Source: a phage. From it: a stretch of 64,000 nucleotides of DNA. The notes under the pieces are model-generated. The model searched no databases. It was not told the origin of the DNA and saw only the letters and a list, made by a program, of their open reading frames with translations. Below, one piece after another: positions 1 to 64,000 of the stretch. The first letter of the stretch is position 1. The number at the start of each line of letters is the position of its first letter. The stretch is from NCBI GenBank assembly GCA_012747475.1, contig GCA_012747475.1_3928.1. The stretch is one strand, 5' to 3'. Position numbers and translations under genes: made by a program.

Positions 1-1
1 A

Positions 2-103
2 AAAAAAGCTTCTACAATCCAAACAAACAGATGCTTGAAAGTAACTTTGCAGTATCTACAAGTATCGTCCATGACAGAAGCTTTATCCTTTACAAAAATA
101 TGA
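2..103 (+). CDS. partial CDS, 3' end only (gene truncated by window start)
   Basis: frame open from window edge to TGA at 101-103; start not in window. Confidence 0.2.
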   Translation, partial: KKASTIQTNRCLKVTLQYLQVSSMTEALSFTKI

Positions 104-113
104 GAGGTGAGTC

Positions 114-290
114 ATGCAAGCATATTGGATAGAAATTTTACTGTCACTTGGTAGCGTAGCAGTACTTGTTTACCTTCTTTGTAAGTACTATGCAGAGTAC
201 AAGAAGTGTGATTACTGCAACGGAGAAGGGTATACAAGAGCAGGTTGTTGCCCTATGTGTGGCGGTTCTGGTAAAATGTTTAATAAGTAA
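114..290 (+). CDS. 58-aa membrane-anchored miniprotein with two DnaJ-type CxxCxGxG zinc-finger repeats
   Basis: ATG 114 with AGGTGA upstream; hydrophobic helix ILLSLGSVAVLVYLL then CDYCNGEG and CPMCGGSG; below ORF-track size cutoff. Confidence 0.45.
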   Translation: MQAYWIEILLSLGSVAVLVYLLCKYYAEYKKCDYCNGEGYTRAGCCPMCGGSGKMFNK

Positions 291-318
291 TTTAACAGTA
301 AACTAAGAGGAAAGTATT

Positions 319-2685
319 ATGCGCATGGTAAATGACCACGCAGAAGTGATTAAGAGTTCAACTTCTTTAGAGACGTCTCAAGCACAGATTACAATGACAC
401 CTGAGATGTTCAGCCTTTTGAGTTCTGGTGTATATACCTTTAAAGAAAGGGCAGTGATTCGTGAACTGTCATGTAACGCAGTAGATGCTCAGAAAGAAGC
501 TGGAAAAGAGAACATCCCGTTCCATGTGCATTTACCTACTCGTTTTGAGCCTTACTTTGAAGTTCGTGATTTTGGAACTGGATTGACTCATGATAAAGTT
601 ATGAGTTTGTACCTAAACTACGGGGCTTCTACGAAGAATGACTCTAATGACTACATTGGTGCAATGGGTATCGGCTCAAAATCCCCATTTGCAATTGCTC
701 AGTCATTCACAGTATCTAGCTATGTTGATGGTGTTGTTAATAAGTACTCTGTTTATCTTGAGAATGGTATCCCTCAAGTAACTAAGCTGACCACTAACCC
801 AACAAAAGAACCTAATGGTTTAGCTGTACGTGTGGCAGTTGCTGACCACCGTATCTCAAAGTTCTTTGAAGAAGCTGGAAATGTGTACTCATACTTCACT
901 GTAAAACCAGAAAGTAATATTGAGTACGACGATGTATTAGCAGATATGAACGTCATTGCCCGTGAAGAAGGTGTTTATGATGCCATGATTCATAAGCAAA
1001 GCTGGCGTTCTAGTGGTAACAGGACAGAGTTTAATGTGGTGATGGGTAACATTGCCTACCCTGTTAATATGGAAGCATTACTTGGCGATGATTTCTTCAA
1101 AGTATTGCCAGAATTTTTCCGTAGGAGCGTAGACCTTGTAAACATCTACATGCCTATTGGTTCAGTTGCTATTGCAGCTTCTCGTGAAGCATTGCAGATG
1201 AATGACACGACAAAAAATGTTATCATTGAGGCTACTAAAAAGATAACTGAAGCAATTACAAAGGATGTTATCAAGAAAGTTAATAGCCAACCTACACTCA
1301 TGGATGCTGCACAGGCTTATGCTGAGTTACGTTTGAACTCACGAGAGATGTTTAATGCTGTGTGTCCAAAGCTAGAGTGGGGAGGTGTTAAGCTTGATTC
1401 TCTGGAAGAAGAATTACTAAACATTCGTCGTGGAATTATCTACGCAGAAGACGGCTCAGTCATTTACGAACGTGACGGTAAAGGCAATATCAAGGTTGAT
1501 AGGAACGGGAACAATATCCCTAAAGTAGATTATCTTTATGACCCAGTTGCTTATGTCAAGTTCAACTCTTTAGAGAGTAAGATTCGTGCAACATCGCTTT
1601 CCTACACTCAAGAGGCAAGTATGTTCAATATCTTTGGCGCAATGCGTAAAAGTCAAATTGAACAGTTTTTGTTTGTTATAAATGACCGTCGAAATAAAAA
1701 TGGTACTGAGAAGACTGTAGGACGCAACCAAATCTTGCGTGGTGCATGTCGAGACTATGCCAGTGAGTCAAGTCTGTTTCACAGATACAATGGTATTGTC
1801 TTTGTATTCTCTACAGAGAAAGAGCTAGACGACTTAATCAATCTGCACAAACTTGATAAAAGCTTGTTAAAGATTGTGAAGATGTCTGATAAGGAACATC
1901 ATTATCAGCGTAAAGAAGCTGTAAGAGGCGTTGTAAAACTTTGGAAAGCTGTTCCAGCAGAAGGTGTAGCTTCCTATAAAGAGGTTTCAGAGGACTTAGA
2001 TACGATTGAAGAGCCTCAGCTTTATATTAAGGCAGTAGGCGACACAGTTGATGGCGAATGTTTTTGCTCATCTCCAGAAGATGTAGCTAAGTCAGTTGCC
2101 AATGTCATTGGAAAGAAAGTATATGTTTTCCGAAAAGCAAATTGGAAAAAGATACCAGAAGACTGGATTGAAGTAGATGAGAAGCTCTTGAATGACAGCT
2201 TAACTGATGTTCACTGGATTAACCATAACAGGTATATGACACGTATCTATATGAATGGTGTCCTTGACCTTACAAGCAGTTGGATTATTGCCAGAAACTT
2301 TACGTTCAATAACAGGAAGATTTCTCGTGGCTATTGTTATTCGCGGGATACAAACAAAACTATCTTCTTAGAAGGTAATGAAGATGCTGTAGAGGCAATG
2401 TTTGGTAAAATCCAATACGTTGCTGCACCATTTGCATACACTTACATTATTAGTGTGTTGCAAGATTTGAAAAGGTGTCTTGATAATGATACAAAGCTTT
2501 ACAAGAAAATTAAGAAAGCTGGCGACCGTATGGTTATTAAGGTGACAAACTACCTTTCAAAAAGAAAACAAGAAAACTTCTTGCTTTCTCATTTAGATTG
2601 GAATAAAGTGTCACCCATCGAAGTGAGTAAGTTCTTAGGCTTTGATGTGAAGTGTGTTCCAGAAGGAACTACAGTTTACGATTAA
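319..2685 (+). CDS. rIIA: rIIA-like protein with N-terminal GHKL (Bergerat-fold) ATPase domain
   Basis: 788 aa; motifs RELSCNAVDA (N box), DFGTG (G1), GAMGIGSKS (G2); followed by a second large gene as in rIIA-rIIB pairs. Confidence 0.55.
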   Translation: MRMVNDHAEVIKSSTSLETSQAQITMTPEMFSLLSSGVYTFKERAVIRELSCNAVDAQKEAGKENIPFHVHLPTRFEPYFEVRDFGTGLTHDKVMSLYLNYGASTKNDSNDYIGAMGIGSKSPFAIAQSFTVSSYVDGVVNKYSVYLENGIPQVTKLTTNPTKEPNGLAVRVAVADHRISKFFEEAGNVYSYFTVKPESNIEYDDVLADMNVIAREEGVYDAMIHKQSWRSSGNRTEFNVVMGNIAYPVNMEALLGDDFFKVLPEFFRRSVDLVNIYMPIGSVAIAASREALQMNDTTKNVIIEATKKITEAITKDVIKKVNSQPTLMDAAQAYAELRLNSREMFNAVCPKLEWGGVKLDSLEEELLNIRRGIIYAEDGSVIYERDGKGNIKVDRNGNNIPKVDYLYDPVAYVKFNSLESKIRATSLSYTQEASMFNIFGAMRKSQIEQFLFVINDRRNKNGTEKTVGRNQILRGACRDYASESSLFHRYNGIVFVFSTEKELDDLINLHKLDKSLLKIVKMSDKEHHYQRKEAVRGVVKLWKAVPAEGVASYKEVSEDLDTIEEPQLYIKAVGDTVDGECFCSSPEDVAKSVANVIGKKVYVFRKANWKKIPEDWIEVDEKLLNDSLTDVHWINHNRYMTRIYMNGVLDLTSSWIIARNFTFNNRKISRGYCYSRDTNKTIFLEGNEDAVEAMFGKIQYVAAPFAYTYIISVLQDLKRCLDNDTKLYKKIKKAGDRMVIKVTNYLSKRKQENFLLSHLDWNKVSPIEVSKFLGFDVKCVPEGTTVYD

Positions 2686-2764
2686 AGTGTTTGACAAGGG
2701 GCTTTGAAGCCCCTTAGAATATCCTCACAAAATGATTTATTAACTAACAAGAGAGAGTAATAAG

Positions 2765-3874
2765 ATGACTACTAAAACTAAAGCACAGATTGACGCAGAA
2801 ATTTACAAACTGGTTAAAGAAGGTAAGCTGACTAAAACAGCTATTGCACAGAAATTTAATACTTCAACCCGTTCAGTCGGTCGTGCTGTAGAGCGTCATG
2901 AAGCAACCTTAAAAGGTAAGAAAAAGGTTGCTTCTACACCAGCTACGAAGACTTTGAAGCAAGTTGCTAAGACCTTTAAGAAGAAAGCTGACAAACCAGT
3001 TGAAAAGGTAGTTAAAGAGTCTGTACAGAAAGCTCCGGTGAATAAACTGCATGAAGCTATGCAGAAAGATGACAAGATTGAGTACATGATTACTGGTGAC
3101 TCTGTAATTATGACTTACGGTTCAGAATCTGAAATTGTTGAGTCTACTCATCCGAACTATCAAGATATTGTAGTTCATGTTGTGAAAGGTGAGTTTAAGA
3201 AAGCCTTTGAACTGATGAACATTCGTAAGTCTATCGAAAACTTCACTCAGGGTGCTATCACAATCAAAGGTGACAAGCTATTCTACGGTGCTGTTGAGAT
3301 GCGTTCTACTCTGGTTGACCGTATTCTTCACATGATGAAGACTGGGGATAAAGGTTTTGAACGCCTTGTGATGTTCTTCGAAAAACTGATGGAAAACCCA
3401 TCTAAAGATTCTGTAGAACAACTTTGGGGCTTCGTATCTCACCTTGATGTTGAAATTGATGAAGAAGGTTACATCATTGGTTGGAAGAAAGTATCTACTC
3501 GTGAAGGCAAGTTGGTTGATTCTCACACCTACAGAGTGCCTAATGATTTGGGTAACATTGTAGAAATGCCACGTTGGATGGTTGATAATAACCGTAACGT
3601 GACTTGCTCTCAAGGTCTTCATGTTGGTGCTTGGGATTATGTTCGTTGTTTCTCAGGTGATACAATTCTGAAGGTTCGTGTCCATCCACGAGATGTTGTA
3701 TCTGTTCCAACTGATTACAACGATATGAAGATGCGCTCATCTCGTTATGAAGTTGCAGCAATCGTTGATAATCAACGTAAAGTGTTGAAAGCATGGGATG
3801 GCAAGACTGAAGCTTTACATGTCATCGTTGGTACTGCTGGTGAACTCATCTCTCAGCGTAAACGTGAAATCTAA
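2765..3874 (+). CDS. rIIB: rIIB-like protein (assigned by position and size)
   Basis: 369 aa directly downstream of rIIA-like gene; N-terminal HTH-like segment; terminator follows. Confidence 0.4.
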   Translation: MTTKTKAQIDAEIYKLVKEGKLTKTAIAQKFNTSTRSVGRAVERHEATLKGKKKVASTPATKTLKQVAKTFKKKADKPVEKVVKESVQKAPVNKLHEAMQKDDKIEYMITGDSVIMTYGSESEIVESTHPNYQDIVVHVVKGEFKKAFELMNIRKSIENFTQGAITIKGDKLFYGAVEMRSTLVDRILHMMKTGDKGFERLVMFFEKLMENPSKDSVEQLWGFVSHLDVEIDEEGYIIGWKKVSTREGKLVDSHTYRVPNDLGNIVEMPRWMVDNNRNVTCSQGLHVGAWDYVRCFSGDTILKVRVHPRDVVSVPTDYNDMKMRSSRYEVAAIVDNQRKVLKAWDGKTEALHVIVGTAGELISQRKREI

Positions 3875-3889
3875 TAAGTAATTTCTTAA

Positions 3890-3916
3890 AAGGCTGCTTC
3901 GGCGGCCTTTTTTATT
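3890..3916 (+). terminator. intrinsic terminator after rIIB-like gene
   Basis: hairpin GGCTGC-TTCG-GCGGCC followed by TTTTTTATTT. Confidence 0.7.
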
Positions 3917-3943
3917 TGTATTTTGTGCAGAGTGCTGTATAAT
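3916..3943 (+). promoter_or_regulatory. sigma70-like promoter (strong -10 TATAAT, weak -35)
   Basis: TATAAT at 3938-3943; TTGTAT-like -35 about 17 bp upstream. Confidence 0.35.
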
Positions 3944-3974
3944 TGTTGTCACGATAAACTAAACAGGAGAGCCA

Positions 3975-4523
3975 ATGAAGAAATTGATTCTAGGCTTGTG
4001 CTTAATGTTTACAGCACACTTATCTTATGCAGTTGACTGCCCAGAGCTAACAATTAGCCAAAAAGTAAACATGTTAAAAGCTTACCAGTATGGTGAGAAT
4101 AATATGGGGAAAGGCTGGGGTATTACTCTAGCAGCTATAGCCTTACAAGAGTCAGAGTTAGGTCTGAAGGTAGAGAATAAAAAGACCCACGACTATGGTA
4201 TTTTCCAGAATCACTTGAAGACTGTTGTAAAGCGTAACAAAATTAGTCCTAATGTGGCTAAAAAGAAACTCTTAAAAGACTTTGACTATGCAGCAAAAGA
4301 GACACATAAAGAGCTTGAGTTTTGGACTAAGGTGCATGGTCACCCAAAGTCAAAGAAGACTTTACAAAAAGTTTTAGCATCATATAATGCTGGGTATTCG
4401 TACAAAATCCCTAAAGCTAAGAAATACTCTCAAGATGTCTATAACAATATGAAAGTTATCGCTCAATGTGAATTTGCAACAAACATTTCTAAGGTAAATC
4501 ATGAAAAAATTAAGAAAGTCTGA
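3975..4523 (+). CDS. secreted lytic transglycosylase-like protein
   Basis: signal peptide MKKLILGLCLMFTAHLSYA; SLT-like motif ALQESELG...DYGIFQ. Confidence 0.45.
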   Translation: MKKLILGLCLMFTAHLSYAVDCPELTISQKVNMLKAYQYGENNMGKGWGITLAAIALQESELGLKVENKKTHDYGIFQNHLKTVVKRNKISPNVAKKKLLKDFDYAAKETHKELEFWTKVHGHPKSKKTLQKVLASYNAGYSYKIPKAKKYSQDVYNNMKVIAQCEFATNISKVNHEKIKKV

Positions 4524-5196
4524 TGAAGTCCTGTGCCATGCTTATGACTTGCATCCTCATGAGTTAGGTCTTGATTCCTGTGTATGGACTCCAGAACAGT
4601 GCAGGGATTTTGAAGACACTGCAAGAGAAGTTGTATGTTCACTTGAAGAGTTCCACACATCAGAACCAATTGTGAACGTTGTGGACAAAGAGACTGGACA
4701 GGCTATAGGTGTAAGACGTGACAGTTTAGTCATAGTCAATAAAGACCTTGTAGAAAAAGGTAACCTCATCTTAGCAGATATTGATGGTGTTCTTACAAAT
4801 TTTAATCACGAAGATTGCTCAACGGAACTGATTGATGGTTCATTTTCACAGTACACTAATTTGCTTGATTCTGTAAGTGCAAAACCAACGTATGTTTTCA
4901 ATATTATTGATGCAATCTCTAATCATACTGCTATTGGACTCTTGACAGCAAGAGGTGAATCTCAGAGAGTACCTACTGAGATGTTTTTAAGGCATTACAT
5001 AGAGCATGATTACATGCTTTTTATGCGTGGTTTTGGAACTAACTCTATAAGTGCAGAAAGTTTGAAAGTGAGGATGATTCAGTCTTGCATTCTTCCTTAC
5101 TTTAATATAGTATGCTTTATAGAAGATACAGAGAAGAATGTTCAGAAGGTAAACAGAATCCTTCCACACATTAAAACCATGTTAGTTAAACATTGA
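4501..5196 (+). CDS. HAD-superfamily phosphatase/nucleotidase-like protein
   Basis: HAD motif I DIDGVL (LILADIDGVLTNF); no kinase P-loop. Confidence 0.35.
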   Translation: MKKLRKSDEVLCHAYDLHPHELGLDSCVWTPEQCRDFEDTAREVVCSLEEFHTSEPIVNVVDKETGQAIGVRRDSLVIVNKDLVEKGNLILADIDGVLTNFNHEDCSTELIDGSFSQYTNLLDSVSAKPTYVFNIIDAISNHTAIGLLTARGESQRVPTEMFLRHYIEHDYMLFMRGFGTNSISAESLKVRMIQSCILPYFNIVCFIEDTEKNVQKVNRILPHIKTMLVKH

Positions 5197-5206
5197 GAGA
5201 AAACTT

Positions 5207-5671
5207 ATGAACAATATCATTACGGTAGCACTGGACGATACGGCAAACAAATCTGCAATAGTTCGTAAAATGATTCAAGGTAACTTTGAAGGTAAAATTT
5301 TTCGTGCTGTTAATGTAAAAGCTGATGGCAGCATTCGTGAATATCGTGCATTATTGAATGTTAAAAAACACGTAAAAGGTGCTGGTTCAACTACTGCACA
5401 CAAAGAAAACCTGATGACTATCTATGATATGGGCAAGGCTTCAGAGTTAGGTGCTGAAGGTATCGTTAAAGAAGGTGCTCCGTATCGCTCTTTCAATCTG
5501 GAAACTACTCTTATGCTTTCCTTTACAAGTGGTTCTAAAACAATCACTTATCTCTTTACTGATGCTGCAACGGTATCTGCTATTAAGGATAGCACTGTCA
5601 AAGCTGGCGTAGTTGCTGCTGCAAAAGCTTCTTCGATGGCTGCGAATATCCTTGCTAAAGTCCTCGGTTAA
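5207..5671 (+). CDS. hypothetical protein
   Basis: ORF track; co-directional tiling; terminator follows. Confidence 0.5.
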   Translation: MNNIITVALDDTANKSAIVRKMIQGNFEGKIFRAVNVKADGSIREYRALLNVKKHVKGAGSTTAHKENLMTIYDMGKASELGAEGIVKEGAPYRSFNLETTLMLSFTSGSKTITYLFTDAATVSAIKDSTVKAGVVAAAKASSMAANILAKVLG

Positions 5672-5682
5672 GGTTAAGATAC

Positions 5683-5708
5683 AGGCTCCTTCGGGAGCCT
5701 TTTTCATT
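5683..5708 (+). terminator. intrinsic terminator
   Basis: hairpin AGGCTCC-TTCG-GGAGCCT followed by TTTTCATTTC. Confidence 0.7.
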
Positions 5709-5723
5709 TCAGGAGATTGTTAA

Positions 5724-6071
5724 ATGACATTTAAAGAGTTCTGTCAAGCTACTTTCATAATTGTTTTCTTAGTTGGGGCAGGTGTCTGGGGAGGATACTC
5801 TTACAGAGACTATCAAGTTGCTGAAACTGAGCTAAACAATCAAAAGCTCATAAGTGTTGCTAAAGATGCTTATCAGGAAGGATTAGTCGCACTGAGCACC
5901 AATTACAAAAATGATTTGAAAGATGTGCTTGCTAAGAATAAGCATACAAAAGAGGTATTAACATATGAAAAAACTAAGCCAGAGTTTTATAATGTTTGTG
6001 TTACTGATAGCTATGTCAGGGTGTTCAACGAACAAAGTGAACAGTACATTCAAAAACTCCCAAGTAAGTGA
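5724..6071 (+). CDS. i-spanin (Rz)-like type II membrane protein
   Basis: 115 aa; N-terminal TM helix FIIVFLVGAGVWGGY; 3' end overlapped in another frame by a lipoprotein gene. Confidence 0.45.
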   Translation: MTFKEFCQATFIIVFLVGAGVWGGYSYRDYQVAETELNNQKLISVAKDAYQEGLVALSTNYKNDLKDVLAKNKHTKEVLTYEKTKPEFYNVCVTDSYVRVFNEQSEQYIQKLPSK

Positions 6072-6234
6072 GAGCGATAAGTACACTCAAGAAGAATCAC
6101 GGTATATCATCAAAGGCAACACAGGCAGTGATGTAGCAGCAGCACTTGAGTTCTACCGTGACGGCTTTTACCAGTGTACAATTAAAGCTAATAACCTTAT
6201 TGACATGATTTTATTAGGGAATAATCAGCAATGA
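5965..6234 (+). CDS. o-spanin (Rz1)-like outer-membrane lipoprotein
   Basis: signal peptide plus lipobox-like AMSGC; starts inside 3' end of 5724..6071 in +1 frame (overlapped spanin architecture). Confidence 0.45.
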   Translation: MKKLSQSFIMFVLLIAMSGCSTNKVNSTFKNSQVSESDKYTQEESRYIIKGNTGSDVAAALEFYRDGFYQCTIKANNLIDMILLGNNQQ

Positions 6235-6500
6235 CAGAGAATCAAGATACTTTCTATGTAGAAGGTTACTTACTGTTGCCACGACCAAAAGAAACTTATA
6301 TGCGAATTGACTTCTCGCCAACCATTATGGATAATGTGATGTGTCATATCTTTATGCAAGGTATCACAGCACAGCTTAAGCATGTTGGTAAAGAGTGCAA
6401 AATAAAGGTTGACACTCATCCAGAAATCAAAGAGAATCACTACACATGGTTCTTACCAGACTCTAAAGAAATCTTAGCAGTTCTTAAAACGAGGAAGTAA
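6231..6500 (+). CDS. hypothetical protein
   Basis: ORF track; stop/start overlap with upstream gene. Confidence 0.5.
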   Translation: MTENQDTFYVEGYLLLPRPKETYMRIDFSPTIMDNVMCHIFMQGITAQLKHVGKECKIKVDTHPEIKENHYTWFLPDSKEILAVLKTRK

Positions 6501-6502
6501 CT

Positions 6503-6829
6503 ATGCAGATTAATGGAAGAGATTTTGTAGCCGTTTACTACGAGAAAGATAAAGAGGTTGGTGTAGCACAAGTAACTTACGGCAATGGTAAGTGGCTATA
6601 TGGAACAATTGCAGTGGTCGGAACAAGAAGTGACACAAAAACTTTTAAAGATTGTGTTGACCTTCTTGAAGAATCCATTCAGAATCATTGGTGTCTGATA
6701 TGGATGACTGACAACGAAGTGATAGAACGCTTCAAAAAGATTGATATCAACATTGATAGTATTGAGCATGTTGATTTATACGAGCTAACTGAGAAGGTAA
6801 ACTATGAAAGTAATACTAGCCAGAGATAA
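6503..6829 (+). CDS. hypothetical protein
   Basis: ORF track; tiling. Confidence 0.5.
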   Translation: MQINGRDFVAVYYEKDKEVGVAQVTYGNGKWLYGTIAVVGTRSDTKTFKDCVDLLEESIQNHWCLIWMTDNEVIERFKKIDINIDSIEHVDLYELTEKVNYESNTSQR

Positions 6830-7031
6830 AAAGACACGAAAGCTTATCAGGTCAGCAGTGTTCATTGGACGAAATGAGGTCATCCCATTTACAGCAAATG
6901 ATGTGATAGCTTACAGGAAGAACTTAGTATTCACTGACTGCTTACGTGGCTTCATCTCTGAACCATTGGAAGACTTTAAAAGTCGTTGTGGTAAAGGTAT
7001 CATCATTCAAGAGGCAATTATTCATGGCTGA
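6804..7031 (+). CDS. hypothetical protein
   Basis: ORF track; short overlap with neighbours. Confidence 0.45.
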   Translation: MKVILARDKKTRKLIRSAVFIGRNEVIPFTANDVIAYRKNLVFTDCLRGFISEPLEDFKSRCGKGIIIQEAIIHG

Positions 7032-7224
7032 CTTCTGTAAAGATTGTTCTATCGAAATGTTCGGACGTGATACAGGTGACTTAAAAGGTCTTATCACTGA
7101 AGATGACTTTAAAGCTGGTTATGCAATGCCAGTAATCTGTGAAGGTTGTGGGTGCATCTGGGTAGACCACGAAGGGCAGCGTGTAAAACCTTCAGAAGAT
7201 AAAGAATCTTGGGAGAGATGTTAA
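7024..7224 (+). CDS. small Cys-rich (zinc-finger-like) protein
   Basis: internal ATG 7024 of track ORF 6946..7224 removes long overlap; CKDC ... CEGCGC. Confidence 0.4.
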   Translation: MADFCKDCSIEMFGRDTGDLKGLITEDDFKAGYAMPVICEGCGCIWVDHEGQRVKPSEDKESWERC

Positions 7225-8010
7225 ATGGGTATTGTAAAAATCATCAATGGCGATATCTTTGCCGCATTTGATAAAGGTAAGTTTGACATTATTGGTCACG
7301 GTTGCAACTGTATGAATTTAATGGGTGCAGGTATCGCTGACAAGATTTCTAAACTTTACCCAAAAGCATATGAGACAGATACAGAAGTCTATCTATATGC
7401 AGGTGGCATAGGTCACAAACCCTGTGAAAATTTACTGGGTAATTTCTCTGTAGCACGTTTAAAACAAGGTCGTATAGCTAACCTTTACACTCAGCTTAAG
7501 ACTGGTAAAGATGCCCGATACAGTGCTTTAGAGTCATCTTTGAAACAGCTTAACAGATACTGTGAAGTTAACCAGTTGAAGAAGGTTGGTCTACCTATGA
7601 TTGGTGCAGGTATCGGTGGACTTGACCCTCAAGCTGTCACAGTTATCATCAATCAGGTGATGAAGAGTGTAGATGTTTATCTGTATGTCTATGAAGGAGA
7701 GATGTACCACAAGTTACGCTCAGGTTGGAAGAACTACTGTGAACCAGAATACTTTGCAGGTGTAGCAGTGTTCACGGATAACGCAGTTACCCTCTTCAGA
7801 CGAAGAAAAGGTAAGATACATCAAAGTAACCCTCCGGTTGAAAGGATGTCTCTAAGTAACGCTCTAGTTACCCACCTGTCGAAGAGCAATCACAGAATAG
7901 CTGTGACATTTGGTAGTGATGCAGATGCTTACATCTATGCAAGAACTGATGAGGATATCGAGACAGTTTTCTCTTCGCCAGAAGTTACCTTCTTAGACGC
8001 AAAGAACTAA
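7225..8010 (+). CDS. macro-domain-like (ADP-ribose binding/hydrolase fold) protein with C-terminal extension
   Basis: IKIINGDI...DIIGHGCNCMNLMGAGIA and VGLPMIGAGIGGLDPQ resemble macro-domain core motifs. Confidence 0.45.
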   Translation: MGIVKIINGDIFAAFDKGKFDIIGHGCNCMNLMGAGIADKISKLYPKAYETDTEVYLYAGGIGHKPCENLLGNFSVARLKQGRIANLYTQLKTGKDARYSALESSLKQLNRYCEVNQLKKVGLPMIGAGIGGLDPQAVTVIINQVMKSVDVYLYVYEGEMYHKLRSGWKNYCEPEYFAGVAVFTDNAVTLFRRRKGKIHQSNPPVERMSLSNALVTHLSKSNHRIAVTFGSDADAYIYARTDEDIETVFSSPEVTFLDAKN

Positions 8011-8080
8011 GAAACTTCGTAGGATATTCACAATAGACTAAGCCTTTCTTATCTGGTAAATTTTTCAGGTAAGGAGGGCT

Positions 8081-8263
8081 TTTTCATTTCAGGATTGTGC
8101 AGGTAGGGTTCTGTAGAGAAATCTATAGAGAAAATTTTGAACTCCAAAGAGAAAATTCATTTTCAAACTGTGCAGGTAATCTCCAAAGAGCTTTTTCATT
8201 TTCAAAACGTGCAGACCCCGCTCAGGTCGGGCAAGAAAAATCATTTTAGAATTGTGCAGGTAG
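8081..8263 (+). repeat. four direct repeats, core TCATTTTCA-N4-TGTGCAGGTA
   Basis: copies at 8081, 8153, 8193, 8238; ORF-free. Confidence 0.6.
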
Positions 8264-8281
8264 GTTTTTATAGACAGCCAG

Positions 8282-8317
8282 CCCAACCCCTCTCCCCCTC
8301 TTACTCCCCCTCTCCCC
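8282..8317 (-). repeat. polypyrimidine C-run tract (G-quadruplex motif on minus strand)
   Basis: CCC-AA-CCCC-TCT-CCCCC-TCTTACT-CCCCC-TCT-CCCC; five G runs >=3 on minus strand. Confidence 0.6.
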
Positions 8318-8438
8318 AAAAGTCAAGAGAAAAATTTGTAGCGGATTGAAAAATAATTCTTGATTTGCGTTCTGTTTTGTGGTAGTCGTGCGCACCCGTT
8401 TCATTACAGTTTTGCCAAAAATATTTTTAAAATTTTTA

Positions 8439-8530
8439 TTGACTCTTTGAACGTGGTTATCTAATATTTACATCAACGGGGAGGGAATGACCTTCCCCAC
8501 TAAATAAAATCCTAAACTGGAGATTCAAAA
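8439..8530 (+). promoter_or_regulatory. class A cassette: promoter + 5' leader stem-loop + SD
   Basis: TTGACT(8439)-17bp-TAATAT(8462); hairpin GGGGAGGGAATGACCTTCCCC; conserved AAACTGGAGATTC before ATG. Confidence 0.6.
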
Positions 8531-8719
8531 ATGGCATCAAGAAAAATTAAAGTTGGCGATGAGGTTAACATTAAGCACGAATACTCTTACAAAATGCTAA
8601 CTATACGCTCTTATAAGGTTTATCAGGTGGAAGCTATCCACAAAGATAATACTTTTTCCTTAAAAGGGTATAGCGAACGTTTCCCTGCTGAACTCTTTGA
8701 GAAATGGAGCGCGAAATAA
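8531..8719 (+). CDS. small hypothetical protein (62 aa)
   Basis: ORF track; ATG directly after class A cassette. Confidence 0.5.
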   Translation: MASRKIKVGDEVNIKHEYSYKMLTIRSYKVYQVEAIHKDNTFSLKGYSERFPAELFEKWSAK

Positions 8720-8925
8720 TGCTTTACAGTCGTGAATTGATGGTTACAACTAACGTTAACACAAAGGTAAAACGTTTTTACATGCAAATTTGTGGCGTAT
8801 GGTCTAGAATATCAGAAGCTGACTATTGCAACTATGTAGAAACAGCTATAAACTCTAATTGCTACCTTACAAGAAACACTAAGAACTTTATAAGACAGTC
8901 AGCAATTTACTACTACGATAAATAA
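8719..8925 (+). CDS. small hypothetical protein
   Basis: ATG overlapping upstream stop (TAATG); track ORF starts at 8704. Confidence 0.45.
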   Translation: MLYSRELMVTTNVNTKVKRFYMQICGVWSRISEADYCNYVETAINSNCYLTRNTKNFIRQSAIYYYDK

Positions 8926-8927
8926 AA

Positions 8928-9015
8928 AGTACTTTACAGGGGGCTTATAAGGCTGTACAGTAAGCCCCAGATAAAGAGCTTTACCACATTAACCCTTAAA
9001 CTAGGAGATTCTAAA
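8928..9015 (+). promoter_or_regulatory. class B cassette: stem-loop overlapping promoter + SD
   Basis: TTTACA-17bp-TACAGT; hairpin GGGGCTTAT/ATAAGCCCC; conserved AGATAAAGAGCTTTACCAC. Confidence 0.5.
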
Positions 9016-9399
9016 ATGGCATATCGTGCACCTAAATTCATCAACAAAGACAACTTTCGCAACGCACTGGAGAAGTCACTTGATGAAAATTTTAAAGGTA
9101 ACATTATCGTTGTTCACGCATTCAATTTTAAGTATGATGTAAATGGGAATAGAATCAACCATTACACGGCAACCATGTTAGATGGTACACTTTCAAGTGA
9201 AAAAGCCGTACTAAATGCACTGGCAGGACGTGGAAAGGTATTAGTAAGATGTGATAAGAGACGTTATCAGGGTGGCGCATATGGTTATGATGATGCTGTT
9301 TACCATCTTGAAAATATGGGCTATCAAGTAGAAAAAGCTGGAGCATCACAAATCATCGGCAGCGATGGTTATGTAACTATCTTCAAAATTAACAAATAA
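9016..9399 (+). CDS. hypothetical protein (127 aa)
   Basis: ORF track; cassette upstream. Confidence 0.5.
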   Translation: MAYRAPKFINKDNFRNALEKSLDENFKGNIIVVHAFNFKYDVNGNRINHYTATMLDGTLSSEKAVLNALAGRGKVLVRCDKRRYQGGAYGYDDAVYHLENMGYQVEKAGASQIIGSDGYVTIFKINK

Positions 9400-9485
9400 A
9401 GTACTTTACAAGGGGCTTATAGTTCGATAAAGTAAGCCCCAGATAAAGAGCTTTACCACTAAATCCTAAATTGGAGAACTTAAAA
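9400..9485 (+). promoter_or_regulatory. class B cassette
   Basis: TTTACA(9405)-17bp-TAAAGT; hairpin GGGGCTTAT...TAAGCCCC. Confidence 0.5.
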
Positions 9486-9776
9486 ATGGCTATTATCAAA
9501 AACGTTGTAATTGCTGCAAAGACTCGTGATGACGCTCGCGTTATGGCTAAAAAGTTATGCGGGAAAGTGGTTGACAACGGAAAACAATCTGCTGTAAGAT
9601 GGGGCGTAAAGGTTGATAAACAGTTGAAGCTAAAAAATTCACCGATAAACCTTTTTACATGTGTAAGCACTATCGGGAAGACAAATGTATACACGAAAAA
9701 GGCATATATTAGACGCATAGCCTTAACATCCCCCATTCGTACAATGAGAGTTTATGCAAAGCTGAAAATTAACTGA
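9486..9776 (+). CDS. hypothetical protein
   Basis: ATG 9486 after cassette; track start 9471 is an upstream TTG. Confidence 0.5.
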   Translation: MAIIKNVVIAAKTRDDARVMAKKLCGKVVDNGKQSAVRWGVKVDKQLKLKNSPINLFTCVSTIGKTNVYTKKAYIRRIALTSPIRTMRVYAKLKIN

Positions 9777-9864
9777 TAAAGTACTTTACAGGGGGCTTAA
9801 AAGTTGATATCTTAAGCCCCAGATAAAGAGCTTTACCACTAAATCCTAAACTGGAGATTCAAAA
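9777..9864 (+). promoter_or_regulatory. class B cassette
   Basis: TTTACA-17bp-TATCTT; hairpin GGGGCTTAA...TTAAGCCCC (compensatory change). Confidence 0.5.
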
Positions 9865-10161
9865 ATGAAATTATCAAATAAAGTCCGTGAGAATTTAAGC
9901 AAGTTACTTAATAAAATTGATTTCATTGAAACATCAAGGAATAGTCATGATGTTATGGAATGGTTACACGGAAAAATCAAAGGCCGTCGTGTAGTGATTT
10001 GCTTATGGAACAGTTGCAGGGAGTATAAAAAACCTGTATTGCAAGTCAATATTTATGATGATACTTTTAAAAGTCCTGTAAAATCTAAAAGTGATTTATT
10101 AGAATCTTATGAGATAACTGTAAGTGGTAAAGTATCACGTAAAGAGGAAACACCATGTTGA
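9865..10161 (+). CDS. hypothetical protein
   Basis: ORF track. Confidence 0.5.
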   Translation: MKLSNKVRENLSKLLNKIDFIETSRNSHDVMEWLHGKIKGRRVVICLWNSCREYKKPVLQVNIYDDTFKSPVKSKSDLLESYEITVSGKVSRKEETPC

Positions 10162-10487
10162 TGACTGGTATCACTGCAATCATTGCCATTTTCGCGCTAT
10201 ATAAGGCATATAAAGCCTATAATCTAGCAAATAAGGCAATCACACAGCAGGTTAGTAATAACCTTGTAGAAAGCTTTCTGGAGCGTTTAAGCGATGAGCA
10301 AATAAAGCGGTTAGAGATGAGCTTCAGATATAAAGCGAAAACCTATCAGATAAGTGACATCTTCAAAGATGATTTTCAGTTAGTGGATGATTATAATTCT
10401 CTGATAAATGCTTTAAATATCAGTGACTTAAAAGACTACTACGCTGTAATTGTTCAAGAATTGAGCAAACGAAAAAATTCCTCTTGA
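10155..10487 (+). CDS. hypothetical protein with N-terminal TM helix
   Basis: ORF track; hydrophobic N-terminus. Confidence 0.45.
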   Translation: MLMTGITAIIAIFALYKAYKAYNLANKAITQQVSNNLVESFLERLSDEQIKRLEMSFRYKAKTYQISDIFKDDFQLVDDYNSLINALNISDLKDYYAVIVQELSKRKNSS

Positions 10488-10578
10488 TTTTGGTTTTTAA
10501 AACAAGTAAATTACACATCAACGGGGAGGGAATGAGCTTCCCCACTAAGTAAAGTCCTTAAACTAGGAGATTCTGAAA
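10485..10578 (+). promoter_or_regulatory. class A cassette
   Basis: TTGATT-17bp-TAAATT(10508); hairpin GGGGAGGGAATGAGCTTCCCC. Confidence 0.55.
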
Positions 10579-10851
10579 ATGTATACTACTAACAACGGTC
10601 GCACTTTAAATGTCACACTACGTCACTATGTAGATGGTGTCATGCACTTTGAAGATTTACAAGCTGAGCAACATATCTTAGATTGGCAAGTCGCAGGACT
10701 CCAAAAAACTGCTACGGGATACGGTAAAAAGATTCCAACCAGTTGGAAAGTACACTACGAAGGACGTTTGCGCAGAATTTATCAAGATGTATGCAGTAAT
10801 AGCACATCAAGTTACATCATAGTAAAAGGTAAAAAACTGCATTTAGTGTAA
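10579..10851 (+). CDS. hypothetical protein
   Basis: ORF track. Confidence 0.5.
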   Translation: MYTTNNGRTLNVTLRHYVDGVMHFEDLQAEQHILDWQVAGLQKTATGYGKKIPTSWKVHYEGRLRRIYQDVCSNSTSSYIIVKGKKLHLV

Positions 10852-10935
10852 AGTACTTTACAGGGGGTTATCAAGCTGATAAGATAACCCCAGATAAAGA
10901 GCTTTACTACTCAATCCTAAATTGGAGATTCTAAA
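10852..10935 (+). promoter_or_regulatory. class B cassette
   Basis: TTTACA-17bp-TAAGAT; hairpin GGGGTTATC...GATAACCCC (compensatory change). Confidence 0.5.
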
Positions 10936-11340
10936 ATGGCTATTAATAACCGTGAATTATCAATCTTAAAAGCACGTTTGACCGTCAACCGGATTAATGT
11001 TCTGACATCATCAGCGCCTGATGAAACATTGCACAACATTATCGGAAAGATTCAAAGCGTTATTTTAGACGTTGAAAATGTAAAAAGTTCATTGGCTGAC
11101 GTTGCAGCAGGTATCACGCTAGACGGTGCGCAATATGAAATGGTTGACATGTTAGGCAAATCGAAGGTAATGAATAAAGAGCTTGATTTAAAAATGTTTC
11201 GATTTGCCGTGAAAGTATGGCTATCCGTCGAGTATGACGCTAATTTTGCAATCGCTGATTTCTTTGCCACTTGGTTACAACGTAATTTGACAAATCACGA
11301 TTTTCGTGATGTCTGTGATGCAATTTATGCAGAACTCTAA
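10936..11340 (+). CDS. hypothetical protein
   Basis: ORF track. Confidence 0.5.
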   Translation: MAINNRELSILKARLTVNRINVLTSSAPDETLHNIIGKIQSVILDVENVKSSLADVAAGITLDGAQYEMVDMLGKSKVMNKELDLKMFRFAVKVWLSVEYDANFAIADFFATWLQRNLTNHDFRDVCDAIYAEL

Positions 11341-11348
11341 AAATTTTG

Positions 11349-11440
11349 TTGACACTGGTTTTTAGATAGATTAAATTACACATCAACGGGGAGGCGATAA
11401 CATCCCCACTAAATAAAGTCCTAAACTGGAGATTCTAAAA
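11349..11440 (+). promoter_or_regulatory. class A cassette
   Basis: TTGACA(11349)-17bp-TAAATT(11372); hairpin GGGGAGGCGATAACATCCCC. Confidence 0.6.
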
Positions 11441-11644
11441 ATGGCTATTATTAACGGTTTAACCATTGAAACTACACACATCAAAGATATTAAAGTTGGT
11501 GATGTAGTCCTTTCCCACGGCGTAGAGAAAACTGTCACTGCAAAGGATATCAAAGAGGATTCTTTCATGGGTAGGACTCTCTTCGGTGATTCTTATTGCT
11601 TAGGGTATCTTGCAGTTTTAAAAGTTGTCAAAAATAACAAATAA
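11441..11644 (+). CDS. small hypothetical protein
   Basis: ORF track. Confidence 0.5.
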   Translation: MAIINGLTIETTHIKDIKVGDVVLSHGVEKTVTAKDIKEDSFMGRTLFGDSYCLGYLAVLKVVKNNK

Positions 11645-11731
11645 AGTACTTTACAGGGGGCTTATAGTTCGATAAAGTAAGCCCCAGATAAAGAGCTTTA
11701 CCACTAAATCCTTAAACTAGGAGATTCAAAA
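11645..11731 (+). promoter_or_regulatory. class B cassette
   Basis: TTTACA-17bp-TAAAGT; hairpin GGGGCTTAT...TAAGCCCC. Confidence 0.5.
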
Positions 11732-12274
11732 ATGAAATGCTATCACGGTACTACTCAAGAAAATTTCCTCAACCTGATTAATAACGGTGATAAACCATCA
11801 GGCGCATGGAATTGTTCGGATATGGACGGCAATTTTTACGTGTACCCAGAAAATAAAATCTATGGCGACGATGATGAAGAGATAACATCAGAGGGTATTC
11901 AGCAAGCTCTAGGCAATGCCACTATCACCGCAGCTTTTCAGATGAAGACTCAAAATATTGTTATCTTAGAACTCGATATTCCAGAGGATGAGCTGAACGA
12001 TGATTATTCTTGTGATAATATGTCGAGTGTAGCAAGTTTTACAGAGTACTTTGATGTAAATTGGATTAAAAAGGTCTATACAACAGAGTTTAACGCTATG
12101 TATTCACCTTTTTGTCTTCCTTCATTGGATAACCCAAATTTAAACTATCTTGATGAGTCTCTGGAGCTTCTTGCTAAAAGTGTTCAACAGTCGGACAGTA
12201 TTCAGGTTTTTTGTGACATCATGGATACACTGACAGGGAACATTGCAGAAGAGGATTTAAAGAGCTTTTTCTAA
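11732..12274 (+). CDS. hypothetical acidic protein (180 aa)
   Basis: ORF track. Confidence 0.5.
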   Translation: MKCYHGTTQENFLNLINNGDKPSGAWNCSDMDGNFYVYPENKIYGDDDEEITSEGIQQALGNATITAAFQMKTQNIVILELDIPEDELNDDYSCDNMSSVASFTEYFDVNWIKKVYTTEFNAMYSPFCLPSLDNPNLNYLDESLELLAKSVQQSDSIQVFCDIMDTLTGNIAEEDLKSFF

Positions 12275-12300
12275 AAACTATACAATCACCTTATAAACAC

Positions 12301-12339
12301 TGATTAGCCCCTTGTAGGGGCTTTTAGGGGGCTTAAATC
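12301..12339 (+). terminator. terminator-like hairpin ahead of next gene
   Basis: AGCCCCT-TGT-AGGGGCT then TTTTAG; GGGGG SD before ATG 12340. Confidence 0.35.
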
Positions 12340-12573
12340 ATGCTAACAACCGTTTATCTCATCCTCTCAATTTGTAATGGCCATTCATGTGACTTTAAAG
12401 GGCTTGAAGAGTTTACAGGGAGTAAAGAAAATGCTATTCAAGTTTGCCAGATAGCAAGACAAGACTATCCCGCCAGTGATGATATACAATGTTACTTTAA
12501 GACAGAAGATGACGATGGAATCTATTTCGATAGTGTTGACGGTCAATATGAAATTATCATTGAAAAAGACTAG
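12340..12573 (+). CDS. small hypothetical protein
   Basis: ORF track. Confidence 0.45.
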   Translation: MLTTVYLILSICNGHSCDFKGLEEFTGSKENAIQVCQIARQDYPASDDIQCYFKTEDDDGIYFDSVDGQYEIIIEKD

Positions 12574-12665
12574 ACAAGCCTGATAAAAGTCTGTAAATTA
12601 TCAATCAACGGGGAGGGAATGACCTTCCCCACTAAGTAAAGTCCTTAAACTAGGAGATTCTAAAA
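12572..12665 (+). promoter_or_regulatory. class A cassette
   Basis: TAGACA-17bp-TAAATT(12594); hairpin GGGGAGGGAATGACCTTCCCC. Confidence 0.55.
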
Positions 12666-13007
12666 ATGGCTTATGTAACCGTAATTACCGATAAAGAGGA
12701 TTCATCTTGGTCAACTCAAGTAAGTGATAAGATGTCGCCTATGCAGTGCCTAAAATACTTTGAGCAGTGGAACAAAGGCGAGGATGTAAGCCCCTTTCAG
12801 GTAATGCAAATCATCCATACAGATAACGAAGGGAATAAAACGACACTGAATAGTGAGTACTATGCAAGCCGTTTTGAAACGAGAAGTAAAACAATGAAGC
12901 TTTTACGTGAATCCGGCTATTCTCACATTGCCGCGCTAATCTGGGATGACCTGCTGAAAAGCCAGCGTATCAGCTATGTAAAACCTGAAAAAATATTCAT
13001 CAGTTAA
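12666..13007 (+). CDS. hypothetical protein
   Basis: ORF track. Confidence 0.5.
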   Translation: MAYVTVITDKEDSSWSTQVSDKMSPMQCLKYFEQWNKGEDVSPFQVMQIIHTDNEGNKTTLNSEYYASRFETRSKTMKLLRESGYSHIAALIWDDLLKSQRISYVKPEKIFIS

Positions 13008-13136
13008 TCAATAACTTATAAAAAACTTTAAAAAATTACTTGACGATACCCCTTGACAATAGTACATTTGTTCGAGGGGGTTTATCTAAAAGGGATTCAC
13101 TTAAAAGATTCTTTATAGATAAGCTTAAAAAATTGC

Positions 13137-13229
13137 TTGCAATCAGTTATCAAAACAAGTAAATTACTCATCAACGGGGAGGCAATAACCTCCCTACTAA
13201 GTAAAGTCCTTAAACTAGGAGATTCTAAA
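13137..13229 (+). promoter_or_regulatory. class A cassette
   Basis: TTGCAA-17bp-TAAATT(13160); hairpin GGGGAGGCAATAACCTCCC. Confidence 0.55.
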
Positions 13230-13760
13230 ATGAACAAGTTCAAAGCTATCAACTATATTCGCTCAAATAGTGTTATGTCTAAGCCTGTTAAAGATACCTA
13301 CGAATTTCGTTGTAATGGGGTACACTTTGCAACCATTACCAAATCAGAAAACGGGGCTTATTACATTCATCGCCGTAATGTTTCTACTGTTGTAGTCTCT
13401 CACTTTATGCAAGCCGTAGCGGAGTTATTACCGTTATTCTTAGAGATTTACTTAGATGAGTGTAAAAACGTTCGCAACCACGTTAAAAGCCTTTTAAATG
13501 GCTATAAAATGGCTTATGAGCGTTCTATTAAGTCACTAAACAAGTTCTATAAAGCCCCTGAAAATACTGTATCAATAGCTTATGATGTAAGTGGTGAAAT
13601 GGTCAATCTCTCTAATGTAGAACAAATTAGCCTTTATGATTTACGTCCTAGTGGCTACTCTAAGACTCTCGGTGAAGGTTTATCCTTCAATATCAAGAAC
13701 TTAGAAAAAACTTTAAGAGATATTGAAAAAGATATTGACGAGACAATCAAAAATCTGTAA
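13230..13760 (+). CDS. hypothetical protein
   Basis: ATG 13230 after cassette; track start 13137 lies inside the cassette. Confidence 0.5.
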   Translation: MNKFKAINYIRSNSVMSKPVKDTYEFRCNGVHFATITKSENGAYYIHRRNVSTVVVSHFMQAVAELLPLFLEIYLDECKNVRNHVKSLLNGYKMAYERSIKSLNKFYKAPENTVSIAYDVSGEMVNLSNVEQISLYDLRPSGYSKTLGEGLSFNIKNLEKTLRDIEKDIDETIKNL

Positions 13761-13824
13761 ATTGTCAATCAACGGGGGATGACCTCCCCCACTAAGTAAA
13801 GTCCTTAAACTAGGAGTTATCAAG
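13735..13824 (+). promoter_or_regulatory. class A cassette (promoter overlaps 3' end of upstream gene)
   Basis: TTGACG(13735)-17bp-TAAATT(13758); hairpin GGGGGATGACCTCCCCC. Confidence 0.5.
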
Positions 13825-14088
13825 ATGGAAAACGTAGAATTAACCACACTATTGCAGATTGCAACTGACAAAGAAGACGTAGCGTTGTTTCACCGTATCG
13901 AAAGTGATTTGTTCAATGGTGAAATCATTAAAGAATCTTACGAAGTTGTCGGATTCAAAGATGGTAAAGCATTTGGCTTTTTTGACCTCGACAAAAGCAA
14001 AGCGGTTACAATGTACGATGTTCTATCTTGTGAAATTCTGACAAAATACAACGAAAAAAGGCTTGCAACCTACGCCAATATGCAGTAA
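13825..14088 (+). CDS. hypothetical protein
   Basis: ORF track. Confidence 0.5.
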   Translation: MENVELTTLLQIATDKEDVALFHRIESDLFNGEIIKESYEVVGFKDGKAFGFFDLDKSKAVTMYDVLSCEILTKYNEKRLATYANMQ

Positions 14089-14155
14089 ATTACTAATCAA
14101 CGGGGAGGGAATGACCTTCCCACTAAACAAAGTCCTAAACTGGAGAATCTAAATT
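14063..14155 (+). promoter_or_regulatory. class A cassette
   Basis: TTGCAA(14063)-17bp-TAAATT(14086); hairpin GGGGAGGGAATGACCTTCCC. Confidence 0.55.
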
Positions 14156-14404
14156 ATGTCAACTATCCGCGTAACTGTTAATGCTTATGGCTGCCACCAA
14201 CTTGATGCAAAATTCGATATCGGTGGAACAGATAACACCTTTGACCTTATCAAAATGCTGATTCAGCAGGTGATACCAGATTATAACCCTACTGATGACT
14301 TCTGGAAAGATGCCGTAAAAGAAGCCATAAACGAGGAATCTCACTACCATTATTGGGGTGACTTGATTGTCTCTCTATACTACAGCAAACAAGGCTACAA
14401 CTAA
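14156..14404 (+). CDS. hypothetical protein
   Basis: ORF track; last gene of small-gene array. Confidence 0.5.
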   Translation: MSTIRVTVNAYGCHQLDAKFDIGGTDNTFDLIKMLIQQVIPDYNPTDDFWKDAVKEAINEESHYHYWGDLIVSLYYSKQGYN

Positions 14405-14468
14405 TCGACGCAGCGGGGCTAAATAGCCCCAGATACCTTTACAGCCACTTAAATGGGGCTTTTTTACG
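14405..14468 (+). terminator. terminator at end of small-gene array
   Basis: GGGGCT-AAAT-AGCCCC hairpin, then GGGGCT followed by TTTTTTAC. Confidence 0.45.
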
Positions 14469-16024
14469 TCTATCGAATCCTTATACAACCCCTTTCCCTT
14501 TCCTTTCTAGAATCTTATCAGACCTTAAAAGCAATAACTCTATAGTCTACTCTATAGCCTTTTATCAAATCAACTTAAATATAAGCCCATAACCCGAAAG
14601 GGAAGGGCAACCATTAAAACGCTCTATAAAGCTCTATAACAGCCTTATCAACCTAACTTAAGCAATCATATTAACCCACTCTAAAAAGCCCTTTATAGAG
14701 CTTCCCAGAGCCTTAAAAGAATCTTATAAGGGTATAAGCTTTATTATCTCGTTAGCTATCTTGTGAACTACTAAAAAGGGCTTGTTAGTGTCTTAAAAGT
14801 ATGTTATAGGGGCTTTAAAGTTACTTCAAAGTTGCTTAAAAGTTACGTAAATGCTAGCCCCCTTAACATTTTCTTAACAATTTCTTAACAATCCCTACAT
14901 AGTTATGCTTGTTAGAGACTTGTTAGCCCCTTGTTAAATCTCTGTTAAGACCACGTAAAAGCCTTGTAAGAGTCTTTGACATAGCCTTAAAAGCTCCTGT
15001 AAAGCCCTATAAAGAGCTATCCATACAGTTGAGGGGTAGATACTAGGAAGAGGCTTAAAAGGGGCTATAAGGGGCTATAGAGAGCTTTTAAGAGGTATGT
15101 TTAGAGATTCACTAAGAGGGAAAGGGAACGATAAGAAAAGAGATAGTGACCATGTTAATAGCTTGTTAAAAAGATTAAACACTTGTTAGAAACTTGTTAA
15201 TTATCTTAACAAAATAACTCTTTAAAATTAACTTGTTAGCTCTTGTTAGTCATCTGTTAAGATTCTGTAAAGCCTATTCAGCACTTGTTAAGAGACTGTT
15301 ACAGCCTTGTTAGTTCTGTTAAGAATCTGTTAAGACCTTTGAAGAGTTGTTAAGAAGGTGTTAGAACTGTTAAGAGATTGTTAAGGATATTTTAAAATTT
15401 TGCAAAGTACTTGTAAGGGAGCTGTTAAGGGCTACCAAGCAGATATACATCTTCTACAGATATTTTTGAGTTCCTTCAAAGACCCTAAAAAATGACTTGA
15501 TAGTCCTATTTTATAAAAATTTTAAAATTCTGAATAATTACCTATACAGTCTTTTAAAAATACAGGTAGAAACAGGCTTATAAGATACCTTGTTAGTACC
15601 GTGTTAGACCTTGTGAGATAAGGTCTGTAAAGATATTCCTGTTAAGTTTGTTAAAACAGTCTATATAGAGGCTTAGTAATACCTAGTGAACACCTATAGA
15701 GAGTATCATAGCTAACCTAGAGATTAAGAGGTGTATAGGAGCTTCTAAGAGGGTGTAGAGGTATGGTTAAGGTGATTGTATAGGTTGTTAAGAAGGCTTG
15801 TTAGAAGAGTGTTTAGAAGGACTATACAGAGGGGCTATTAAGACCACTAGATAGTTACTAAGATACTATATAGTACTATATAACTATATAGAGAGTAAGA
15901 TTAAGGAGGTTGTTAAGAAGGATAGATATTTTATTCACATATGATGGTGACCCAGAGGTTGGGACAACCGATAAAATTTTATAAAAATTAAAAAGCCCCC
16001 GATTAAGGAGGCTCTTAAGATATT
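14469..16024. repeat. ORF-free repeat-dense region rich in CTNNNNAG words
   Basis: no ORF >=60 aa either strand; CTTATAAG, CTTTAAAG, CTATAAAG, CTATAGAG, CTTGTTAG, CTGTTAAG recur dozens of times. Confidence 0.75.
15150..15432 (+). repeat. helically phased array of ~20 TGTTA(A/G)G units
   Basis: TGTTA at 15165,15185,15196,15235,15244,15255,15286,15297,15308,15317,15328,15348,15359,15368,15379,15423; spacings 9, 11 or 20 bp. Confidence 0.75.
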
Positions 16025-16618
16025 TTAAATCAGTGTTTCCAGAACTGTTTTCAGGGATGACTTAGTTGTCTGATAAAAATGAGTGAATCCGTTGTTGTTA
16101 TCGAATATCTGCATCATAATGTCATCTCCCTTGATTGGATACACTCGGATATCATAGTGAAACCCGTTAAAGACAGCAGAACCATTACAGAACACACTAA
16201 AATCGTCCACTGAGATATACTCTTCATGTCCTGTGATTTTTATACAGACGCCTTTGCTCGGTCTCTTAGGGTTGATATCTTCCATCACAGACATACTCTG
16301 TCCACCAAGAGATACCATAGTGACCACTTTACGGTTCTTCTGTCTAAAGTACATTTTAACTTTCTGTAAAGTGTCTTCATAGAACGGATAAGACTTCTCT
16401 ACAAAGATTCCTTCAAGTGGCTCTTTACCATTTTCAACTTCTCTGGTATGTCGTACTGCAAAGATAATTTGTTGGAACCAGTCAAGATTTTCTTCGGAGA
16501 GTGCTTCACGAACATCACTCCAGTCAAGGACTAGGTAGTTGCCTTCAACTTCTTTTAAGTTATCTTTTTCCATATCTATCACACCGTTATCGTAAAACTT
16601 GGTAAGCTGGTACTGCAA
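16025..16618 (-). CDS. hypothetical protein
   Basis: ORF track; first gene of leftward block. Confidence 0.5.
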   Translation of the reverse strand: MQYQLTKFYDNGVIDMEKDNLKEVEGNYLVLDWSDVREALSEENLDWFQQIIFAVRHTREVENGKEPLEGIFVEKSYPFYEDTLQKVKMYFRQKNRKVVTMVSLGGQSMSVMEDINPKRPSKGVCIKITGHEEYISVDDFSVFCNGSAVFNGFHYDIRVYPIKGDDIMMQIFDNNNGFTHFYQTTKSSLKTVLETLI

Positions 16619-17072
16619 ACTTGTTGCTACTGTTTCTAATAAGGTCTTCTTCTGTTACTAAGAATGTAATCCCACATAAGTGGGTATAGTGGCTGTCATA
16701 CTCGAATATTTTAAGTAAGTATTTACCATCATGATAAACAGATTCTACTACACCTTTTGCAACAATCTTTCCAGTCTTGAAGTCTTTAAGAGGGTATGTA
16801 TTACCAACTTTAGGGACTGTTTTCACTTCAGGTTCTTTTAGCTTCTCACCAACTTCTACATCACCTAGTAAGTGAGAACTTTCAAACGCTACATGTTGCA
16901 TATAAGCTTCTGAACATTCCCAGATAAAACAATGTACAAGAACCTTAGCAGCATGTCTTGAGCAATTCAACTCATCACAGATTTCTTTGTACATTTCATC
17001 TTTAGTTGAATTAGTAAGTATTGCTTTTCGAACTGTTTCTTTAATTTTCATAAGCTCTCCGAATAACCCCAT
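16587..17072 (-). CDS. hypothetical protein
   Basis: ORF track. Confidence 0.5.
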   Translation of the reverse strand: MGLFGELMKIKETVRKAILTNSTKDEMYKEICDELNCSRHAAKVLVHCFIWECSEAYMQHVAFESSHLLGDVEVGEKLKEPEVKTVPKVGNTYPLKDFKTGKIVAKGVVESVYHDGKYLLKIFEYDSHYTHLCGITFLVTEEDLIRNSSNKFAVPAYQVLR

Positions 17073-17778
17073 TAAGCATCTCTAAAGTCAGCTTTCCAGA
17101 CTCTAAATGTGGCATAACAAGCTTTAAAGCTTTTTCAACATCATGCACAACATCTATTATACCTTCTTCATAGGATTCTACAAGGATATCTTTTACACCG
17201 ATATAGCCTTCATTGATAAGGATTTGCATATCAAAATCTTTTGATTGCTTGTTTAACTTACCTCTCCAGTACCCATTAGCATTAAAAGATATCACTTCAC
17301 ACTCTTTAAAATCCATACCATCTGCATTGAATGGAGTAATTATTGTGCATTGGATTGGGTACTCTACACCAGTGGTGTCAACATCAAAGACCTTCACAGA
17401 AGTAAGTGGTTTCTTTGTTTTAGAGCAGTAAACTGTCAATCTTTTACCAATAAGCTCTTTCATTTCGCTACCTTCTGCATAGGCTTCTACAAGGATATCT
17501 TTTACGTTTTGTGGATTACCTTTTTGTGGTATCACTAGGCGCATATCAAACTCATTTGCTTGAGGATGACTCTTACCACGCCAGAAACCGTCCTTATCAA
17601 AGCTTATAAAGTTATCCTCATTAAAATCAATACCACAAACCTCAAATTTGTCTAGTACTATGCAGTTGAGAGGGTAAGCATTACTCGCATCATTCATTCC
17701 AAGAAATTTAACAGTAGATATATATCTCTGTGTCTTTGCATCTACAATGTCAAGCTCTTTACCTATAAGCTCTTTCAT
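17041..17778 (-). CDS. hypothetical protein with internal ~105-aa tandem duplication
   Basis: MKELIGK...DILVEAYAEG repeated twice within 245 aa. Confidence 0.5.
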   Translation of the reverse strand: MKELIGKELDIVDAKTQRYISTVKFLGMNDASNAYPLNCIVLDKFEVCGIDFNEDNFISFDKDGFWRGKSHPQANEFDMRLVIPQKGNPQNVKDILVEAYAEGSEMKELIGKRLTVYCSKTKKPLTSVKVFDVDTTGVEYPIQCTIITPFNADGMDFKECEVISFNANGYWRGKLNKQSKDFDMQILINEGYIGVKDILVESYEEGIIDVVHDVEKALKLVMPHLESGKLTLEMLNGVIRRAYEN

Positions 17779-17831
17779 TTCGCTACCTTCTAAGTTCTAC
17801 AAAGGGGCTATCAAGTAACCCCCTCAAGCTA

Positions 17832-18056
17832 CTACTCAGACTTTTCAGTCTTCTTATCGGATTTCTTACTAGTCTTCTTCTCAGCTTTCTGCTCAGGTTC
17901 CTTCTCAGAAGTTGCCTTGATAACCATATCAAGAAGTTCTGATAAGTCACTCTTCAGAAGCGTTACAGGCTGCTCATTATAGAAGTTTTTGTCAAGATAA
18001 ACTTTGAACTCTTCTATAGAAGAAAATCCAAAAATTGGTACAGGTGTCTTAATCAT
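17832..18056 (-). CDS. small hypothetical protein, Lys-rich C-terminus
   Basis: ORF track. Confidence 0.4.
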   Translation of the reverse strand: MIKTPVPIFGFSSIEEFKVYLDKNFYNEQPVTLLKSDLSELLDMVIKATSEKEPEQKAEKKTSKKSDKKTEKSE

Positions 18057-18132
18057 TACTTAGTCTCTCCATAGGCATCTTTTAAGATTGCCTTGTTAAT
18101 CATTTCAGCGATTGCAAAACGAACACATACAG

Positions 18133-18666
18133 CTATAATTGTAGGTTGCATTCTTTACTTACCTCTTCAAGTTTAACCTCAGAGTCCTTAAGTCGTTTCT
18201 TATGAACTCTGAATCTCATTAGTGAGATGATGATACCAGCTAAAGGAACAGTATACAAGTACCAGATATCATGTAGCTTTGCAGTAATCTGTGTAATGGT
18301 CAAGTCTTGAGCTATGTAGCTGATTGCTGATACGGCTAGTAATGTTGCTAAGAAGAAAACCAGTATCATAGCAATATTCAAACAACCTCTGGCATGGTGT
18401 TCATGCTTAATGCACTTATTCTTTTCGTCAACAACTCTGTTGTAGTCGTTTGTAAAGTCTCTGTAGAATGCTTTCAAGTATTCTTGAGTGTAGCCTTCAA
18501 AGCAACCTGTACCATACCAATAATCACCACCAAAATGTGCTATGATACCGGTATCTCCATTTGGTTTTGTTACTCTTAGGGAGACATGATGACCAGTCTT
18601 CTGGTAATCTATCTTGTATCTTTCTTCGTAAATCATTTTCCAATCCCTCTCAATCGTTTGTTCCAC
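18133..18666 (-). CDS. hypothetical membrane protein (2 predicted TM helices)
   Basis: ORF track; hydrophobic stretches ILVFFLATLLAVSAISYI and LAGIIISLM. Confidence 0.5.
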   Translation of the reverse strand: MEQTIERDWKMIYEERYKIDYQKTGHHVSLRVTKPNGDTGIIAHFGGDYWYGTGCFEGYTQEYLKAFYRDFTNDYNRVVDEKNKCIKHEHHARGCLNIAMILVFFLATLLAVSAISYIAQDLTITQITAKLHDIWYLYTVPLAGIIISLMRFRVHKKRLKDSEVKLEEVSKECNLQL

Positions 18667-18851
18667 TCAAGGTCAACAAGTCTTTGTAGGACTTTACCTC
18701 TAGGTGTTACACCTTTTAAATCTGCGTCATAGCAATGGTAAAAATCACCTTCAGCGTGTCTGCCATAGCATCTTCTTATACTCTGACTTCTACGATATTG
18801 TTCTAATAGAGACAGCTTGTAGTAATCTTCAACTGTAGTTAGTTTTTTCAT
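18633..18851 (-). CDS. small hypothetical protein
   Basis: ORF track. Confidence 0.4.
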   Translation of the reverse strand: MKKLTTVEDYYKLSLLEQYRRSQSIRRCYGRHAEGDFYHCYDADLKGVTPRGKVLQRLVDLEWNKRLRGIGK

Positions 18852-19393
18852 TCTTTCACCATAGCATTTCTGAACTGACGTTGAGTTTCTCTTGTAATTT
18901 CGTCTGGAGTAAACCCTGCTTTCAGCATATCTCTGAAAAGAACTTCTAAGTGATTATTTTCAATAATGTAAATTGCATTCTGCACAGATGTTTTAAGTTC
19001 CTTCAGGTTACTGCTAATTTCTTCGCACTTGTTGACAATCTCTGTATCAACTTTCTTAAAGACTGGCATGGTATATCTACTACCACCATTAGCAGCATCC
19101 ATGAAAAATTTAAAAGATTCCTCAGAGTCCTTTAAAGCAATCCCTATAAAGTTCTTGTAAGCACCTGTGAAAGCTAAAGATTCAATCTCAGCAGTTGAGT
19201 ATACAGTTCCTGCACACAGTCTTGCGGAGGTACTAAATGTGTGGTTTGGTGTTATGTCAAAGTCTAAGTTCTTCAGTGGTCGAAAATAAACTATCCCATT
19301 GTGTGAGATGTGTGTTACAACAGCCTCAACACTCTTTGAAGGATTCTGTTTAACATACAAAATAATTTTATCGTGTTCTTTCACTTTAGTCAT
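18848..19393 (-). CDS. hypothetical protein
   Basis: ORF track. Confidence 0.5.
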   Translation of the reverse strand: MTKVKEHDKIILYVKQNPSKSVEAVVTHISHNGIVYFRPLKNLDFDITPNHTFSTSARLCAGTVYSTAEIESLAFTGAYKNFIGIALKDSEESFKFFMDAANGGSRYTMPVFKKVDTEIVNKCEEISSNLKELKTSVQNAIYIIENNHLEVLFRDMLKAGFTPDEITRETQRQFRNAMVKE

Positions 19394-19465
19394 ATCTATT
19401 CTCCAGAAACTAAAAAGGGAACTACCTCTCGATAGCTCCCATCATAATCAATATTGTATACTCGG

Positions 19466-20047
19466 TCAAGAGTATTTTTTAGGCAGTAATGCACTGCGCT
19501 TGTTACTCTCTTCACTCAACAGTGCGATAAATTCATCACCTTTACCCTTCCACGGACTAAATGTAGGGATGTGTTCTCTGATAGCATCAATCACTGTTTT
19601 CAGGGCGTTATTTTTTAACCACCAATCAGACACTGCTGAGGCTACAATATAATAAGCACCATCATCTGTGAAGATTGGCTCAGAGATACATGGTGAAATC
19701 ATAGTGGTGATGATAGAGCCGTTATTCATGTAATATGTTCTTTTTTCAACCTTATCAAGAAGTTTATGTAGGTCTGCAAAGAGACTCACAACCTCTTTAT
19801 GGTCAATATCTTTTTCAAGATTTGCTCTGTATTTCAGCAGTGCAGCATCAACCTCTTTATCATTGAATTTGAAGTATTGTACTTCTTCATTCACACATAC
19901 ACTGATATTGTTGGTGTTTATCGTCAATTTGCACAGTTTGACTGGAGAATTGATGTTAGTCTGAAAAAGTGCTACACAGCCTTCTACATTTCCGAAATGT
20001 TTTACTAATGTAACTTCTGGTTGGATATGCTCATGTTCTTCTGACAT
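19466..20047 (-). CDS. hypothetical protein
   Basis: ORF track. Confidence 0.5.
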   Translation of the reverse strand: MSEEHEHIQPEVTLVKHFGNVEGCVALFQTNINSPVKLCKLTINTNNISVCVNEEVQYFKFNDKEVDAALLKYRANLEKDIDHKEVVSLFADLHKLLDKVEKRTYYMNNGSIITTMISPCISEPIFTDDGAYYIVASAVSDWWLKNNALKTVIDAIREHIPTFSPWKGKGDEFIALLSEESNKRSALLPKKYS

Positions 20048-20391
20048 TACAGTTTCCTCATTAAATACTTTTTAAGTTGTGTGTTAGGTTTCTCAAAAAC
20101 TTCTATAGAAGATATCTTAACAGATTCACCACGCATACTAGTATGTTTGAATATGTAGTACTCTAACATCCCTATGTACTTTGCTGGTAAGTCATGCTTG
20201 ACATATACCGTCACAGAATCTTCAAACTCAACAACCTTTGTACCATCTTTGTAGTTAAACTCTTTAGGATGGTTGTAGTTGTCTATATCGTACATTAAAA
20301 AGAGTCTTTTACGTTGTAAGTCAAGCTTATTTGTTAAAGACTCTTTGATATCTGAGAAGTTTTTGTACACTGTGATATGGAGCTTACTCAT
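20047..20391 (-). CDS. hypothetical protein
   Basis: ORF track. Confidence 0.5.
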   Translation of the reverse strand: MSKLHITVYKNFSDIKESLTNKLDLQRKRLFLMYDIDNYNHPKEFNYKDGTKVVEFEDSVTVYVKHDLPAKYIGMLEYYIFKHTSMRGESVKISSIEVFEKPNTQLKKYLMRKL

Positions 20392-20677
20392 CGTTAAACT
20401 CTCTGACGAAGAAATAGTTGACTTTATTATTACCTACCATAAGGTCAAAGCAGGTATTTTCAAAAGGCTTGTTGTAGGCATCGTATGAAGTGTACGTATC
20501 AGCTACTTGTTTAGTGTTGAGCTTTTTACTTGATGGGTTTAAGAGGCCACCATACAGCTTCTTGATAGCCTCTTCTACAACAGACCAGATAATTTCGTCA
20601 GTAATTTCTTCGTACAGGTCAAGTTCACGCTCTAGTGAGAAGTCACAAATAGGGAAAACAACCTGTACTTTACTCAT
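20384..20677 (-). CDS. hypothetical protein
   Basis: ORF track. Confidence 0.45.
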   Translation of the reverse strand: MSKVQVVFPICDFSLERELDLYEEITDEIIWSVVEEAIKKLYGGLLNPSSKKLNTKQVADTYTSYDAYNKPFENTCFDLMVGNNKVNYFFVREFNDE

Positions 20678-21075
20678 TAACGAATAACCTGTGAGACTTG
20701 AATTGCTTCGGTTACTGACAAGTCACCCACTTTCTCTTCTTTGATAAAAGTGAAGGTGAGTTCAACAGGTGCTTGCTCTTCTTGCTCAACTGGAACACCA
20801 TTAAGCTCATCAAAGATTGACTGAGTTGTCCAGTCTTCTCCACCATCTGGATAGTGGATTACGTAGAGAGGGAACTCTGTGTCAAACCAACCAAATACAG
20901 GGCAGCCATCTTCATCATCTCGCACCCGATGAAGGGTGCTTCCAGACCCTGTAAAACGAAGGAATAAATCTCCGTTGCACTTGAATATTACTGCGTCGGC
21001 AAAACCGATGTCTTCTCGACCATCATGACCAAATGTGTCAACCTTTACTTGAATATCTCTAACATCTTTATTCAT
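20677..21075 (-). CDS. hypothetical protein
   Basis: ORF track. Confidence 0.5.
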   Translation of the reverse strand: MNKDVRDIQVKVDTFGHDGREDIGFADAVIFKCNGDLFLRFTGSGSTLHRVRDDEDGCPVFGWFDTEFPLYVIHYPDGGEDWTTQSIFDELNGVPVEQEEQAPVELTFTFIKEEKVGDLSVTEAIQVSQVIR

Positions 21076-21466
21076 AAAAACCTCTCTCTGCTTGTTCGAT
21101 TTTTGCTCTTAAAGTTTCGCAATGCTGTAAATGGTAGTTAGCTTCTTGTTCATGTGTTGCTAACTGCCTTTCCAGAACAGTTTTATAGTAACCTGCAAGT
21201 TGCTCTTTTGTCAATGGGTGCTCTGAAATAATATCAAGTCCACTTTCACCAAGAGGGTTGAATTGTCCATGTTCGTTGACATTGTAAGTCTCAAACTTGA
21301 ACAGGCCATTGTTCACAGACTCAATAGGTGACAGTTCAACAAGCTCTACAGTAAACCGTGTATATACCTTGTCACCTCTTGAAACCACATTGTTCCCGAC
21401 AATGCGTACAAGCGAGCCATTACGAGTGTACTTAAAAGTTCCAAAGTCACTAGCCCAAAGTTTCAT
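21068..21466 (-). CDS. hypothetical protein
   Basis: ORF track. Confidence 0.5.
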   Translation of the reverse strand: MKLWASDFGTFKYTRNGSLVRIVGNNVVSRGDKVYTRFTVELVELSPIESVNNGLFKFETYNVNEHGQFNPLGESGLDIISEHPLTKEQLAGYYKTVLERQLATHEQEANYHLQHCETLRAKIEQAERGFYE

Positions 21467-21477
21467 AGTTTTCTCCT

Positions 21478-21510
21478 TAGAAAATAAAAAAGGCTCCCGA
21501 AGGAGCCTAT
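21478..21510 (-). terminator. intrinsic terminator downstream of endolysin gene
   Basis: AGGCTCC-CGAA-GGAGCCT hairpin with T-run on minus strand. Confidence 0.6.
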
Positions 21511-21517
21511 GAAGATA

Positions 21518-21982
21518 TTACTTTGGGTATACACTGTCAAGATAAATGTCAGCTTCCATTCTACGTCTGTTTTTCAGTCCGTTTGAAGTGACCTTCTTAC
21601 CTTTGACTGTAACCTTGTTCCACCACTGCATAGCTTCTGCACAACCTACCTTATTACCAGCATTGTGGCGCTTGATAAATGTGGAAGCCTGCATAGCTGT
21701 GATACCGATGTTGTATGTTTCACTTACAAGTGCGTCAAACTCATTCTGAGAAGTTGGAACATTGACGGCTTTGTTCACTGCTGCAACAAACTTTTCAACA
21801 TCTGCGAGAAGATACTGTTCAGCTTGTTCAGCGGTAATCTTCATACCCATCTTAACAGGTTTTCCGTCAATACGGATTGTCCCATACCCGATTGTTGGGA
21901 TTCCGGCAGAATCTTCGTAAGCCTCTAACTCCAGACCTTCGAAGAACTTAATAGCATCTAAACCTTTTCTTGAGAGTTGCAT
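21518..21982 (-). CDS. endolysin, GH24 (T4 e-type) lysozyme
   Basis: 154 aa; FFEGLELEAYEDSAGIPTIGYGT (catalytic Glu/Asp/Thr arrangement). Confidence 0.85.
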   Translation of the reverse strand: MQLSRKGLDAIKFFEGLELEAYEDSAGIPTIGYGTIRIDGKPVKMGMKITAEQAEQYLLADVEKFVAAVNKAVNVPTSQNEFDALVSETYNIGITAMQASTFIKRHNAGNKVGCAEAMQWWNKVTVKGKKVTSNGLKNRRRMEADIYLDSVYPK

Positions 21983-23115
21983 TACGCCTCCCCTGCTGGG
22001 TTAACTGTAACTGTTGCTGCATTAGATGTTACAGAGCCACCTGCACCAGTAACTACACAGGTGTAGCTTCCTGCATCAGCAGCGGTTGCACCTTCTTTGG
22101 TGTAAGTTGCAGCAGTTGCGTCTGGGATGACTTCCTCACCCTTCTTCCACTGATAGCCTGTTGCACCTGTTGCCACAACATTCAGACTTAAGGTCTCACC
22201 TTCAGTGATTTCTTGATTGGTTGGCTGTTGAGTGATTACTGGAAGTGCGTTCACAGTTACTACAGCAGCATTAGATTCCACTGCACCACCTGCACCTGTT
22301 ACGACGCAAGTGTATGAACCTTCATCTGCTGGCAGAGCACCAGACTTGCTATAGGTAGCCTCTGTAGCCGAAGGAATGTCAGAGCCATCTTTCTTCCACT
22401 GGTAACCAGTTGCACCCGTTGCAGTCACTTCCAAGCTGATGTTTCCACCCTCATTGATGGTCTGGCTAGAAGGTTGCTGTGTAATCATAGGTAGTACGTT
22501 AACAGTAACTGTTGCCGCATCTGAGGTAACACTTGTTCCAGCCTCTCCAGATACAACACAAGTGTATGAGCCAGCATCAGAAGGTACTACAGGCTGTTTT
22601 GTATAAGTTGCAGAGGTGGCACTAGGAATATCCTCTCCATCCTTTTTCCATTGATATCCAGTGGCATTCGTTGCAATAACACTTAGGGTAAGCGTACCAC
22701 CTTCATTTACTGTTTGATTGGTTGGTTGCTGAGTGATTGCTGGTGGCTTGATAGCATCCTTCAACTTAGCATTCAACATTGAGAATGGTTTAACTCTTGC
22801 CAGCCATTCACAATAAATTGTGTCAACGTCTTTACCATTGATAATTGCATATTGTAAGTCCATGAAGAAGTCAGAAGTTCTCATTTGAGCACCAATGCTG
22901 TAAAGCAACTCATCACTAAATGGAACTTTGTAGTCTGGTTTGTAGTCAAACTCATCGACTTCTGCAATATCAGCTTCAGGCCAATACGAACTGTAGGTAA
23001 GCGGTAAAATAGCCTCTTGATATGTTCTAAAATCATATCTCTTACCAGCCTTTACGTTTGCAATGAAGCCCTTCACAAACTCTTTGAAGTCTGGGTAAGT
23101 CTTTGCTTTAATCAT
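21982..23115 (-). CDS. protein with N-terminal domain plus three tandem Ig-like domains
   Basis: three ~85-aa repeats ...TNQTVNEGGTLTL...GYQWKKDGEDIP...AGSYTCVV...; N-domain paralogous to next gene. Confidence 0.6.
   Translation of the reverse strand: MIKAKTYPDFKEFVKGFIANVKAGKRYDFRTYQEAILPLTYSSYWPEADIAEVDEFDYKPDYKVPFSDELLYSIGAQMRTSDFFMDLQYAIINGKDVDTIYCEWLARVKPFSMLNAKLKDAIKPPAITQQPTNQTVNEGGTLTLSVIATNATGYQWKKDGEDIPSATSATYTKQPVVPSDAGSYTCVVSGEAGTSVTSDAATVTVNVLPMITQQPSSQTINEGGNISLEVTATGATGYQWKKDGSDIPSATEATYSKSGALPADEGSYTCVVTGAGGAVESNAAVVTVNALPVITQQPTNQEITEGETLSLNVVATGATGYQWKKGEEVIPDATAATYTKEGATAADAGSYTCVVTGAGGSVTSNAATVTVNPAGEA
22000..22740 (-). repeat. three tandem ~240-bp coding repeats (Ig-like domains)
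   Basis: DNA-level repeats inside CDS 21982..23115. Confidence 0.6.
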
Positions 23116-23483
23116 TTCTTTTTAGCCTCTAAATGTGCGTTTAGTCTAAAATAACCTTTGTGATGCGGAGATACGTCACCAACAACAATACCTTTAACCT
23201 TATAACCTTTACCAATTACATACTGGATATCCATAAGGAATCTTCCAAGACCAACAATATGGAACATTGGATATAATAGATTCTCAGAGTCTGGAATATT
23301 GATTTCGGGTTTGTAGGTACGATGTTCGATTGTTGGTGTAATATCTTCTTCAGGCCATTTGCTGAGTCTCCATGTCAAAGGTGTTGGGATAACATCATTA
23401 AGGCTGTACCTTTCACCATTTTGCACGGAATTGACATAGGATTGTAGGAAGCAATAAAAGTCTTTTGCACTCTTAGCTTTCAT
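23112..23483 (-). CDS. hypothetical protein, paralog of N-terminal domain of the Ig-repeat protein
   Basis: shared KAK..DF..WPE.DI..YKP..LY..F.MD.QY.I pattern. Confidence 0.5.
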   Translation of the reverse strand: MKAKSAKDFYCFLQSYVNSVQNGERYSLNDVIPTPLTWRLSKWPEEDITPTIEHRTYKPEINIPDSENLLYPMFHIVGLGRFLMDIQYVIGKGYKVKGIVVGDVSPHHKGYFRLNAHLEAKKK

Positions 23484-23530
23484 TAAATATCCTTATAAAT
23501 AGTTAAAGGGGCATCAGCCCCTATTCACAC

Positions 23531-24121
23531 TTAAGCTTTGGTCTTAAGTAGGTTCTTAAGTTTTTTAAGATTCATACTCTCATCAAACTTAAAACCAAAT
23601 CCATTGACATAATCAATGAACTCGGATTTCTTACTAAGTGACAATGCGTAACTCATATCGAAGTTCTTACTTGTTTCTGCGTCTGGACTAGAGTTCACAT
23701 CAAATGAAATTTCTGTAGGTTCTTGCTTACTTTTTCTCATATTATCAACCAACAAACATGTATAGTTTGCTGGATAGAAGTTTACACTGCCATCAACGTA
23801 GCTGTACTTATTATTATGGATAAGGTTGGAAAATACCTTAAGAAATGTTTCTGAGTCGTGGCAAACAAGTTTGAATTGGCTGCTCTCTCCAAGCGCAACT
23901 AATGAGTACGGACTTTCACTATCAAAGTCATAATTTGGATTCGATGGCGTCACTGTTACACGCATCAAGTTATTAGCGATAGTCTTCTGTTTAAAAGAAT
24001 TTTGAACATAGTGAAGACCTCTCTCACACTGATTGACTAGCTCTTTAAGTAGGTCATTTGCATATGGTGAATTAATTGATACAGAGCCATCACTATTGTA
24101 ATTAAAACTTACTGTTAACAT
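23531..24121 (-). CDS. hypothetical protein
   Basis: ORF track. Confidence 0.5.
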   Translation of the reverse strand: MLTVSFNYNSDGSVSINSPYANDLLKELVNQCERGLHYVQNSFKQKTIANNLMRVTVTPSNPNYDFDSESPYSLVALGESSQFKLVCHDSETFLKVFSNLIHNNKYSYVDGSVNFYPANYTCLLVDNMRKSKQEPTEISFDVNSSPDAETSKNFDMSYALSLSKKSEFIDYVNGFGFKFDESMNLKKLKNLLKTKA

Positions 24122-24348
24122 TTTTCAGTTCTCCTGCGATTTATAATTTTGCTGCAATAGAGAAACGAAGTAAACTCACTGGAAGAAACCACTAAGTGTT
24201 GTTCACTAGATTGAGCCATTGCCCTGAAATACATTCCAGTCAAAGCATCATAGTGACTATTCTTTCCAATTGAGGTTATATAGCCATGACTCTTTGCAGT
24301 TTGATATAAATCTATAATATCTGCGATTTCTAATTGGGAACTACACAT
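24115..24348 (-). CDS. small hypothetical protein
   Basis: ORF track. Confidence 0.4.
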   Translation of the reverse strand: MCSSQLEIADIIDLYQTAKSHGYITSIGKNSHYDALTGMYFRAMAQSSEQHLVVSSSEFTSFLYCSKIINRRRTEKC

Positions 24349-24512
24349 AGATAATCCTCTTGTCTTCTGTAATTTTGAAAGAACAGGTACAGACCAATTT
24401 CAGAGGATGAATAGTAGATTAACTCTACCCTTTTTGATTCCTTACAGTGATTGGTATTCTTACCTTTCTTCGGTTTATTTGATTTTCTCATTAAGTCTCC
24501 TTTGTAGAACAA
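24330..24512 (-). CDS. small hypothetical basic protein
   Basis: ORF track. Confidence 0.35.
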   Translation of the reverse strand: MFYKGDLMRKSNKPKKGKNTNHCKESKRVELIYYSSSEIGLYLFFQNYRRQEDYLCVVPN

Positions 24513-24590
24513 GGCAGACCTACAGCTTTAAGTAAGATGGTACAGTAATCCATACAACAAGTCAAGAACTATTGCAAGTTAAAAAAGTTG

Positions 24591-24631
24591 TTGACAAAGT
24601 ACTTGACAAGGTGTAGGCTTATAAATACTTA
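24591..24631 (+). promoter_or_regulatory. promoter-like region, two TTGACA boxes (weak -10)
   Basis: TTGACA at 24591 and 24603 in divergent intergenic region. Confidence 0.3.
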
Positions 24632-24740
24632 GAAGATAACTTAAAAGGTTCCTCTAAAAAGGCTATTTAAACAGATATCTTTCTGGATATCTATCTTTTA
24701 TCTTAAAAGCCTTTTAAGAGGTCTTATAAGAGGCATACCA

Positions 24741-25112
24741 ATGAAAAACAGAACAAACAAAGGCCAGTTTAAAAAAGGCCAGTCTGGAAACCCATCTGGA
24801 AGACCAAAAGGCTCTCGTAACAAAAGCTCACTTGTAAAAGCTCAACTGACCATTGATAATTCTGCTGAGTTTGCTGCAAAGTTGTTTGAGGCGATTGTTA
24901 CAAGGGACGCTGCTAAGCTTGCAGAGTTCGGTTTGACGACTGACGATGTAAACCTGAAGTCGATGATGGAGGCTGGTAAAACTATCATGACTCACTCAGC
25001 AGGTGAGATGAAAGCGATTGCAGCAGACACTAAGAAGACCCCTGATAACGGTGGTCAGTCTCAGACAGATAACAAACCAACGTTCTCTGCTGTTGCAACC
25101 CTTAAAAAATAA
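24741..25112 (+). CDS. hypothetical protein with N-terminal GNPSGRPKG motif
   Basis: ORF track; KGQSGNPSGRPKGSRNK; SD AGAGG upstream. Confidence 0.5.
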   Translation: MKNRTNKGQFKKGQSGNPSGRPKGSRNKSSLVKAQLTIDNSAEFAAKLFEAIVTRDAAKLAEFGLTTDDVNLKSMMEAGKTIMTHSAGEMKAIAADTKKTPDNGGQSQTDNKPTFSAVATLKK

Positions 25113-25193
25113 TTTTAAAAGATGTTGACAGACTCTATAAAGTTGCTCTAAAGTCTGTCACATCAAACAACAAATGAGAGAAGAGAGTAAAAT

Positions 25194-26609
25194 ATGAGCG
25201 AGTTATTTAAACATGCGCACCTTCATGCAGGTCGAACTGAAAATGGTGCTGTAAACCATACTTCATCAATGTCTGCTCTTGTAGACTTTTACAAAGCTGC
25301 TGGTTCAAGCCGTAGCAACGTAGAAATCTTACCAGACCTGTTCTACAAAGCTTTGCGTGAGGATGTTGATGTTGCAGTTCGTATTTTACTGCATATGCGA
25401 GATGTACGAGAAGGTATGGGTGAGCGTAAAGCCTTCAGAACTGTTTTGCTTCAAGCAATTGAAGATAAAGTTTTAGAGCCTACGCAGGTTCTTCGCATTA
25501 TGGATAAGATTGCAGAACTTGGTCGTTTTGATGACTTCAAAATCTTTGTAGGTACTCGTTTCGAGACAGATGCCTTCAAGCATTTAGAAGCAGCATTACT
25601 AGACCCTGCAACAGCAGGTTTGGCGGCTAAGTGGTTACCACGAGTCAAACCACGTCATAAGCAGTTTGTAAAACGTTTCTGCAAGTTTGCCAACTTGAGT
25701 GAGAAAGAGTACCGCACACTGTTGTCTGCACTATCTGATACAGTTGAGCAAAAAATCTCTGCTAATGAGTTTGGTAAGATTGACTACAGTAAGATTCCTT
25801 CACTTGCTGCTGCACGTTACCAAAAACTGTTTAACCGTAAAGATGGAGAGCGTTACAAAGCTTACATCGAGTCCTTATCAAAAGGTGAGACTAAGATTAA
25901 CGCTGGTGCTGTTTACCCATACGATGTGATTAAATCTATCAAGTATGGTAATGCAGATGTTGCTAATGAGCAGTGGAAAGCACTACCAAACTGGATGGCA
26001 GAAGGTGAAAACATCTTGTGTATGACTGATGTATCAAGTTCAATGTCTTGGGTGAATTTTGGCTCCATTACTGCTCTGGATATTGGTGTATCACTTGCCT
26101 TGTATGTAGCAGAACGCAATACAGGTTGCTTTAAGAATGAGTTGATGGTTTATTCGACAAACCCTCACTTCATCGAACTGAGTGGTGATTTACGAAACCG
26201 TCATCGTCAGGTGATGCGACACGTTGAATATGGCTCAACTAACTTACAAGCAGCTTTTGACCGCATTCTTGAAACAGGTAAAAGAAACAACTTGACTCAG
26301 AAAGATATGCCAAGTAAGCTTATCATCTTCTCCGATATGGAGTTCAATCAGGTTGATGGAGCTAACGGTCGTACAAACTTTGAAGCAATTCAGAGTAAGT
26401 ACAAAAAAGCTGGATATGAGATGCCACAACTGGTATTCTGGTACTTAGCAAACCGTAATGGTACTTGCGAAGTATCTGTTAAGGATAACGGTGTAGCAAT
26501 GGTATCAGGGTTCTCTCCAGCCACTTTAAAAGCTCTGCTTGGTGGTGAGAAGTTTGACCCAATCAGTGTAATGCTCAAAGCAGTAATGATTGACCGTTAT
26601 ATCTGGTAA
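25194..26609 (+). CDS. von Willebrand factor A (vWA) domain protein
   Basis: MIDAS motif CMTDVSSSM (DxSxS) and downstream LIIFSDMEF in C-terminal half; N-terminal ~270 aa unassigned. Confidence 0.55.
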   Translation: MSELFKHAHLHAGRTENGAVNHTSSMSALVDFYKAAGSSRSNVEILPDLFYKALREDVDVAVRILLHMRDVREGMGERKAFRTVLLQAIEDKVLEPTQVLRIMDKIAELGRFDDFKIFVGTRFETDAFKHLEAALLDPATAGLAAKWLPRVKPRHKQFVKRFCKFANLSEKEYRTLLSALSDTVEQKISANEFGKIDYSKIPSLAAARYQKLFNRKDGERYKAYIESLSKGETKINAGAVYPYDVIKSIKYGNADVANEQWKALPNWMAEGENILCMTDVSSSMSWVNFGSITALDIGVSLALYVAERNTGCFKNELMVYSTNPHFIELSGDLRNRHRQVMRHVEYGSTNLQAAFDRILETGKRNNLTQKDMPSKLIIFSDMEFNQVDGANGRTNFEAIQSKYKKAGYEMPQLVFWYLANRNGTCEVSVKDNGVAMVSGFSPATLKALLGGEKFDPISVMLKAVMIDRYIW

Positions 26610-26627
26610 AAAGTTTTAAAAAGGGTA

Positions 26628-26656
26628 TTGACAACGTGTTTAATACCCTTTAATAT
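26628..26656 (+). promoter_or_regulatory. sigma70-type promoter upstream of tRNA cluster
   Basis: TTGACA-17bp-TAATAT; -35 inside inverted repeat GGGTATT...AATACCC. Confidence 0.6.
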
Positions 26657-26718
26657 GTTCTACATAGAAACGAAATGAGAGCTTTTCTAAGATACTGAAA
26701 AATATTTTAAAAAAGTTC

Positions 26719-26748
26719 TTGACAACCACTAAAAAATAATGTTAAAGT
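26719..26748 (+). promoter_or_regulatory. second promoter upstream of tRNA cluster
   Basis: TTGACA-18bp-TAAAGT inside inverted repeat CCACT...AGTGG. Confidence 0.5.
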
Positions 26749-26774
26749 GGTTACATAGAGTTTGAAAAGTTTAT

Positions 26775-26851
26775 CTCTGTTTAGCTCAGCTTGGTAGAGC
26801 GTTCCGTTTGGGGCGGTAAGGCCGGAGGTTCAAGTCCTCCAACAGAGACCA
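26775..26851 (+). tRNA. tRNA-Pro (anticodon UGG)
   Basis: hand-parsed cloverleaf; T arm GGAGG-TTCAAGT-CCTCC; CCA encoded. Confidence 0.65.
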
Positions 26852-26858
26852 AATTAAT

Positions 26859-26936
26859 GTTCCAGTAGACAAAATGGTAAAGTCACCACTCTTTCAAAGT
26901 GGATATTTGAGGGTTCAAATCCCTTCTGGAACGCCA
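26859..26936 (+). tRNA. tRNA-Glu (UUC)
   Basis: acceptor GTTCCAG/CTGGAAC; anticodon loop CTTTCAA; CCA encoded. Confidence 0.65.
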
Positions 26937-26942
26937 GTTTTG

Positions 26943-27016
26943 ACAGAAGACCAATTACAGCAAACTTAATCTTATTCATCTGAAGGTAAATCGGACAAAG
27001 AAGAGATTTGGTCTGG
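26943..27016 (+). repeat. structured spacer element, copy a
   Basis: 5' box ACAGAAGACCAATTACAGCAA, 3' box TTGGTCTGG; ends pair. Confidence 0.6.
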
Positions 27017-27027
27017 TCATTAAGAAT

Positions 27028-27104
27028 TGCGGGTATAGAGAAAGGGCGTCTCACATGTCTCATTAGCATGGTATCGGCAGGTTCGACTCCTGCACCCGCC
27101 TCCA
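27028..27104 (+). tRNA. tRNA with CAU anticodon (Met or Ile2), 1:72 mismatch
   Basis: T arm GCAGG-TTCGACT-CCTGC; anticodon loop CTCATTA; boundaries uncertain. Confidence 0.5.
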
Positions 27105-27109
27105 AATTT

Positions 27110-27174
27110 ACAGAAGACCGTTTACAGCAATATTTATTAAATTTTTAGCGGAAAAATTGAAAGATACGGTCTGG
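27110..27174 (+). repeat. structured spacer element, copy b
   Basis: ACAGAAGACCGTTTACAGCAA ... ACGGTCTGG. Confidence 0.6.
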
Positions 27175-27187
27175 TAATACTAAACAT

Positions 27188-27264
27188 GGTTAGGAAGCAC
27201 ATAAGGCATGTGCGGTCGCCTGTTAAGCGAATGGCACAGGGTTCGAATCCCTGACTAACCGCCA
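27188..27264 (+). tRNA. tRNA-Asn (GUU)
   Basis: T arm CAGGG-TTCGAAT-CCCTG; anticodon loop CTGTTAA; CCA encoded. Confidence 0.6.
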
Positions 27265-27333
27265 AATTTAGGAGAGAAGCGATTGCTCACCGATTTGTAA
27301 GGTGCAAGTCCTTAGCCTGAATAGAAATTAAAT

Positions 27334-27421
27334 GTGTCGTTATCCCGTAGATGGTAGCGGTGGGGACTGTAAATCCCTTGTCATTGAGACTCGGTAGGTT
27401 CGACTCCTACACGGCACACCA
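27334..27421 (+). tRNA. tRNA-Tyr (GUA), long variable arm
   Basis: acceptor GTGTCGT/ACGGCAC; loop CTGTAAA; 15-nt variable arm; CCA encoded. Confidence 0.65.
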
Positions 27422-27426
27422 ATAAA

Positions 27427-34207: not shown

Positions 34208-35674
34208 ATGGCAGATATTACAGAAACACAAGAAAGCTTACCACCATTTAGAATGGGTGAAGTAGGTTCTTTGGGTCTGAAGGTTAAGAGTGGAAGAATC
34301 TATGAAGAACCTCGTCAGGCACTAAGGTTCCCTGAAAGTATTAAAACTTTCCAATTAATGATGCGTGACCCTGCTGTAGCAGCATCTGTAAATATTATTA
34401 AGATGTTTGTCAGAAAAGTCAACTGGAGATTTGTACCTCCAAAGGGAAAAGAGCAAGACCCTAAAATGCTTGAAAGAGCAGACTTCTTTAATTCTTTAAT
34501 GGATGACATGGAGCATGATTGGGCAGATTTTATTAATTCTGTAATGTCATTCTGCACTTATGGGTTCTGTGTTAACGAGAAAGTTTATAAGAAGCGTCAG
34601 GGTAAAAAAGGAAAGTACCAGTCTAAATTTGATGATGGTCTAATTGGATGGGCTAAATTACCAATCAGAAACCAATCAACACTTGATAAGTGGTATTTTG
34701 ACGAAGACTTTAGAAAAGTTACAGGTGTTAGGCAGAATCTGAGAAATGTTTCACATATTGCTGGAGCAATTAATCTCGGAGAAAGACCACTAACAAGAAA
34801 ACTTCCACGAGCTAAATTCATGCTGTTTAAGTATGACGATGAATATGGAAACCCAGAAGGTCGTTCACCATTACTTAATGCTTATGTACCGTGGAAGTAT
34901 AAAGTTCAGATTGAAGAGTACGAAGCTGTTGGTGTCTCAAGAGATTTAGTAGGTATGCCAAAGATTGGTTTACCACCAGATTATCTGGATGAAAATGCAG
35001 AACCTGAAAAGAAAGCTTTCGTACAATACTGCAAAACTGTTGTTAACGATATGATTGCTAATGACAGAGCAGGTTTAATCTGGCCTAGATATATCGACCC
35101 AGATACTAAAGAGGATATTTTTGAGTTCTCATTAGTTTCTAGACAGGGTGCTAAAGCATACGATACAGGTTCTATTATTGACAGATATTCCAAGCAGATT
35201 ATGATGGCATTTATGTCAGATGTTCTTGCTATGGGTCAGTCAAAATACGGTTCATTCTCTCTTGCAGATTCTAAGACAAGCTTACTAGCGATGTCAGTAG
35301 ATATTCTGTTGAAGCAAATTAAGAACGTAATTAACCGTGATTTAGTTGCACAGACTTATGCTCTTAATATGTGGGATGACGAAGAACATGTACAAATCAC
35401 ATATGATGATATCGAAACTCCAGACCTTGAAGCAATTGGTTCTTATATTCAGAAGACTGTTGCAGTAGGTGCTTTGGAAGTTGACAAAGAACTATCTAAC
35501 AAGCTTAGAGAGCATATTGGTCTTCCTCCTGCTGATGAGTCTCAGCCAGTATCTGAAAAGCTTTCTCCAAATAGCCAAAGCCGCTCAGGAGATGGTTATA
35601 AGACCGCTGGAGAAGGTACTGCAAAGACACCTTCAGCGAAAGACCCAAGCACAGCAAATAAGGCAAATAAATAA
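34208..35674 (+). CDS. portal protein
   Basis: ~490 aa immediately after large terminase; start ATG 34208. Confidence 0.65.
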   Translation: MADITETQESLPPFRMGEVGSLGLKVKSGRIYEEPRQALRFPESIKTFQLMMRDPAVAASVNIIKMFVRKVNWRFVPPKGKEQDPKMLERADFFNSLMDDMEHDWADFINSVMSFCTYGFCVNEKVYKKRQGKKGKYQSKFDDGLIGWAKLPIRNQSTLDKWYFDEDFRKVTGVRQNLRNVSHIAGAINLGERPLTRKLPRAKFMLFKYDDEYGNPEGRSPLLNAYVPWKYKVQIEEYEAVGVSRDLVGMPKIGLPPDYLDENAEPEKKAFVQYCKTVVNDMIANDRAGLIWPRYIDPDTKEDIFEFSLVSRQGAKAYDTGSIIDRYSKQIMMAFMSDVLAMGQSKYGSFSLADSKTSLLAMSVDILLKQIKNVINRDLVAQTYALNMWDDEEHVQITYDDIETPDLEAIGSYIQKTVAVGALEVDKELSNKLREHIGLPPADESQPVSEKLSPNSQSRSGDGYKTAGEGTAKTPSAKDPSTANKANK

Positions 35675-36174
35675 TGGCTGAAGTTATCTCTATTTCAAAT
35701 GCTACACGAGTGCATTCGTATAGATGTGTTCTTATTATCACTGACAAATTATCTGTAGAGGCTGGCTCAAGGGTCAGCCTTTCAGGTTATGTAAGTGATG
35801 GTGAAACCTCTGACGTTTTCACTATTTGCAGGTTACTTGATGCTCCAATGAGTGGAAAACCGTTTATTTCAGGAAATTGTAGTGAAATTGTTAAAATTCC
35901 ATTTGACAGTTCATGCCTTTTGGGTGTAAAGTTATATAACTGCGAGAATAAACGTATCAATGTTAATAGCATTGAAGCCGCTTTCATTACCCTCGATACT
36001 GCATTTCAATCTCCAATGACAGTTAATAAAGAAACAAACAGACTTGAATACATTTTTTCACAAAATGATTACAAAGTACTTGTCAAAGGCAAAGTATATG
36101 ATATGATTGTAAATGTGGTAGATGAATCTGGTAACCATTCAACAATCCTTAAACAAAAAGTAAGGTTTAATTAA
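35674..36174 (+). CDS. hypothetical head-module protein
   Basis: ORF track; between portal and protease. Confidence 0.5.
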   Translation: MAEVISISNATRVHSYRCVLIITDKLSVEAGSRVSLSGYVSDGETSDVFTICRLLDAPMSGKPFISGNCSEIVKIPFDSSCLLGVKLYNCENKRINVNSIEAAFITLDTAFQSPMTVNKETNRLEYIFSQNDYKVLVKGKVYDMIVNVVDESGNHSTILKQKVRFN

Positions 36175-36506
36175 TGGGAACATTAACTATTGATGGTAAG
36201 AACAAAATCCTCGCCACGCTAACCCCAACGACTATTATTTTACACAATGTAGACCCAACGGCAGACCCTACAGCAAATAAGGTTACTCAGCCAGTGGCTA
36301 TTTATTTTTCTGAACCGGATAATGGCTTAATTGCCTCAGAAGATACAGTTAATATTACTGTTCCAGCTTCTGCAACGGTCTCACACTATAGCTTGTGGGA
36401 TGCTAACGATAAATGCGTGGCAACTGGTGCTCTTAGCAAACCTCAATTCTTTGCTGAAGAAGGTATCTATGTTATCTCTTCAGTCTCTGTAGATTTAAAC
36501 AAATAG
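36174..36506 (+). CDS. hypothetical head-module protein
   Basis: ORF track. Confidence 0.5.
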   Translation: MGTLTIDGKNKILATLTPTTIILHNVDPTADPTANKVTQPVAIYFSEPDNGLIASEDTVNITVPASATVSHYSLWDANDKCVATGALSKPQFFAEEGIYVISSVSVDLNK

Positions 36507-36517
36507 GGTGAGTAAAA

Positions 36518-37864
36518 ATGAGTTCGAATATCTTCAGACTTGCTGATAGATTATTCAACCAACCTTTACTAGCCACTGAATCATTAGCTCACTCAGCAGC
36601 AACTTATGTGAATAACAGATTGCTGGGTGATGTCCAAGCAGCAGTAAACTTTGATAAACCCAAAGGTGACGCAAGAAGTCTTTTAAAAGTAAAAGATGAC
36701 ATTGCTATTATCCCTATTATGGGTGGTTTAACTCATCGTATGACGTTCATTGATGCAATGTGTACAGGTGGATTAAGCTCTTATGAGGGTTTACGTAGAG
36801 GCTTTGACGAAGCTTTAGCAGATGAGTTAATCAAGACTATTGTTCTGCATATTGATTCTGGTGGTGGTGAAGCTTCAGGTTGCTTTGAATTAGCACGTCA
36901 CATTATGGCTTCAAGAGGCCAAAAGAAAATTATTGCTTATGTAGATGAGTTCGCTTGTTCCGCTGCATACGCTCTTGCATCTTCTGCTGAAGAAATTATT
37001 GCATCACCAGATGCAGATGTTGGTTCTATTGGTGTAATCATGGTTCATCAGGAATTAACTAAGGCATTTGAAAAGAATGGCGTAACAATTAACGTCATCA
37101 AAGCTGGTGAGTTTAAAGGTATGGGTTCACCATTCCAAGCACTCTCAGAAGAAAGCAAAGAAAGACTTCAAAAGAGAATTAATGATACCTACGCAACCTT
37201 TACAGGTTTTGTAGCCGAATCTCGTAATCTCTCTGAAGAAGCTGTAAAGAATACTGAGGCGAATGTTTATTCTGCTCAGGAAGCTCTTGAACTTGGTTTA
37301 ATTAACTCAATCATGTCTCAAGATGATTTCTTAAATTACTTACAAGGTTCTGAAGAGACTCCTGTAAGTTTAAACGTTAACAATTCAGGTGAAGAAATGA
37401 CTGAACAAGAAAAGCAAGAACTAGAGGCTTTGCGTCTTCAGGTTGCTCAAATGAAAGCTAAAGAACAGGAAGCTGCTTTGTCAGATTTGACTAATAAGAT
37501 TTCTGCTTCTGCTGAAGCTTTTGGATTTGATGCAAAAGAAGCTGCAACGACTATTTTAGGTGCTGGTCTTGATAACCCTCTGAGTGTTCTGTTTATGAAT
37601 GCTATGGAAGGTGCTAACCAGAAACTTAATGAAACTATCGCGTCCCATGCTTCTGCAATGGAAGAAAAAGAATCAGAAATTACCAAGCTGAAAGAAACCG
37701 CTGGTGCTGTTCTTGAACATTCTAATGCTATGGAAGAAATGGGTAATAACGGTGAAGCTGATTTGGTTGAAGAAGAAAAAGAACCAGCTAAGAATGCTTC
37801 CGAAGACACCGCTGAACAACGCAAACTGGCTCTCCAGAATGCTCTAAAATCTCTTATCAAATAA
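36518..37864 (+). CDS. prohead protease (S49/ClpP-like) fused to C-terminal coiled-coil scaffold
   Basis: LHIDSGGGEASG and ACSAAYALAS motifs; Glu/Ala/Lys-rich C-terminal half. Confidence 0.7.
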   Translation: MSSNIFRLADRLFNQPLLATESLAHSAATYVNNRLLGDVQAAVNFDKPKGDARSLLKVKDDIAIIPIMGGLTHRMTFIDAMCTGGLSSYEGLRRGFDEALADELIKTIVLHIDSGGGEASGCFELARHIMASRGQKKIIAYVDEFACSAAYALASSAEEIIASPDADVGSIGVIMVHQELTKAFEKNGVTINVIKAGEFKGMGSPFQALSEESKERLQKRINDTYATFTGFVAESRNLSEEAVKNTEANVYSAQEALELGLINSIMSQDDFLNYLQGSEETPVSLNVNNSGEEMTEQEKQELEALRLQVAQMKAKEQEAALSDLTNKISASAEAFGFDAKEAATTILGAGLDNPLSVLFMNAMEGANQKLNETIASHASAMEEKESEITKLKETAGAVLEHSNAMEEMGNNGEADLVEEEKEPAKNASEDTAEQRKLALQNALKSLIK

Positions 37865-37875
37865 GGAACACAACA

Positions 37876-38253
37876 ATGGCATATCAAGGTTTTACTAAGT
37901 TAGGTAACAGAGAACCTCTGAATGATATCATTCTTTGGGAACAGATTACCCCAACAGGCCACTCTCGTAAAGAGTACACCCCACAGGCATCTACAGAATA
38001 TCGTGTAGGTGAAGTTCTGAAAGCAGATGGTACTAAGGTACAAGCTGGAGAAGAAGCCCAAGCAGACTCTGTATGTATCGTTAATTTCTACGCAGACCTG
38101 CAACTGTCTTATCATGGTCAGTTGAAAGTAGTAGGTATCCACCGTGATGCAGAACTGAAAGACCTGCTAACTCTTGAATCGAGCGTTGATGCTGCTGAAG
38201 TCAAGAAAGCTCTGGCTGCTAAAGGTATTGATTTCGTACCAACTGGCCTGTAA
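37876..38253 (+). CDS. head decoration protein (lambda gpD-like position)
   Basis: 125 aa between protease/scaffold and major capsid gene. Confidence 0.45.
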   Translation: MAYQGFTKLGNREPLNDIILWEQITPTGHSRKEYTPQASTEYRVGEVLKADGTKVQAGEEAQADSVCIVNFYADLQLSYHGQLKVVGIHRDAELKDLLTLESSVDAAEVKKALAAKGIDFVPTGL

Positions 38254-38286
38254 TAACAATAATAAGACATTCTGGAGAATTTTACA

Positions 38287-39393
38287 ATGTTGACTAATTC
38301 TGAAAAAAGCAGATTTTTCCTTGCTGACCTGACTGGTGAAGTCCAGTCTATCCCAAATACTTATGGGTATATTTCCAACTTAGGTCTGTTCCGTTCAGCA
38401 CCAATCACCCAAACTACTTTCCTTATGGACTTGACTGATTGGGATGTTAGCTTGCTTGATGCGGTAGACCGCGATAGCCGTAAAGCAGAGACTAGCGCAC
38501 CTGAGCGTGTTCGTCAAATCAGCTTCCCAATGATGTACTTCAAAGAAGTTGAAAGTATTACTCCTGATGAGATTCAGGGTGTACGTCAGCCAGGCACTGC
38601 AAACGAACTGACTACTGAAGCTGTAGTACGTGCTAAGAAGCTGATGAAGATTCGTACCAAGTTCGATATTACTCGTGAGTTCCTGTTCATGCAAGCTCTG
38701 AAGGGTAAAGTTGTTGATGCTCGTGGTACTCTGTACGCTGACCTGTACAAGCAGTTCGACGTTGAGAAGAAGACTGTTTACTTCGACCTTGACAACCCTA
38801 ATGCTGACATTGACGCTGCTATTGAAGAACTGCGTATGCACATGGAAGACGAAGCTAAGACTGGCACTGTAATCAACGGTGAAGAAATTCACGTAGTTGT
38901 TGACCGCTTATTCTTCAGCAAACTGGTTAAACACCCTAAGATTCGTGACGCTTATCTTGCACAGCAGACTCCGCTGGCTTGGCAACAGATTACTGGTTCT
39001 CTGAGAACTGGTGGTACTGACGGCGTTCAGGCTCACATGAACACTTTCTACTACGGTGGTGTTAAGTTTGTCCAGTACAACGGTAAGTTCAAAGACAAGC
39101 GTGGTAAGGTTCACACTCTGGTGAGCATTGATAGTGTAGCAGCAACTGTTGGTGTAGGTCATGCTTTCCCTAACGTTTCTATGCTGGGTGAAGCTAACAA
39201 CATCTTCGAAGTGGCATATGGTCCATGTCCTAAGATGGGTTATGCAAATACACTTGGTCAGGAACTGTACGTATTCGAATACGAAAAAGACCGTGACGAA
39301 GGTATTGACTTTGAAGCTCACTCTTACATGCTGCCATACTGCACACGTCCTCAGTTGCTGGTAGACGTTCGTTCTGACGCTAAACCAGACTAA
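38287..39393 (+). CDS. major capsid protein
   Basis: 368 aa; position in portal-protease-decoration-capsid order. Confidence 0.65.
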   Translation: MLTNSEKSRFFLADLTGEVQSIPNTYGYISNLGLFRSAPITQTTFLMDLTDWDVSLLDAVDRDSRKAETSAPERVRQISFPMMYFKEVESITPDEIQGVRQPGTANELTTEAVVRAKKLMKIRTKFDITREFLFMQALKGKVVDARGTLYADLYKQFDVEKKTVYFDLDNPNADIDAAIEELRMHMEDEAKTGTVINGEEIHVVVDRLFFSKLVKHPKIRDAYLAQQTPLAWQQITGSLRTGGTDGVQAHMNTFYYGGVKFVQYNGKFKDKRGKVHTLVSIDSVAATVGVGHAFPNVSMLGEANNIFEVAYGPCPKMGYANTLGQELYVFEYEKDRDEGIDFEAHSYMLPYCTRPQLLVDVRSDAKPD

Positions 39394-39414
39394 TATTCTT
39401 AAGGAGGGTTATGA

Positions 39415-39864
39415 ATGTGCTATACAGGCGACCCAGCCAATAACCCTCTTGATAGAGTAAGAATCCTCTGCACAGACACCAATAATGATGAAATTCTTAT
39501 TGAGCAGTCTGTGCTAGAGTGGTTCTATCTAGAATCTGGAAAGGATGAAAAGAAAGCAGCCATCAAAGCTCTTAAATATTTACTCTTTCAAGTAGCCAAG
39601 ATGGGAGATGAGAAGGTTGGTGGTGTTTATTTACGTAACTCTTCCAGATTCAAATCTCTGAAAGCTGTTTATGACGACCTTGTTAAAAGCTCTGTTTCAG
39701 GACTACCCTATGCAGGTGGTATTAATCAGTGCGACATTGATATGCGTCGTCAGAATCCTTGCTCTGTCAAGAAATACACAGAATATGGTGATGCTGCCAG
39801 ATACGAAGGCAGAGATTACTGCAACCGTGTTAATGGCGTATTTATTATCGAGCGAGATGAATAA
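39415..39864 (+). CDS. head-tail joining protein (putative)
   Basis: ORF track; position after capsid gene. Confidence 0.45.
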   Translation: MCYTGDPANNPLDRVRILCTDTNNDEILIEQSVLEWFYLESGKDEKKAAIKALKYLLFQVAKMGDEKVGGVYLRNSSRFKSLKAVYDDLVKSSVSGLPYAGGINQCDIDMRRQNPCSVKKYTEYGDAARYEGRDYCNRVNGVFIIERDE

Positions 39865-40346
39865 TGGTTAAAAGGGTTATTCACCCCGCTAGAGCAAAAT
39901 TAGTCGGGGCTATGAAGAACTTGCAAACGGCTAATGCTCAAGTTGGGTATTTTCAAGAACAAGGTCAACATAGCTCTGGTTTTTCTTATCCTGCTTTAAT
40001 GTATTTACAAGAAGTTATTGGGGTTCCTTCAGCTTCTGGTAAAGTATATCGTAGGTTGTTTGAAATCACTATGATGCTAAACAAACAGACCTTGTTAGAG
40101 CAGACTAAGAAGAATCTATATAAGCAACTTAGCAGTCTCAACACAGACCCTTCAAATACCTTAGAAGCATTTGCAAAGAATGCTCAAAAGGCAATTAAAA
40201 GAGGTTTTGGTAATTCTGCTATACTCCCTCCTAACGCACCTTCCACAGTCAAGAAAAAAGGCTTTAATGCACCTCTTGTTGAGACAGGTGACTTAAGGGA
40301 TAACCTTGCTTATAAAATTTCTACTAAGAAGGGTATTGAGAAATGA
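39864..40346 (+). CDS. head/tail completion protein (putative)
   Basis: ORF track. Confidence 0.45.
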   Translation: MVKRVIHPARAKLVGAMKNLQTANAQVGYFQEQGQHSSGFSYPALMYLQEVIGVPSASGKVYRRLFEITMMLNKQTLLEQTKKNLYKQLSSLNTDPSNTLEAFAKNAQKAIKRGFGNSAILPPNAPSTVKKKGFNAPLVETGDLRDNLAYKISTKKGIEK

Positions 40347-40744
40347 GACTCTTAAACAGACACAGCTTTGTAGTAAAGCGTAAAGTCTCTGAAGACGGTT
40401 ATTACAATGATGATGGTGATTGGGTAGCTTCACAAGATATTGTAGAGGTTAACTGTAAAGGTAATATCCAGCCATATATCAAAGGTTCTGTAAAGAATGG
40501 TACACAGATTGCTTTACCGGAAGGTATCAGGCTTACCGATACAAGAATCCTGTATACTACATATAAACTTAGAACTTCAGATGATGTAGAGTGGAATGAG
40601 TCTGACATTGTTATGATTGATGGTCATGAGTATGAAGTATTTATGACTATGGATTGGTCACAGCAATTAGCCCATACGTCCCATTATGAATATATCATTA
40701 TTAGAAGGGATAAAATGAATGCAGTTAGAAACAGCAGAACTTGA
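40343..40744 (+). CDS. head/tail completion protein (putative)
   Basis: ORF track. Confidence 0.45.
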   Translation: MRLLNRHSFVVKRKVSEDGYYNDDGDWVASQDIVEVNCKGNIQPYIKGSVKNGTQIALPEGIRLTDTRILYTTYKLRTSDDVEWNESDIVMIDGHEYEVFMTMDWSQQLAHTSHYEYIIIRRDKMNAVRNSRT

Positions 40745-41318
40745 AAAAGGTCTAGTTAGAACCTTAGTGGATGTTATTGGTCACAGACTAGCTCGTGATA
40801 AAAATAATAGACCAAACGTAATTAGAGCTTACCCTTCTGATAACTCAAATGACAAAGGTTTAAAACCTGACCAGCCATTTATTACCGTATATTGTCAAGA
40901 TGCTGCAACACCTTATGGTTGGGTTCTTGATAAGTTTGTTGAGGATGATGTAGTTTGCTACAGAATTGCTTTTCAGATTCCTGTACTAATTACGGTGAAT
41001 GGTAAAGGTGCTCACAGTATTATGCTTGAGCTTAAACAACGATTAGAGATGAGTTCAGTCAGAGATTTAATTCTTGAAGAGACAGGAGCTACAGTTCTAG
41101 ACACTGGAGCTATCCCAAATGACTACACTTATCTTAATACAGATTTCGAAAATTCTGCACCTCTTGTTGTAACTCTTGTAAAAAATTCAGTCCTGAAAGA
41201 TGAACGTGGAAGTATTATTGAGCGTGTCATTGTTGATGGTGAATTAGTTTACGAAGAAGGACAAGAGCCACCAGAATATACTATCCATCTAGATGTAGAC
41301 TCCAAAGGGGTAAAATAA
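40719..41318 (+). CDS. tail completion protein (putative)
   Basis: ORF track. Confidence 0.45.
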   Translation: MQLETAELEKGLVRTLVDVIGHRLARDKNNRPNVIRAYPSDNSNDKGLKPDQPFITVYCQDAATPYGWVLDKFVEDDVVCYRIAFQIPVLITVNGKGAHSIMLELKQRLEMSSVRDLILEETGATVLDTGAIPNDYTYLNTDFENSAPLVVTLVKNSVLKDERGSIIERVIVDGELVYEEGQEPPEYTIHLDVDSKGVK

Positions 41319-42671
41319 ATGTGGAATCCAATTGTTAATGTAGATATTACATTGAACACCGCAGGAACTACAAGAGAAGGTTTTGGGCTGCCACTATTTT
41401 TAGCTTCAACAGATAACTTTGAAGAAAGAGTCCGTGGTTACACTTCCTTAACTGAAGTTGCTGAAGATTTCGATGAAAACTCTGCTGCATATAAGGCTGC
41501 TAAACAACTTTGGAGTCAGACTCCTAAAGTAACTCAGCTTTATATTGGTAGACGTGCTATGCAGTACACTGTATCAATTCCTGATGAGGTTACTGAGAGC
41601 ACCGACTATTCTTTAACTGTAGCTGTGAGCGGTGGAGTTTCTCAGCCATTCCAGTACACTTCACAGTCAGAAGATACTGCTGAGAAGGTGCTACAGCAGC
41701 TTAAAACTCAGATTGAAGCAGAACCTTCTGTAAAAGACCTTGTTACTGTCAATGTAACTGGTGCTGGCGGTTCAGCAACAATGGTAATCACCAAAGCTGG
41801 TGACAATGACTTCGTGAAGGTTACCACTACAGCACAAACAGTGTCAATTGCAAGTACAACTGCTGACACAGCATCGACTGCTCTGGCAGCTATTGAGGCT
41901 TATTCAACTGACTGGTATTTCATTGCAGCAGAAGATAGAACTCAACAGTTTGTCTTAGCAATGGCTTCTGAGATTCAAGCTCGTAAGAAGATTTTCTTTA
42001 CAGCTAACTCTGATGTAACAGCCCTACAAGGTACAGAATTAGCTAGTGCAAATGATGTTCCAGCACAGCTTGCTAAGAGCCAGTACACTCGTACCGTTTG
42101 CTTGTGGCATCACACAGCGGCAGAAGACTATCCAGAAATGGCATACATTGCTTATGGTGCTCCGTATGATGCAGGTTCAATTGCTTGGGGTAACGCACAG
42201 TTAACTGGTGTAGCTGCTTCTCTACAGCCATCTAATCAGAGACCTCTGACAAGTATTCAGAAGTCAGCTTTAGATGCACGTCACTGTAACTTTATTGACC
42301 TTGATGGTGGTGTTCCAGTGGTTCGTAGAGGGATTACTTCTGGTGGGGAATGGATTGATATTATCCGTGGTGTTGACTGGTTAGAATCAGACCTGAAAAC
42401 TTCTCTGAGAGACTTGCTAATTAATCAGAAGGGTGGTAAGATTACTTATGATGATACTGGTATTACCCGTATTCGTCAAGTCATTGAAACCTCTCTGCAA
42501 AGAGCAGTCAACAGAAACTTCCTGTCATCTTACACAGTTAATGTTCCTAAAGCCTCTCAAGTTGCTTTAGCAGACAAGAAAGCTCGTATCCTGAAAGACG
42601 TTACCTTCTCAGGTATCTTAGCAGGGGCTATCTTGGATGTTGACTTGAAAGGTACAGTGGCTTACGAATAA
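41319..42671 (+). CDS. tail sheath protein (putative)
   Basis: 450 aa directly upstream of small tube-sized gene; gp25/J-like baseplate genes downstream. Confidence 0.55.
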   Translation: MWNPIVNVDITLNTAGTTREGFGLPLFLASTDNFEERVRGYTSLTEVAEDFDENSAAYKAAKQLWSQTPKVTQLYIGRRAMQYTVSIPDEVTESTDYSLTVAVSGGVSQPFQYTSQSEDTAEKVLQQLKTQIEAEPSVKDLVTVNVTGAGGSATMVITKAGDNDFVKVTTTAQTVSIASTTADTASTALAAIEAYSTDWYFIAAEDRTQQFVLAMASEIQARKKIFFTANSDVTALQGTELASANDVPAQLAKSQYTRTVCLWHHTAAEDYPEMAYIAYGAPYDAGSIAWGNAQLTGVAASLQPSNQRPLTSIQKSALDARHCNFIDLDGGVPVVRRGITSGGEWIDIIRGVDWLESDLKTSLRDLLINQKGGKITYDDTGITRIRQVIETSLQRAVNRNFLSSYTVNVPKASQVALADKKARILKDVTFSGILAGAILDVDLKGTVAYE

Positions 42672-42686
42672 TAGAGGTAAATTGGA

Positions 42687-43133
42687 ATGGCTATGTATCA
42701 GCAATATTCCCCTAAAGACGTTGTGTGTAGCTGGAATGGTATTGCCATTGAAGGCTTTGCCCCAGACTCATTCTTACGTCTACAGAGAACATCACCACTT
42801 GTGACACCAGTTGTAGGTGCGGGTGGTCAAGTTGCTCTGACAAGAAATGCAGACAAGACAGGTACTATTGAGATTGAGCTAATGCAGACTTCTCTCTCTA
42901 ACCAGATGCTTTCTGCAATTCAAGCTAAACAAGACAATATGGAACTTGAAGAAGATATCTCTTCTAACTTCGTAATCTACGACCCATCAGGCTCTGTTCT
43001 GGCAACTGGTATTAATGCTTGGTTGCAGGAATTACCGCAGATTGAACTTGGTCGTGACCAGAACTCTAAAACTTGGATTTTTGGTTGTGAGAAGCTAGAC
43101 TACACTTCTACAATTCCAGCGTCAAGTGTTTAA
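42687..43133 (+). CDS. tail tube protein (putative)
   Basis: 148 aa after sheath; strong terminator follows. Confidence 0.55.
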   Translation: MAMYQQYSPKDVVCSWNGIAIEGFAPDSFLRLQRTSPLVTPVVGAGGQVALTRNADKTGTIEIELMQTSLSNQMLSAIQAKQDNMELEEDISSNFVIYDPSGSVLATGINAWLQELPQIELGRDQNSKTWIFGCEKLDYTSTIPASSV

Positions 43134-43144
43134 TAAATCCTATA

Positions 43145-43178
43145 AGGGGGAGACTTTAAAAGGTCTTCCCCTTTTTTG
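43145..43178 (+). terminator. intrinsic terminator after tail tube gene
   Basis: 9-bp stem GGGGGAGAC/GTCTTCCCC then TTTTTTG. Confidence 0.75.
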
Positions 43179-43206
43179 TTTCTTTTAAAAGTATTAAGGA
43201 ATCACA

Positions 43207-43605
43207 ATGAAAACAGAATCTAGAGTAATTAATGGTAAGAAAGTAAATATCGTTCTGCTTGGGGCAAGAGATGGTATTAAGATGTCTATGAAGTTGGGTA
43301 AAATTGTTGTTCCAACCTTTGCACAGATGCTGTCAAGTCTGACTGATAAAGACAAGAAAGAAGCTCCAATGGTTCCATTTAAAGAACTTGTTGAAGCTTG
43401 TTTTGACAGAATTGAAGAAATTAACCTTGAAGAAATGGCTACATTACTATTTCAAGGGGCAACTGTCGATGACTTCCCACTTAATATTGATACGTACTTC
43501 CAAGCAAACTACGGTGAGTTTATTGATTACTTAGCATTTGCGCTGGAGGCAAACTTCGGAAGTTTTTTCGAAGCAAGCATTTTCAAAAGCCTAACTTCTC
43601 AGTAA
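43207..43605 (+). CDS. tail assembly chaperone (G-like, unshifted product)
   Basis: 132 aa between tube and tape measure; slippery site near 3' end. Confidence 0.6.
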   Translation: MKTESRVINGKKVNIVLLGARDGIKMSMKLGKIVVPTFAQMLSSLTDKDKKEAPMVPFKELVEACFDRIEEINLEEMATLLFQGATVDDFPLNIDTYFQANYGEFIDYLAFALEANFGSFFEASIFKSLTSQ

Positions 43606-43846
43606 ACATGGGTAACACTCTACAGACACCACTAACTGATGCTGCTGTAGAGGCAACCTATGAAGAAGCAGACGAGATGAAATTTGTGCTTGCTATTTAT
43701 GGTATGGAAGGGTGTAAAGAAACACTTGACCAACTCTTTGCTATGACATTCTCTGATTTATTATCATTGAGACAATTTCTTGAGATTCAGAGGTCGTATA
43801 AAGAGGAAATTGCTTACAACGAACTTAGAAGAGCAGGAAAAATGTA

Positions 43847-43847
<1 letters not shown>
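43207..43847 (+). CDS. tail assembly chaperone, -1 frameshift fusion product (GT-like)
   Basis: fusion of 43207..43569 with -1 frame continuing to stop at 43847. Confidence 0.5.
43563..43569 (+). promoter_or_regulatory. -1 programmed ribosomal frameshift slippery heptamer T-TTT-TTC
   Basis: zero-frame AGT TTT TTC; -1 frame open through ATG 43608 to 43847. Confidence 0.6.
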
Positions 43848-49231
<5,384 letters not shown>

Positions 49232-49232
<1 letters not shown>

Positions 49233-50701
49233 TGGCAGGATTAACTACAACAGGATTACAAACTCTAAGATATCAGGAAATTTTTGATAATATCAAATCA
49301 AGACTTCTTAGAGATATTTCACCAAACCTTGACGTTTCTGAAGATAGCCAATTAGGTCTCTTCCTAGCTTCAATTGCAAGGTCTTTAGCAGATACACATG
49401 AGATTCTATCAGAAATCTATGACGGCGGGACAATTGACAAGGCTGAAGGATTTAACCTTGATGATATCACAGCTTTGAATGCTGTATACAGATATGTTGC
49501 TCAGGCAACAAGGGGTCAGGTTGAGTTCACTGGAACAACTGGTGCTACCATCTCTTCAACAACAAGATTGAGAAGTACTGCTGGAAATATCTTTTATCCA
49601 GTTAACAATATTACCCTTACCCCATCATATTGTGTTGAAGCTGTTCTTGAAGTTAACTCTTTACGAACTGATGCAGATTATGTTATTATTATTGATAACG
49701 TTATTTTCTCATATAAACCAACCTCATCAGACACAATTACCACACTACTAACTAAATTAGCAGAGGCTATTAATGGTGGTATTGTAGCAAAAGCAGAAGT
49801 TATCAATGATGGAGCCTCATTAAGAGTCTATAAAGATGAGGGTGATATTATTGCAAGAACAAACCCTATGGTTGTTACTGCGACAACGTTTCTGACATTT
49901 ACAAAGATTACAACTATCTCAGATGTAGTAGCTGAAGAGGTTGGTGCTATTCCTGCTTTAGCTGGGACTCTTATTGAGATTGAAACCACTGTTGATGGCC
50001 TTGACAGCATCTATAACAGGTATGACTTAACAACTGGTAGAAACGAAGAAACTGACACAGAACTTAGACAGAGGTATTTAGAATCCTTAGCAGTTACTGG
50101 TGTAGGGACTTTGGATGCAATTGTAGCTGCTGTTAAAAGGGTTCAAGGTGTCTCAGATGCTTCAGGTGTTGAAAATGATACTGAAGAGACGAACTCAGAA
50201 GGTCTTCCACCAAAATCTTTTAAGATTGTCGTAGTCGGTGGTCAAAATGATAATGTTGCTCAAGCAATCTGGGATACAAAACCTGCTGGTATTAGAGCTT
50301 ACGGCTCAATTTTTGGTACAGCCCATGATTTAGGTGGTTTAGCACATAATATTTATTTTAGCAGACCAACACCAAAATACGCATTTGTTAAAGTCTCTTA
50401 CTCTTTATATGACGAAGAGAGCTTGACAATCCCTGAAGAGGATATCAGAGACAGTATTGTACAAGGTATTAATGCCTACGGAAGAACTCTTAAGGTTGGT
50501 AATGACGTTATCCCTAACAGAATCTACGGATATATCTATGATGTAATTAAAGGTATTGAGATTAATGAGGTGAAAGTAGCATTATCAAACAGCCAATCAG
50601 TTCCACCTAGTGACGGACAATATACTACAGCAAGAATTACTGTTGACGGTGACCAATATACTGTTTGGGAAAGTAGCCAGTATACCATCACTAAGGAGTA
50701 A
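49232..50701 (+). CDS. baseplate J-like protein
   Basis: 489 aa after gp25-like gene. Confidence 0.5.
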
Positions 50702-50703
50702 TA

Positions 50704-51558
50704 ATGTTTGAAAAGATTGATAGTGTTTATTATAAAACACTTGATGAAAGGACTGTAACACAGTTTAAAGATAAATTTATCTATACAAGTATCTTGAAAG
50801 CAATCACTGATGAGCTACAAACATTAGAGGATGTTTGCTGGCAGATGCACACAGAGAGAAATATCAGGACGTCAGTAGGCCAACAACTTGATAATATTGG
50901 CTCACTGATTAAAGTTCCTAGACCTTTAGGTGCAGATGATGAAACATATAGAGCTATGCTTTATATCCAAATCTTCCTAAGACGCTCTGACACCACCCCA
51001 ACATTCTTGCAAAAAGCAATTATGACACTATATGGTGCAACTTTCTCTCAGATTTTTGAGCATATTACTCCTAAGACTGGTGGTATCGTTATCCGTATCA
51101 ACACTAGAAAAAGCGTTCTAGATGCTGCATATACGCTGTCAAAGATTTCTGCAACAACTACTGGCTCCGCTGTTATCTTAAGAGATGTTACTTTAAATGG
51201 GACTGCTTGGACACCTGTAGAGGTTGCTGATTCATCACTTGCTATTGTTGATGATAAAGAGAACTGGTTTGTAACTGATGCTAACAGAGGTCTTGTCACA
51301 AATAATACTGGTGGCTCTCTGGAGTCCAACTTAGTAGGTAGTCTTACAGATGCTGGTGTTATTGATGGTTACTTTAGGGTTGACAGAACAGCAAACTCAC
51401 AGAGTGATGATTATATGACTGTAGATAGGTCCAATAATAGTGGCTATTTCATCGTTGGTAAAGAAGCTATTGCAGGTGGTGCATATGGAATCATGGCTGA
51501 GGTTGCACAAATTGTCAAAGGCAGAAAAGATAAATCACAACAAGAAGGAAATTCTTAA
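50704..51558 (+). CDS. baseplate/tail protein (gpI-like position)
   Basis: ORF track; conserved order. Confidence 0.4.
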
Positions 51559-51860
51559 TGGCAGTTTTAAATTGGTCTACAAATGAAGTAGATACTGATG
51601 GTAACCAGTTAAAAGTTTTACCACCACCGGAAGTTCAAGAGACAGGTCTTTTAAAGGGTGAACCTATGGGTAGACAGTGGTTCAACTATATTATCAACTA
51701 CCTGCTGAATAAAGTAAATGGCACTGTTGGTGAAGTTCGTTCATATGCAACTGAGCAACCAGATTTAGTAGCTAATGGCTGGAATCTCATTAAGTCTGAG
51801 ACAGGGACTGCATCAACAAGTACAAGAAACCTTTACACATATGAATATGTAGGAGCTTAA
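51558..51860 (+). CDS. hypothetical tail protein
   Basis: ORF track. Confidence 0.45.
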
Positions 51861-51862
51861 TA

Positions 51863-53038
51863 ATGGCAGTAGGTGAAATTCAAATTAGTGCCTTGCCACA
51901 AGCGGCCTTACCAATTGATTTGAGTGATATCTTCCATCTTAAGCAAGGTGTTGAGGATAAAAGATGTACGCTTGAACAGTTGTTAGCACCTCACGCATCT
52001 TTGAGGAATAACCCTCATGGTGTAACGAAATCGCAAGTAGGTCTTGATAATGTTATTAACTCTCTTCAATTAGTTGCAGCTAATAACTTGTCAGACATTG
52101 TAAATGTTGCTGAGGCAAGAGCAAATCTACAAATTATGTCGTCAGAGGAAGTGAATAACTTAATTCAGCAACATATTGACGACAAAAGTAACCCACATAA
52201 CACAACGAAAGCACAGGTCGGTTTAAGTAATGTTCAGAACTGGACAACATCTAATCTGTACAATGAAGATGCTGATAAGTACGCTACCGCGAAAGCAGTT
52301 AATAATTTATACAAAGCTATCCAAGCATCATATCCAGTGGGGACTATTCATCTGTCTGTTAACTCTGCTAACCCATCCACTTACTTGCTTTGTGGAGGTA
52401 CTTGGGAGTTAGTTTCTAAAGGTAGAGCACTAGTTGGTTATGATACAGATTCCAGACCTGTTGGTTCAACGTTTGGTTCTCAGACTGTAGCATTAACAAA
52501 TAATAATTTACCAGCACATACTCACTCTATCTATCTAACAGGTGGTGGTCATACACACTCTGCAAGTGTATCTATCTCTAGTTTTGATTATGGTTCAAAA
52601 AGTACATCAACTTTTGATTACGGTACAAAAACGACTAATAGTGCTGGTGCTCACACTCACACGTTTAGTGGCACAACAAGTAATGCTGGTAACCACAACC
52701 ATAGAGTTCCTATGAGGGGTAATGATAGGGGTGGCACAAACGCTATTACTGCATCTGCTGATGCTGGTGTTGGTAATGCTATGTATACTGATTTAGCTGG
52801 TGCTCACACCCATAGCTTCTCAGGTACAACTGCATCATCTGGTGCTCATAGCCATACTGTCGCAATTGGTGCTCACAGCCACACTGTTAATATTGGTTCG
52901 CACAGTCATACAGGCACTGTTACTGTTTCTAGCTCTGAGCATACACACTCAGGGACATCTGGTTCTGTTGGTGGTGGTCAAGCTTTCAGTGTTGAGCAGC
53001 CATCTTTTGTAGTGTATGTGTGGCAGAGAACAGCTTAA
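51863..53038 (+). CDS. tail fibre protein with His-rich repeats
   Basis: GAHTHTFSGTT / GAHSHTV repeats; C-terminal motif shared with next fibre gene. Confidence 0.65.
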   Translation: MAVGEIQISALPQAALPIDLSDIFHLKQGVEDKRCTLEQLLAPHASLRNNPHGVTKSQVGLDNVINSLQLVAANNLSDIVNVAEARANLQIMSSEEVNNLIQQHIDDKSNPHNTTKAQVGLSNVQNWTTSNLYNEDADKYATAKAVNNLYKAIQASYPVGTIHLSVNSANPSTYLLCGGTWELVSKGRALVGYDTDSRPVGSTFGSQTVALTNNNLPAHTHSIYLTGGGHTHSASVSISSFDYGSKSTSTFDYGTKTTNSAGAHTHTFSGTTSNAGNHNHRVPMRGNDRGGTNAITASADAGVGNAMYTDLAGAHTHSFSGTTASSGAHSHTVAIGAHSHTVNIGSHSHTGTVTVSSSEHTHSGTSGSVGGGQAFSVEQPSFVVYVWQRTA

Positions 53039-53084
53039 TTTCTTTACAGGGGCTTTATAGCCCCTTTTAAGAGGAAAATTCATA

Positions 53085-55640
53085 ATGGCAGATTACAAAT
53101 TGAGTCAATTAAACTCAATCGACACAATTCGTTCAGAAGACCTATTGCACATCAGAGTTAAGAAAAGACCTGAAATGTTGGGTGATGAAGACCGCAGAAT
53201 GACCTATCAAGACTTCTTAGCTTCCTTCAAACTAGAAAGGTTTGTTCAGATTGCTGGAAGTAATATGACTGGGGATTTAGGTATTGTCAAGTTACTTTAT
53301 GGTGGTAAGGCAGTATTTGACCCTACAGGTTCTTCTGAAATTACTATTGGGGATGTTTTAAAGACTTTTAAACTTAATGCAAATGGTCTTAAACTAACTA
53401 TTGCAGATGCTTCAAGGTCAGCAACTGTTTATCATACTCTGAATAAGCCAAGTCCTAATGAGCTTGGTATGAGAACTAATGAAGAGAATGACGCAAGATA
53501 TGCAAGACTTGCTATCACAAACACATTCTCTGGAACTCAAAATATTCAAGGTGATGCTAACTTACTTCGCCTTAGAAACCAAAATGCAAATAATGCACAA
53601 TACATCGAAGGTGTAAACCTAGATGGTTCGGCTAGATGGTGGGTTGGTATTGGTAGTAATGGCTCTGATGAAGTAAAGCTGTACAATAACAAATACAACT
53701 CAGCCTTGACTGTTGCAAGTAATGTCTCTGTTAATAAGTCTTTAGCAATCACTGGTCAAGTTCAACCTTCAGATTTCTCTAACTTAGATGCTAGATACTT
53801 CACTCAGACAGTTGCTAATCAGAGATTTGCACAGTTAGCTGCTAATAATAATTTCACGGGCACTAACACGTTTAGTAGAAATCTAACCATCATTAGCGAC
53901 AGTGCTGCTTTAAGGTTGAAAAATGCAACAGCTAGCTCACTATTCATTCAGGGTGTTGACTCTCAGAACACTAACAGGTGGTATGTAGGGAACGGGGATA
54001 ACACAGCCTCTGTGCTGCTACACAACTATGTACACGGTTCAAATATCAGGCTTGATAATGGCTATATCTCAGTCAACCAGAACTTCAGAATCACTGGTCA
54101 AGTTCAACCTTCGGATTGGACTAATATTGACTCTAGATATATTCCGGCAGCAACATTAAGTACGATTGCAAGAACTAATGCACAAAATACTTTTAATGGT
54201 GTACAGAAAGTTGTTACGGATAATGAAGCCCTAATTGTGAAAAACTCTACTCAGAACAGACCATTGTATATCCGTGGTGTGGACACTGCTAATGTGTCAA
54301 GGTGGTGGGTAGGTGTTGGTGGGGCAGATAATAATGATGTAACCCTAAATAACAGTTATTCTGGAACCCAATTGGTTCTCGGGAATACAACATCATACAT
54401 TAACAAAACATTGACTATTGCTGGACAAGTTCAACCTTCAGATTTCTCTAACTTAGATGCTAGATACTTTACGCAAAGTGCTAGTGATAGTAGATACCTA
54501 AGAATCAGAAGCACTAGCTTCAATGTGGGAAACACTGATAAGTGGGCTAAAATTGCCACTGTTGTGATGCCACAATCAGCATCCACTGCTGTTATTGAGG
54601 TATTTGGTGGGTCAGGTTTTAATATTAATACACCAAACCAAGCAGGTAAATGTGAAATTGTTCTGCGAACTTCAAATAACAATCCAAAGGGCTTAAATGT
54701 TGTTGCTTGGAGAACATCAGAGAACACCATTATCAGGGATATTGGTTATGTGAATACTTCTGGAGACACCTATGATATTTACTATCTTGCTGGTACGTAT
54801 CAAAACAGCACAACGACAAGGGTTCAGTCTTCTAGTAATGCAAGTGTACAGTTGTTTGAAGTCCCACAGACATTTGATAATGCTCCACAAGGTATTGTGA
54901 AGGGTACAATTGCAAAATACTACACAAGTTTGCAAAAACCAACCCCTTCAGATATTGGTGCATACACTAAAGCAGAAACTGACCAGAAGATTGCAGAAGC
55001 AATTAGTGACTCTACAGACCTGAATAAAATCTATCCAGTAGGTATTGTGACGTGGTTTAACAGTAATGTCAACCCAAACACAGCACTTCCTGGGTTAACT
55101 TGGACGTACCTGAATAATGGTGTTGGTAGAACTATTAGAATTGCAGCAGCAAACGGTTCAGATGTTGCTACAACTGGTGGTTCAGACTCTGTAACGTTGT
55201 CTGTTGGTAACTTACCTTCACACACGCACAGCTTCTCTGCTACTACTTCATCATTTGACTATGGTACTAAGACTTCTAGCACAACTGGTAACCACAACCA
55301 CAACAGAGGTACTATGGAGATTACTGGTTCATTTGGTTACTTCAGAAGTGACGCTAGTAGCTTCTACACAGCAAGTGGTGCATTCTACCTCGGTAGTCAG
55401 GCAGGTTCTAAAGGGTATACTGGTAACAACTTTACTAATGGTATCCCTGTCAACTTCAACGCATCAAGAAACTGGTCTGGTGTAACGAATACAACAGGTA
55501 ACCACAGCCACACTGTTGGTATTGGTGCTCACAGCCACACAGTTAGTGGTAACACAGGTGGTACTGGTTCTGGTTCTGGTTCAGCATTTAGTGTTACTAA
55601 CCAGTTCTATAAGTTAATGGCTTGGGTAAGAACTGCTTAA
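53085..55640 (+). CDS. long tail fibre protein with triplicated internal domain
   Basis: 851 aa; three copies of ...TGQVQPSD(F/W)(S/T)N(L/I)D(A/S)RY...; C-terminal GAHSHTV and ...AWVRTA. Confidence 0.65.
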   Translation: MADYKLSQLNSIDTIRSEDLLHIRVKKRPEMLGDEDRRMTYQDFLASFKLERFVQIAGSNMTGDLGIVKLLYGGKAVFDPTGSSEITIGDVLKTFKLNANGLKLTIADASRSATVYHTLNKPSPNELGMRTNEENDARYARLAITNTFSGTQNIQGDANLLRLRNQNANNAQYIEGVNLDGSARWWVGIGSNGSDEVKLYNNKYNSALTVASNVSVNKSLAITGQVQPSDFSNLDARYFTQTVANQRFAQLAANNNFTGTNTFSRNLTIISDSAALRLKNATASSLFIQGVDSQNTNRWYVGNGDNTASVLLHNYVHGSNIRLDNGYISVNQNFRITGQVQPSDWTNIDSRYIPAATLSTIARTNAQNTFNGVQKVVTDNEALIVKNSTQNRPLYIRGVDTANVSRWWVGVGGADNNDVTLNNSYSGTQLVLGNTTSYINKTLTIAGQVQPSDFSNLDARYFTQSASDSRYLRIRSTSFNVGNTDKWAKIATVVMPQSASTAVIEVFGGSGFNINTPNQAGKCEIVLRTSNNNPKGLNVVAWRTSENTIIRDIGYVNTSGDTYDIYYLAGTYQNSTTTRVQSSSNASVQLFEVPQTFDNAPQGIVKGTIAKYYTSLQKPTPSDIGAYTKAETDQKIAEAISDSTDLNKIYPVGIVTWFNSNVNPNTALPGLTWTYLNNGVGRTIRIAAANGSDVATTGGSDSVTLSVGNLPSHTHSFSATTSSFDYGTKTSSTTGNHNHNRGTMEITGSFGYFRSDASSFYTASGAFYLGSQAGSKGYTGNNFTNGIPVNFNASRNWSGVTNTTGNHSHTVGIGAHSHTVSGNTGGTGSGSGSAFSVTNQFYKLMAWVRTA
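53751..54470 (+). repeat. intragenic direct repeats incl. exact 44-bp copies
   Basis: CAAGTTCAACCTTCAGATTTCTCTAACTTAGATGCTAGATACTT at 53757 and 54426; diverged copy ~54093. Confidence 0.7.
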
Positions 55641-55647
55641 TCCCTTG

Positions 55648-55676
55648 TTGACTGATTGTTAAGATGGTGTTAATAT
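55648..55676 (+). promoter_or_regulatory. sigma70-type promoter with -10 in hairpin loop
   Basis: TTGACT-17bp-TAATAT; inverted repeat AAGATGGTG(55661)/CACCATCTT(55693). Confidence 0.5.
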
Positions 55677-55719
55677 TCTTTATGGGTATTCTCACCATCT
55701 TGGCTGATGAGGTGATTAA

Positions 55720-55914
55720 ATGCCTACAATCCTAGCAATTCTTCTAAAAAATCTAGGTAGCTTCTTCTGGAAACTCATTTTATCCCTTCTGAGTGAATAC
55801 ATGATTGAGAAAGTGTTCTTTAAGCTTGCAAGATACCTTGCGAGTAAAACAGACACACCTATTGATGATGAGTTCGTAGATAACTTAGAAAAAGCTTTTA
55901 AGGGGGAGAAATAA
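55720..55914 (+). CDS. small hydrophobic protein (holin-like?)
   Basis: 64 aa; hydrophobic N-terminal half. Confidence 0.35.
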   Translation: MPTILAILLKNLGSFFWKLILSLLSEYMIEKVFFKLARYLASKTDTPIDDEFVDNLEKAFKGEK

Positions 55915-56286
55915 ATGAAGTGGCTAGAGGAAGCTTTTAAAAATAATATTGGTGCAATTGTAGTTGGTATTTTTAGTGTTATCGGGATGTATACCACTAT
56001 GCAAGTTTCAAGTGGTAAGCAAGAAGTGTCTGTCACAACAAAGTTACAGCAGCTAGATAATTATTCCAAAAGTAACTATTCAGCTATTCGTGATTTACAG
56101 TCTGACATGAGACTGATTCAGCTAGGGATGGAGAACCAGAAAGTCCAGTTAGAGAATGTTAAGGGTGAGAATGCGAAACTTACCAAAACTCTTGATAAAT
56201 TCTCTGACAGTGTGAACAATCTGGCCCAATCAGTATCAGCCTTGCAAGCTATTACTGAAAAGAACACAAAGAATACTGAAAAATAA
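55915..56286 (+). CDS. membrane-anchored coiled-coil protein
   Basis: N-terminal TM helix IGAIVVGIFSVIGMY then coiled-coil-like region. Confidence 0.45.
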   Translation: MKWLEEAFKNNIGAIVVGIFSVIGMYTTMQVSSGKQEVSVTTKLQQLDNYSKSNYSAIRDLQSDMRLIQLGMENQKVQLENVKGENAKLTKTLDKFSDSVNNLAQSVSALQAITEKNTKNTEK

Positions 56287-56289
56287 AAT

Positions 56290-56326
56290 TTTAAGGCTCC
56301 CGTAAAAAGGAGCCTTTTTTGTTTTT
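56290..56326. terminator. bidirectional intrinsic terminator between convergent genes
   Basis: AAGGCTCC-CGTAAAA-AGGAGCCTT flanked by A-run and T-run. Confidence 0.7.
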
Positions 56327-57224
56327 ACTTACCTACTGACAGAGGTGCTTCAATCTTCCCTGCATGTTGGTAGTTGTTAATACCACCAATAAAATCACTT
56401 GCAGTAAGATGTTTCAGGTCACTTAAAGTATTAAGTGGTAGACCAATCTCAAAAGTTGGTGCATGGAACTCTTCATTGTTCATCAGTTCATAAACCTGCT
56501 TCATATGGTTCTGATAAATCTGAGTATCCCCAAAGACACCTATCAAGTACCGTGGAGTGTATCCAGTCATCTTACAAAGAACTTCTAAGATGAAGCCGTA
56601 AGACGCAATGTTAAATGGAAGTCCTAAAAAGGTGTCTACAGAACGCTGATACCATTGCAAATCCACTTCACCTTCATTAGTGATATAAATCTGAAACAGA
56701 ACATGACAAGGTGCTAAAGCCATTGAGTTTGCTGCAATATCTGCTGCATTCCAAGCATTAACAAGCATGTAACGGTCTGTGATATCACCCTTCATCTTCG
56801 TTACTAAGGTCTCTAGTTGGTCTACAACACAACCATTATGACCTTCAAAGTTTCTCCACTGAACCCCATAGATTCTCCCACCTGCATCATCTAACCAATC
56901 TTGTTCAGAAGAATAATTAGAGCTTAACCAGCGTTTAAAATCATCTGACCAGATAGTCCAGCGTTCCCCATCATTTTCACCCCAAGTACGGTAACGGAGT
57001 TCACCCAGCTTATTCTCACCATTCAGGAACCATAAAGCTTCCCCAATAACTTGCCGTGTAAACACCTGTTTAGATGTTAAGAGTGGGAAACCAGTCCTCA
57101 TATCAAAGCGAAACTTAGGTGGAGCAAATGCAGAGATAACATCTCCAGTTCGTGTAGTACGCAATTCACCAACTGATAAAACATGGTTCAGGATATCTTT
57201 GTAACTTGTATCTGCTTGTGACAT
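56325..57224 (-). CDS. thyA: thymidylate synthase
   Basis: QRSVDTFLGLPFNIASY, ALAPCH active-site region, FGDTQIYQNH. Confidence 0.9.
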   Translation of the reverse strand: MSQADTSYKDILNHVLSVGELRTTRTGDVISAFAPPKFRFDMRTGFPLLTSKQVFTRQVIGEALWFLNGENKLGELRYRTWGENDGERWTIWSDDFKRWLSSNYSSEQDWLDDAGGRIYGVQWRNFEGHNGCVVDQLETLVTKMKGDITDRYMLVNAWNAADIAANSMALAPCHVLFQIYITNEGEVDLQWYQRSVDTFLGLPFNIASYGFILEVLCKMTGYTPRYLIGVFGDTQIYQNHMKQVYELMNNEEFHAPTFEIGLPLNTLSDLKHLTASDFIGGINNYQHAGKIEAPLSVGK

Positions 57225-57225
57225 A

Positions 57226-57771
57226 TCAAAAGTGTCCTTTTACTTGTGGAACATAAATTTCAAAGGTTGCTTTACCATCCTCTGATGGTTTTGACTGTAC
57301 CTTTGTAAATACACTGTTATCATACAGCTTCTCAAAGAAGTTTTCAAAAGGTAAATACACAGTGGCCTCTTCAGTAACTTTATGGAAAACTGTATGGAAA
57401 ACTACACCAGCATATGGTAAAGCATTGACAAGGACACCTGCACCACCAATTACAAAGACATCTTCATCAATAGAGCTATCGAGATACTTCAAAAATGCTC
57501 CAAAGGATTCTTTGCTGGCCTTAGCATACATTACCTCATCTTTGCCAAAGTCTATGCCTAAGTATGGTACAGAATTTGTTAAGATGAGGTTTGCACGTTC
57601 TGGTAAAGGTTTACTACCCAGAGTCTTGAAAGTCTCATTACCCATCACTACTAAGTTGTTTTTAGTGAGTCTCTTAAACTCTTGCATATCCTGTTTATGT
57701 CGAGGCCACGGCATACCAGTTGGAGTACCAAACTCCCCATTTTCACCACTTGCAAAGATTAATTTAATCAT
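57226..57771 (-). CDS. folA: dihydrofolate reductase
   Basis: MIKLIFASGENGEFG...MPWPRHKQDMQEFKRLT...VVMGNETFKTLGSKPLPERANLILT. Confidence 0.85.
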   Translation of the reverse strand: MIKLIFASGENGEFGTPTGMPWPRHKQDMQEFKRLTKNNLVVMGNETFKTLGSKPLPERANLILTNSVPYLGIDFGKDEVMYAKASKESFGAFLKYLDSSIDEDVFVIGGAGVLVNALPYAGVVFHTVFHKVTEEATVYLPFENFFEKLYDNSVFTKVQSKPSEDGKATFEIYVPQVKGHF

Positions 57772-58028
57772 TTTGTAAATCCTTTCTTAATGAACCAGTT
57801 GATAACATTCTTCACAGCTTTATTGCTATGGTAGATTAAGTGTGGTGTAGGTTGGTATGAACCATAAGCCCAGAAAGCAATGATTTCATTACACCCTGTA
57901 CACCTTGTACTCTCTTCAGCGATATGACCGTTGACTATTTCACTTACCTCACCTTGCAAGTCTGTACATCCACAATGTGGACATCGGATAGGTGTTCCAT
58001 CAGACTCATAGCAGTGTTCAATTTTCAT
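57768..58028 (-). CDS. small Cys-rich zinc-ribbon-like protein
   Basis: CPHCGC ... CTGC. Confidence 0.45.
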   Translation of the reverse strand: MKIEHCYESDGTPIRCPHCGCTDLQGEVSEIVNGHIAEESTRCTGCNEIIAFWAYGSYQPTPHLIYHSNKAVKNVINWFIKKGFTK

Positions 58029-58544
58029 TTATTTAACCTCAAAAACTGGTTCAAGAACCAATATAAAGTCTACACAGTCATCTTCTTCATCCAGAATACC
58101 ATCAAAGTTCTTAGGAACGAAGTCGAAGAGGCTCATCACAAAACAGTCAGAAGTAACCTTTATAGTTCCTCCCATGTTCTCTACAGTTAACACTGTACGA
58201 CTTTCTTTTACCTCCCTCAGAAGATTACCCACAAAGTCATCTAAGAAGTACTTCATCAATGACTTAAAGCCTTTAGGATAATCTGTACCAGAGTATGTTT
58301 CAATCTGAGGCACAAGCTTAACATTTATACTAGTCTTTGTTAAGAATGCACTAGAGAACATACTATCAGGTAGCTTACAAACAGTCTTTCCAGTACCTTC
58401 ATGTTCAATCTCAACAAAACCAGCTTCATCGCCACATGTAACTATTTTAAAAGATGCTTCATTCTCATACTGTGAAGCCATAAACTTTTTAAGCATCTCT
58501 TTAAGGAAATCTGCATGAGCATCTTGTAAGTAGACATCAATCAT
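58029..58544 (-). CDS. hypothetical protein
   Basis: ORF track. Confidence 0.5.
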   Translation of the reverse strand: MIDVYLQDAHADFLKEMLKKFMASQYENEASFKIVTCGDEAGFVEIEHEGTGKTVCKLPDSMFSSAFLTKTSINVKLVPQIETYSGTDYPKGFKSLMKYFLDDFVGNLLREVKESRTVLTVENMGGTIKVTSDCFVMSLFDFVPKNFDGILDEEDDCVDFILVLEPVFEVK

Positions 58545-58557
58545 AGTTAATCACCTA

Positions 58558-58917
58558 TTATGGGAACAGACACTTAATGTCATCGTTTTTGAAAACAAAA
58601 CTCGTGTAGTTATGACCATCAACATCCAGCCAAACAGCCTGAACATCCACACCATCAAGATTCTGGTAAAGCTCTTTGATGAAGTGGTCTTTCACAATCT
58701 GACTGCTAGTTGTTTCCAGCTTAATGTTCGAGATTGCTGAACCTACAGCCATATAGCCCATGACACGTTTCTTCTCAGTATGCTTAATCTTACCATCTTT
58801 GTAAGCCATAATGAGATTGGAGAGAATCTTCACACCATAATACTTTTCAAGGTGAGTGGGTACGCCATAAAAGCCTAATGCAAAGTTTTCAGAGTGGATA
58901 ATGTTTTCACGTTTCAT
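58558..58917 (-). CDS. hypothetical protein
   Basis: ORF track. Confidence 0.5.
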   Translation of the reverse strand: MKRENIIHSENFALGFYGVPTHLEKYYGVKILSNLIMAYKDGKIKHTEKKRVMGYMAVGSAISNIKLETTSSQIVKDHFIKELYQNLDGVDVQAVWLDVDGHNYTSFVFKNDDIKCLFP

Positions 58918-58918
58918 A

Positions 58919-59248
58919 TTAATCTGCCAACCTTAAATTGAAATTAACACCAAATTTTTCACATACTTCCAACATATACTCAAGGGAAACATTCCCAGTG
59001 AGGTGGATTATGTTGGATACACGAGCCTGAGAGATACCACAAATTTTAGCAACTTGCTCTTGAGAAAGACCTCTGGATTTAATCTCTCTCTTAAAACGAT
59101 GTGCAACGAAGTCTCTCATTTCGTCTACATCCATTGGACAAACATAACTCTCCATTTCAGCCTCTCTATCAGCCTCCCAATCATCTTGTGGAGCATAAGG
59201 GTCAAAAACTTCATTCATCTTTCTTCTTCCGTTTGCGTGAAGTGTCAA
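58919..59248 (-). CDS. HTH DNA-binding protein (XRE-like)
   Basis: LSQEQVAKICGISQARVSNI helix-turn-helix in C-terminal half. Confidence 0.5.
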   Translation of the reverse strand: MTLHANGRRKMNEVFDPYAPQDDWEADREAEMESYVCPMDVDEMRDFVAHRFKREIKSRGLSQEQVAKICGISQARVSNIIHLTGNVSLEYMLEVCEKFGVNFNLRLAD

Positions 59249-59423
59249 TCAATGAATCTATGTTTGTAGCCCTAACCTTTTCACGTTCATCGTTAAGATA
59301 ATCGTCAAGAGCTTTTTCAATCTGTGAATCATCTTGACAGATAACTGTAAAGACTGTAAAGCCATCTGTATCATCAATTATCTTACCATAACCGCTTCTG
59401 GGATGTAACTTTTTAAGGGCCAT
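59211..59423 (-). CDS. small hypothetical protein upstream of HTH gene
   Basis: ORF track; 70 aa, basic C-terminus. Confidence 0.4.
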   Translation of the reverse strand: MALKKLHPRSGYGKIIDDTDGFTVFTVICQDDSQIEKALDDYLNDEREKVRATNIDSLIDTSRKRKKKDE

Positions 59424-59424
59424 A

Positions 59425-59808
59425 TCAAATACCTGTGCAGCTTCTGTTTTCTAAGAAATACTCAACACCATACATAGCTTTTTGCATCAAATCCTCTTTA
59501 AACTGGATGCGATGATTAAGCATAGTCTGTACATCAATATCATCATGGTGCTTCTCTTTAATATTTGCAGATTGCAGGAAATACTCTGCGAGAACACGAT
59601 ACTGATAGTCAGTTACCTTATCAGTCATCTCTGTCAAAGACTCTTCAGAGATTGGTTTAAGTAGCTCGCCATTAGCTAGAGCAACACCTTTTACAATCTG
59701 GCAAGTGTCTTCTGGAACACCTGATAAATCCACATTTGGAAGTTCTGTTGCATTGACTGGTAAATTCATTACCATAACCATTGCAGCAGCTAATAAAATC
59801 TTTTTCAT
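59425..59808 (-). CDS. secreted/periplasmic hypothetical protein
   Basis: signal peptide MKKILLAAAMVMVMNLPVNA. Confidence 0.5.
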   Translation of the reverse strand: MKKILLAAAMVMVMNLPVNATELPNVDLSGVPEDTCQIVKGVALANGELLKPISEESLTEMTDKVTDYQYRVLAEYFLQSANIKEKHHDDIDVQTMLNHRIQFKEDLMQKAMYGVEYFLENRSCTGI

Positions 59809-60239
59809 AATGACCTCAAAGTTATATTAAATTTTGTATTACATTGATTGTAAAAATAAGCTATAACACCTGACTTGTCAACAGATTTTATAGCTTATTT
59901 GGCAGATTTTTTATAAGGCTACTGCCATCCTTCCATACCAGACCACACCATGCAAAACCAGACTTCACATCGCCTTGCTGTGCAATACATTACTTAAAAA
60001 CCCTCTTAGAAGACTCTTAAGTGATGCTGGTGAGTACACGTTGGTTTATGCTGCTCAGTATACTCACCAAATTTTCTATGTCAACAACTTTATATAAAAG
60101 CCCTGATAGCTATATGTGTTACAAAACAAAAGATTGTGAACAAAACACCCATTGCAAAGGATGTGTTCAAAAGTTTACTTGTGATGTAAGACAATATAAA
60201 GACAACTAATGCAAACAGAATGATTGTGCTTAACATATT

Positions 60240-61376
60240 TTACTCATAATCCCTAATAACTAGCCCGACAGGGAACTGTAAAGACCCCTTACGAGTCATC
60301 TTCTGGAACTGAACCGTTAAAGGTTTACCGATAAATTCTTCAGGATGTTCAGCAAGATACTGTTTCTTCTCATGAGTAGTCTTCCATGAGACATCTACAA
60401 AGACGTTAGGAAGAGTCTCTACAACGAACTTACCATGACCACGCTTATCAGTCTTGACACTAGTCACTTTAAACTCTTCAGTGTGCATCTTCTTATGTTT
60501 AATCAAGAAGTATGAACGGTGACAACACTCATAGAAGGAGTCTTCAGAGATTGAACGGTACATTGCACCTTCAAACTTAGCTTCAACCCACTTATCATGA
60601 GCTTCATCAAACTCTTCCCAAGAGTTAACACGGATAGTCTGTACAGGAACAACTCTACAGGTATCACCAAGCTCAATAATGGGTGAGTTATCAATAACTT
60701 CACGACGCTCAGGCCAAGTTTTTGAATTGTCACAGATATCATACCAGTAGAATTTAAGAAGGTGACGGTCTGGATTGTCAGCATTCTTAATCATAGATAC
60801 AATATCTTCTAAGTCCCATCCATGAGCATAAATCTCACCATCAAAGTCTTCTACTTGTGGATGCAATTTAAGCAACAAAAGCAAATCTGGGATTAGTTCT
60901 TCTGGGACGTTGTAAATAGTATTCTCACGAGAATAAGCCGTGAAACTAACTGAATCATCACCTCTTGAAATTCTACAACGGACACCATCAAGTTTTGGTT
61001 GAGCATCAGCAGGGAACTTCAGATACTTTGCATGGCTAACCTTTGCAGCATCATGAGCAAGCTGTACACCTACCTTCTCAGTATTCTGTGCAGACTCTTT
61101 TGTGTAAGCGTAACCTTTACGGTCTACTTGTTTCTTATACTTAGCAGAAACTTCAAAGAGAGCTTGCTGTTCAGCGTTACGCTCATTCTTTTTACCGATG
61201 TTTTTAGGTTCTGCTGTATACTCTTCAAACATCATCTTGCCATTTTCTTTACCGTAGGTTGTAATAACTTTGTCACCTACAGCAACGCATGACCAGACGT
61301 TGAAGGAGCCATCTTTATTTTGTTTGTACAGAATTGTCATTTTATTCCTCTGAGTGATACCAAGTGTTGCAAGCAT
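60240..61376 (-). CDS. ATP-dependent DNA ligase
   Basis: motif I PKLDGVR, III FDGEIY, IV EGAMYR, V FLIKHKK; 378 aa. Confidence 0.7.
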   Translation of the reverse strand: MLATLGITQRNKMTILYKQNKDGSFNVWSCVAVGDKVITTYGKENGKMMFEEYTAEPKNIGKKNERNAEQQALFEVSAKYKKQVDRKGYAYTKESAQNTEKVGVQLAHDAAKVSHAKYLKFPADAQPKLDGVRCRISRGDDSVSFTAYSRENTIYNVPEELIPDLLLLLKLHPQVEDFDGEIYAHGWDLEDIVSMIKNADNPDRHLLKFYWYDICDNSKTWPERREVIDNSPIIELGDTCRVVPVQTIRVNSWEEFDEAHDKWVEAKFEGAMYRSISEDSFYECCHRSYFLIKHKKMHTEEFKVTSVKTDKRGHGKFVVETLPNVFVDVSWKTTHEKKQYLAEHPEEFIGKPLTVQFQKMTRKGSLQFPVGLVIRDYE

Positions 61377-61533
61377 TACATGCGTAAAGCTCTAAGTCAT
61401 TTTTATCTGGTTTATGGAAACAGTTTGCTCCACAGTAGCAACGAAACGGCTTTCCACCAACTGTCAGGATGAAGGATTGAACCTTTCCATCAGGGGTCCG
61501 TACAGCATTTTTATGCTTATCTTCTTTGTTCAT
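61342..61533 (-). CDS. small Cys4 zinc-ribbon protein (paralog 1)
   Basis: FRCYCGANCFHKPD...YACNACN. Confidence 0.45.
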   Translation of the reverse strand: MNKEDKHKNAVRTPDGKVQSFILTVGGKPFRCYCGANCFHKPDKNDLELYACNACNTWYHSEE

Positions 61534-61612
61534 TTATCTCTTACCTCACAAGCTATGCAGCCTTTTGAGTAGAAGGAGTGCCAAGCATGTCCACCAAAGT
61601 CTTCTTTGGTAA

Positions 61613-61861
61613 TTAAATTGAATTTATAGCTTCCATGTGTTTTTCGTAGAAATCTAAACATTTTTCATCTTGCTCCTTTATGTAACTATCATAAAATTCA
61701 GGTGATTCTGGTCTTTCACCAAAGGAAATAACCTTTAGGTAGTACTTCTCATATGTGGAGCTGTCTAACCAAGAATCAAATAGTAATTTCTTAGTATTAG
61801 TCTTTGGAGGGATTACCAAGCTTTTCTCATACAATTCCTTCATCTCTTGAGTTATCTTCAT
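61613..61861 (-). CDS. hypothetical protein
   Basis: ORF track. Confidence 0.45.
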   Translation of the reverse strand: MKITQEMKELYEKSLVIPPKTNTKKLLFDSWLDSSTYEKYYLKVISFGERPESPEFYDSYIKEQDEKCLDFYEKHMEAINSI

Positions 61862-62061
61862 TGCATACCCTTAATCTTACCTAAGAACCTTACACCACAA
61901 TTATTACACTCGTATATGTCTAAATTTGTGTTATCAGGTTTATGAAAACAGTTTGACCCACAACGACACCGGAATAGCTTACCATCAACACGAAGAATGA
62001 ATGTTTCAAGCTCACCATCTTCTGTAAGAACTGCGTTCTTAAATTTATTACCTTTACCCAT
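61858..62061 (-). CDS. small Cys4 zinc-ribbon protein (paralog 2)
   Basis: FRCRCGSNCFHKPD...YECNNCG; aligns with 61342..61533. Confidence 0.45.
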   Translation of the reverse strand: MGKGNKFKNAVLTEDGELETFILRVDGKLFRCRCGSNCFHKPDNTNLDIYECNNCGVRFLGKIKGMQ

Positions 62062-62217
62062 TTGTACTCTCGCCTGTGTCAGATTTCATATAAGACCTAT
62101 CACTACGTCTTTTAATGAAATGTACAACGCATTTCGGTGTATCTTTTGCATCTTTGATGTGCAACCTTTCGAAACTACGCACTGTGAAGGTTGCATCTGT
62201 CATTGTTTGTTTAGATT

Positions 62218-62424
62218 TCATTTTCTCTTACCACTAATCTCTACGTCAATAACTTGAACATCACCAGCAACATCAAACTTATGAATGATACTTTCCACAG
62301 TGTAAGTCCAACCCTCGATGCGAACTAACTCACCTTCTCGTGGGACTATTGGATTGCGTTGAGCTACAGTTGTAGTGGAGTGAACAACATCATAACGATA
62401 GATATAGTTTACTAATACTTCCAT
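62218..62424 (-). CDS. small hypothetical protein
   Basis: internal ATG 62424 with GAGGT SD removes overlap with upstream lipoprotein gene; track start 62523. Confidence 0.4.
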   Translation of the reverse strand: MEVLVNYIYRYDVVHSTTTVAQRNPIVPREGELVRIEGWTYTVESIIHKFDVAGDVQVIDVEISGKRK

Positions 62425-62434
62425 CGTAAAAACC

Positions 62435-62692
62435 TCACTCAATAACCGTGGTATGTGATTGACCATTTTTGCCATAGCTATAAGATGTTGTTGTTTGAGA
62501 GTTTGGGCATCTGACAACAACAATATCTCTGCTTATAGCATCACCATTGAGTTTGTAGATTTTGCAGTCTTGCATCTCTGGAGGGAGGCTGTAAGAAGCA
62601 TCTTTGTTTTCATAAGATGGGTTGCAGCCAGCCAGAAAAATTACTCCAAGTGCAACCATTGCTTTCACACAACTCTTAACCTTATTGTTCAC
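62435..62692 (-). CDS. lipoprotein
   Basis: signal peptide with lipobox FLAGC. Confidence 0.5.
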   Translation of the reverse strand: MNNKVKSCVKAMVALGVIFLAGCNPSYENKDASYSLPPEMQDCKIYKLNGDAISRDIVVVRCPNSQTTTSYSYGKNGQSHTTVIE

Positions 62693-62824
62693 GATAGTCT
62701 ACCTCTCTGTATGTTTTTAAATAGTGAGTGATGAGTTCTGGTAATTCACTACGTTTAACGTTTGAACGAAGAAGTGTCCAGTCAAAACCTTTACCAACCC
62801 TTCCCCAGAGACTGTACATCTTCT

Positions 62825-63058
62825 TCATAGCAACTCCAGAATATCAATACGTTCACCTTTGAGTACTCCAGTACGGTCTCTTGCAATCTTACCGTCAACA
62901 ATAAGGATGTGTGCAGACCTTAAAGATTCACTATTAAAACCTTTTACGAACTTACTAGGCATCACTACAATAAGCATCTCCTGAATTAACTCTGGAGTAT
63001 AGCAATTGTCGTGAAGTTGCTGAATAACGTCTGCAAGTGTCATTTTTGATGTCTCCAA
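62825..63058 (-). CDS. small hypothetical protein
   Basis: ORF track. Confidence 0.4.
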   Translation of the reverse strand: METSKMTLADVIQQLHDNCYTPELIQEMLIVVMPSKFVKGFNSESLRSAHILIVDGKIARDRTGVLKGERIDILELL

Positions 63059-63249
63059 TATTCAATATCAATAAGTTCTTGTGCAATGCTTTTCAGATTA
63101 CCTTTCAAGAAAACCTTCTCAGAACCTGACAGAGAAGAATTGTCAATTAGCCTGTTCATTCTCTCAAACAACTTCTGCTTACGGCTCTTGATAGTTTCCT
63201 TCGAAGCACCTTTCATCATCGCTGCATGGGTTCTTCCACGGTGGCTCAT
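63040..63249 (-). CDS. small hypothetical basic protein
   Basis: ORF track. Confidence 0.4.
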   Translation of the reverse strand: MSHRGRTHAAMMKGASKETIKSRKQKLFERMNRLIDNSSLSGSEKVFLKGNLKSIAQELIDIEYWRHQK

Positions 63250-63310
63250 AAGTCCTCCTATACAAGATACAGTATAAGGTACTCTTCCATGAGCACCTTG
63301 TCAATACTAA

Positions 63311-63973
63311 TTAGTGAACCTCAAGCCAGCTTTTACCAACCTTACCAGTACCTGTAACAAGTGTTTCTTTCTTAAGCCCTAAGTTTTTAGAAGCTTGTCC
63401 ATAATACCAATCCGTAACTGCTTTCACTTCTGCCGTCATACTTTCTGGACATTCCCAACTTGTCTCGTCGTGATAGGAGCACAATAAACGAGCACCTATG
63501 GCTGGTTTACGACCGTTCAACTTCATCAAACCTTCGTCAATCATACGACGGCAAGCAAGGTTAATTGCCTCGTTCTGAATCTGACTTTCCGAACCCATGA
63601 GCAAATAATTCAATAACTTATGTGGAGATTTACACCACAACCAAGCTCCAGCAACCTTTACAAAACCCCCTTTAGAAATTGCAGCAGTCTTACCAAACAC
63701 CTCTTCAAGTGCCTTTTTAGTTGCTTTGTAGTCAGCTTCCAAGTCATCTAGCAGCTTCTTAATTTTAGGCAAACGGATAAAGTAAGTCTGTTTAGTCAGC
63801 GCACCTTCCTGAGTAGTTGCAGCCTTAATCGTCTTAGCAAACTTCTCATCACCTGCACCGAACAGCAGTGCATAGATACCATTCTTAGCTTTCTTACGAC
63901 CTTTGCTAATCTCATGAAGAAGATTCTCATCCTGAGTAGCTCGACAAGTCAAGATATCCTGCTCATCATTCAA
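63311..63973 (-). CDS. hypothetical protein (N-terminus may extend beyond window)
   Basis: ORF track; within 27 nt of window edge. Confidence 0.4.
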   Translation of the reverse strand: MNDEQDILTCRATQDENLLHEISKGRKKAKNGIYALLFGAGDEKFAKTIKAATTQEGALTKQTYFIRLPKIKKLLDDLEADYKATKKALEEVFGKTAAISKGGFVKVAGAWLWCKSPHKLLNYLLMGSESQIQNEAINLACRRMIDEGLMKLNGRKPAIGARLLCSYHDETSWECPESMTAEVKAVTDWYYGQASKNLGLKKETLVTGTGKVGKSWLEVH

Positions 63974-64000
63974 GCTAAAGTAAATACTGTTCAGTGTATG

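Follow-up and report, generated by a model that had tools for sequence, protein, structure and literature searches.

The locus at 8439-14468 of the 64-kb stretch of phage DNA analysed here (the window) packs short genes between recurrent promoter-like and hairpin-forming repeats, here called cassettes, which raises the question of what these repeats do for the genes, their transcripts and the evolution of the phage. The window belongs to a Felixounavirus, i.e., a Felix O1-type phage (Felix O1-like myovirus).

The gene array and its place in the genome

The inventory given in the earlier note holds: 15 ORFs of 62-180 aa, all on the + strand, are accompanied by 12 cassettes, seven of class A and five of class B. 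The class A core ATCAACGGGG occurs on the + strand at 8472, 10517, 11382, 12604, 13170, 13768 and 14096, and the class B core AGATAAAGAGCTTTAC, likewise on the + strand, at 8969, 9441, 9821, 10892 and 11686, with 0.00 chance matches expected for either core from dinucleotide shuffles. Searches for extra copies outside the array recovered none in the 64-kb window, and none in the remaining 24 kb as represented by Felix O1 62-86 kb. The array is delimited by the following features:

8040..8081, + strand: left boundary, an intrinsic terminator (17-pair stem, then a T run) that closes the upstream operon; identical to Felix O1 't13' (Table 2 in PMC3185647)
14415..14465, + strand: right boundary, a class B relic followed by a terminator
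14415-14435, + strand: the relic, a promoter-less class B upper hairpin plus AGATA after the last gene, kept in all relatives
14443-14465, + strand: intrinsic terminator, Felix O1 't23' (PMC3185647)
14857..15436, strandless: counterpart of the relatives' direct terminal repeat, mapped from the Pr103Blw and SeKF_63 records

The latter two records carry exact repeats (581-bp and 613-bp, respectively) at both ends, which map to 14857..15436, 390 bp beyond the array end; no further gene cluster thus separates the array from the right physical end of the virion DNA. Its genes are:

8531-8719, + strand: 62 aa, overlaps the 73-aa gene
8704-8925, + strand: 73 aa, overlaps the 62-aa gene, no cassette of its own
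9016..9399, + strand: 127 aa
9486..9776, + strand: 96 aa, missing in Felix O1, LNA1 and REP8
9865-10161, + strand: 98 aa, overlaps the 110-aa gene
10155-10487, + strand: 110 aa, overlaps the 98-aa gene, no cassette of its own
10579..10851, + strand: 90 aa
10936..11340, + strand: 134 aa
11441..11644, + strand: 67 aa
11732..12274, + strand: 180 aa, weak ADP-ribosyltransferase-like fold
12340..12573, + strand: 77 aa, no cassette of its own, follows a terminator-like hairpin
12666..13007, + strand: 113 aa
13230..13760, + strand: 176 aa
13825..14088, + strand: 87 aa, absent in Felix O1, LinBro and VpaE1
14156..14404, + strand: 82 aa, the fastest-evolving array gene

Only three of the 15 (starts 8704, 10155 and 12340) lack their own cassette. 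Cross-genome comparison supports the coding status of these small ORFs, with third-position differences dominating in 15/15 and synonymous exceeding non-synonymous differences in 13/15.

Class A cassettes

All seven copies combine a predicted promoter, a hairpin and a start codon:

8439..8533, + strand: A1, -35 TTGACT 8439-8444, -10 TAATAT 8462-8467, 5' hairpin 8478-8498 (-15.2 kcal/mol), Shine-Dalgarno, ATG 8531
10484..10581, + strand: A2, -35 TTGATT 10484-10489, -10 TAAATT 10507-10512, hairpin 10523-10543, ATG 10579
11349..11443, + strand: A3, -35 TTGACA 11349-11354, -10 TAAATT 11372-11377, weaker hairpin 11388-11407 (-8.6 kcal/mol), ATG 11441
12571..12668, + strand: A4, -35 TAGACA 12571-12576, -10 TAAATT 12594-12599, hairpin 12610-12630, ATG 12666
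13137..13232, + strand: A5, -35 TTGCAA 13137-13142, -10 TAAATT 13160-13165, hairpin 13176-13195, ATG 13230
13735..13827, + strand: A6, -35 TTGACG 13735-13740, -10 13758-13763 (promoter within the 3' end of the preceding 176-aa gene), hairpin 13774-13790, ATG 13825
14063..14158, + strand: A7, -35 TTGCAA 14063-14068, -10 14086-14091, hairpin 14102-14121, ATG 14156

Across 169 distinct copies in their sequence contexts from relatives, the consensus is TTGnnn-17-TAnnnT with an A-tract upstream: T1 and G3 of the -35 are kept in 167/169 and 166/169 copies, TAnnnT in 169/169 at a spacer fixed at 17, and A occupies each position from -45 to -40 in 106-162 of the 169. The hairpin begins 2-3 nt past the predicted transcription start, and all 87 variants fold from this same point using several unrelated stem sequences, with a mean energy of -12.3 kcal/mol vs -3.2 kcal/mol in shuffles.

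Class B cassettes

In class B the promoter-like hexamers lie within the hairpin itself:

8926..9018, + strand: B1, bipartite hairpin 8926-8982 (-20.7 kcal/mol, z -3.5), -35 TTTACA 8933-8938, -10 TACAGT 8956-8961, Shine-Dalgarno, ATG 9016
9398..9488, + strand: B2, hairpin 9398-9454 (-19.7 kcal/mol, z -4.7), -35 9405-9410, -10 TAAAGT 9428-9433, ATG 9486
9778..9867, + strand: B3, hairpin 9778-9834, -35 9785-9790, -10 TATCTT 9808-9813, ATG 9865
10850..10938, + strand: B4, hairpin 10850-10905 (-20.4 kcal/mol, z -4.8), -35 10857-10862, -10 TAAGAT 10880-10885, ATG 10936
11643..11734, + strand: B5, hairpin 11643-11699, -35 11650-11655, -10 TAAAGT 11673-11678, ATG 11732

The consensus over 177 distinct copies from relatives is TTTACA-17/18-TAnnnT: TTTACA is present in 177/177, and 17 nt after it comes TAnnnT in 170 and TAAAGC in one more, while the other six keep the hexamer at an 18-nt spacer. 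The -10 hexamers match only 4/6 consensus positions, and the AGATAAAG box starts 6-8 nt past them in the 177 copies. The hairpin proved larger than first described, being a 57-nt, two-part structure with compensatory changes in both helices. The 'AGATAAAGAGCTTTACCAC box', previously taken for a separate conserved element, is instead the 3' strand of the lower helix, formed by the conserved box AGATAAAGAGCTTT and, at the upstream stop codon, AAAGTACTTTA. Similarly, the commonest upper stem is not GGGGCTTAT/ATAAGCCCC but GGGGCTTA/TAAGCCCC plus a U.G pair, with B4 using GGGGTTATC/GATAACCCC; the compensatory change reported for this stem does recur, as its pairs switch from GC to UA and from CG to UA. 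All five copies in the window fold identically at -19.7 to -20.7 kcal/mol (0/200 shuffles equally stable). Among relatives, 95% of upper-stem cells are paired, a level reached by 0/500 shuffles, and 98% of the lower stem is paired vs 32-59% when slid. At pair 4 of the lower stem, 45 distinct combinations have G-C and 9 have U-A. Such covariation counts are raised by shared ancestry and copying between cassettes. The frequent G.U pairs in these stems indicate sense RNA as the acting strand. Since the TTTA of the -35 sits in the lower helix, its invariance alone is no proof of a promoter.

Common features and additional hairpins

Both classes end in one common 3' leader/Shine-Dalgarno module, and both have their -35/-10 hexamers and 17-bp spacers as originally described. 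Positions 1, 2 and 6 of the -10 are invariant and 3-5 free, and the -35, itself invariant, stands at a constant distance of 17-18 nt. The Erwinia phage phiEa104 of another genus (Kolesnikvirus) retains these hexamers, although its stems are changed to GGTG/CACC. The description as promoter cassettes is supported in that the conservation pattern fits promoters, Erwinia phages of another genus included; the activity itself is predicted from sequence. For class B, whose TTTACA is also part of a conserved RNA helix, a role in processing or stability is as plausible as that of driving its gene. Our literature search found no transcription-start or reporter study of any Ounavirinae phage. Two further elements accompany the cassettes:

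13040..13086, + strand: third-type, thirteenth promoter/hairpin, TTGACG-17-TACATT, hairpin 13049-13080 enclosing the -10, T-rich tail; kept in 12/12 relatives, with no gene directly 3'
12306..12325, + strand: terminator-like hairpin AGCCCC-TTGT-AGGGGCT followed by TTTT, 3' of the 180-aa gene; kept in all relatives

Cassettes as crossover points

The cassettes are the crossover points of array gene gain and loss among relatives. Mapping the genes of 12 relatives gave 40 indel boundaries, of which 36 are no more than 30 nt away from a cassette, in line with the earlier proposal that the repeats may be recombination sites, and 23 fall inside one, although cassettes make up 18% of the array. Where both flanks end at a cassette, as in about eight kinds of indel, the flanks overlap by 21-121 nt, i.e., by cassette length, as expected for homologous, not site-specific, recombination. 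Modularity, too, is borne out, as the same gene can follow class A in one phage but class B in another. The 62-aa and 73-aa genes (8531..8925) are jointly missing, as one unit, from five relatives, and a 170-aa gene is inserted at B3 in Felix O1, SeKF_63 and 35FD. Cassette identity within genomes (0.81-0.88) is at least equal to that of orthologous positions between genomes (0.77-0.86).

Comparison with known systems

The closest known kind of element is the PeSL (promoter-early stem-loop) cassette of the T4-like phages RB49/phi1, T4/PST and KVP40/nt-1 (PMC2839356, PMC4122927; Arbiol et al., 2010; Comeau et al., 2014). The array cassettes match its definition (PMC2839356), with an AT-rich upstream region, sigma-70-like -35/-10 boxes 17 bp apart (T4/PST have the same TTTACW -35), a Shine-Dalgarno at the 3' end, and a GGGG...CCCC stem-loop either between or over the boxes (compare class B) or after the -10 (compare class A). 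Both cluster among small orphan genes in hyperplastic regions, and indels between close relatives break in them. However, the array phage is of the Ounavirinae lineage, with about 87 kb and no known T4-type transcription programme, and has only two sharp sequence families plus one shared leader, all in a single 6-kb array by the genome end. Further, its class B stem-loop is a 57-nt, two-part structure whose lower helix uses the stop-codon and predicted start regions, and its class A hairpin lies inside the predicted transcript. Promoter, terminator and mini-circle activity have been demonstrated for the RB49/phi1 cassettes, whereas those of the array are putative promoters.

In the T7 early region, RNase III sites separate genes 0.3 to 1.3, downstream of the host promoters A1-A3. 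There, as predicted for the array, small early genes in a row are transcribed from host-RNA-polymerase promoters located at one end of the genome, and by analogy the conserved interrupted hairpins between array genes could yield monocistronic mRNAs with protective hairpin ends. In contrast to T7, where promoters stand at the unit start only and the hairpins are promoter-free, the array has a promoter-like element at nearly every gene, and its transcription runs towards the genome end rather than away from it.

Emory, Bouvet and Belasco reportedly described in 1992 the ompA 5' UTR and 5'-terminal stabilising stem-loops of E. coli mRNAs. A hairpin 2-3 nt from the 5' end is the geometry that protects against 5'-end-dependent RNase E attack, and this is where the predicted class A hairpin begins; its start site and stabilising effect are predicted, however, and its sequence is unrelated. 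Finally, integron attC cassettes and lambdoid 'morons' are likewise single-gene modules with their own expression or recombination signals that accumulate in an array, an analogy also drawn for PeSL by Arbiol et al. (PMC2839356). Unlike in integrons, no integrase or attI-like site was recognised at the array, and unlike the array genes with their cassettes, morons are without flanking conserved repeats.

A three-level model and its alternatives

We propose, and consider it probable, that the locus is a hyperplastic accessory-gene array of PeSL-like composite cassettes acting at three levels. As double-stranded DNA, each cassette would be a host sigma-70 promoter, with the form TTGnnn-17-TAAATT and an A-tract at -45 to -40 in class A, and TTTACA-17-TAnnnT in class B. 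As sense RNA, each would be a hairpin. Class A transcripts are predicted to start in the invariant ATCAAC and hence to carry, within 2-3 nt of their 5' end, a G+C-rich hairpin, which may be a 5'-terminal stabiliser by analogy with the ompA stem-loop. In RNA reading through from upstream, class B would form its 57-nt two-part hairpin from the upstream stop codon onwards, whose probable effect is to terminate, process or stabilise the message from upstream or to attenuate read-through; the embedded promoter would then restart transcription at AGATAAAG. In both classes, UCC(U)...(A)GGA in the shared leader may weakly mask the Shine-Dalgarno. In evolution, the ~90-bp cassettes would provide the patches of homology that allow phage recombination to remove, add or exchange modules of one gene each, and also to homogenise the cassette sequences. 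Early timing would be expected; in Felix O1 semi-quantitative RT-PCR, array ORFs 16, 20, 21 and 22 peak at 5 min and ORFs 17, 19 and 23 at 25 min (PMC3185647), so that the 5-min class holds only about half of the array genes, which counts against this model.

Alternatively, though this seems unlikely, class B might be RNA punctuation and not a promoter, with long class A-driven transcripts being cut at, or trimmed back to, the 57-nt hairpin and yielding monocistronic mRNAs with a protective 3' hairpin. With its ~19 bp and 3x3 internal loop, the hairpin would resemble the intergenic RNase III sites of the T7 early region. Compensatory change does mark the helix that the conserved box forms with the TTTA of the '-35', the G.U pairs point to sense-RNA function, and the promoter-less relic persists after the last gene in all relatives. 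Class B always lies 3' of a class A promoter with no intervening terminator and is never the first element after a terminator in the genomes examined; hence, it could be a purely intercistronic RNA element. However, punctuation leaves unexplained the near-invariant T and A at hexamer loop positions 1-2 (the next three loop bases vary), the 17-18 nt from TTTACA to the hexamer, kept also in Erwinia phages with changed stems, and the invariant CA of TTTACA despite its internal-loop location. The helices are also short and A/U-rich for RNase III, and this role is compatible with the promoter reading, not exclusive of it.

Insulation, the original reading of PeSL stem-loops (PMC2839356), would make the hairpins mainly attenuators or terminators, with each gene expressed only from its own promoter. 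The PeSL211/210 GGGG...CCCC stem-loop lowered lacZ expression to a degree comparable with the rrnB T1 terminator (PMC2839356), and the class B hairpin is stable and begins at the upstream stop codon. Nevertheless, we regard this as improbable: neither class has a U-tract after its hairpins and a terminator scan flags none, so classical intrinsic termination is not predicted, and true U-tract terminators flank the array and follow the 180-aa gene, which suggests that the cassette hairpins are something else. Moreover, the class A hairpin, being 3' of its own predicted start, would attenuate its own transcript too.

It is considerably less probable that the class B boxes AAAGTACTTT and AAAGAGCTTT are operators at which a dimeric phage or host DNA-binding protein shuts off the promoter after the early phase. 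Both are near-palindromic and almost invariant, one overlapping the -35 and the other the predicted start, but in lower-stem variants the left half of box 1 changes together with the right half of box 2, the pattern expected of box-box pairing and not of two independent or homogenised palindromes; further, no DNA-binding protein was recognised among the array gene products. Least probable is that the repeats have no function today and are left over from a single ancestral gene unit that was duplicated in tandem: such duplication can produce tandem-array repeats, and the Felix O1 paper (PMC3185647) and the wV8 record list the cassette sequences merely as direct repeats, but BLAST sorts the flanked genes into at least 14 families (the sole grouping being that of the 90-aa with the 67-aa gene), the cassettes are much better conserved than neutral DNA across four genera, and which of their positions are fixed and which vary follows a pattern peculiar to promoters and helices.

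The array products

A host-takeover or anti-defence role for the products, as suggested in the earlier note, is hypothetical. All 15 array proteins are orphans: each falls into a PHROG of unknown function, and neither Pfam nor NCBIfam gave a match. The 180-aa product shows a weak likeness to the ADP-ribosyltransferase fold, with H5, Y36/Y38 and E80 conserved.

Two families of cassettes in the small-gene array

Repeat finding, pattern searches, and alignments recover two repeat families in the array, with seven copies of class A (-35 and -10 boxes followed by a hairpin) and five of class B (promoter boxes inside a hairpin), as the earlier note had proposed from the sequence alone. The 12 cassette copies span 87-98 bp each, the chance expectation for either core in shuffled sequence is 0.00 matches, and no further cassettes occur elsewhere in the 64-kb window or in the other 24 kb of Felix O1. 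The array itself comprises 15 plus-strand ORFs of 62-180 aa, which occupy 8531-14404; the claim that a cassette precedes most of them is true for 12 of the 15. Two genes lacking their own cassette (starts at 8704 and 10155) overlap the gene before them, and the other, at 12340, has a terminator-like hairpin upstream. A thirteenth element, viz., a promoter/hairpin of a third type, lies at 13040-13086 and is kept in all relatives. The stretches 13000-13042 and 13097-13139 share 72% identity and constitute a diverged tandem copy of the promoter upstream region, 5' of the fifth class A cassette (A5), so that two promoter-like elements stand in succession before the 176-aa gene. What look like "tandem A-B" and "B-B" cassettes on the gene map of the relatives are false positives of the pattern search, one caused by ATCAACGGGA within a coding region and the other by the resemblance of the class B 5' box to the 3' box (the two strands of its lower helix).

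Both classes have in common a leader at the 3' end, ACTAA(A/G)TAAAGTCCT(T)AAACT(A)GGAGATTCTAAAATG, and the cassette terminates in a Shine-Dalgarno sequence and start codon. The leader reads either CCT-AAAYT-GGAG (195 copies) or CCTT-AAACT-AGGAG (145 copies), and none of the 340 is mixed (examples in the window at 10553-10567 and 8510-8522). With its extra T and A, the longer form would gain one U-A pair in UCC(U)/(A)GGA, a small hairpin over the Shine-Dalgarno sequence; selection for pairing could explain the two unmixed forms, as could tight linkage by itself.

Promoter signatures

We assessed the promoter signatures in a cassette set drawn from 12 annotated relatives plus 43 IMG/VR fragments; the contigs of origin were all 54-94 kb long. 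Class A displays a -35 element of the form TTGnnn (T1 in 167 and G3 in 166 of 169 distinct copies), a spacer of 17, and a -10 element TAnnnT in all 169 (TAAATT in 126). Between -45 and -40, A is the commonest base at each position (106-162 of 169), resembling the proximal UP-element subsite. In class B, TTTACA is invariant in 177 distinct copies and is followed 17 nt downstream by TAnnnT in 170 and TAAAGC in one, the same hexamer being found at 18 nt in six. Any base occurs at positions 3-5 of this hexamer, and judged by sequence its conservation is the profile of a sigma-70 -10 element; furthermore, its T and A sit in the hairpin loop, so pairing cannot account for their conservation. The Erwinia phage phiEa104 (Kolesnikvirus) has class B stems of the form GGTG...CACC, yet retains TTTACA-17-TAGTAT/TAATCT, and in its class A-like units the -10 lies within the hairpin loop. 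Both cassette classes are also present in the Suspvirus SUSP1.

Transcription is predicted to start at AGATAAAG in class B and within ATCAAC in class A; the literature searched yielded no transcription-start or RNA-seq study of this phage group. RT-PCR of Felix O1 assigns the array ORFs 16, 20, 21, and 22 to a 5-min class and 17, 19, and 23 to a 25-min class (PMC3185647), and set against these, neither cassette class has a distinct timing. The interpretation of the earlier note, viz., modular promoter cassettes driving early genes, appears largely right, with the class B promoter standing as a candidate and the early timing and protein roles as putative.

RNA hairpins

A hairpin is present in all 87 distinct class A variants, beginning 3 nt past the A of the invariant ATCAAC in 83, with a mean stability of -12.3 kcal/mol vs -3.2 for shuffles. 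The stems vary widely and include GGGGAGGG/CCUUCCCC, GGGAGG/CCUCCC, GGGGC/GCCCC, and GGGA/UCCC. With a start assumed ~7 nt past the -10, the class A transcript would begin 2-3 nt ahead of the hairpin, which is the geometry of a 5'-terminal stabilizer.

The class B hairpin described earlier is likewise present, but that description was too small and missed the lower helix, in which AAAGUACUUUA, a stretch that overlaps the upstream stop codon, is the partner of UAAAGAGCUUU in the "conserved box". In the complete fold, a 3x3 internal loop separates the lower helix (10 bp, with one A.A mismatch) from an upper helix of 8-9 bp. All five copies in the window share this fold (-19.7 to -20.7 kcal/mol, z -3.5 to -4.8), and none of 200 shuffles is equally stable. 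The compensatory change reported for the upper helix is borne out, with 95% of cells paired, including GC to UA and CG to UA replacements; only 18-62% are paired when the partner is slid, and 0 of 500 shuffles reach the observed pairing values. The lower helix is 98% paired vs 32-59% when slid, and its pair 4 is G-C in 45, U-A in nine, and unpaired in six of the distinct box combinations. In the 5' box it is the left half that carries the changed bases, and in the 3' box the right half, as expected if the boxes pair with each other. Homogenized direct repeats do not fit this half-box pattern, and the co-variation speaks against independent palindromic operators. Since G.U pairs are frequent, the class B structure belongs to the sense strand, i.e., to RNA. 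A scan of 7900-15600 with the Rfam 15 covariance models detected no family, the one match, to a miRNA model, being sub-threshold and due to chance. Across 185,579 bacterial and archaeal genomes, the class B box was found as one chance 20-mer on an unrelated contig without cassette context, and IMG/VR scans gave matches only in Ounavirinae-type contigs of 54-94 kb.

The cassette hairpins lack a following U-tract and go unflagged in the terminator scan; by sequence they do not qualify as intrinsic (rho-independent) terminators, i.e., a G+C-rich hairpin with a U-tract. Only three sites qualify:

8040-8081, intrinsic terminator
12306-12325, intrinsic terminator (weak)
14443-14465, intrinsic terminator

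Ahead of the last of these, all relatives retain the upper hairpin of class B as a relic with no promoter.

One tentative reading, which we regard as rather unlikely, is that class B has a dual use, serving as a host promoter in dsDNA and as a 57-nt hairpin with ribosome-gated folding in the read-through RNA, thereby forming self-insulating, recombination-ready units with two routes. As this two-part hairpin starts within the upstream stop codon, the terminating ribosome would decide its folding, and the folded RNA would be cleaved or serve as a 3' end. The RNase III sites of T7 early RNA comprise about two turns of dsRNA with an internal loop between cistrons; the predicted class B fold (10 + 9 bp, a 3x3 loop, and one A.A mismatch) has a compatible geometry. 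Were the dual-use reading true, classes A and B would give each cassette gene two expression routes, and the cassettes would be a phage counterpart of the integron cassette with no need for an integrase.

Recombination at cassettes and comparison with known systems

The gene maps of the relatives display a syntenic backbone with presence or absence of single modules. Cassettes make up 18% of the array; when the relatives are compared pairwise with the window, cassettes contain 23 of the 40 breakpoints, and 36 of the 40 lie no more than 30 nt from one. About eight distinct kinds of events have both breakpoints at cassettes, and their flanks overlap by 21-121 nt, i.e., part or the whole of a cassette, which we interpret as the trace of unequal homologous exchange. 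The breakpoints and junction overlaps support the earlier suggestion that the repeats are recombination sites, and the comparison across relatives that it had called for finds content varying by single modules and the class before a gene able to switch, a given gene being preceded by class A or by class B depending on the genome. Cassette identity within a genome (0.81-0.88) is at least as high as that between genomes at orthologous positions (0.77-0.86), a relationship in the sequences that points to ongoing copying between cassettes. The cassette homology extends into the first codons of downstream genes (9461-9499, 10912-10950, 11416-11454), so crossovers can fall within the start of the coding sequence; the N-termini of three unrelated array proteins read MAII or MAIN, and those of two others MAY. 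An integron cassette array, with attC sites, integrase, and attI, is rejected, there being no integrase-like protein among the array genes and the junction overlaps fitting homologous exchange.

A closer likeness is to the PeSLs (promoter-early stem-loop cassettes) of T4-like phages, defined as conserved ~100-bp units in which an upstream stop codon and AT-rich sequence are combined with a sigma-70-like promoter, a stem-loop (GGGG...CCCC) between, over, or after the promoter boxes, and, at the 3' end, a Shine-Dalgarno sequence with a start codon (Arbiol et al., 2010, PMC2839356). PeSLs cluster among the orphan genes of hyperplastic regions and mediate modular shuffling (PMC2839356); the T4/PST consensus is TTTACW...N17...TAYWAT (Comeau et al., 2014, PMC4122927). 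As far as sequence can tell, all these features are present in the array cassettes: -35 and -10 boxes ~17 bp apart with an AT-rich upstream region (seen in ~170 copies per class), a stable stem-loop, often GGGG...CCCC, in or beside the promoter, and a 3' end carrying the Shine-Dalgarno sequence and start codon. They also lie in a variable region of small orphan genes, where indels between relatives break at them. However, strong promoter and terminator/attenuator activity and mini-circles have been demonstrated for PeSLs (PMC2839356), whereas the array cassettes are known as sequences, and PeSLs were defined in T4-like myoviruses, whereas the phage considered here is a Felixounavirus of the Ounavirinae. 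Given that PeSL denotes a functional class rather than a homology family, the difference in lineage limits the label and not the mechanism.

The cassettes were listed in Felix O1 merely as "57-bp and 39-bp direct repeats" (PMC3185647), and they are annotated as DR_1 to DR_9 in the wV8 record and as "terminator" in some others. The wV8 genome paper and the comparative Felixounavirus paper do not discuss the repeats, and the literature searched contained no paper tying them to promoters or PeSLs. The present analysis would replace "DR", "terminator", or no label with 13 predicted compact host-type promoters and two predicted RNA hairpin modules, all directly testable, and would carry the PeSL principle, i.e., regulatory repeats as recombination linkers shuffling orphan genes, beyond the T4-like phages into an unrelated group. 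Salmonella and E. coli typing, biocontrol, and therapy make wide use of Felix O1-type phages, and the cassettes mark natural, tolerated insertion points for their engineering.

The array genes and their genomic position

The small genes are real, as shown by orthologues from up to 12 relatives, with third-codon-position differences dominating in every ORF. In 13 of the 15, synonymous changes outnumber non-synonymous ones (349 vs 111 in the 180-aa gene), the faster-evolving genes being those at 9486 (44 synonymous vs 46 non-synonymous) and 14156 (152 vs 175). All 15 proteins match PHROGs of unknown function, and Pfam, NCBIfam, and PDB sequence searches with them returned no significant match. 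The 180-aa protein may be an NAD+-dependent ADP-ribosyltransferase (candidate residues H5, Y38, and E80), for which a macro-domain protein encoded nearby is a possible counterpart. The 90-aa (10579-10851) and 67-aa (11441-11644) proteins form one BLAST family via versions of intermediate length in the relatives (105 aa in Felix O1; 82 aa in REP8 and 35FD), and from these sequence links may be paralogues; they match two separate PHROGs, 3436 and 3623.

A megablast search with 8400-14500 retrieved 258 phage records, chiefly Escherichia, Salmonella, Shigella, and Citrobacter phages, with vB_EcoM-Pr103Blw as the top match (95%); those individually examined are all Ounavirinae, and the window belongs to Felixounavirus of this subfamily. 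Felix O1 is collinear with it, its ORFs 13-23 corresponding to this stretch. The records of Pr103Blw and SeKF_63 carry exact terminal repeats (581 and 613 bp, respectively) at both ends, which map to window 14857-15436; a terminal repeat of ~600 bp was demonstrated experimentally in UAB_Phi87 (PMC4837284). From this mapping, the array is transcribed towards the right end of the virion DNA, and no other gene cluster lies between it and that end. This 6-kb region is a place to seek host-interaction or anti-defence genes. The array is followed by a conserved, gene-free region of ~1.2 kb (14470-15700) with many short repeats (CTATAGAG, CTTAAAAG, CTTGTTAG); as 14857-15436 is the counterpart of the direct terminal repeat in Pr103Blw and SeKF_63, this region probably holds the packaging ends. 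On the other side, the 350 bp of non-coding sequence that separate the first promoter from the upstream terminator contain four copies of approximately TCATTTTCAAAnTGTGCAGGTA at 8084-8320, followed by a C-rich tract (CCAGCCCAACCCCTCTCCCCCTCTTACTCCCCCTCTCCCC); in several relatives the repeats are retained and an unrelated G-rich sequence takes the place of the C-rich tract.

What the first reader, a model, noticed from the sequence alone, without database searches (positions are those of the whole stretch)
14469..16024. 1.6-kb ORF-free region with helically phased TGTTAAG array and CTNNNNAG palindromes
At a convergent gene junction there is no ORF of 60 aa or more on either strand for ~1.6 kb, exceptional in this otherwise gap-free genome. 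The region is built from short words that carry stop codons on both strands (CTTATAAG, CTTTAAAG, CTATAAAG, CTATAGAG, CTTGTTAG, CTGTTAAG). Within 15150-15432 about 20 same-orientation TGTTA(A/G)G units are spaced 9, 11 or 20 bp apart, i.e. on one face of the helix, as expected for iterons or a cooperative protein-binding array. Candidate functions: replication origin, packaging or partition-like site, or a regulatory sink.
Basis: seen in the sequence. Interest (0 to 1): 0.7.

Follow-up and report, generated by a model that had tools for sequence, protein, structure and literature searches.

The report
Phage genome ends with phased repeats
The gene-free 1.6 kb is where this Felix O1-type phage's linear chromosome begins and ends: about 580 bp of it is copied onto both ends of the packaged DNA, and the phased TGTTAAG array fills the right half of that segment and probably guides the packaging enzyme.

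Summary
Window 14405-16024 is by far the largest coding-free stretch in the window. TGTTA occurs 30 times against about 2.6 expected. The 19 same-strand TGTWA units in 15150-15432 sit on one helix face (phase coherence 0.84 at 10.3 bp; 0 of 5000 random placements reach it).

The window is a Felixounavirus, a Felix O1-like myovirus. Three independently deposited relatives carry exact direct terminal repeats (DTRs) of 591-694 bp whose ends map to window 14857 and 15436. Two papers report PhageTerm DTRs of 613 and 581 bp for members of this genus. So the region is the chromosome terminus or concatemer junction: the DTR-equivalent (14857-15436) plus conserved non-coding flanks.

Both boundaries are abutted by outward-facing TGTTAAGGG units in inverted orientation. 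The array, its 10.3-bp phase and the boundary words persist in four Ounavirinae genera, including Erwinia phages that are no longer alignable. Core bases are better conserved than spacers.

The most likely function, by inference only, is recognition and assembly sites for terminase-driven cutting and duplication of the repeat, as at T7 ends. A replication origin is not excluded. This is a new member of a known kind, of moderate interest.

The parts
14410..14462 (+). Terminator-like hairpins (GGGGCT..AGCCCC, then AGCCCC..GGGGCTTTTTT) that close the rightward early-gene block.
   Evidence: Sequence read. The homologous site is annotated as a rho-independent terminator in AYO145A. The simple scan did not list it because the loop is too long.
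14469..14856 (.). Left flank, which in virion DNA lies just inside the right-end repeat. It is C-rich and made of CTNNNNAG words (CTTAAAAG, CTATAAAG, CTCTATAG) with roughly 11-bp periodicity.
   Evidence: Word counts. Periodicity at 11.0-11.1 bp. An 11-bp tandem array at 14813-14851. Identity to 9 relatives is 0.80-0.96. GC skew is -0.26 to -0.49 over 14375-14749 and nearer zero to the right of that.
14857..15436 (.). Segment equivalent to the direct terminal repeat, 580 bp, present once in this record as in a concatemer junction.
   Evidence: The exact terminal repeats of Ro111lw (613 bp), ZX4221 (591 bp) and NBSal004 (694 bp) map to 14857 and 15436. PhageTerm DTRs of 613 bp and 581 bp are reported in PMC6454146 and PMC8303462. 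Further records open at the same base.
14862..14893 (-). Three inverted units (CTTAACA, which is TGTTAAG on the minus strand) at 11-bp spacing, starting 5 nt inside the left boundary (TA|GCCCCCTTAACA).
   Evidence: The boundary word is conserved in 21 relatives. Identity in this block is 0.94-0.96.
14908..14950 (+). Four direct (C)TTGTTA(G/A) units at 11-bp spacing. Unit orientation and GC skew switch at about 14900-14975.
14951..15149 (.). Central part of the repeat. It holds CTTAAAAG, CTATAAAG and GGGGCTATAAGG words, is G-rich on its right side, and forms imperfect inverted repeats with the left flank.
   Evidence: Families D1 and D2 and inverted pairs I3, I10 and I25. Skew.
15150..15432 (+). 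Helically phased array of 19 yTGTWArg units, all on the + strand, ending in TGTTAAGGGCTACC at the right boundary.
   Evidence: The same array and phase are found in 11 relatives from four genera and in 17 IMG/VR contigs. Core columns are 0.946 identical against 0.822 for spacer columns.
15437..16024 (.). Right flank, which in virion DNA lies just inside the left-end repeat. It holds the invariant AAGCAGATATAC at 15437-15448, an AT-rich stretch around 15500-15560, further TGTTA pairs (15591/15602, 15640/15649, 15786/15799, 15911), and ACTATATAG tandem copies at 15864-15892.
   Evidence: The AAGCAGATATA word is present in all 12 genomes compared, including the Erwinia phage. GC is 0.27-0.28. Tandem copies. 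Identity to relatives is 0.79-0.98.
15991..16016 (-). Intrinsic terminator that closes the leftward gene block.
   Evidence: A 10-pair stem followed by a T-run. The site is annotated as a terminator in AYO145A and Moogle.

Best explanation
The 1.6-kb gap is the terminal region of a non-permuted, short-direct-terminal-repeat chromosome, drawn here as a concatemer junction because the record is opened at rIIA.

Shown for close relatives and transferred by 90-95% identity: packaged DNA starts at window 14857 (GCCCCCTTAACA...) and ends at 15436 (...TGTTAAGGGCTACC). The 580 bp between those points is therefore present at both ends of the virion DNA.

Shown here: each boundary is abutted by TGTTAAGGG units at 11-bp spacing that face outward, in inverted orientation. 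The right half of the repeat is a 280-bp array of 19 units on one helix face. These features, and the word AAGCAGATATAC just outside the repeat, are conserved across four genera.

Inferred: the units are binding sites for the packaging machinery, either a terminase recognition subunit or an accessory DNA-binding protein that oligomerises along or wraps one face of the DNA. The inverted terminal units would position cuts or strand-specific nicks 5-7 nt beyond the last unit at both boundaries. Strand-displacement synthesis would then duplicate the repeat, as proposed for T7. The flanking CTNNNNAG arrays would play the role of the T7 SRL/SRR arrays.

My confidence that this is the terminal-repeat region is about 0.9. 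My confidence that the array serves end formation and packaging is about 0.5.
For: Identity: the window is a Felixounavirus. rIIA and rIIB lie at the window start.

Termini: exact terminal repeats in three independent records share the same first and last bases. PhageTerm reports come from two papers plus an sDTR call for Erwinia relatives. At least five further records open at the same boundary. TerL is 98.5-99.8% identical to that of those phages.

Geometry: the two ends of the repeat form a 32-nt, 72% complementary inverted repeat (I5). The array ends at the right boundary.

Selection: the phase of 10.3-10.45 bp and coherence of 0.77-0.91 are retained in all 11 relatives compared. That includes Kolesnikvirus SunLIRen, where TerL is 69% identical and the DNA is not alignable. 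Core columns are more conserved than spacers. The non-coding DNA is about 80% identical to Moogle, while the adjacent protein is only 50% identical.

Repeat length varies from 569 to 694 bp with unchanged boundary words, so the cuts are set by sequence and not by distance.

T7 comparison: T7 ends read here show the same kind of design, a 160-bp repeat with 12 CCTAAAG-type units beside it.

Alternatives with no support: no Rfam family, no promoter excess, no tRNA and no DnaA-box excess.
Against: No reads or virion DNA of this particular phage were available, so its own ends are inferred by homology.

Nothing shows which protein binds the units. No small terminase subunit could be recognised.

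The cut lies 5 nt beyond the last unit on the left and 7 nt beyond it on the right, so the symmetry is imperfect.

The large array sits on only one side of the repeat, and most of the conserved 1.6 kb lies outside the repeat, so other functions may coexist.

A local GC-skew minimum near 14900-14975 and an AT-rich stretch at 15500-15560 would also fit an origin.

The terminase gene is 17 kb away.
Confidence: 0.6

Rival explanations
1. The array is a replication origin. The phased units would be iteron-like sites for an initiator that melts the neighbouring AT-rich DNA. This could coexist with the terminal repeat, since T7 has secondary origins next to its ends.
For: The repeats are direct and phased. 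An AT-rich stretch of 27-28% GC lies at 15425-15650, just outside the repeat. A local cumulative GC-skew minimum falls at about 14900-14975. The whole 1.6 kb is conserved, which is far more than the cut sites alone.
Against: The units have a 7-bp core at 9-11-bp spacing, unlike 17-22-bp iterons (established knowledge). There is no DnaA-box excess: 17 found against 20.8 expected in the window, with one 1-mismatch site in the region. No initiator-like gene flanks the region; the neighbours are unknown-function PHROGs. Window-scale skew follows gene orientation. The array's ends coincide with the packaging cuts.
Confidence: 0.15
2. The array is a landing pad for a non-terminase architectural or regulatory protein, of phage or host origin. 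Examples are a winged-helix or ribbon-helix-helix protein that coats the chromosome ends to protect them from exonucleases, controls DNA ejection (as at the T5 injection-stop region), silences read-through transcription at the convergent junction, or titrates a regulator.
For: One-face phasing at 10.3-11 bp is typical of tandem head-to-tail binders such as OmpR/PhoB-type regulators and ParR on parC (recalled knowledge, not tested here). The repeat lies at both virion ends. Terminators on both sides show that transcription converges here. A three-unit mini-array overlaps a promoter-like site at 55646-55674.
Against: No such protein was identified. This reading does not explain why outward-facing units abut both cut sites, nor why the boundary words are the best-conserved blocks. 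No partition genes were found, and no plasmid or prophage copy of the region exists.
Confidence: 0.17
3. The region encodes non-coding RNA(s) or very small proteins, and the repeats are incidental.
For: Some depositors annotate 35-53-aa hypothetical proteins here. The region is long and conserved.
Against: No Rfam match approaches its threshold; the best E-value is 0.2. Promoter-like sites are not above shuffles, at 9 against 6.4 +/- 2.7. Stop triplets are enriched on both strands. Conservation is concentrated on the repeat cores and not on any reading frame.
Confidence: 0.04

Closest known systems
T7/T3 chromosome ends: 160-bp terminal repeat with SRL/SRR heptamer arrays and concatemer-junction packaging signals
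   Same: Both have a short, non-permuted direct terminal repeat in a non-coding stretch. Both have arrays of roughly 7-bp A/T-rich words (T7 CCTAAAG, CTATAG, CTTTAAAA) beside and inside the repeat. These were read directly from T7. In both phages the repeat must be duplicated from a single copy in the concatemer.
   Different: T7 has 12 SRL units at a 13-bp period, which is not helical (coherence 0.16-0.19 at 10.3-10.5 bp), and they lie outside the repeat. Here the main array lies inside the repeat, is phased at 10.3 bp, and inverted copies abut both cuts. The repeat is 3.6 times longer. The host virus is a myovirus with an unrelated gene set. No phage RNA-polymerase promoters flank the ends. 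No sequence homology is claimed.
P1 pac, SPP1 pacL/pacR and lambda cosB (clusters of short repeated terminase-binding words around a cut site)
   Same: Several copies of a short word, in two clusters of opposite or defined orientation near the cleavage point, recruit the recognition subunit (recalled knowledge).
   Different: Those phages use headful or cohesive-end packaging with 3-7 sites. This phage has fixed ends at both boundaries, a direct terminal repeat, and about 25 units. Headful and cos membership are excluded by the exact terminal repeats in relatives.
Plasmid R1 parC-ParR and OmpR/PhoB-type tandem sites
   Same: Direct repeats at a 10-11-bp period are bound cooperatively on one DNA face (recalled knowledge). 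The left-end words CTTAACATTTT resemble OmpR half-sites. This is a lead, not a test.
   Different: No partition operon or response regulator is nearby. The virus is lytic, and no plasmid or chromosomal copies of the region exist.
T5 terminal-repeat non-coding 'injection stop' region
   Same: It is a large gene-free stretch, rich in repeats and palindromes, within or next to a terminal repeat (recalled knowledge).
   Different: The T5 repeat is about 10 kb and carries genes. Two-step DNA transfer is not known for Felix O1-like phages.

Membership tests
Short direct-terminal-repeat (T7-type, non-permuted) chromosome terminus | The same sequence is present at both ends of virion DNA, with unique ends. 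| tested here: met
   Met for close relatives. Exact repeats of 613, 591 and 694 bp lie at both record ends. For this phage itself the feature is inferred by 90-95% identity, because no reads were available.
Short direct-terminal-repeat (T7-type, non-permuted) chromosome terminus | The boundaries are defined by sequence and conserved among relatives. | tested here: met
   TA|GCCCCCTT(A/T)ACA and TGTTAAGGGCTACC|AAGCAGATATA are found in 21 genomes or contigs even though repeat lengths range from 569 to 694 bp.
Short direct-terminal-repeat (T7-type, non-permuted) chromosome terminus | The large terminase belongs to a lineage that makes such ends. | tested here: met
   TerL (32575-34191) is 98.5-99.8% identical to that of H12, pEP20 and other phages whose records open at these ends. 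It is 69% identical to Erwinia relatives that PhageTerm calls sDTR.
T7 SRL/SRR-type short-repeat arrays | Arrays of roughly 7-bp words lie immediately beside the terminal repeat. | tested here: met
   The left flank has 11-bp arrays up to 14856. The right flank has TGTTA pairs and ACTATATAG copies.
T7 SRL/SRR-type short-repeat arrays | The unit sequence is CCTAAAG, the period is about 13 bp, and the arrays lie outside the repeat. | tested here: not met
   The units here are yTGTTArg and CTNNNNAG, the period is 10.3-11 bp, and the main array lies inside the repeat. The region works like the T7 arrays but is not a homologous member.
Iteron-type replication origin | Direct repeats of 17-22 bp bound by an adjacent-encoded initiator, with DnaA boxes and an AT-rich unwinding element. 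| tested here: inconclusive
   Unit size and spacing do not fit. DnaA boxes are not enriched. No recognisable initiator lies next door. An AT-rich stretch is present. Origin activity itself cannot be tested with these tools.
Headful pac site or cohesive-end cos site | Permuted or terminally redundant ends of variable position (pac), or single-stranded cohesive ends without a repeat (cos). | tested here: not met
   Exact repeats with fixed boundaries are found in three independent records, and PhageTerm classes them as DTR.
Plasmid-type partition centromere (parC/parS) | The repeat array lies next to a parA/parM-parB/parR operon on a replicon that is maintained. | tested here: not met
   The neighbouring genes are unknown-function phage families. 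No copy of the region exists in plasmids or E. coli genomes.
Described non-coding RNA family (Rfam 15) | A match at or above the family gathering score. | tested here: not met
   The best matches score 22-25 bits against thresholds of 55-77, with E-values above 0.2.

The most novel reading that the evidence does not exclude
The same heptamer, placed in inverted orientation at the two boundaries and backed by a 26-turn, one-face array, forms a sequence-encoded programme. A ring-shaped or filament-forming recognition protein would wrap the array and direct strand-specific nicks 580 bp apart on opposite strands. That would explain mechanistically how a short terminal repeat is duplicated from one copy per concatemer junction, a step that is still unresolved even for T7. 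The terminal inverted units would also make both virion ends look alike to an end-binding factor. The array would then be a compact, portable packaging signal for Felix O1-type phages, which are widely used in Salmonella and E. coli biocontrol.
Probability: 0.3. Interest if true: 0.6.

Novelty: new member of a known kind. Interest (0 to 1): 0.4.

Why it matters
Felix O1-like phages are classic typing phages and current biocontrol phages, yet most database records are opened at rIIA and leave this 1.6 kb unexplained or annotate spurious small proteins in it.

Recognising it as the chromosome terminus has several practical uses:
- It gives the correct physical map.
- It explains the largest non-coding block of the genome.
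- It supplies candidate packaging signals for engineering, such as transducing particles or synthetic genome rebooting.
- It offers a second, experimentally tractable system beside T7 for asking how short terminal repeats are recognised and duplicated.

The phase-locked array, conserved across genera while its surroundings diverge, is a clean target for mutagenesis and for identifying the unknown recognition protein.

Tried and rejected
- Rfam scan of 14200-16200 at a permissive threshold gave only two chance-level matches.
- The sigma-70 promoter scan was not above shuffles, and no site inside the region matched better than 9 of 12.
- There are no tRNA or tmRNA genes in the region.
- DnaA boxes are not enriched.
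- I tried to read Kolesnikvirus ends from FIfi106, which is said to be rearranged by PhageTerm. The record starts inside coding-like sequence with a 121-nt end overlap, so it was uninformative. I used the syntenic gap of SunLIRen instead.
- The 127-bp 'repeat_region' of PC79-13 does not coincide with the conserved boundaries and is probably an assembly overlap.
- A boundary-pattern scan of IMG/VR found 17 Ounavirinae contigs and 8 chance hits with no array. Nothing was found outside the subfamily.
- No copy of the region exists in 5,426 E. coli genomes or in PLSDB plasmids, so there is no evidence for satellites that mimic the site.
- A small terminase was looked for beside TerL with PHROGs and Pfam. 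Only DUF7217, DUF7338 and a 66-aa unknown protein turned up.
- The Felix O1 genome paper, the PhageMaP Bas63 study and a transcriptome search gave no description of this region.
- A-tract-type (WWW) phasing is not significant in the main array, so intrinsic curvature alone does not explain it.
- Two scripts timed out and one literature query was malformed.

Full report
**What is there**

Reading 14000-16600 and listing ORFs confirms a convergent junction. The last + strand gene ends at 14404 and the first - strand gene ends at 16025. Nothing longer than 37 aa lies between them. A 1289-nt stretch (14590-15878) has no stop-free run of 60 codons in any frame. The next largest such gap in the window is 416 nt, inside the cluster of 18 tRNA genes. 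Stop triplets and CTNNNNAG words are enriched, at 0.086 against 0.062 and 39.5 against 9.8 per kb.

**Is the array more than chance?**

- TGTTA occurs 30 times in the region, against 2.6 +/- 1.6 (maximum 8) in Markov simulations. It is strongly strand-biased, with 30 copies on + and 5 on -.
- The dimer TGTTAAGN4TGTTAAG with up to 2 mismatches occurs 17 times in the window against 1.3 expected. Thirteen of those lie in 14862-15429.
- In 15150-15432 there are 19 TGTWA units, of which only 8 are the strict heptamer. Most spacings are 9, 10, 11 or 20, with single gaps of 33 and 39.
- Their positions have a phase coherence of 0.84 at a 10.3-bp period over about 26 helical turns. None of 5000 random placements reaches this.
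- An 11-bp periodicity also runs through the left flank and the left part of the repeat. Three coding control stretches show none.
- The unit consensus is y-T-G-T-T-A-r-g.

**What the window is**

The region matches 257 phage records at up to 94.7% identity. Nearly all are Felixounavirus, including Felix O1 itself at 93.2%. The window starts at rIIA and rIIB, which is the conventional opening point of Felix O1 records. All inspected relatives leave the homologous stretch without genes, apart from some dubious small ORFs, and some annotate 'repeat_region' or flanking terminators.

**The key result**

Several records begin or end inside the region, at the base homologous to window 14857 or 15436. 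In three independently deposited genomes the first and last 613 bp (Ro111lw), 591 bp (ZX4221) and 694 bp (NBSal004) are 100% identical. All three start GCCCCCTTAACATTTTCTTAACAATTTCTTAACAA and end TGTTAAGGGCTACC, and they map to window 14857-15436.

The literature agrees:
- Ro111lw has a PhageTerm DTR of 613 bp, described as T7-like (PMC6454146).
- Pr103Blw has a DTR of 581 bp (PMC8303462).
- H12 is reported to have DTRs (PMC11737134).
- Erwinia Felix O1-like phages are called short DTR (PMC11984208).
- The original Felix O1 paper only inferred 'short terminal repeats' from genome size and did not discuss this region.

So the ORF-free block is the chromosome terminus drawn as a concatemer junction. 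It consists of a left flank (14405-14856), the DTR-equivalent (14857-15436) and a right flank (15437-16024).

**Anatomy of the ends**

At the left boundary (TA|GCCCCCTTAACA) three inverted units follow at 11-bp spacing (14862-14893). Orientation and GC skew then flip near 14900-14975, and four direct units follow at 14908-14950. At the right boundary the array ends ...CTTGTAAGGGAGCTGTTAAGGGCTACC|AAGCAGATATAC.

Read outward, both ends are therefore TGTTAAG units at 11-bp spacing, ending in TGTTAAGGG. The end lies 5 nt (left) or 7 nt (right) beyond the last heptamer. The tool finds the two ends as a 32-nt, 72% complementary inverted repeat (I5).

**Conservation**

I compared 11 relatives from four genera: Felixounavirus, Suspvirus, Mooglevirus and Kolesnikvirus.
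- All keep an array of 11-19 units in the last 300 bp of the repeat, with coherence 0.77-0.91 at 10.30-10.45 bp.
- Seventeen IMG/VR contigs show the same.
- The Erwinia phage SunLIRen has a syntenic 1.4-kb gene-free gap (L019 16280-17696). Its TerL is 69% identical and its DNA is not alignable by BLAST. It still has TGTTAAG arrays, the TTTTGCAAAG...AAGCAGATATAC right boundary and a GCCACTTTTACA-type left boundary. Its left flank uses a different word, CTTCTAAG.
- Within the alignable genera, core columns are more conserved than spacer columns: 0.946 against 0.822 in the main array, and 0.936 against 0.826 in the left part. The boundary blocks are among the best conserved, at 0.94-0.96.
- The non-coding DNA is about 80% identical to Moogle, where the adjacent protein is only 50% identical.
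- Repeat length varies from 569 to 694 bp with unchanged boundary words. The differences cluster near multiples of 10.5-11 bp, which suggests gain and loss of whole units. This point is suggestive only.

**How it most likely works**

The shown steps are the position of the ends (in relatives), the inverted terminal units, the one-face phasing, and purifying selection on the cores.

The inferred steps are as follows. The units are binding sites for the packaging apparatus. A recognition protein assembles cooperatively on one face of about 280 bp. The terminal units position cleavage or nicking at both boundaries. The single junction copy is then duplicated by strand-displacement synthesis, as in models for T7.

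I could not identify the binder. TerL (32575-34191) and portal lie 17 kb away, and no small terminase is recognisable. WWW phasing is not significant in the main array, so protein sites rather than A-tract curvature explain the phase.

**Rivals**

- A replication origin cannot be excluded. There is an AT-rich stretch and a local skew minimum, and the conserved block is much longer than the cut sites. However, the unit architecture is not iteron-like, DnaA boxes are not enriched, no initiator gene is adjacent, and window-scale skew follows gene orientation.
- A non-terminase architectural or regulatory binder, for end protection, ejection control or a silencing sink, remains possible.
- A non-coding RNA or small ORFs are unlikely.

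**Comparison with the known**

I read the T7 ends directly. They consist of a 160-bp repeat carrying three CCTAAAG copies, followed by 12 CCTAAAG-type units. Related words (CTATAG, CCTTTAAAA) lie before the right repeat. This is the same kind of design. It differs in that the T7 period is 13 bp with no helical phase (coherence 0.16-0.19 at 10.3-10.5 bp) and the arrays lie outside the repeat.

Resemblances to P1 pac, SPP1 pac, lambda cosB, R1 parC and OmpR/PhoB sites come from memory and are leads only. Headful and cos packaging are excluded by the exact repeats.

**Novelty and verdict**

The terminal repeat of this genus is already on record in a few genome notes and GenBank entries. In the literature I could search I found no description of the phased array, the inverted terminal units, or their conservation across the subfamily. 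I therefore rate this a new member of a known kind, namely short-DTR termini with short-repeat arrays. It is of moderate interest, mainly as a tractable handle on how such ends are made and as a correction to the annotation.

Noticed in passing
window ~8472-8540, 10499-10581, 11372-11451, 12559-12670, 13158-13232, 13722-13827, 14084-14154 (+ strand): The rightward early-gene block carries at least seven copies of a roughly 70-100-nt intergenic cassette. Each copy has a TTGACA-type box, TAAATTAC, CATCAAC, a conserved hairpin GGGGAGGGAATGACCTTCCCC, then ACTAAATAAAGTCCTAAACTGGAGA (Shine-Dalgarno) and ATG. This looks like a shared promoter plus structured 5' leader. Part of it matches the 39-bp repeat listed in the Felix O1 genome paper.
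   Followed up: partly
window 55646-55674: A mini-array of three TGTTAAG-like units at 11-bp spacing lies in the 80-nt gap after the 851-aa ORF. It overlaps a TTGACT-17 nt-TAATAT promoter-like site. It is the only intergenic phased cluster of the unit outside the terminal region; the one other phased pair, at 31670-31687, lies inside a gene.
   Followed up: no
GU169904.1 (Staphylococcus phage SA1) 135352-137102: A record labelled as a Staphylococcus phage contains this Felix O1-type terminal region at 92% identity. The record is probably chimeric or contaminated.
   Followed up: no
L017/L018 (OR284297 FIfi106) and L009/L010 (OR687644 PC79-13): The 121-127-nt identical ends of these records do not fall at the conserved boundary words. 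In FIfi106 they lie in coding-like sequence. They look like assembly overlaps and not true terminal repeats.
   Followed up: partly
L019 (SunLIRen) 16330-16730: In the Erwinia genus the left flank is built from CTTCTAAG/CTTCTAAA words instead of CTTAAAAG/CTATAAAG, while TGTTAAG is kept. The flank word and the repeat word therefore seem to evolve independently, which hints at two different binding partners.
   Followed up: no
window 30224-32568: No small terminase is recognisable upstream of TerL. The neighbours are DUF7338 (membrane-like), DUF7217 (helical, 265 aa) and a conserved 66-aa protein of unknown function, phrog_4397.
   Followed up: partly
window 14405-16024 versus L001-L046: DTR-equivalent lengths in 21 relatives are 569, 570, 579, 580, 582, 591, 601, 613, 633, 638, 658 and 694 bp. 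Most differences are close to multiples of 10.5-11 bp, which suggests slippage by whole units or selection for helical register between the two ends.
   Followed up: partly
window 26775-30204: A cluster of 18 tRNA genes accounts for the other ORF-poor stretches of the window.
   Followed up: yes

Follow-up and report, generated by a model that had tools for sequence, protein, structure and literature searches.

The two tail assembly chaperone reading frames of the phage analysed here are very probably expressed through a G/GT-type programmed -1 ribosomal frameshift at the slippery heptamer T_TTT_TTC (U_UUU_UUC; 43563..43569, + strand), as judged from comparative sequence analysis. The window, that is, the whole 64,000-nucleotide stretch of DNA that was analysed, is by its sequence that of a wV8/Felix O1-like myovirus of the genus Felixounavirus: the chaperone region was 98-99.9% identical to those of wV8-type and Felix O1-like phages, with 298-300 matching phage records. 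In the proposed mechanism, most ribosomes would end at the stop codon of the first ORF (ORF1) and release a 132-aa chaperone, while a minority would slip back by one base with two tRNA-Phe on the UUU-UUC of U_UUU_UUC. A slip at this sequence is expected because both tRNA-Phe(GAA) can re-pair, from UUU-UUC to UUU-UUU. The slipped ribosomes would then read the -1 frame to 43847 and produce a 213-aa fusion.

Profile searches defined the gene order around the two chaperone frames. A tail terminator gene (40719-41318) is followed by the tail sheath gene (41319..42671, + strand; phrog_205, E 2e-125), whose presence shows that the tail is contractile. The tail tube gene comes next (42687..43133, + strand; phrog_280, E 1.2e-47; PF11681, KPP10_Orf10 / Phage_Tube_PhiTE). 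In the gap between the tube gene and ORF1 lies a strong intrinsic terminator (43144..43183, + strand) with a 13-bp stem (43144-43173) and a T tract; phages Meda and Michonne have an annotated terminator at the corresponding site. Downstream of the chaperone frames, the tape measure protein gene (43847..46075, + strand; phrog_4036, E 0; PF20155 TMP_3) begins with an ATG that overlaps the stop codon of the -1 ORF, and a gene for a Dit-like protein (46075-46872) follows. The order from 5' to 3' is sheath, tube, terminator, ORF1, ORF2, tape measure and Dit-like, with two ORFs between the tube and tape measure genes, as in G/GT systems. The profile matches at 42687-43133 and 43847-46075 bear out the initial annotation, which had placed the chaperone pair between tube and tape measure.

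ORF1 (43207..43605, + strand) encodes the zero-frame product, a G-like tail assembly chaperone of 132 aa and 14.8 kDa. It belongs to PF21822 Phage_TAC_15 (E 1.2e-19, 71.5 bits against a cut-off of 22) and matched the tail assembly chaperone family phrog_1613 (E 7.9e-49) as well as phrog_3840. When PDB sequences were searched with a profile of the ORF1 family, no match was obtained at E up to 1. ORF2, in the mechanical call that starts at ATG 43608 (43608..43847, + strand; 79 aa, 9.1 kDa), occupies the -1 frame with respect to ORF1, and its residues from this ATG matched the tail assembly chaperone family phrog_4963 (E 2.8e-55). The -1 frame is open well upstream of that ATG, from 43527 (the upstream stop is TGA 43524) to TAA 43845-43847, and overlaps ORF1 by 79 nt.

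The heptamer has the form X_XXY_YYZ and lies in phase within this overlap. Its zero-frame codons are AGT (43561-43563), TTT (43564-43566) and TTC (43567-43569), so both the sequence and its translation support the T-TTT-TTC that had been proposed at 43563-43569 inside ORF1. The distance to the ORF1 stop, given earlier as 36 nt, holds when counted to the end of the stop codon; to the stop codon itself it is 33 nt. In window ORFs of at least 100 aa, in-phase X_XXY_YYZ heptamers occurred at a rate of 0.004 per codon, with about 0.10 expected in the 26-codon overlap. Only one of 64 in-phase heptamers was accompanied by a -1 frame extending at least 50 codons beyond the zero-frame stop, namely the heptamer at 43563-43569. 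On its + strand, the 64-kb window contains only four copies of TTTTTTY. In Escherichia coli, H_HH.U_UU.Y ranks with the most efficient -1 shift motifs; IS elements make use of the motif, E. coli genes contain it less often than expected, and U_UU.U_UU.C shifts at >0.1% without stimulators (Sharma et al., PMC4066793). The T_TTC tetramer at 43581-43584 was also considered as the main slip site and was rejected; it is kept within Ounavirinae only and is absent from two distant loci obtained from public assemblies (L008 and L009).

Conceptual translation of the shifted frame gave a continuous product. After the slip, the codons read CGA AGC AAG CAT TTT CAA AAG CCT AAC TTC TCA GTA AAC ATG..., and no stop intervenes through ATG 43608 to 43847, as the initial annotation had stated. 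The -1-frame segment, or T part (43569..43847, + strand), comprises 92 codons and a stop. The predicted GT-type fusion, join(43207..43569, 43569..43847) on the + strand, would consist of the N-terminal 121 residues in common with ORF1 and a 92-residue T extension, 213 aa in total. Its calculated mass is 24.3 kDa, which replaces the earlier figure of ~21 kDa. The predicted junction is ...ANFGSFF|RSKHFQKPNFSVNMGNT..., giving the junction peptide ...NFGSFFRSKHFQK...; a tryptic peptide ending in ...EANFGSFFR is predicted from the -1 shift only, and its zero-frame counterpart ends in ...EANFGSFFEASIFK. One protein family model already extends over this junction: phrog_3840 aligned continuously, with fusion residues 1-151 corresponding to profile positions 6-157 of 158. 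A protein search with the conceptual fusion found no full-length fusion among the matches listed, all 92 of which were of the ORF1 type (124-136 aa).

We compared 58 related loci, comprising six GenBank records (Meda, Pr103Blw, phiEa21-4, Michonne, SUSP2 and SE5), four loci from public assemblies (L007-L010) fetched via distant ORF1 homologues, and 48 IMG/VR loci collected via ORF1 alignment. One of the two peptide patterns used for collecting the IMG/VR loci, NF[GS]SFFE, favours loci with Ser-Phe-Phe but leaves the codons unconstrained, and the most distant IMG/VR loci do not carry this pattern. TTTTTTC or TTTTTTT was present in phase in the overlap of all 58 loci but one, a prophage. All 48 IMG/VR loci, from 100% down to 27% identity, had the heptamer in phase, and in these loci the -1 ORF extended 57-91 codons past the ORF1 stop, compared with 1-21 codons for the +1 frame. 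phiEa21-4, SE5, Michonne, SUSP2, L008 and L009 likewise had the heptamer in phase and a long -1 ORF. In L008, a TAG stands directly before the heptamer in the -1 frame, which means that the shift can occur only at the heptamer or after it.

We then considered 14 lineages with less than 60% ORF1 identity. NNT-TTT-TTY was found in 14 of 14, with AGT, TCT or ACT as the NNT codon. Elsewhere in the chaperone genes, TTT accounts for 48% of Phe codons and codons ending in T for 43% of Ser/Thr codons, and independent codon choice would yield the pattern in all 14 with a probability of about (0.2)^14. Set against this background, its presence throughout indicates that the nucleotide pattern is selected beyond the conserved Ser-Phe-Phe. 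Site and frame arrangement are thus kept among divergent homologues, and the heptamer with its -1 arrangement in 14 lineages, down to 27% identity, upholds the earlier claim that the geometry fits the conserved G/GT chaperone frameshift.

The nucleotide sequence around the heptamer was constrained. When an 801-nt query was compared with Erwinia Kolesnikvirus phages by blastn, the sole aligned stretch was 43552-43592 (92.7% identity), which contains the heptamer and the 23 nt 3' of it. Among 35 unique ORF1 sequences, pairwise synonymous differences were ~0.25 before codon 117 (43555) and dropped to 0.03-0.09 between that codon and the stop. Such a drop is what translation of the -1 frame from the heptamer on would produce; it would not be expected had translation begun at ATG 43608 alone. 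At the protein level, the T-part peptides of 16 divergent loci aligned over ~80-100 residues with the common pattern ...Y..xKExL..L..MTL.D....

The single locus lacking the heptamer was the prophage of Buttiauxella noackiae (L007). It reads TCA TTC TTC AAA at this place and has a separate 201-aa gene directly after a 126-aa chaperone gene. The N-terminal half of the 201-aa product is a second chaperone-like domain, and the C-terminal half is T-like. This homologue aligned over the predicted junction with E 5e-13 (NFGSF--FRSKHFQKPNF vs NFGVFLSFVVKPFVKPDF). An in-frame gene that spans the junction indicates that the functional entity is the G-T fusion architecture.

In a different reading, ORF1 and ORF2 would be genes in their own right, ATG 43608 would be the sole start of ORF2 translation, for instance through termination-reinitiation, and the heptamer would be incidental. 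This ATG sits 2 nt 3' of the ORF1 TAA, so some independent or re-initiated translation of ORF2 is possible; a separate chaperone CDS pair is found in many deposited records, including RefSeq wV8 and Felix O1, and phrog_4963 models a 79-aa protein beginning at the Met of ATG 43608. However, no Shine-Dalgarno sequence was found before ATG 43608, where the anti-SD duplex reached only -0.1 kcal/mol, compared with -5.1 to -12.6 kcal/mol at 16 neighbouring starts; ORF1 itself starts behind the Shine-Dalgarno sequence AAGGA (-6.1 kcal/mol). The second ORF overlaps the first in the -1 frame without initiation signals of its own. Nor is the start codon kept: a 99%-identical relative (L020) has ATA in its place, Mooglevirus has a Met at another, downstream position of the T part, and Kolesnikvirus, L008, L009 and almost every distant lineage have no in-frame ATG near the equivalent position. 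The absence of the start codon across most lineages implies that, throughout the family, fusion is the only way to make the full T part. The synonymous suppression also spans 43555-43600, 5' of ATG 43608, the heptamer nucleotides are kept in 14 lineages, and L007 carries the fusion in frame. ORF2 is therefore probably not an independent gene, and the two-gene reading as a whole appears highly unlikely.

Transcriptional slippage, in which RNA polymerase would add one U at T6 (43563-43568) and bring a subset of the mRNA into frame, would produce the same frame change by a one-base insertion. The site is indeed a homopolymeric T run, of six bases here and seven in four lineages. Productive transcriptional slippage in bacteria usually needs ~8-9 or more identical bases, for example in IS elements and Thermus dnaX, and by this measure the run is short (T6 in 10 of the 14 lineages, T7 in the rest). 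In 10 of 14 lineages the heptamer ends in C, a base that limits the run and does not extend it; the run is always in phase for tandem tRNA slippage, and the wobble T of the preceding codon is kept across the three codons AGT, TCT and ACT. We consider transcriptional slippage extremely unlikely. The probability that there is no recoding at all, the overlap being due to chance or to a decayed gene and the -1 ORF 5' of ATG 43608 being untranslated, is negligible. Since ~0.1 in-phase heptamers are expected in a stretch of 26 codons, one genome alone would be weak evidence against it, but the arrangement is kept over 14 lineages, the dual-coding signature is present, and the -1 frame encodes a conserved T-part protein. 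These observations effectively refute this explanation.

For the ribosomal frameshift at 43563-43569, we looked for stimulatory elements on both sides of the heptamer. Prediction of a downstream structure, a check put forward in the initial annotation, gave no conserved structure in seven single-sequence folds and no consensus structure in RNAalifold of eight divergent sequences. The window sequence 43570-43630 (61 nt) folded at -3.4 kcal/mol (z = +1.2), and the relatives were likewise unremarkable. There was no hairpin or pseudoknot 5-9 nt 3' of the heptamer, the placement typical of dnaX. A hairpin of -24.5 kcal/mol at 43607-43662 was rejected as a canonical stimulator; it starts 37 nt downstream and is unconserved outside the closest genera. 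Scanning 43100-43900 against Rfam (E up to 1) gave only two sub-threshold matches, both on the upstream terminator. The lack of a downstream stimulator agrees with the low-level, stimulator-poor G/GT paradigm (PMC5009743).

Upstream of the heptamer, by 13 nt, there is an SD-like GGAGG (43545..43549, + strand), a candidate dnaX-type stimulator. Its anti-SD duplex has an energy of -9.3 kcal/mol, and a value of -9 is reached by only 0.6% of the 19-nt windows in 41319-46075. The accepted distance of SD-like stimulators from the slippery site is 6-17 nt on its upstream side (PMC4066793). A comparable motif at -18 to -12 was found in 8 of 15 representative sequences and was absent in Kolesnikvirus and others. 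The codons that form the motif differ by lineage (CTG-GAG-G, AAG-GAG-A and CGG-GAG-A), and a comparison of GAG with GAA usage gave only a marginal signal of selection on the element (P of about 0.055), for codon positions that are not strictly homologous. The chances that GGAGG 43545-43549 acts as a dnaX-like enhancer seem about evenly balanced. The phage also carries a gene for tRNA-Phe(GAA) (31141-31216), which decodes both slippery codons, UUU in the P site and UUC in the A site. It is conceivable, albeit doubtful, that the efficiency is set by the facultative GGAGG/AGGAG 11-13 nt upstream together with the phage tRNA-Phe(GAA) and not by downstream RNA structure. If so, the phage tRNA-Phe(GAA) would let the phage tune the ratio of chaperone to fusion during infection.

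The system resembles the -1 frameshift of lambda gpG/gpGT (Levin et al. 1993; Xu et al. 2004, 2013, 2014; summarised in PMC5009743) in the overlapping ORFs between the major tail and tape measure genes, the -1 direction, the dispensability of a strong stimulatory structure and a long product with the chaperone N-terminus (PMC5009743). On the other hand, the proteins have no detectable sequence similarity, the window family PF21822 being a different Pfam TAC family, and the tail is non-contractile in lambda and contractile in the window phage. The slippery sequence of lambda is G_GGA_AAG, compared with U_UUU_UUC in the window. The lambda paradigm also lacks the upstream SD-like element and the phage tRNA-Phe that may set the efficiency in the window phage. 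P2 E/E+E' is alike in belonging to a myovirus and in having a chaperone pair between the tube and tape measure genes with a -1 frameshift, but its proteins form an unrelated family; the shift in P2-like phages is reported to be 2-3 fold more efficient than in lambda (PMC5009743). A possible similarity to E. coli dnaX lies in the GGAGG 13 nt 5' of the heptamer, inside the 6-17 nt stimulator range. Unlike dnaX, the window has no downstream hairpin at a stimulatory distance, frameshifting would lengthen the zero-frame product instead of shortening it, and about half of the lineages lack the SD-like element.

By analogy with lambda gpG/gpGT and P2 E/E+E', the role expected of the G part is to coat the tape measure protein, whose gene lies directly downstream, and that of the T part is to recruit the tube protein. 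Tail assembly would be controlled by a fixed low ratio of fusion to chaperone, and both chaperone products would be absent from the virion. No experimental demonstration of the fusion protein in Felix O1-like phages was found in the literature. PMC6669636 was examined as a possible prior report and set aside; the frameshift that it describes is a host rfaK mutation.

The frameshift of the Felix O1-like chaperone pair is already predicted and annotated in sister phages. Salmonella phage Meda (MH586731) has a joined CDS, 'Tape measure chaperone frameshift product', and the RefSeq record of Citrobacter phage Michonne (NC_028247) carries the note 'ribosomal slippage (47149)', a coordinate inside the homologous heptamer. 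The genome papers of Moogle (PMC4319497) and Michonne (PMC4591319) mention the chaperone frameshift. The genes of Michonne, Moogle and Meda are homologous to those of the window (ORF1 identity 75-99%), with the same heptamer codons, -1 direction and gene order, and their system shows no substantive difference from that of the window. In the nearest record, KP869100.1 (99.9% identity), the ORFs are annotated separately or as hypothetical proteins, and many of the records listed have two separate genes or hypothetical proteins; some call ORF1 a 'head closure protein'.

For long-tailed phages, the G/GT frameshift has been textbook knowledge since 1993-2004, and the present case therefore adds no new biology. 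Its value lies mainly in annotation: the locus would be correctly described as a single chaperone gene with an additional product extended by -1 frameshifting. The Buttiauxella prophage offers a natural frameshift-free control, and the comparative data place the predicted shift at a single heptamer across the Phage_TAC_15 family, in 14 lineages.

Alignment of the conceptual fusion, in which the zero-frame tail assembly chaperone (ORF1, 43207-43605) is joined at the T_TTT_TTC heptamer (43563-43569) to the -1-frame segment containing ORF2 (43608-43847), with the profile phrog_3840 (158 positions) ran unbroken across the frameshift junction, covering fusion residues 1-151 (43207-43569 plus 43569-43660). 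The fusion also scored better than ORF1 alone (E-values of 8e-48 and 6e-43, respectively). These results imply that, for some members of the family, the deposited sequence is a read-through or a fusion. In the IMG/VR locus L020 (IMGVR_UViG_3300045988_004167), where ORF1 is 99% identical and the -1 peptide reads ...FSVNIGNTL..., the position homologous to the ORF2 start codon (ATG, 43608-43610) is occupied by ATA, showing that this start codon is dispensable even inside the genus.

RNA folding predicted a hairpin downstream of the heptamer (43607-43662); the fold of 43570-43670 reaches -24.5 kcal/mol, with z = -2.1. The predicted basal stem of this hairpin, CAUGGGU/ACCUAUG, would sequester the AUG of ORF2, and the inner stem carries paired synonymous differences (CCCCG/CGGGG in Citrobacter phage Michonne versus CCCCA/TGGGG in SUSP2). 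This hairpin was not conserved in Kolesnikvirus or in the assembly loci L008 and L009. It begins 37 nt past the heptamer, too distant for a canonical stimulator, and was rejected as one. Another predicted structure is a palindromic hairpin of 8 bp (43554-43573; CUUCGGAA-GUUU-UUUCGAAG) that encloses the heptamer, and a terminator scan also picked up 43543-43559 with the T run that follows. The palindrome is probably incidental to the conserved coding sequence for NFGSFFE, and it would be melted by a ribosome positioned on the heptamer.

The phage carries 25 tRNA genes clustered at 26775-32142, including tRNA-Phe(GAA) (31141-31216), which reads both slippery codons of the heptamer and whose anticodon loop is CUGAAAA, with A36-A37-A38. 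The same cluster encodes tRNA-Ser(GCU) for AGU, the codon preceding the slippery pair, tRNA-Arg(ACG) for CGA, the first codon of the -1 frame, and tRNA-Glu(UUC) for the codon that comes next in the zero frame. Another in-phase slippery heptamer, A_AAA_AAG, the most shift-prone in E. coli, is located within the tape measure gene (44134-44140). The -1 frame after it reaches a stop after five codons, so that any shift there would merely truncate the tape measure protein.

Public names of ORF1 homologues are inconsistent: 'tape measure chaperone', 'tail assembly chaperone', 'tape-measure protein', and 'hypothetical protein' are all in use, as are 'head closure protein' in phage C600M2 and the UniRef name 'Hc1 head...'. 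The names that refer to head closure probably stem from off-by-position mistakes in annotation. Positions 74253-75053 of the 147-kb record GU169904.1, 'Staphylococcus phage SA1', are 97.3% identical to the region studied here, which is of a Felix O1-like enterobacterial phage. The assembly behind that record looks chimeric or contaminated.

The tube gene is followed, ahead of the chaperone gene, by a strong intrinsic terminator (43144-43183), consisting of a 13-bp stem with six G-C pairs and a T tract; the records of Salmonella phage Meda and of Michonne annotate a matching terminator. Its presence suggests that the chaperone and tape measure genes are transcribed by read-through of the terminator, and less than the sheath and tube genes.

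A prophage relative in Buttiauxella noackiae (GCA_000737905.1, JPRU01000001.1; positions 4001-4986 of locus L007) has a chaperone gene without the slippery heptamer. No sheath-sized gene was among the calls in the 4 kb fetched upstream of this locus. A second, separate gene of the prophage encodes a protein of 201 aa, in which a chaperone-like domain and a T-like domain are fused in frame. This gene appears to be a duplication-derived solution that does without frameshifting.
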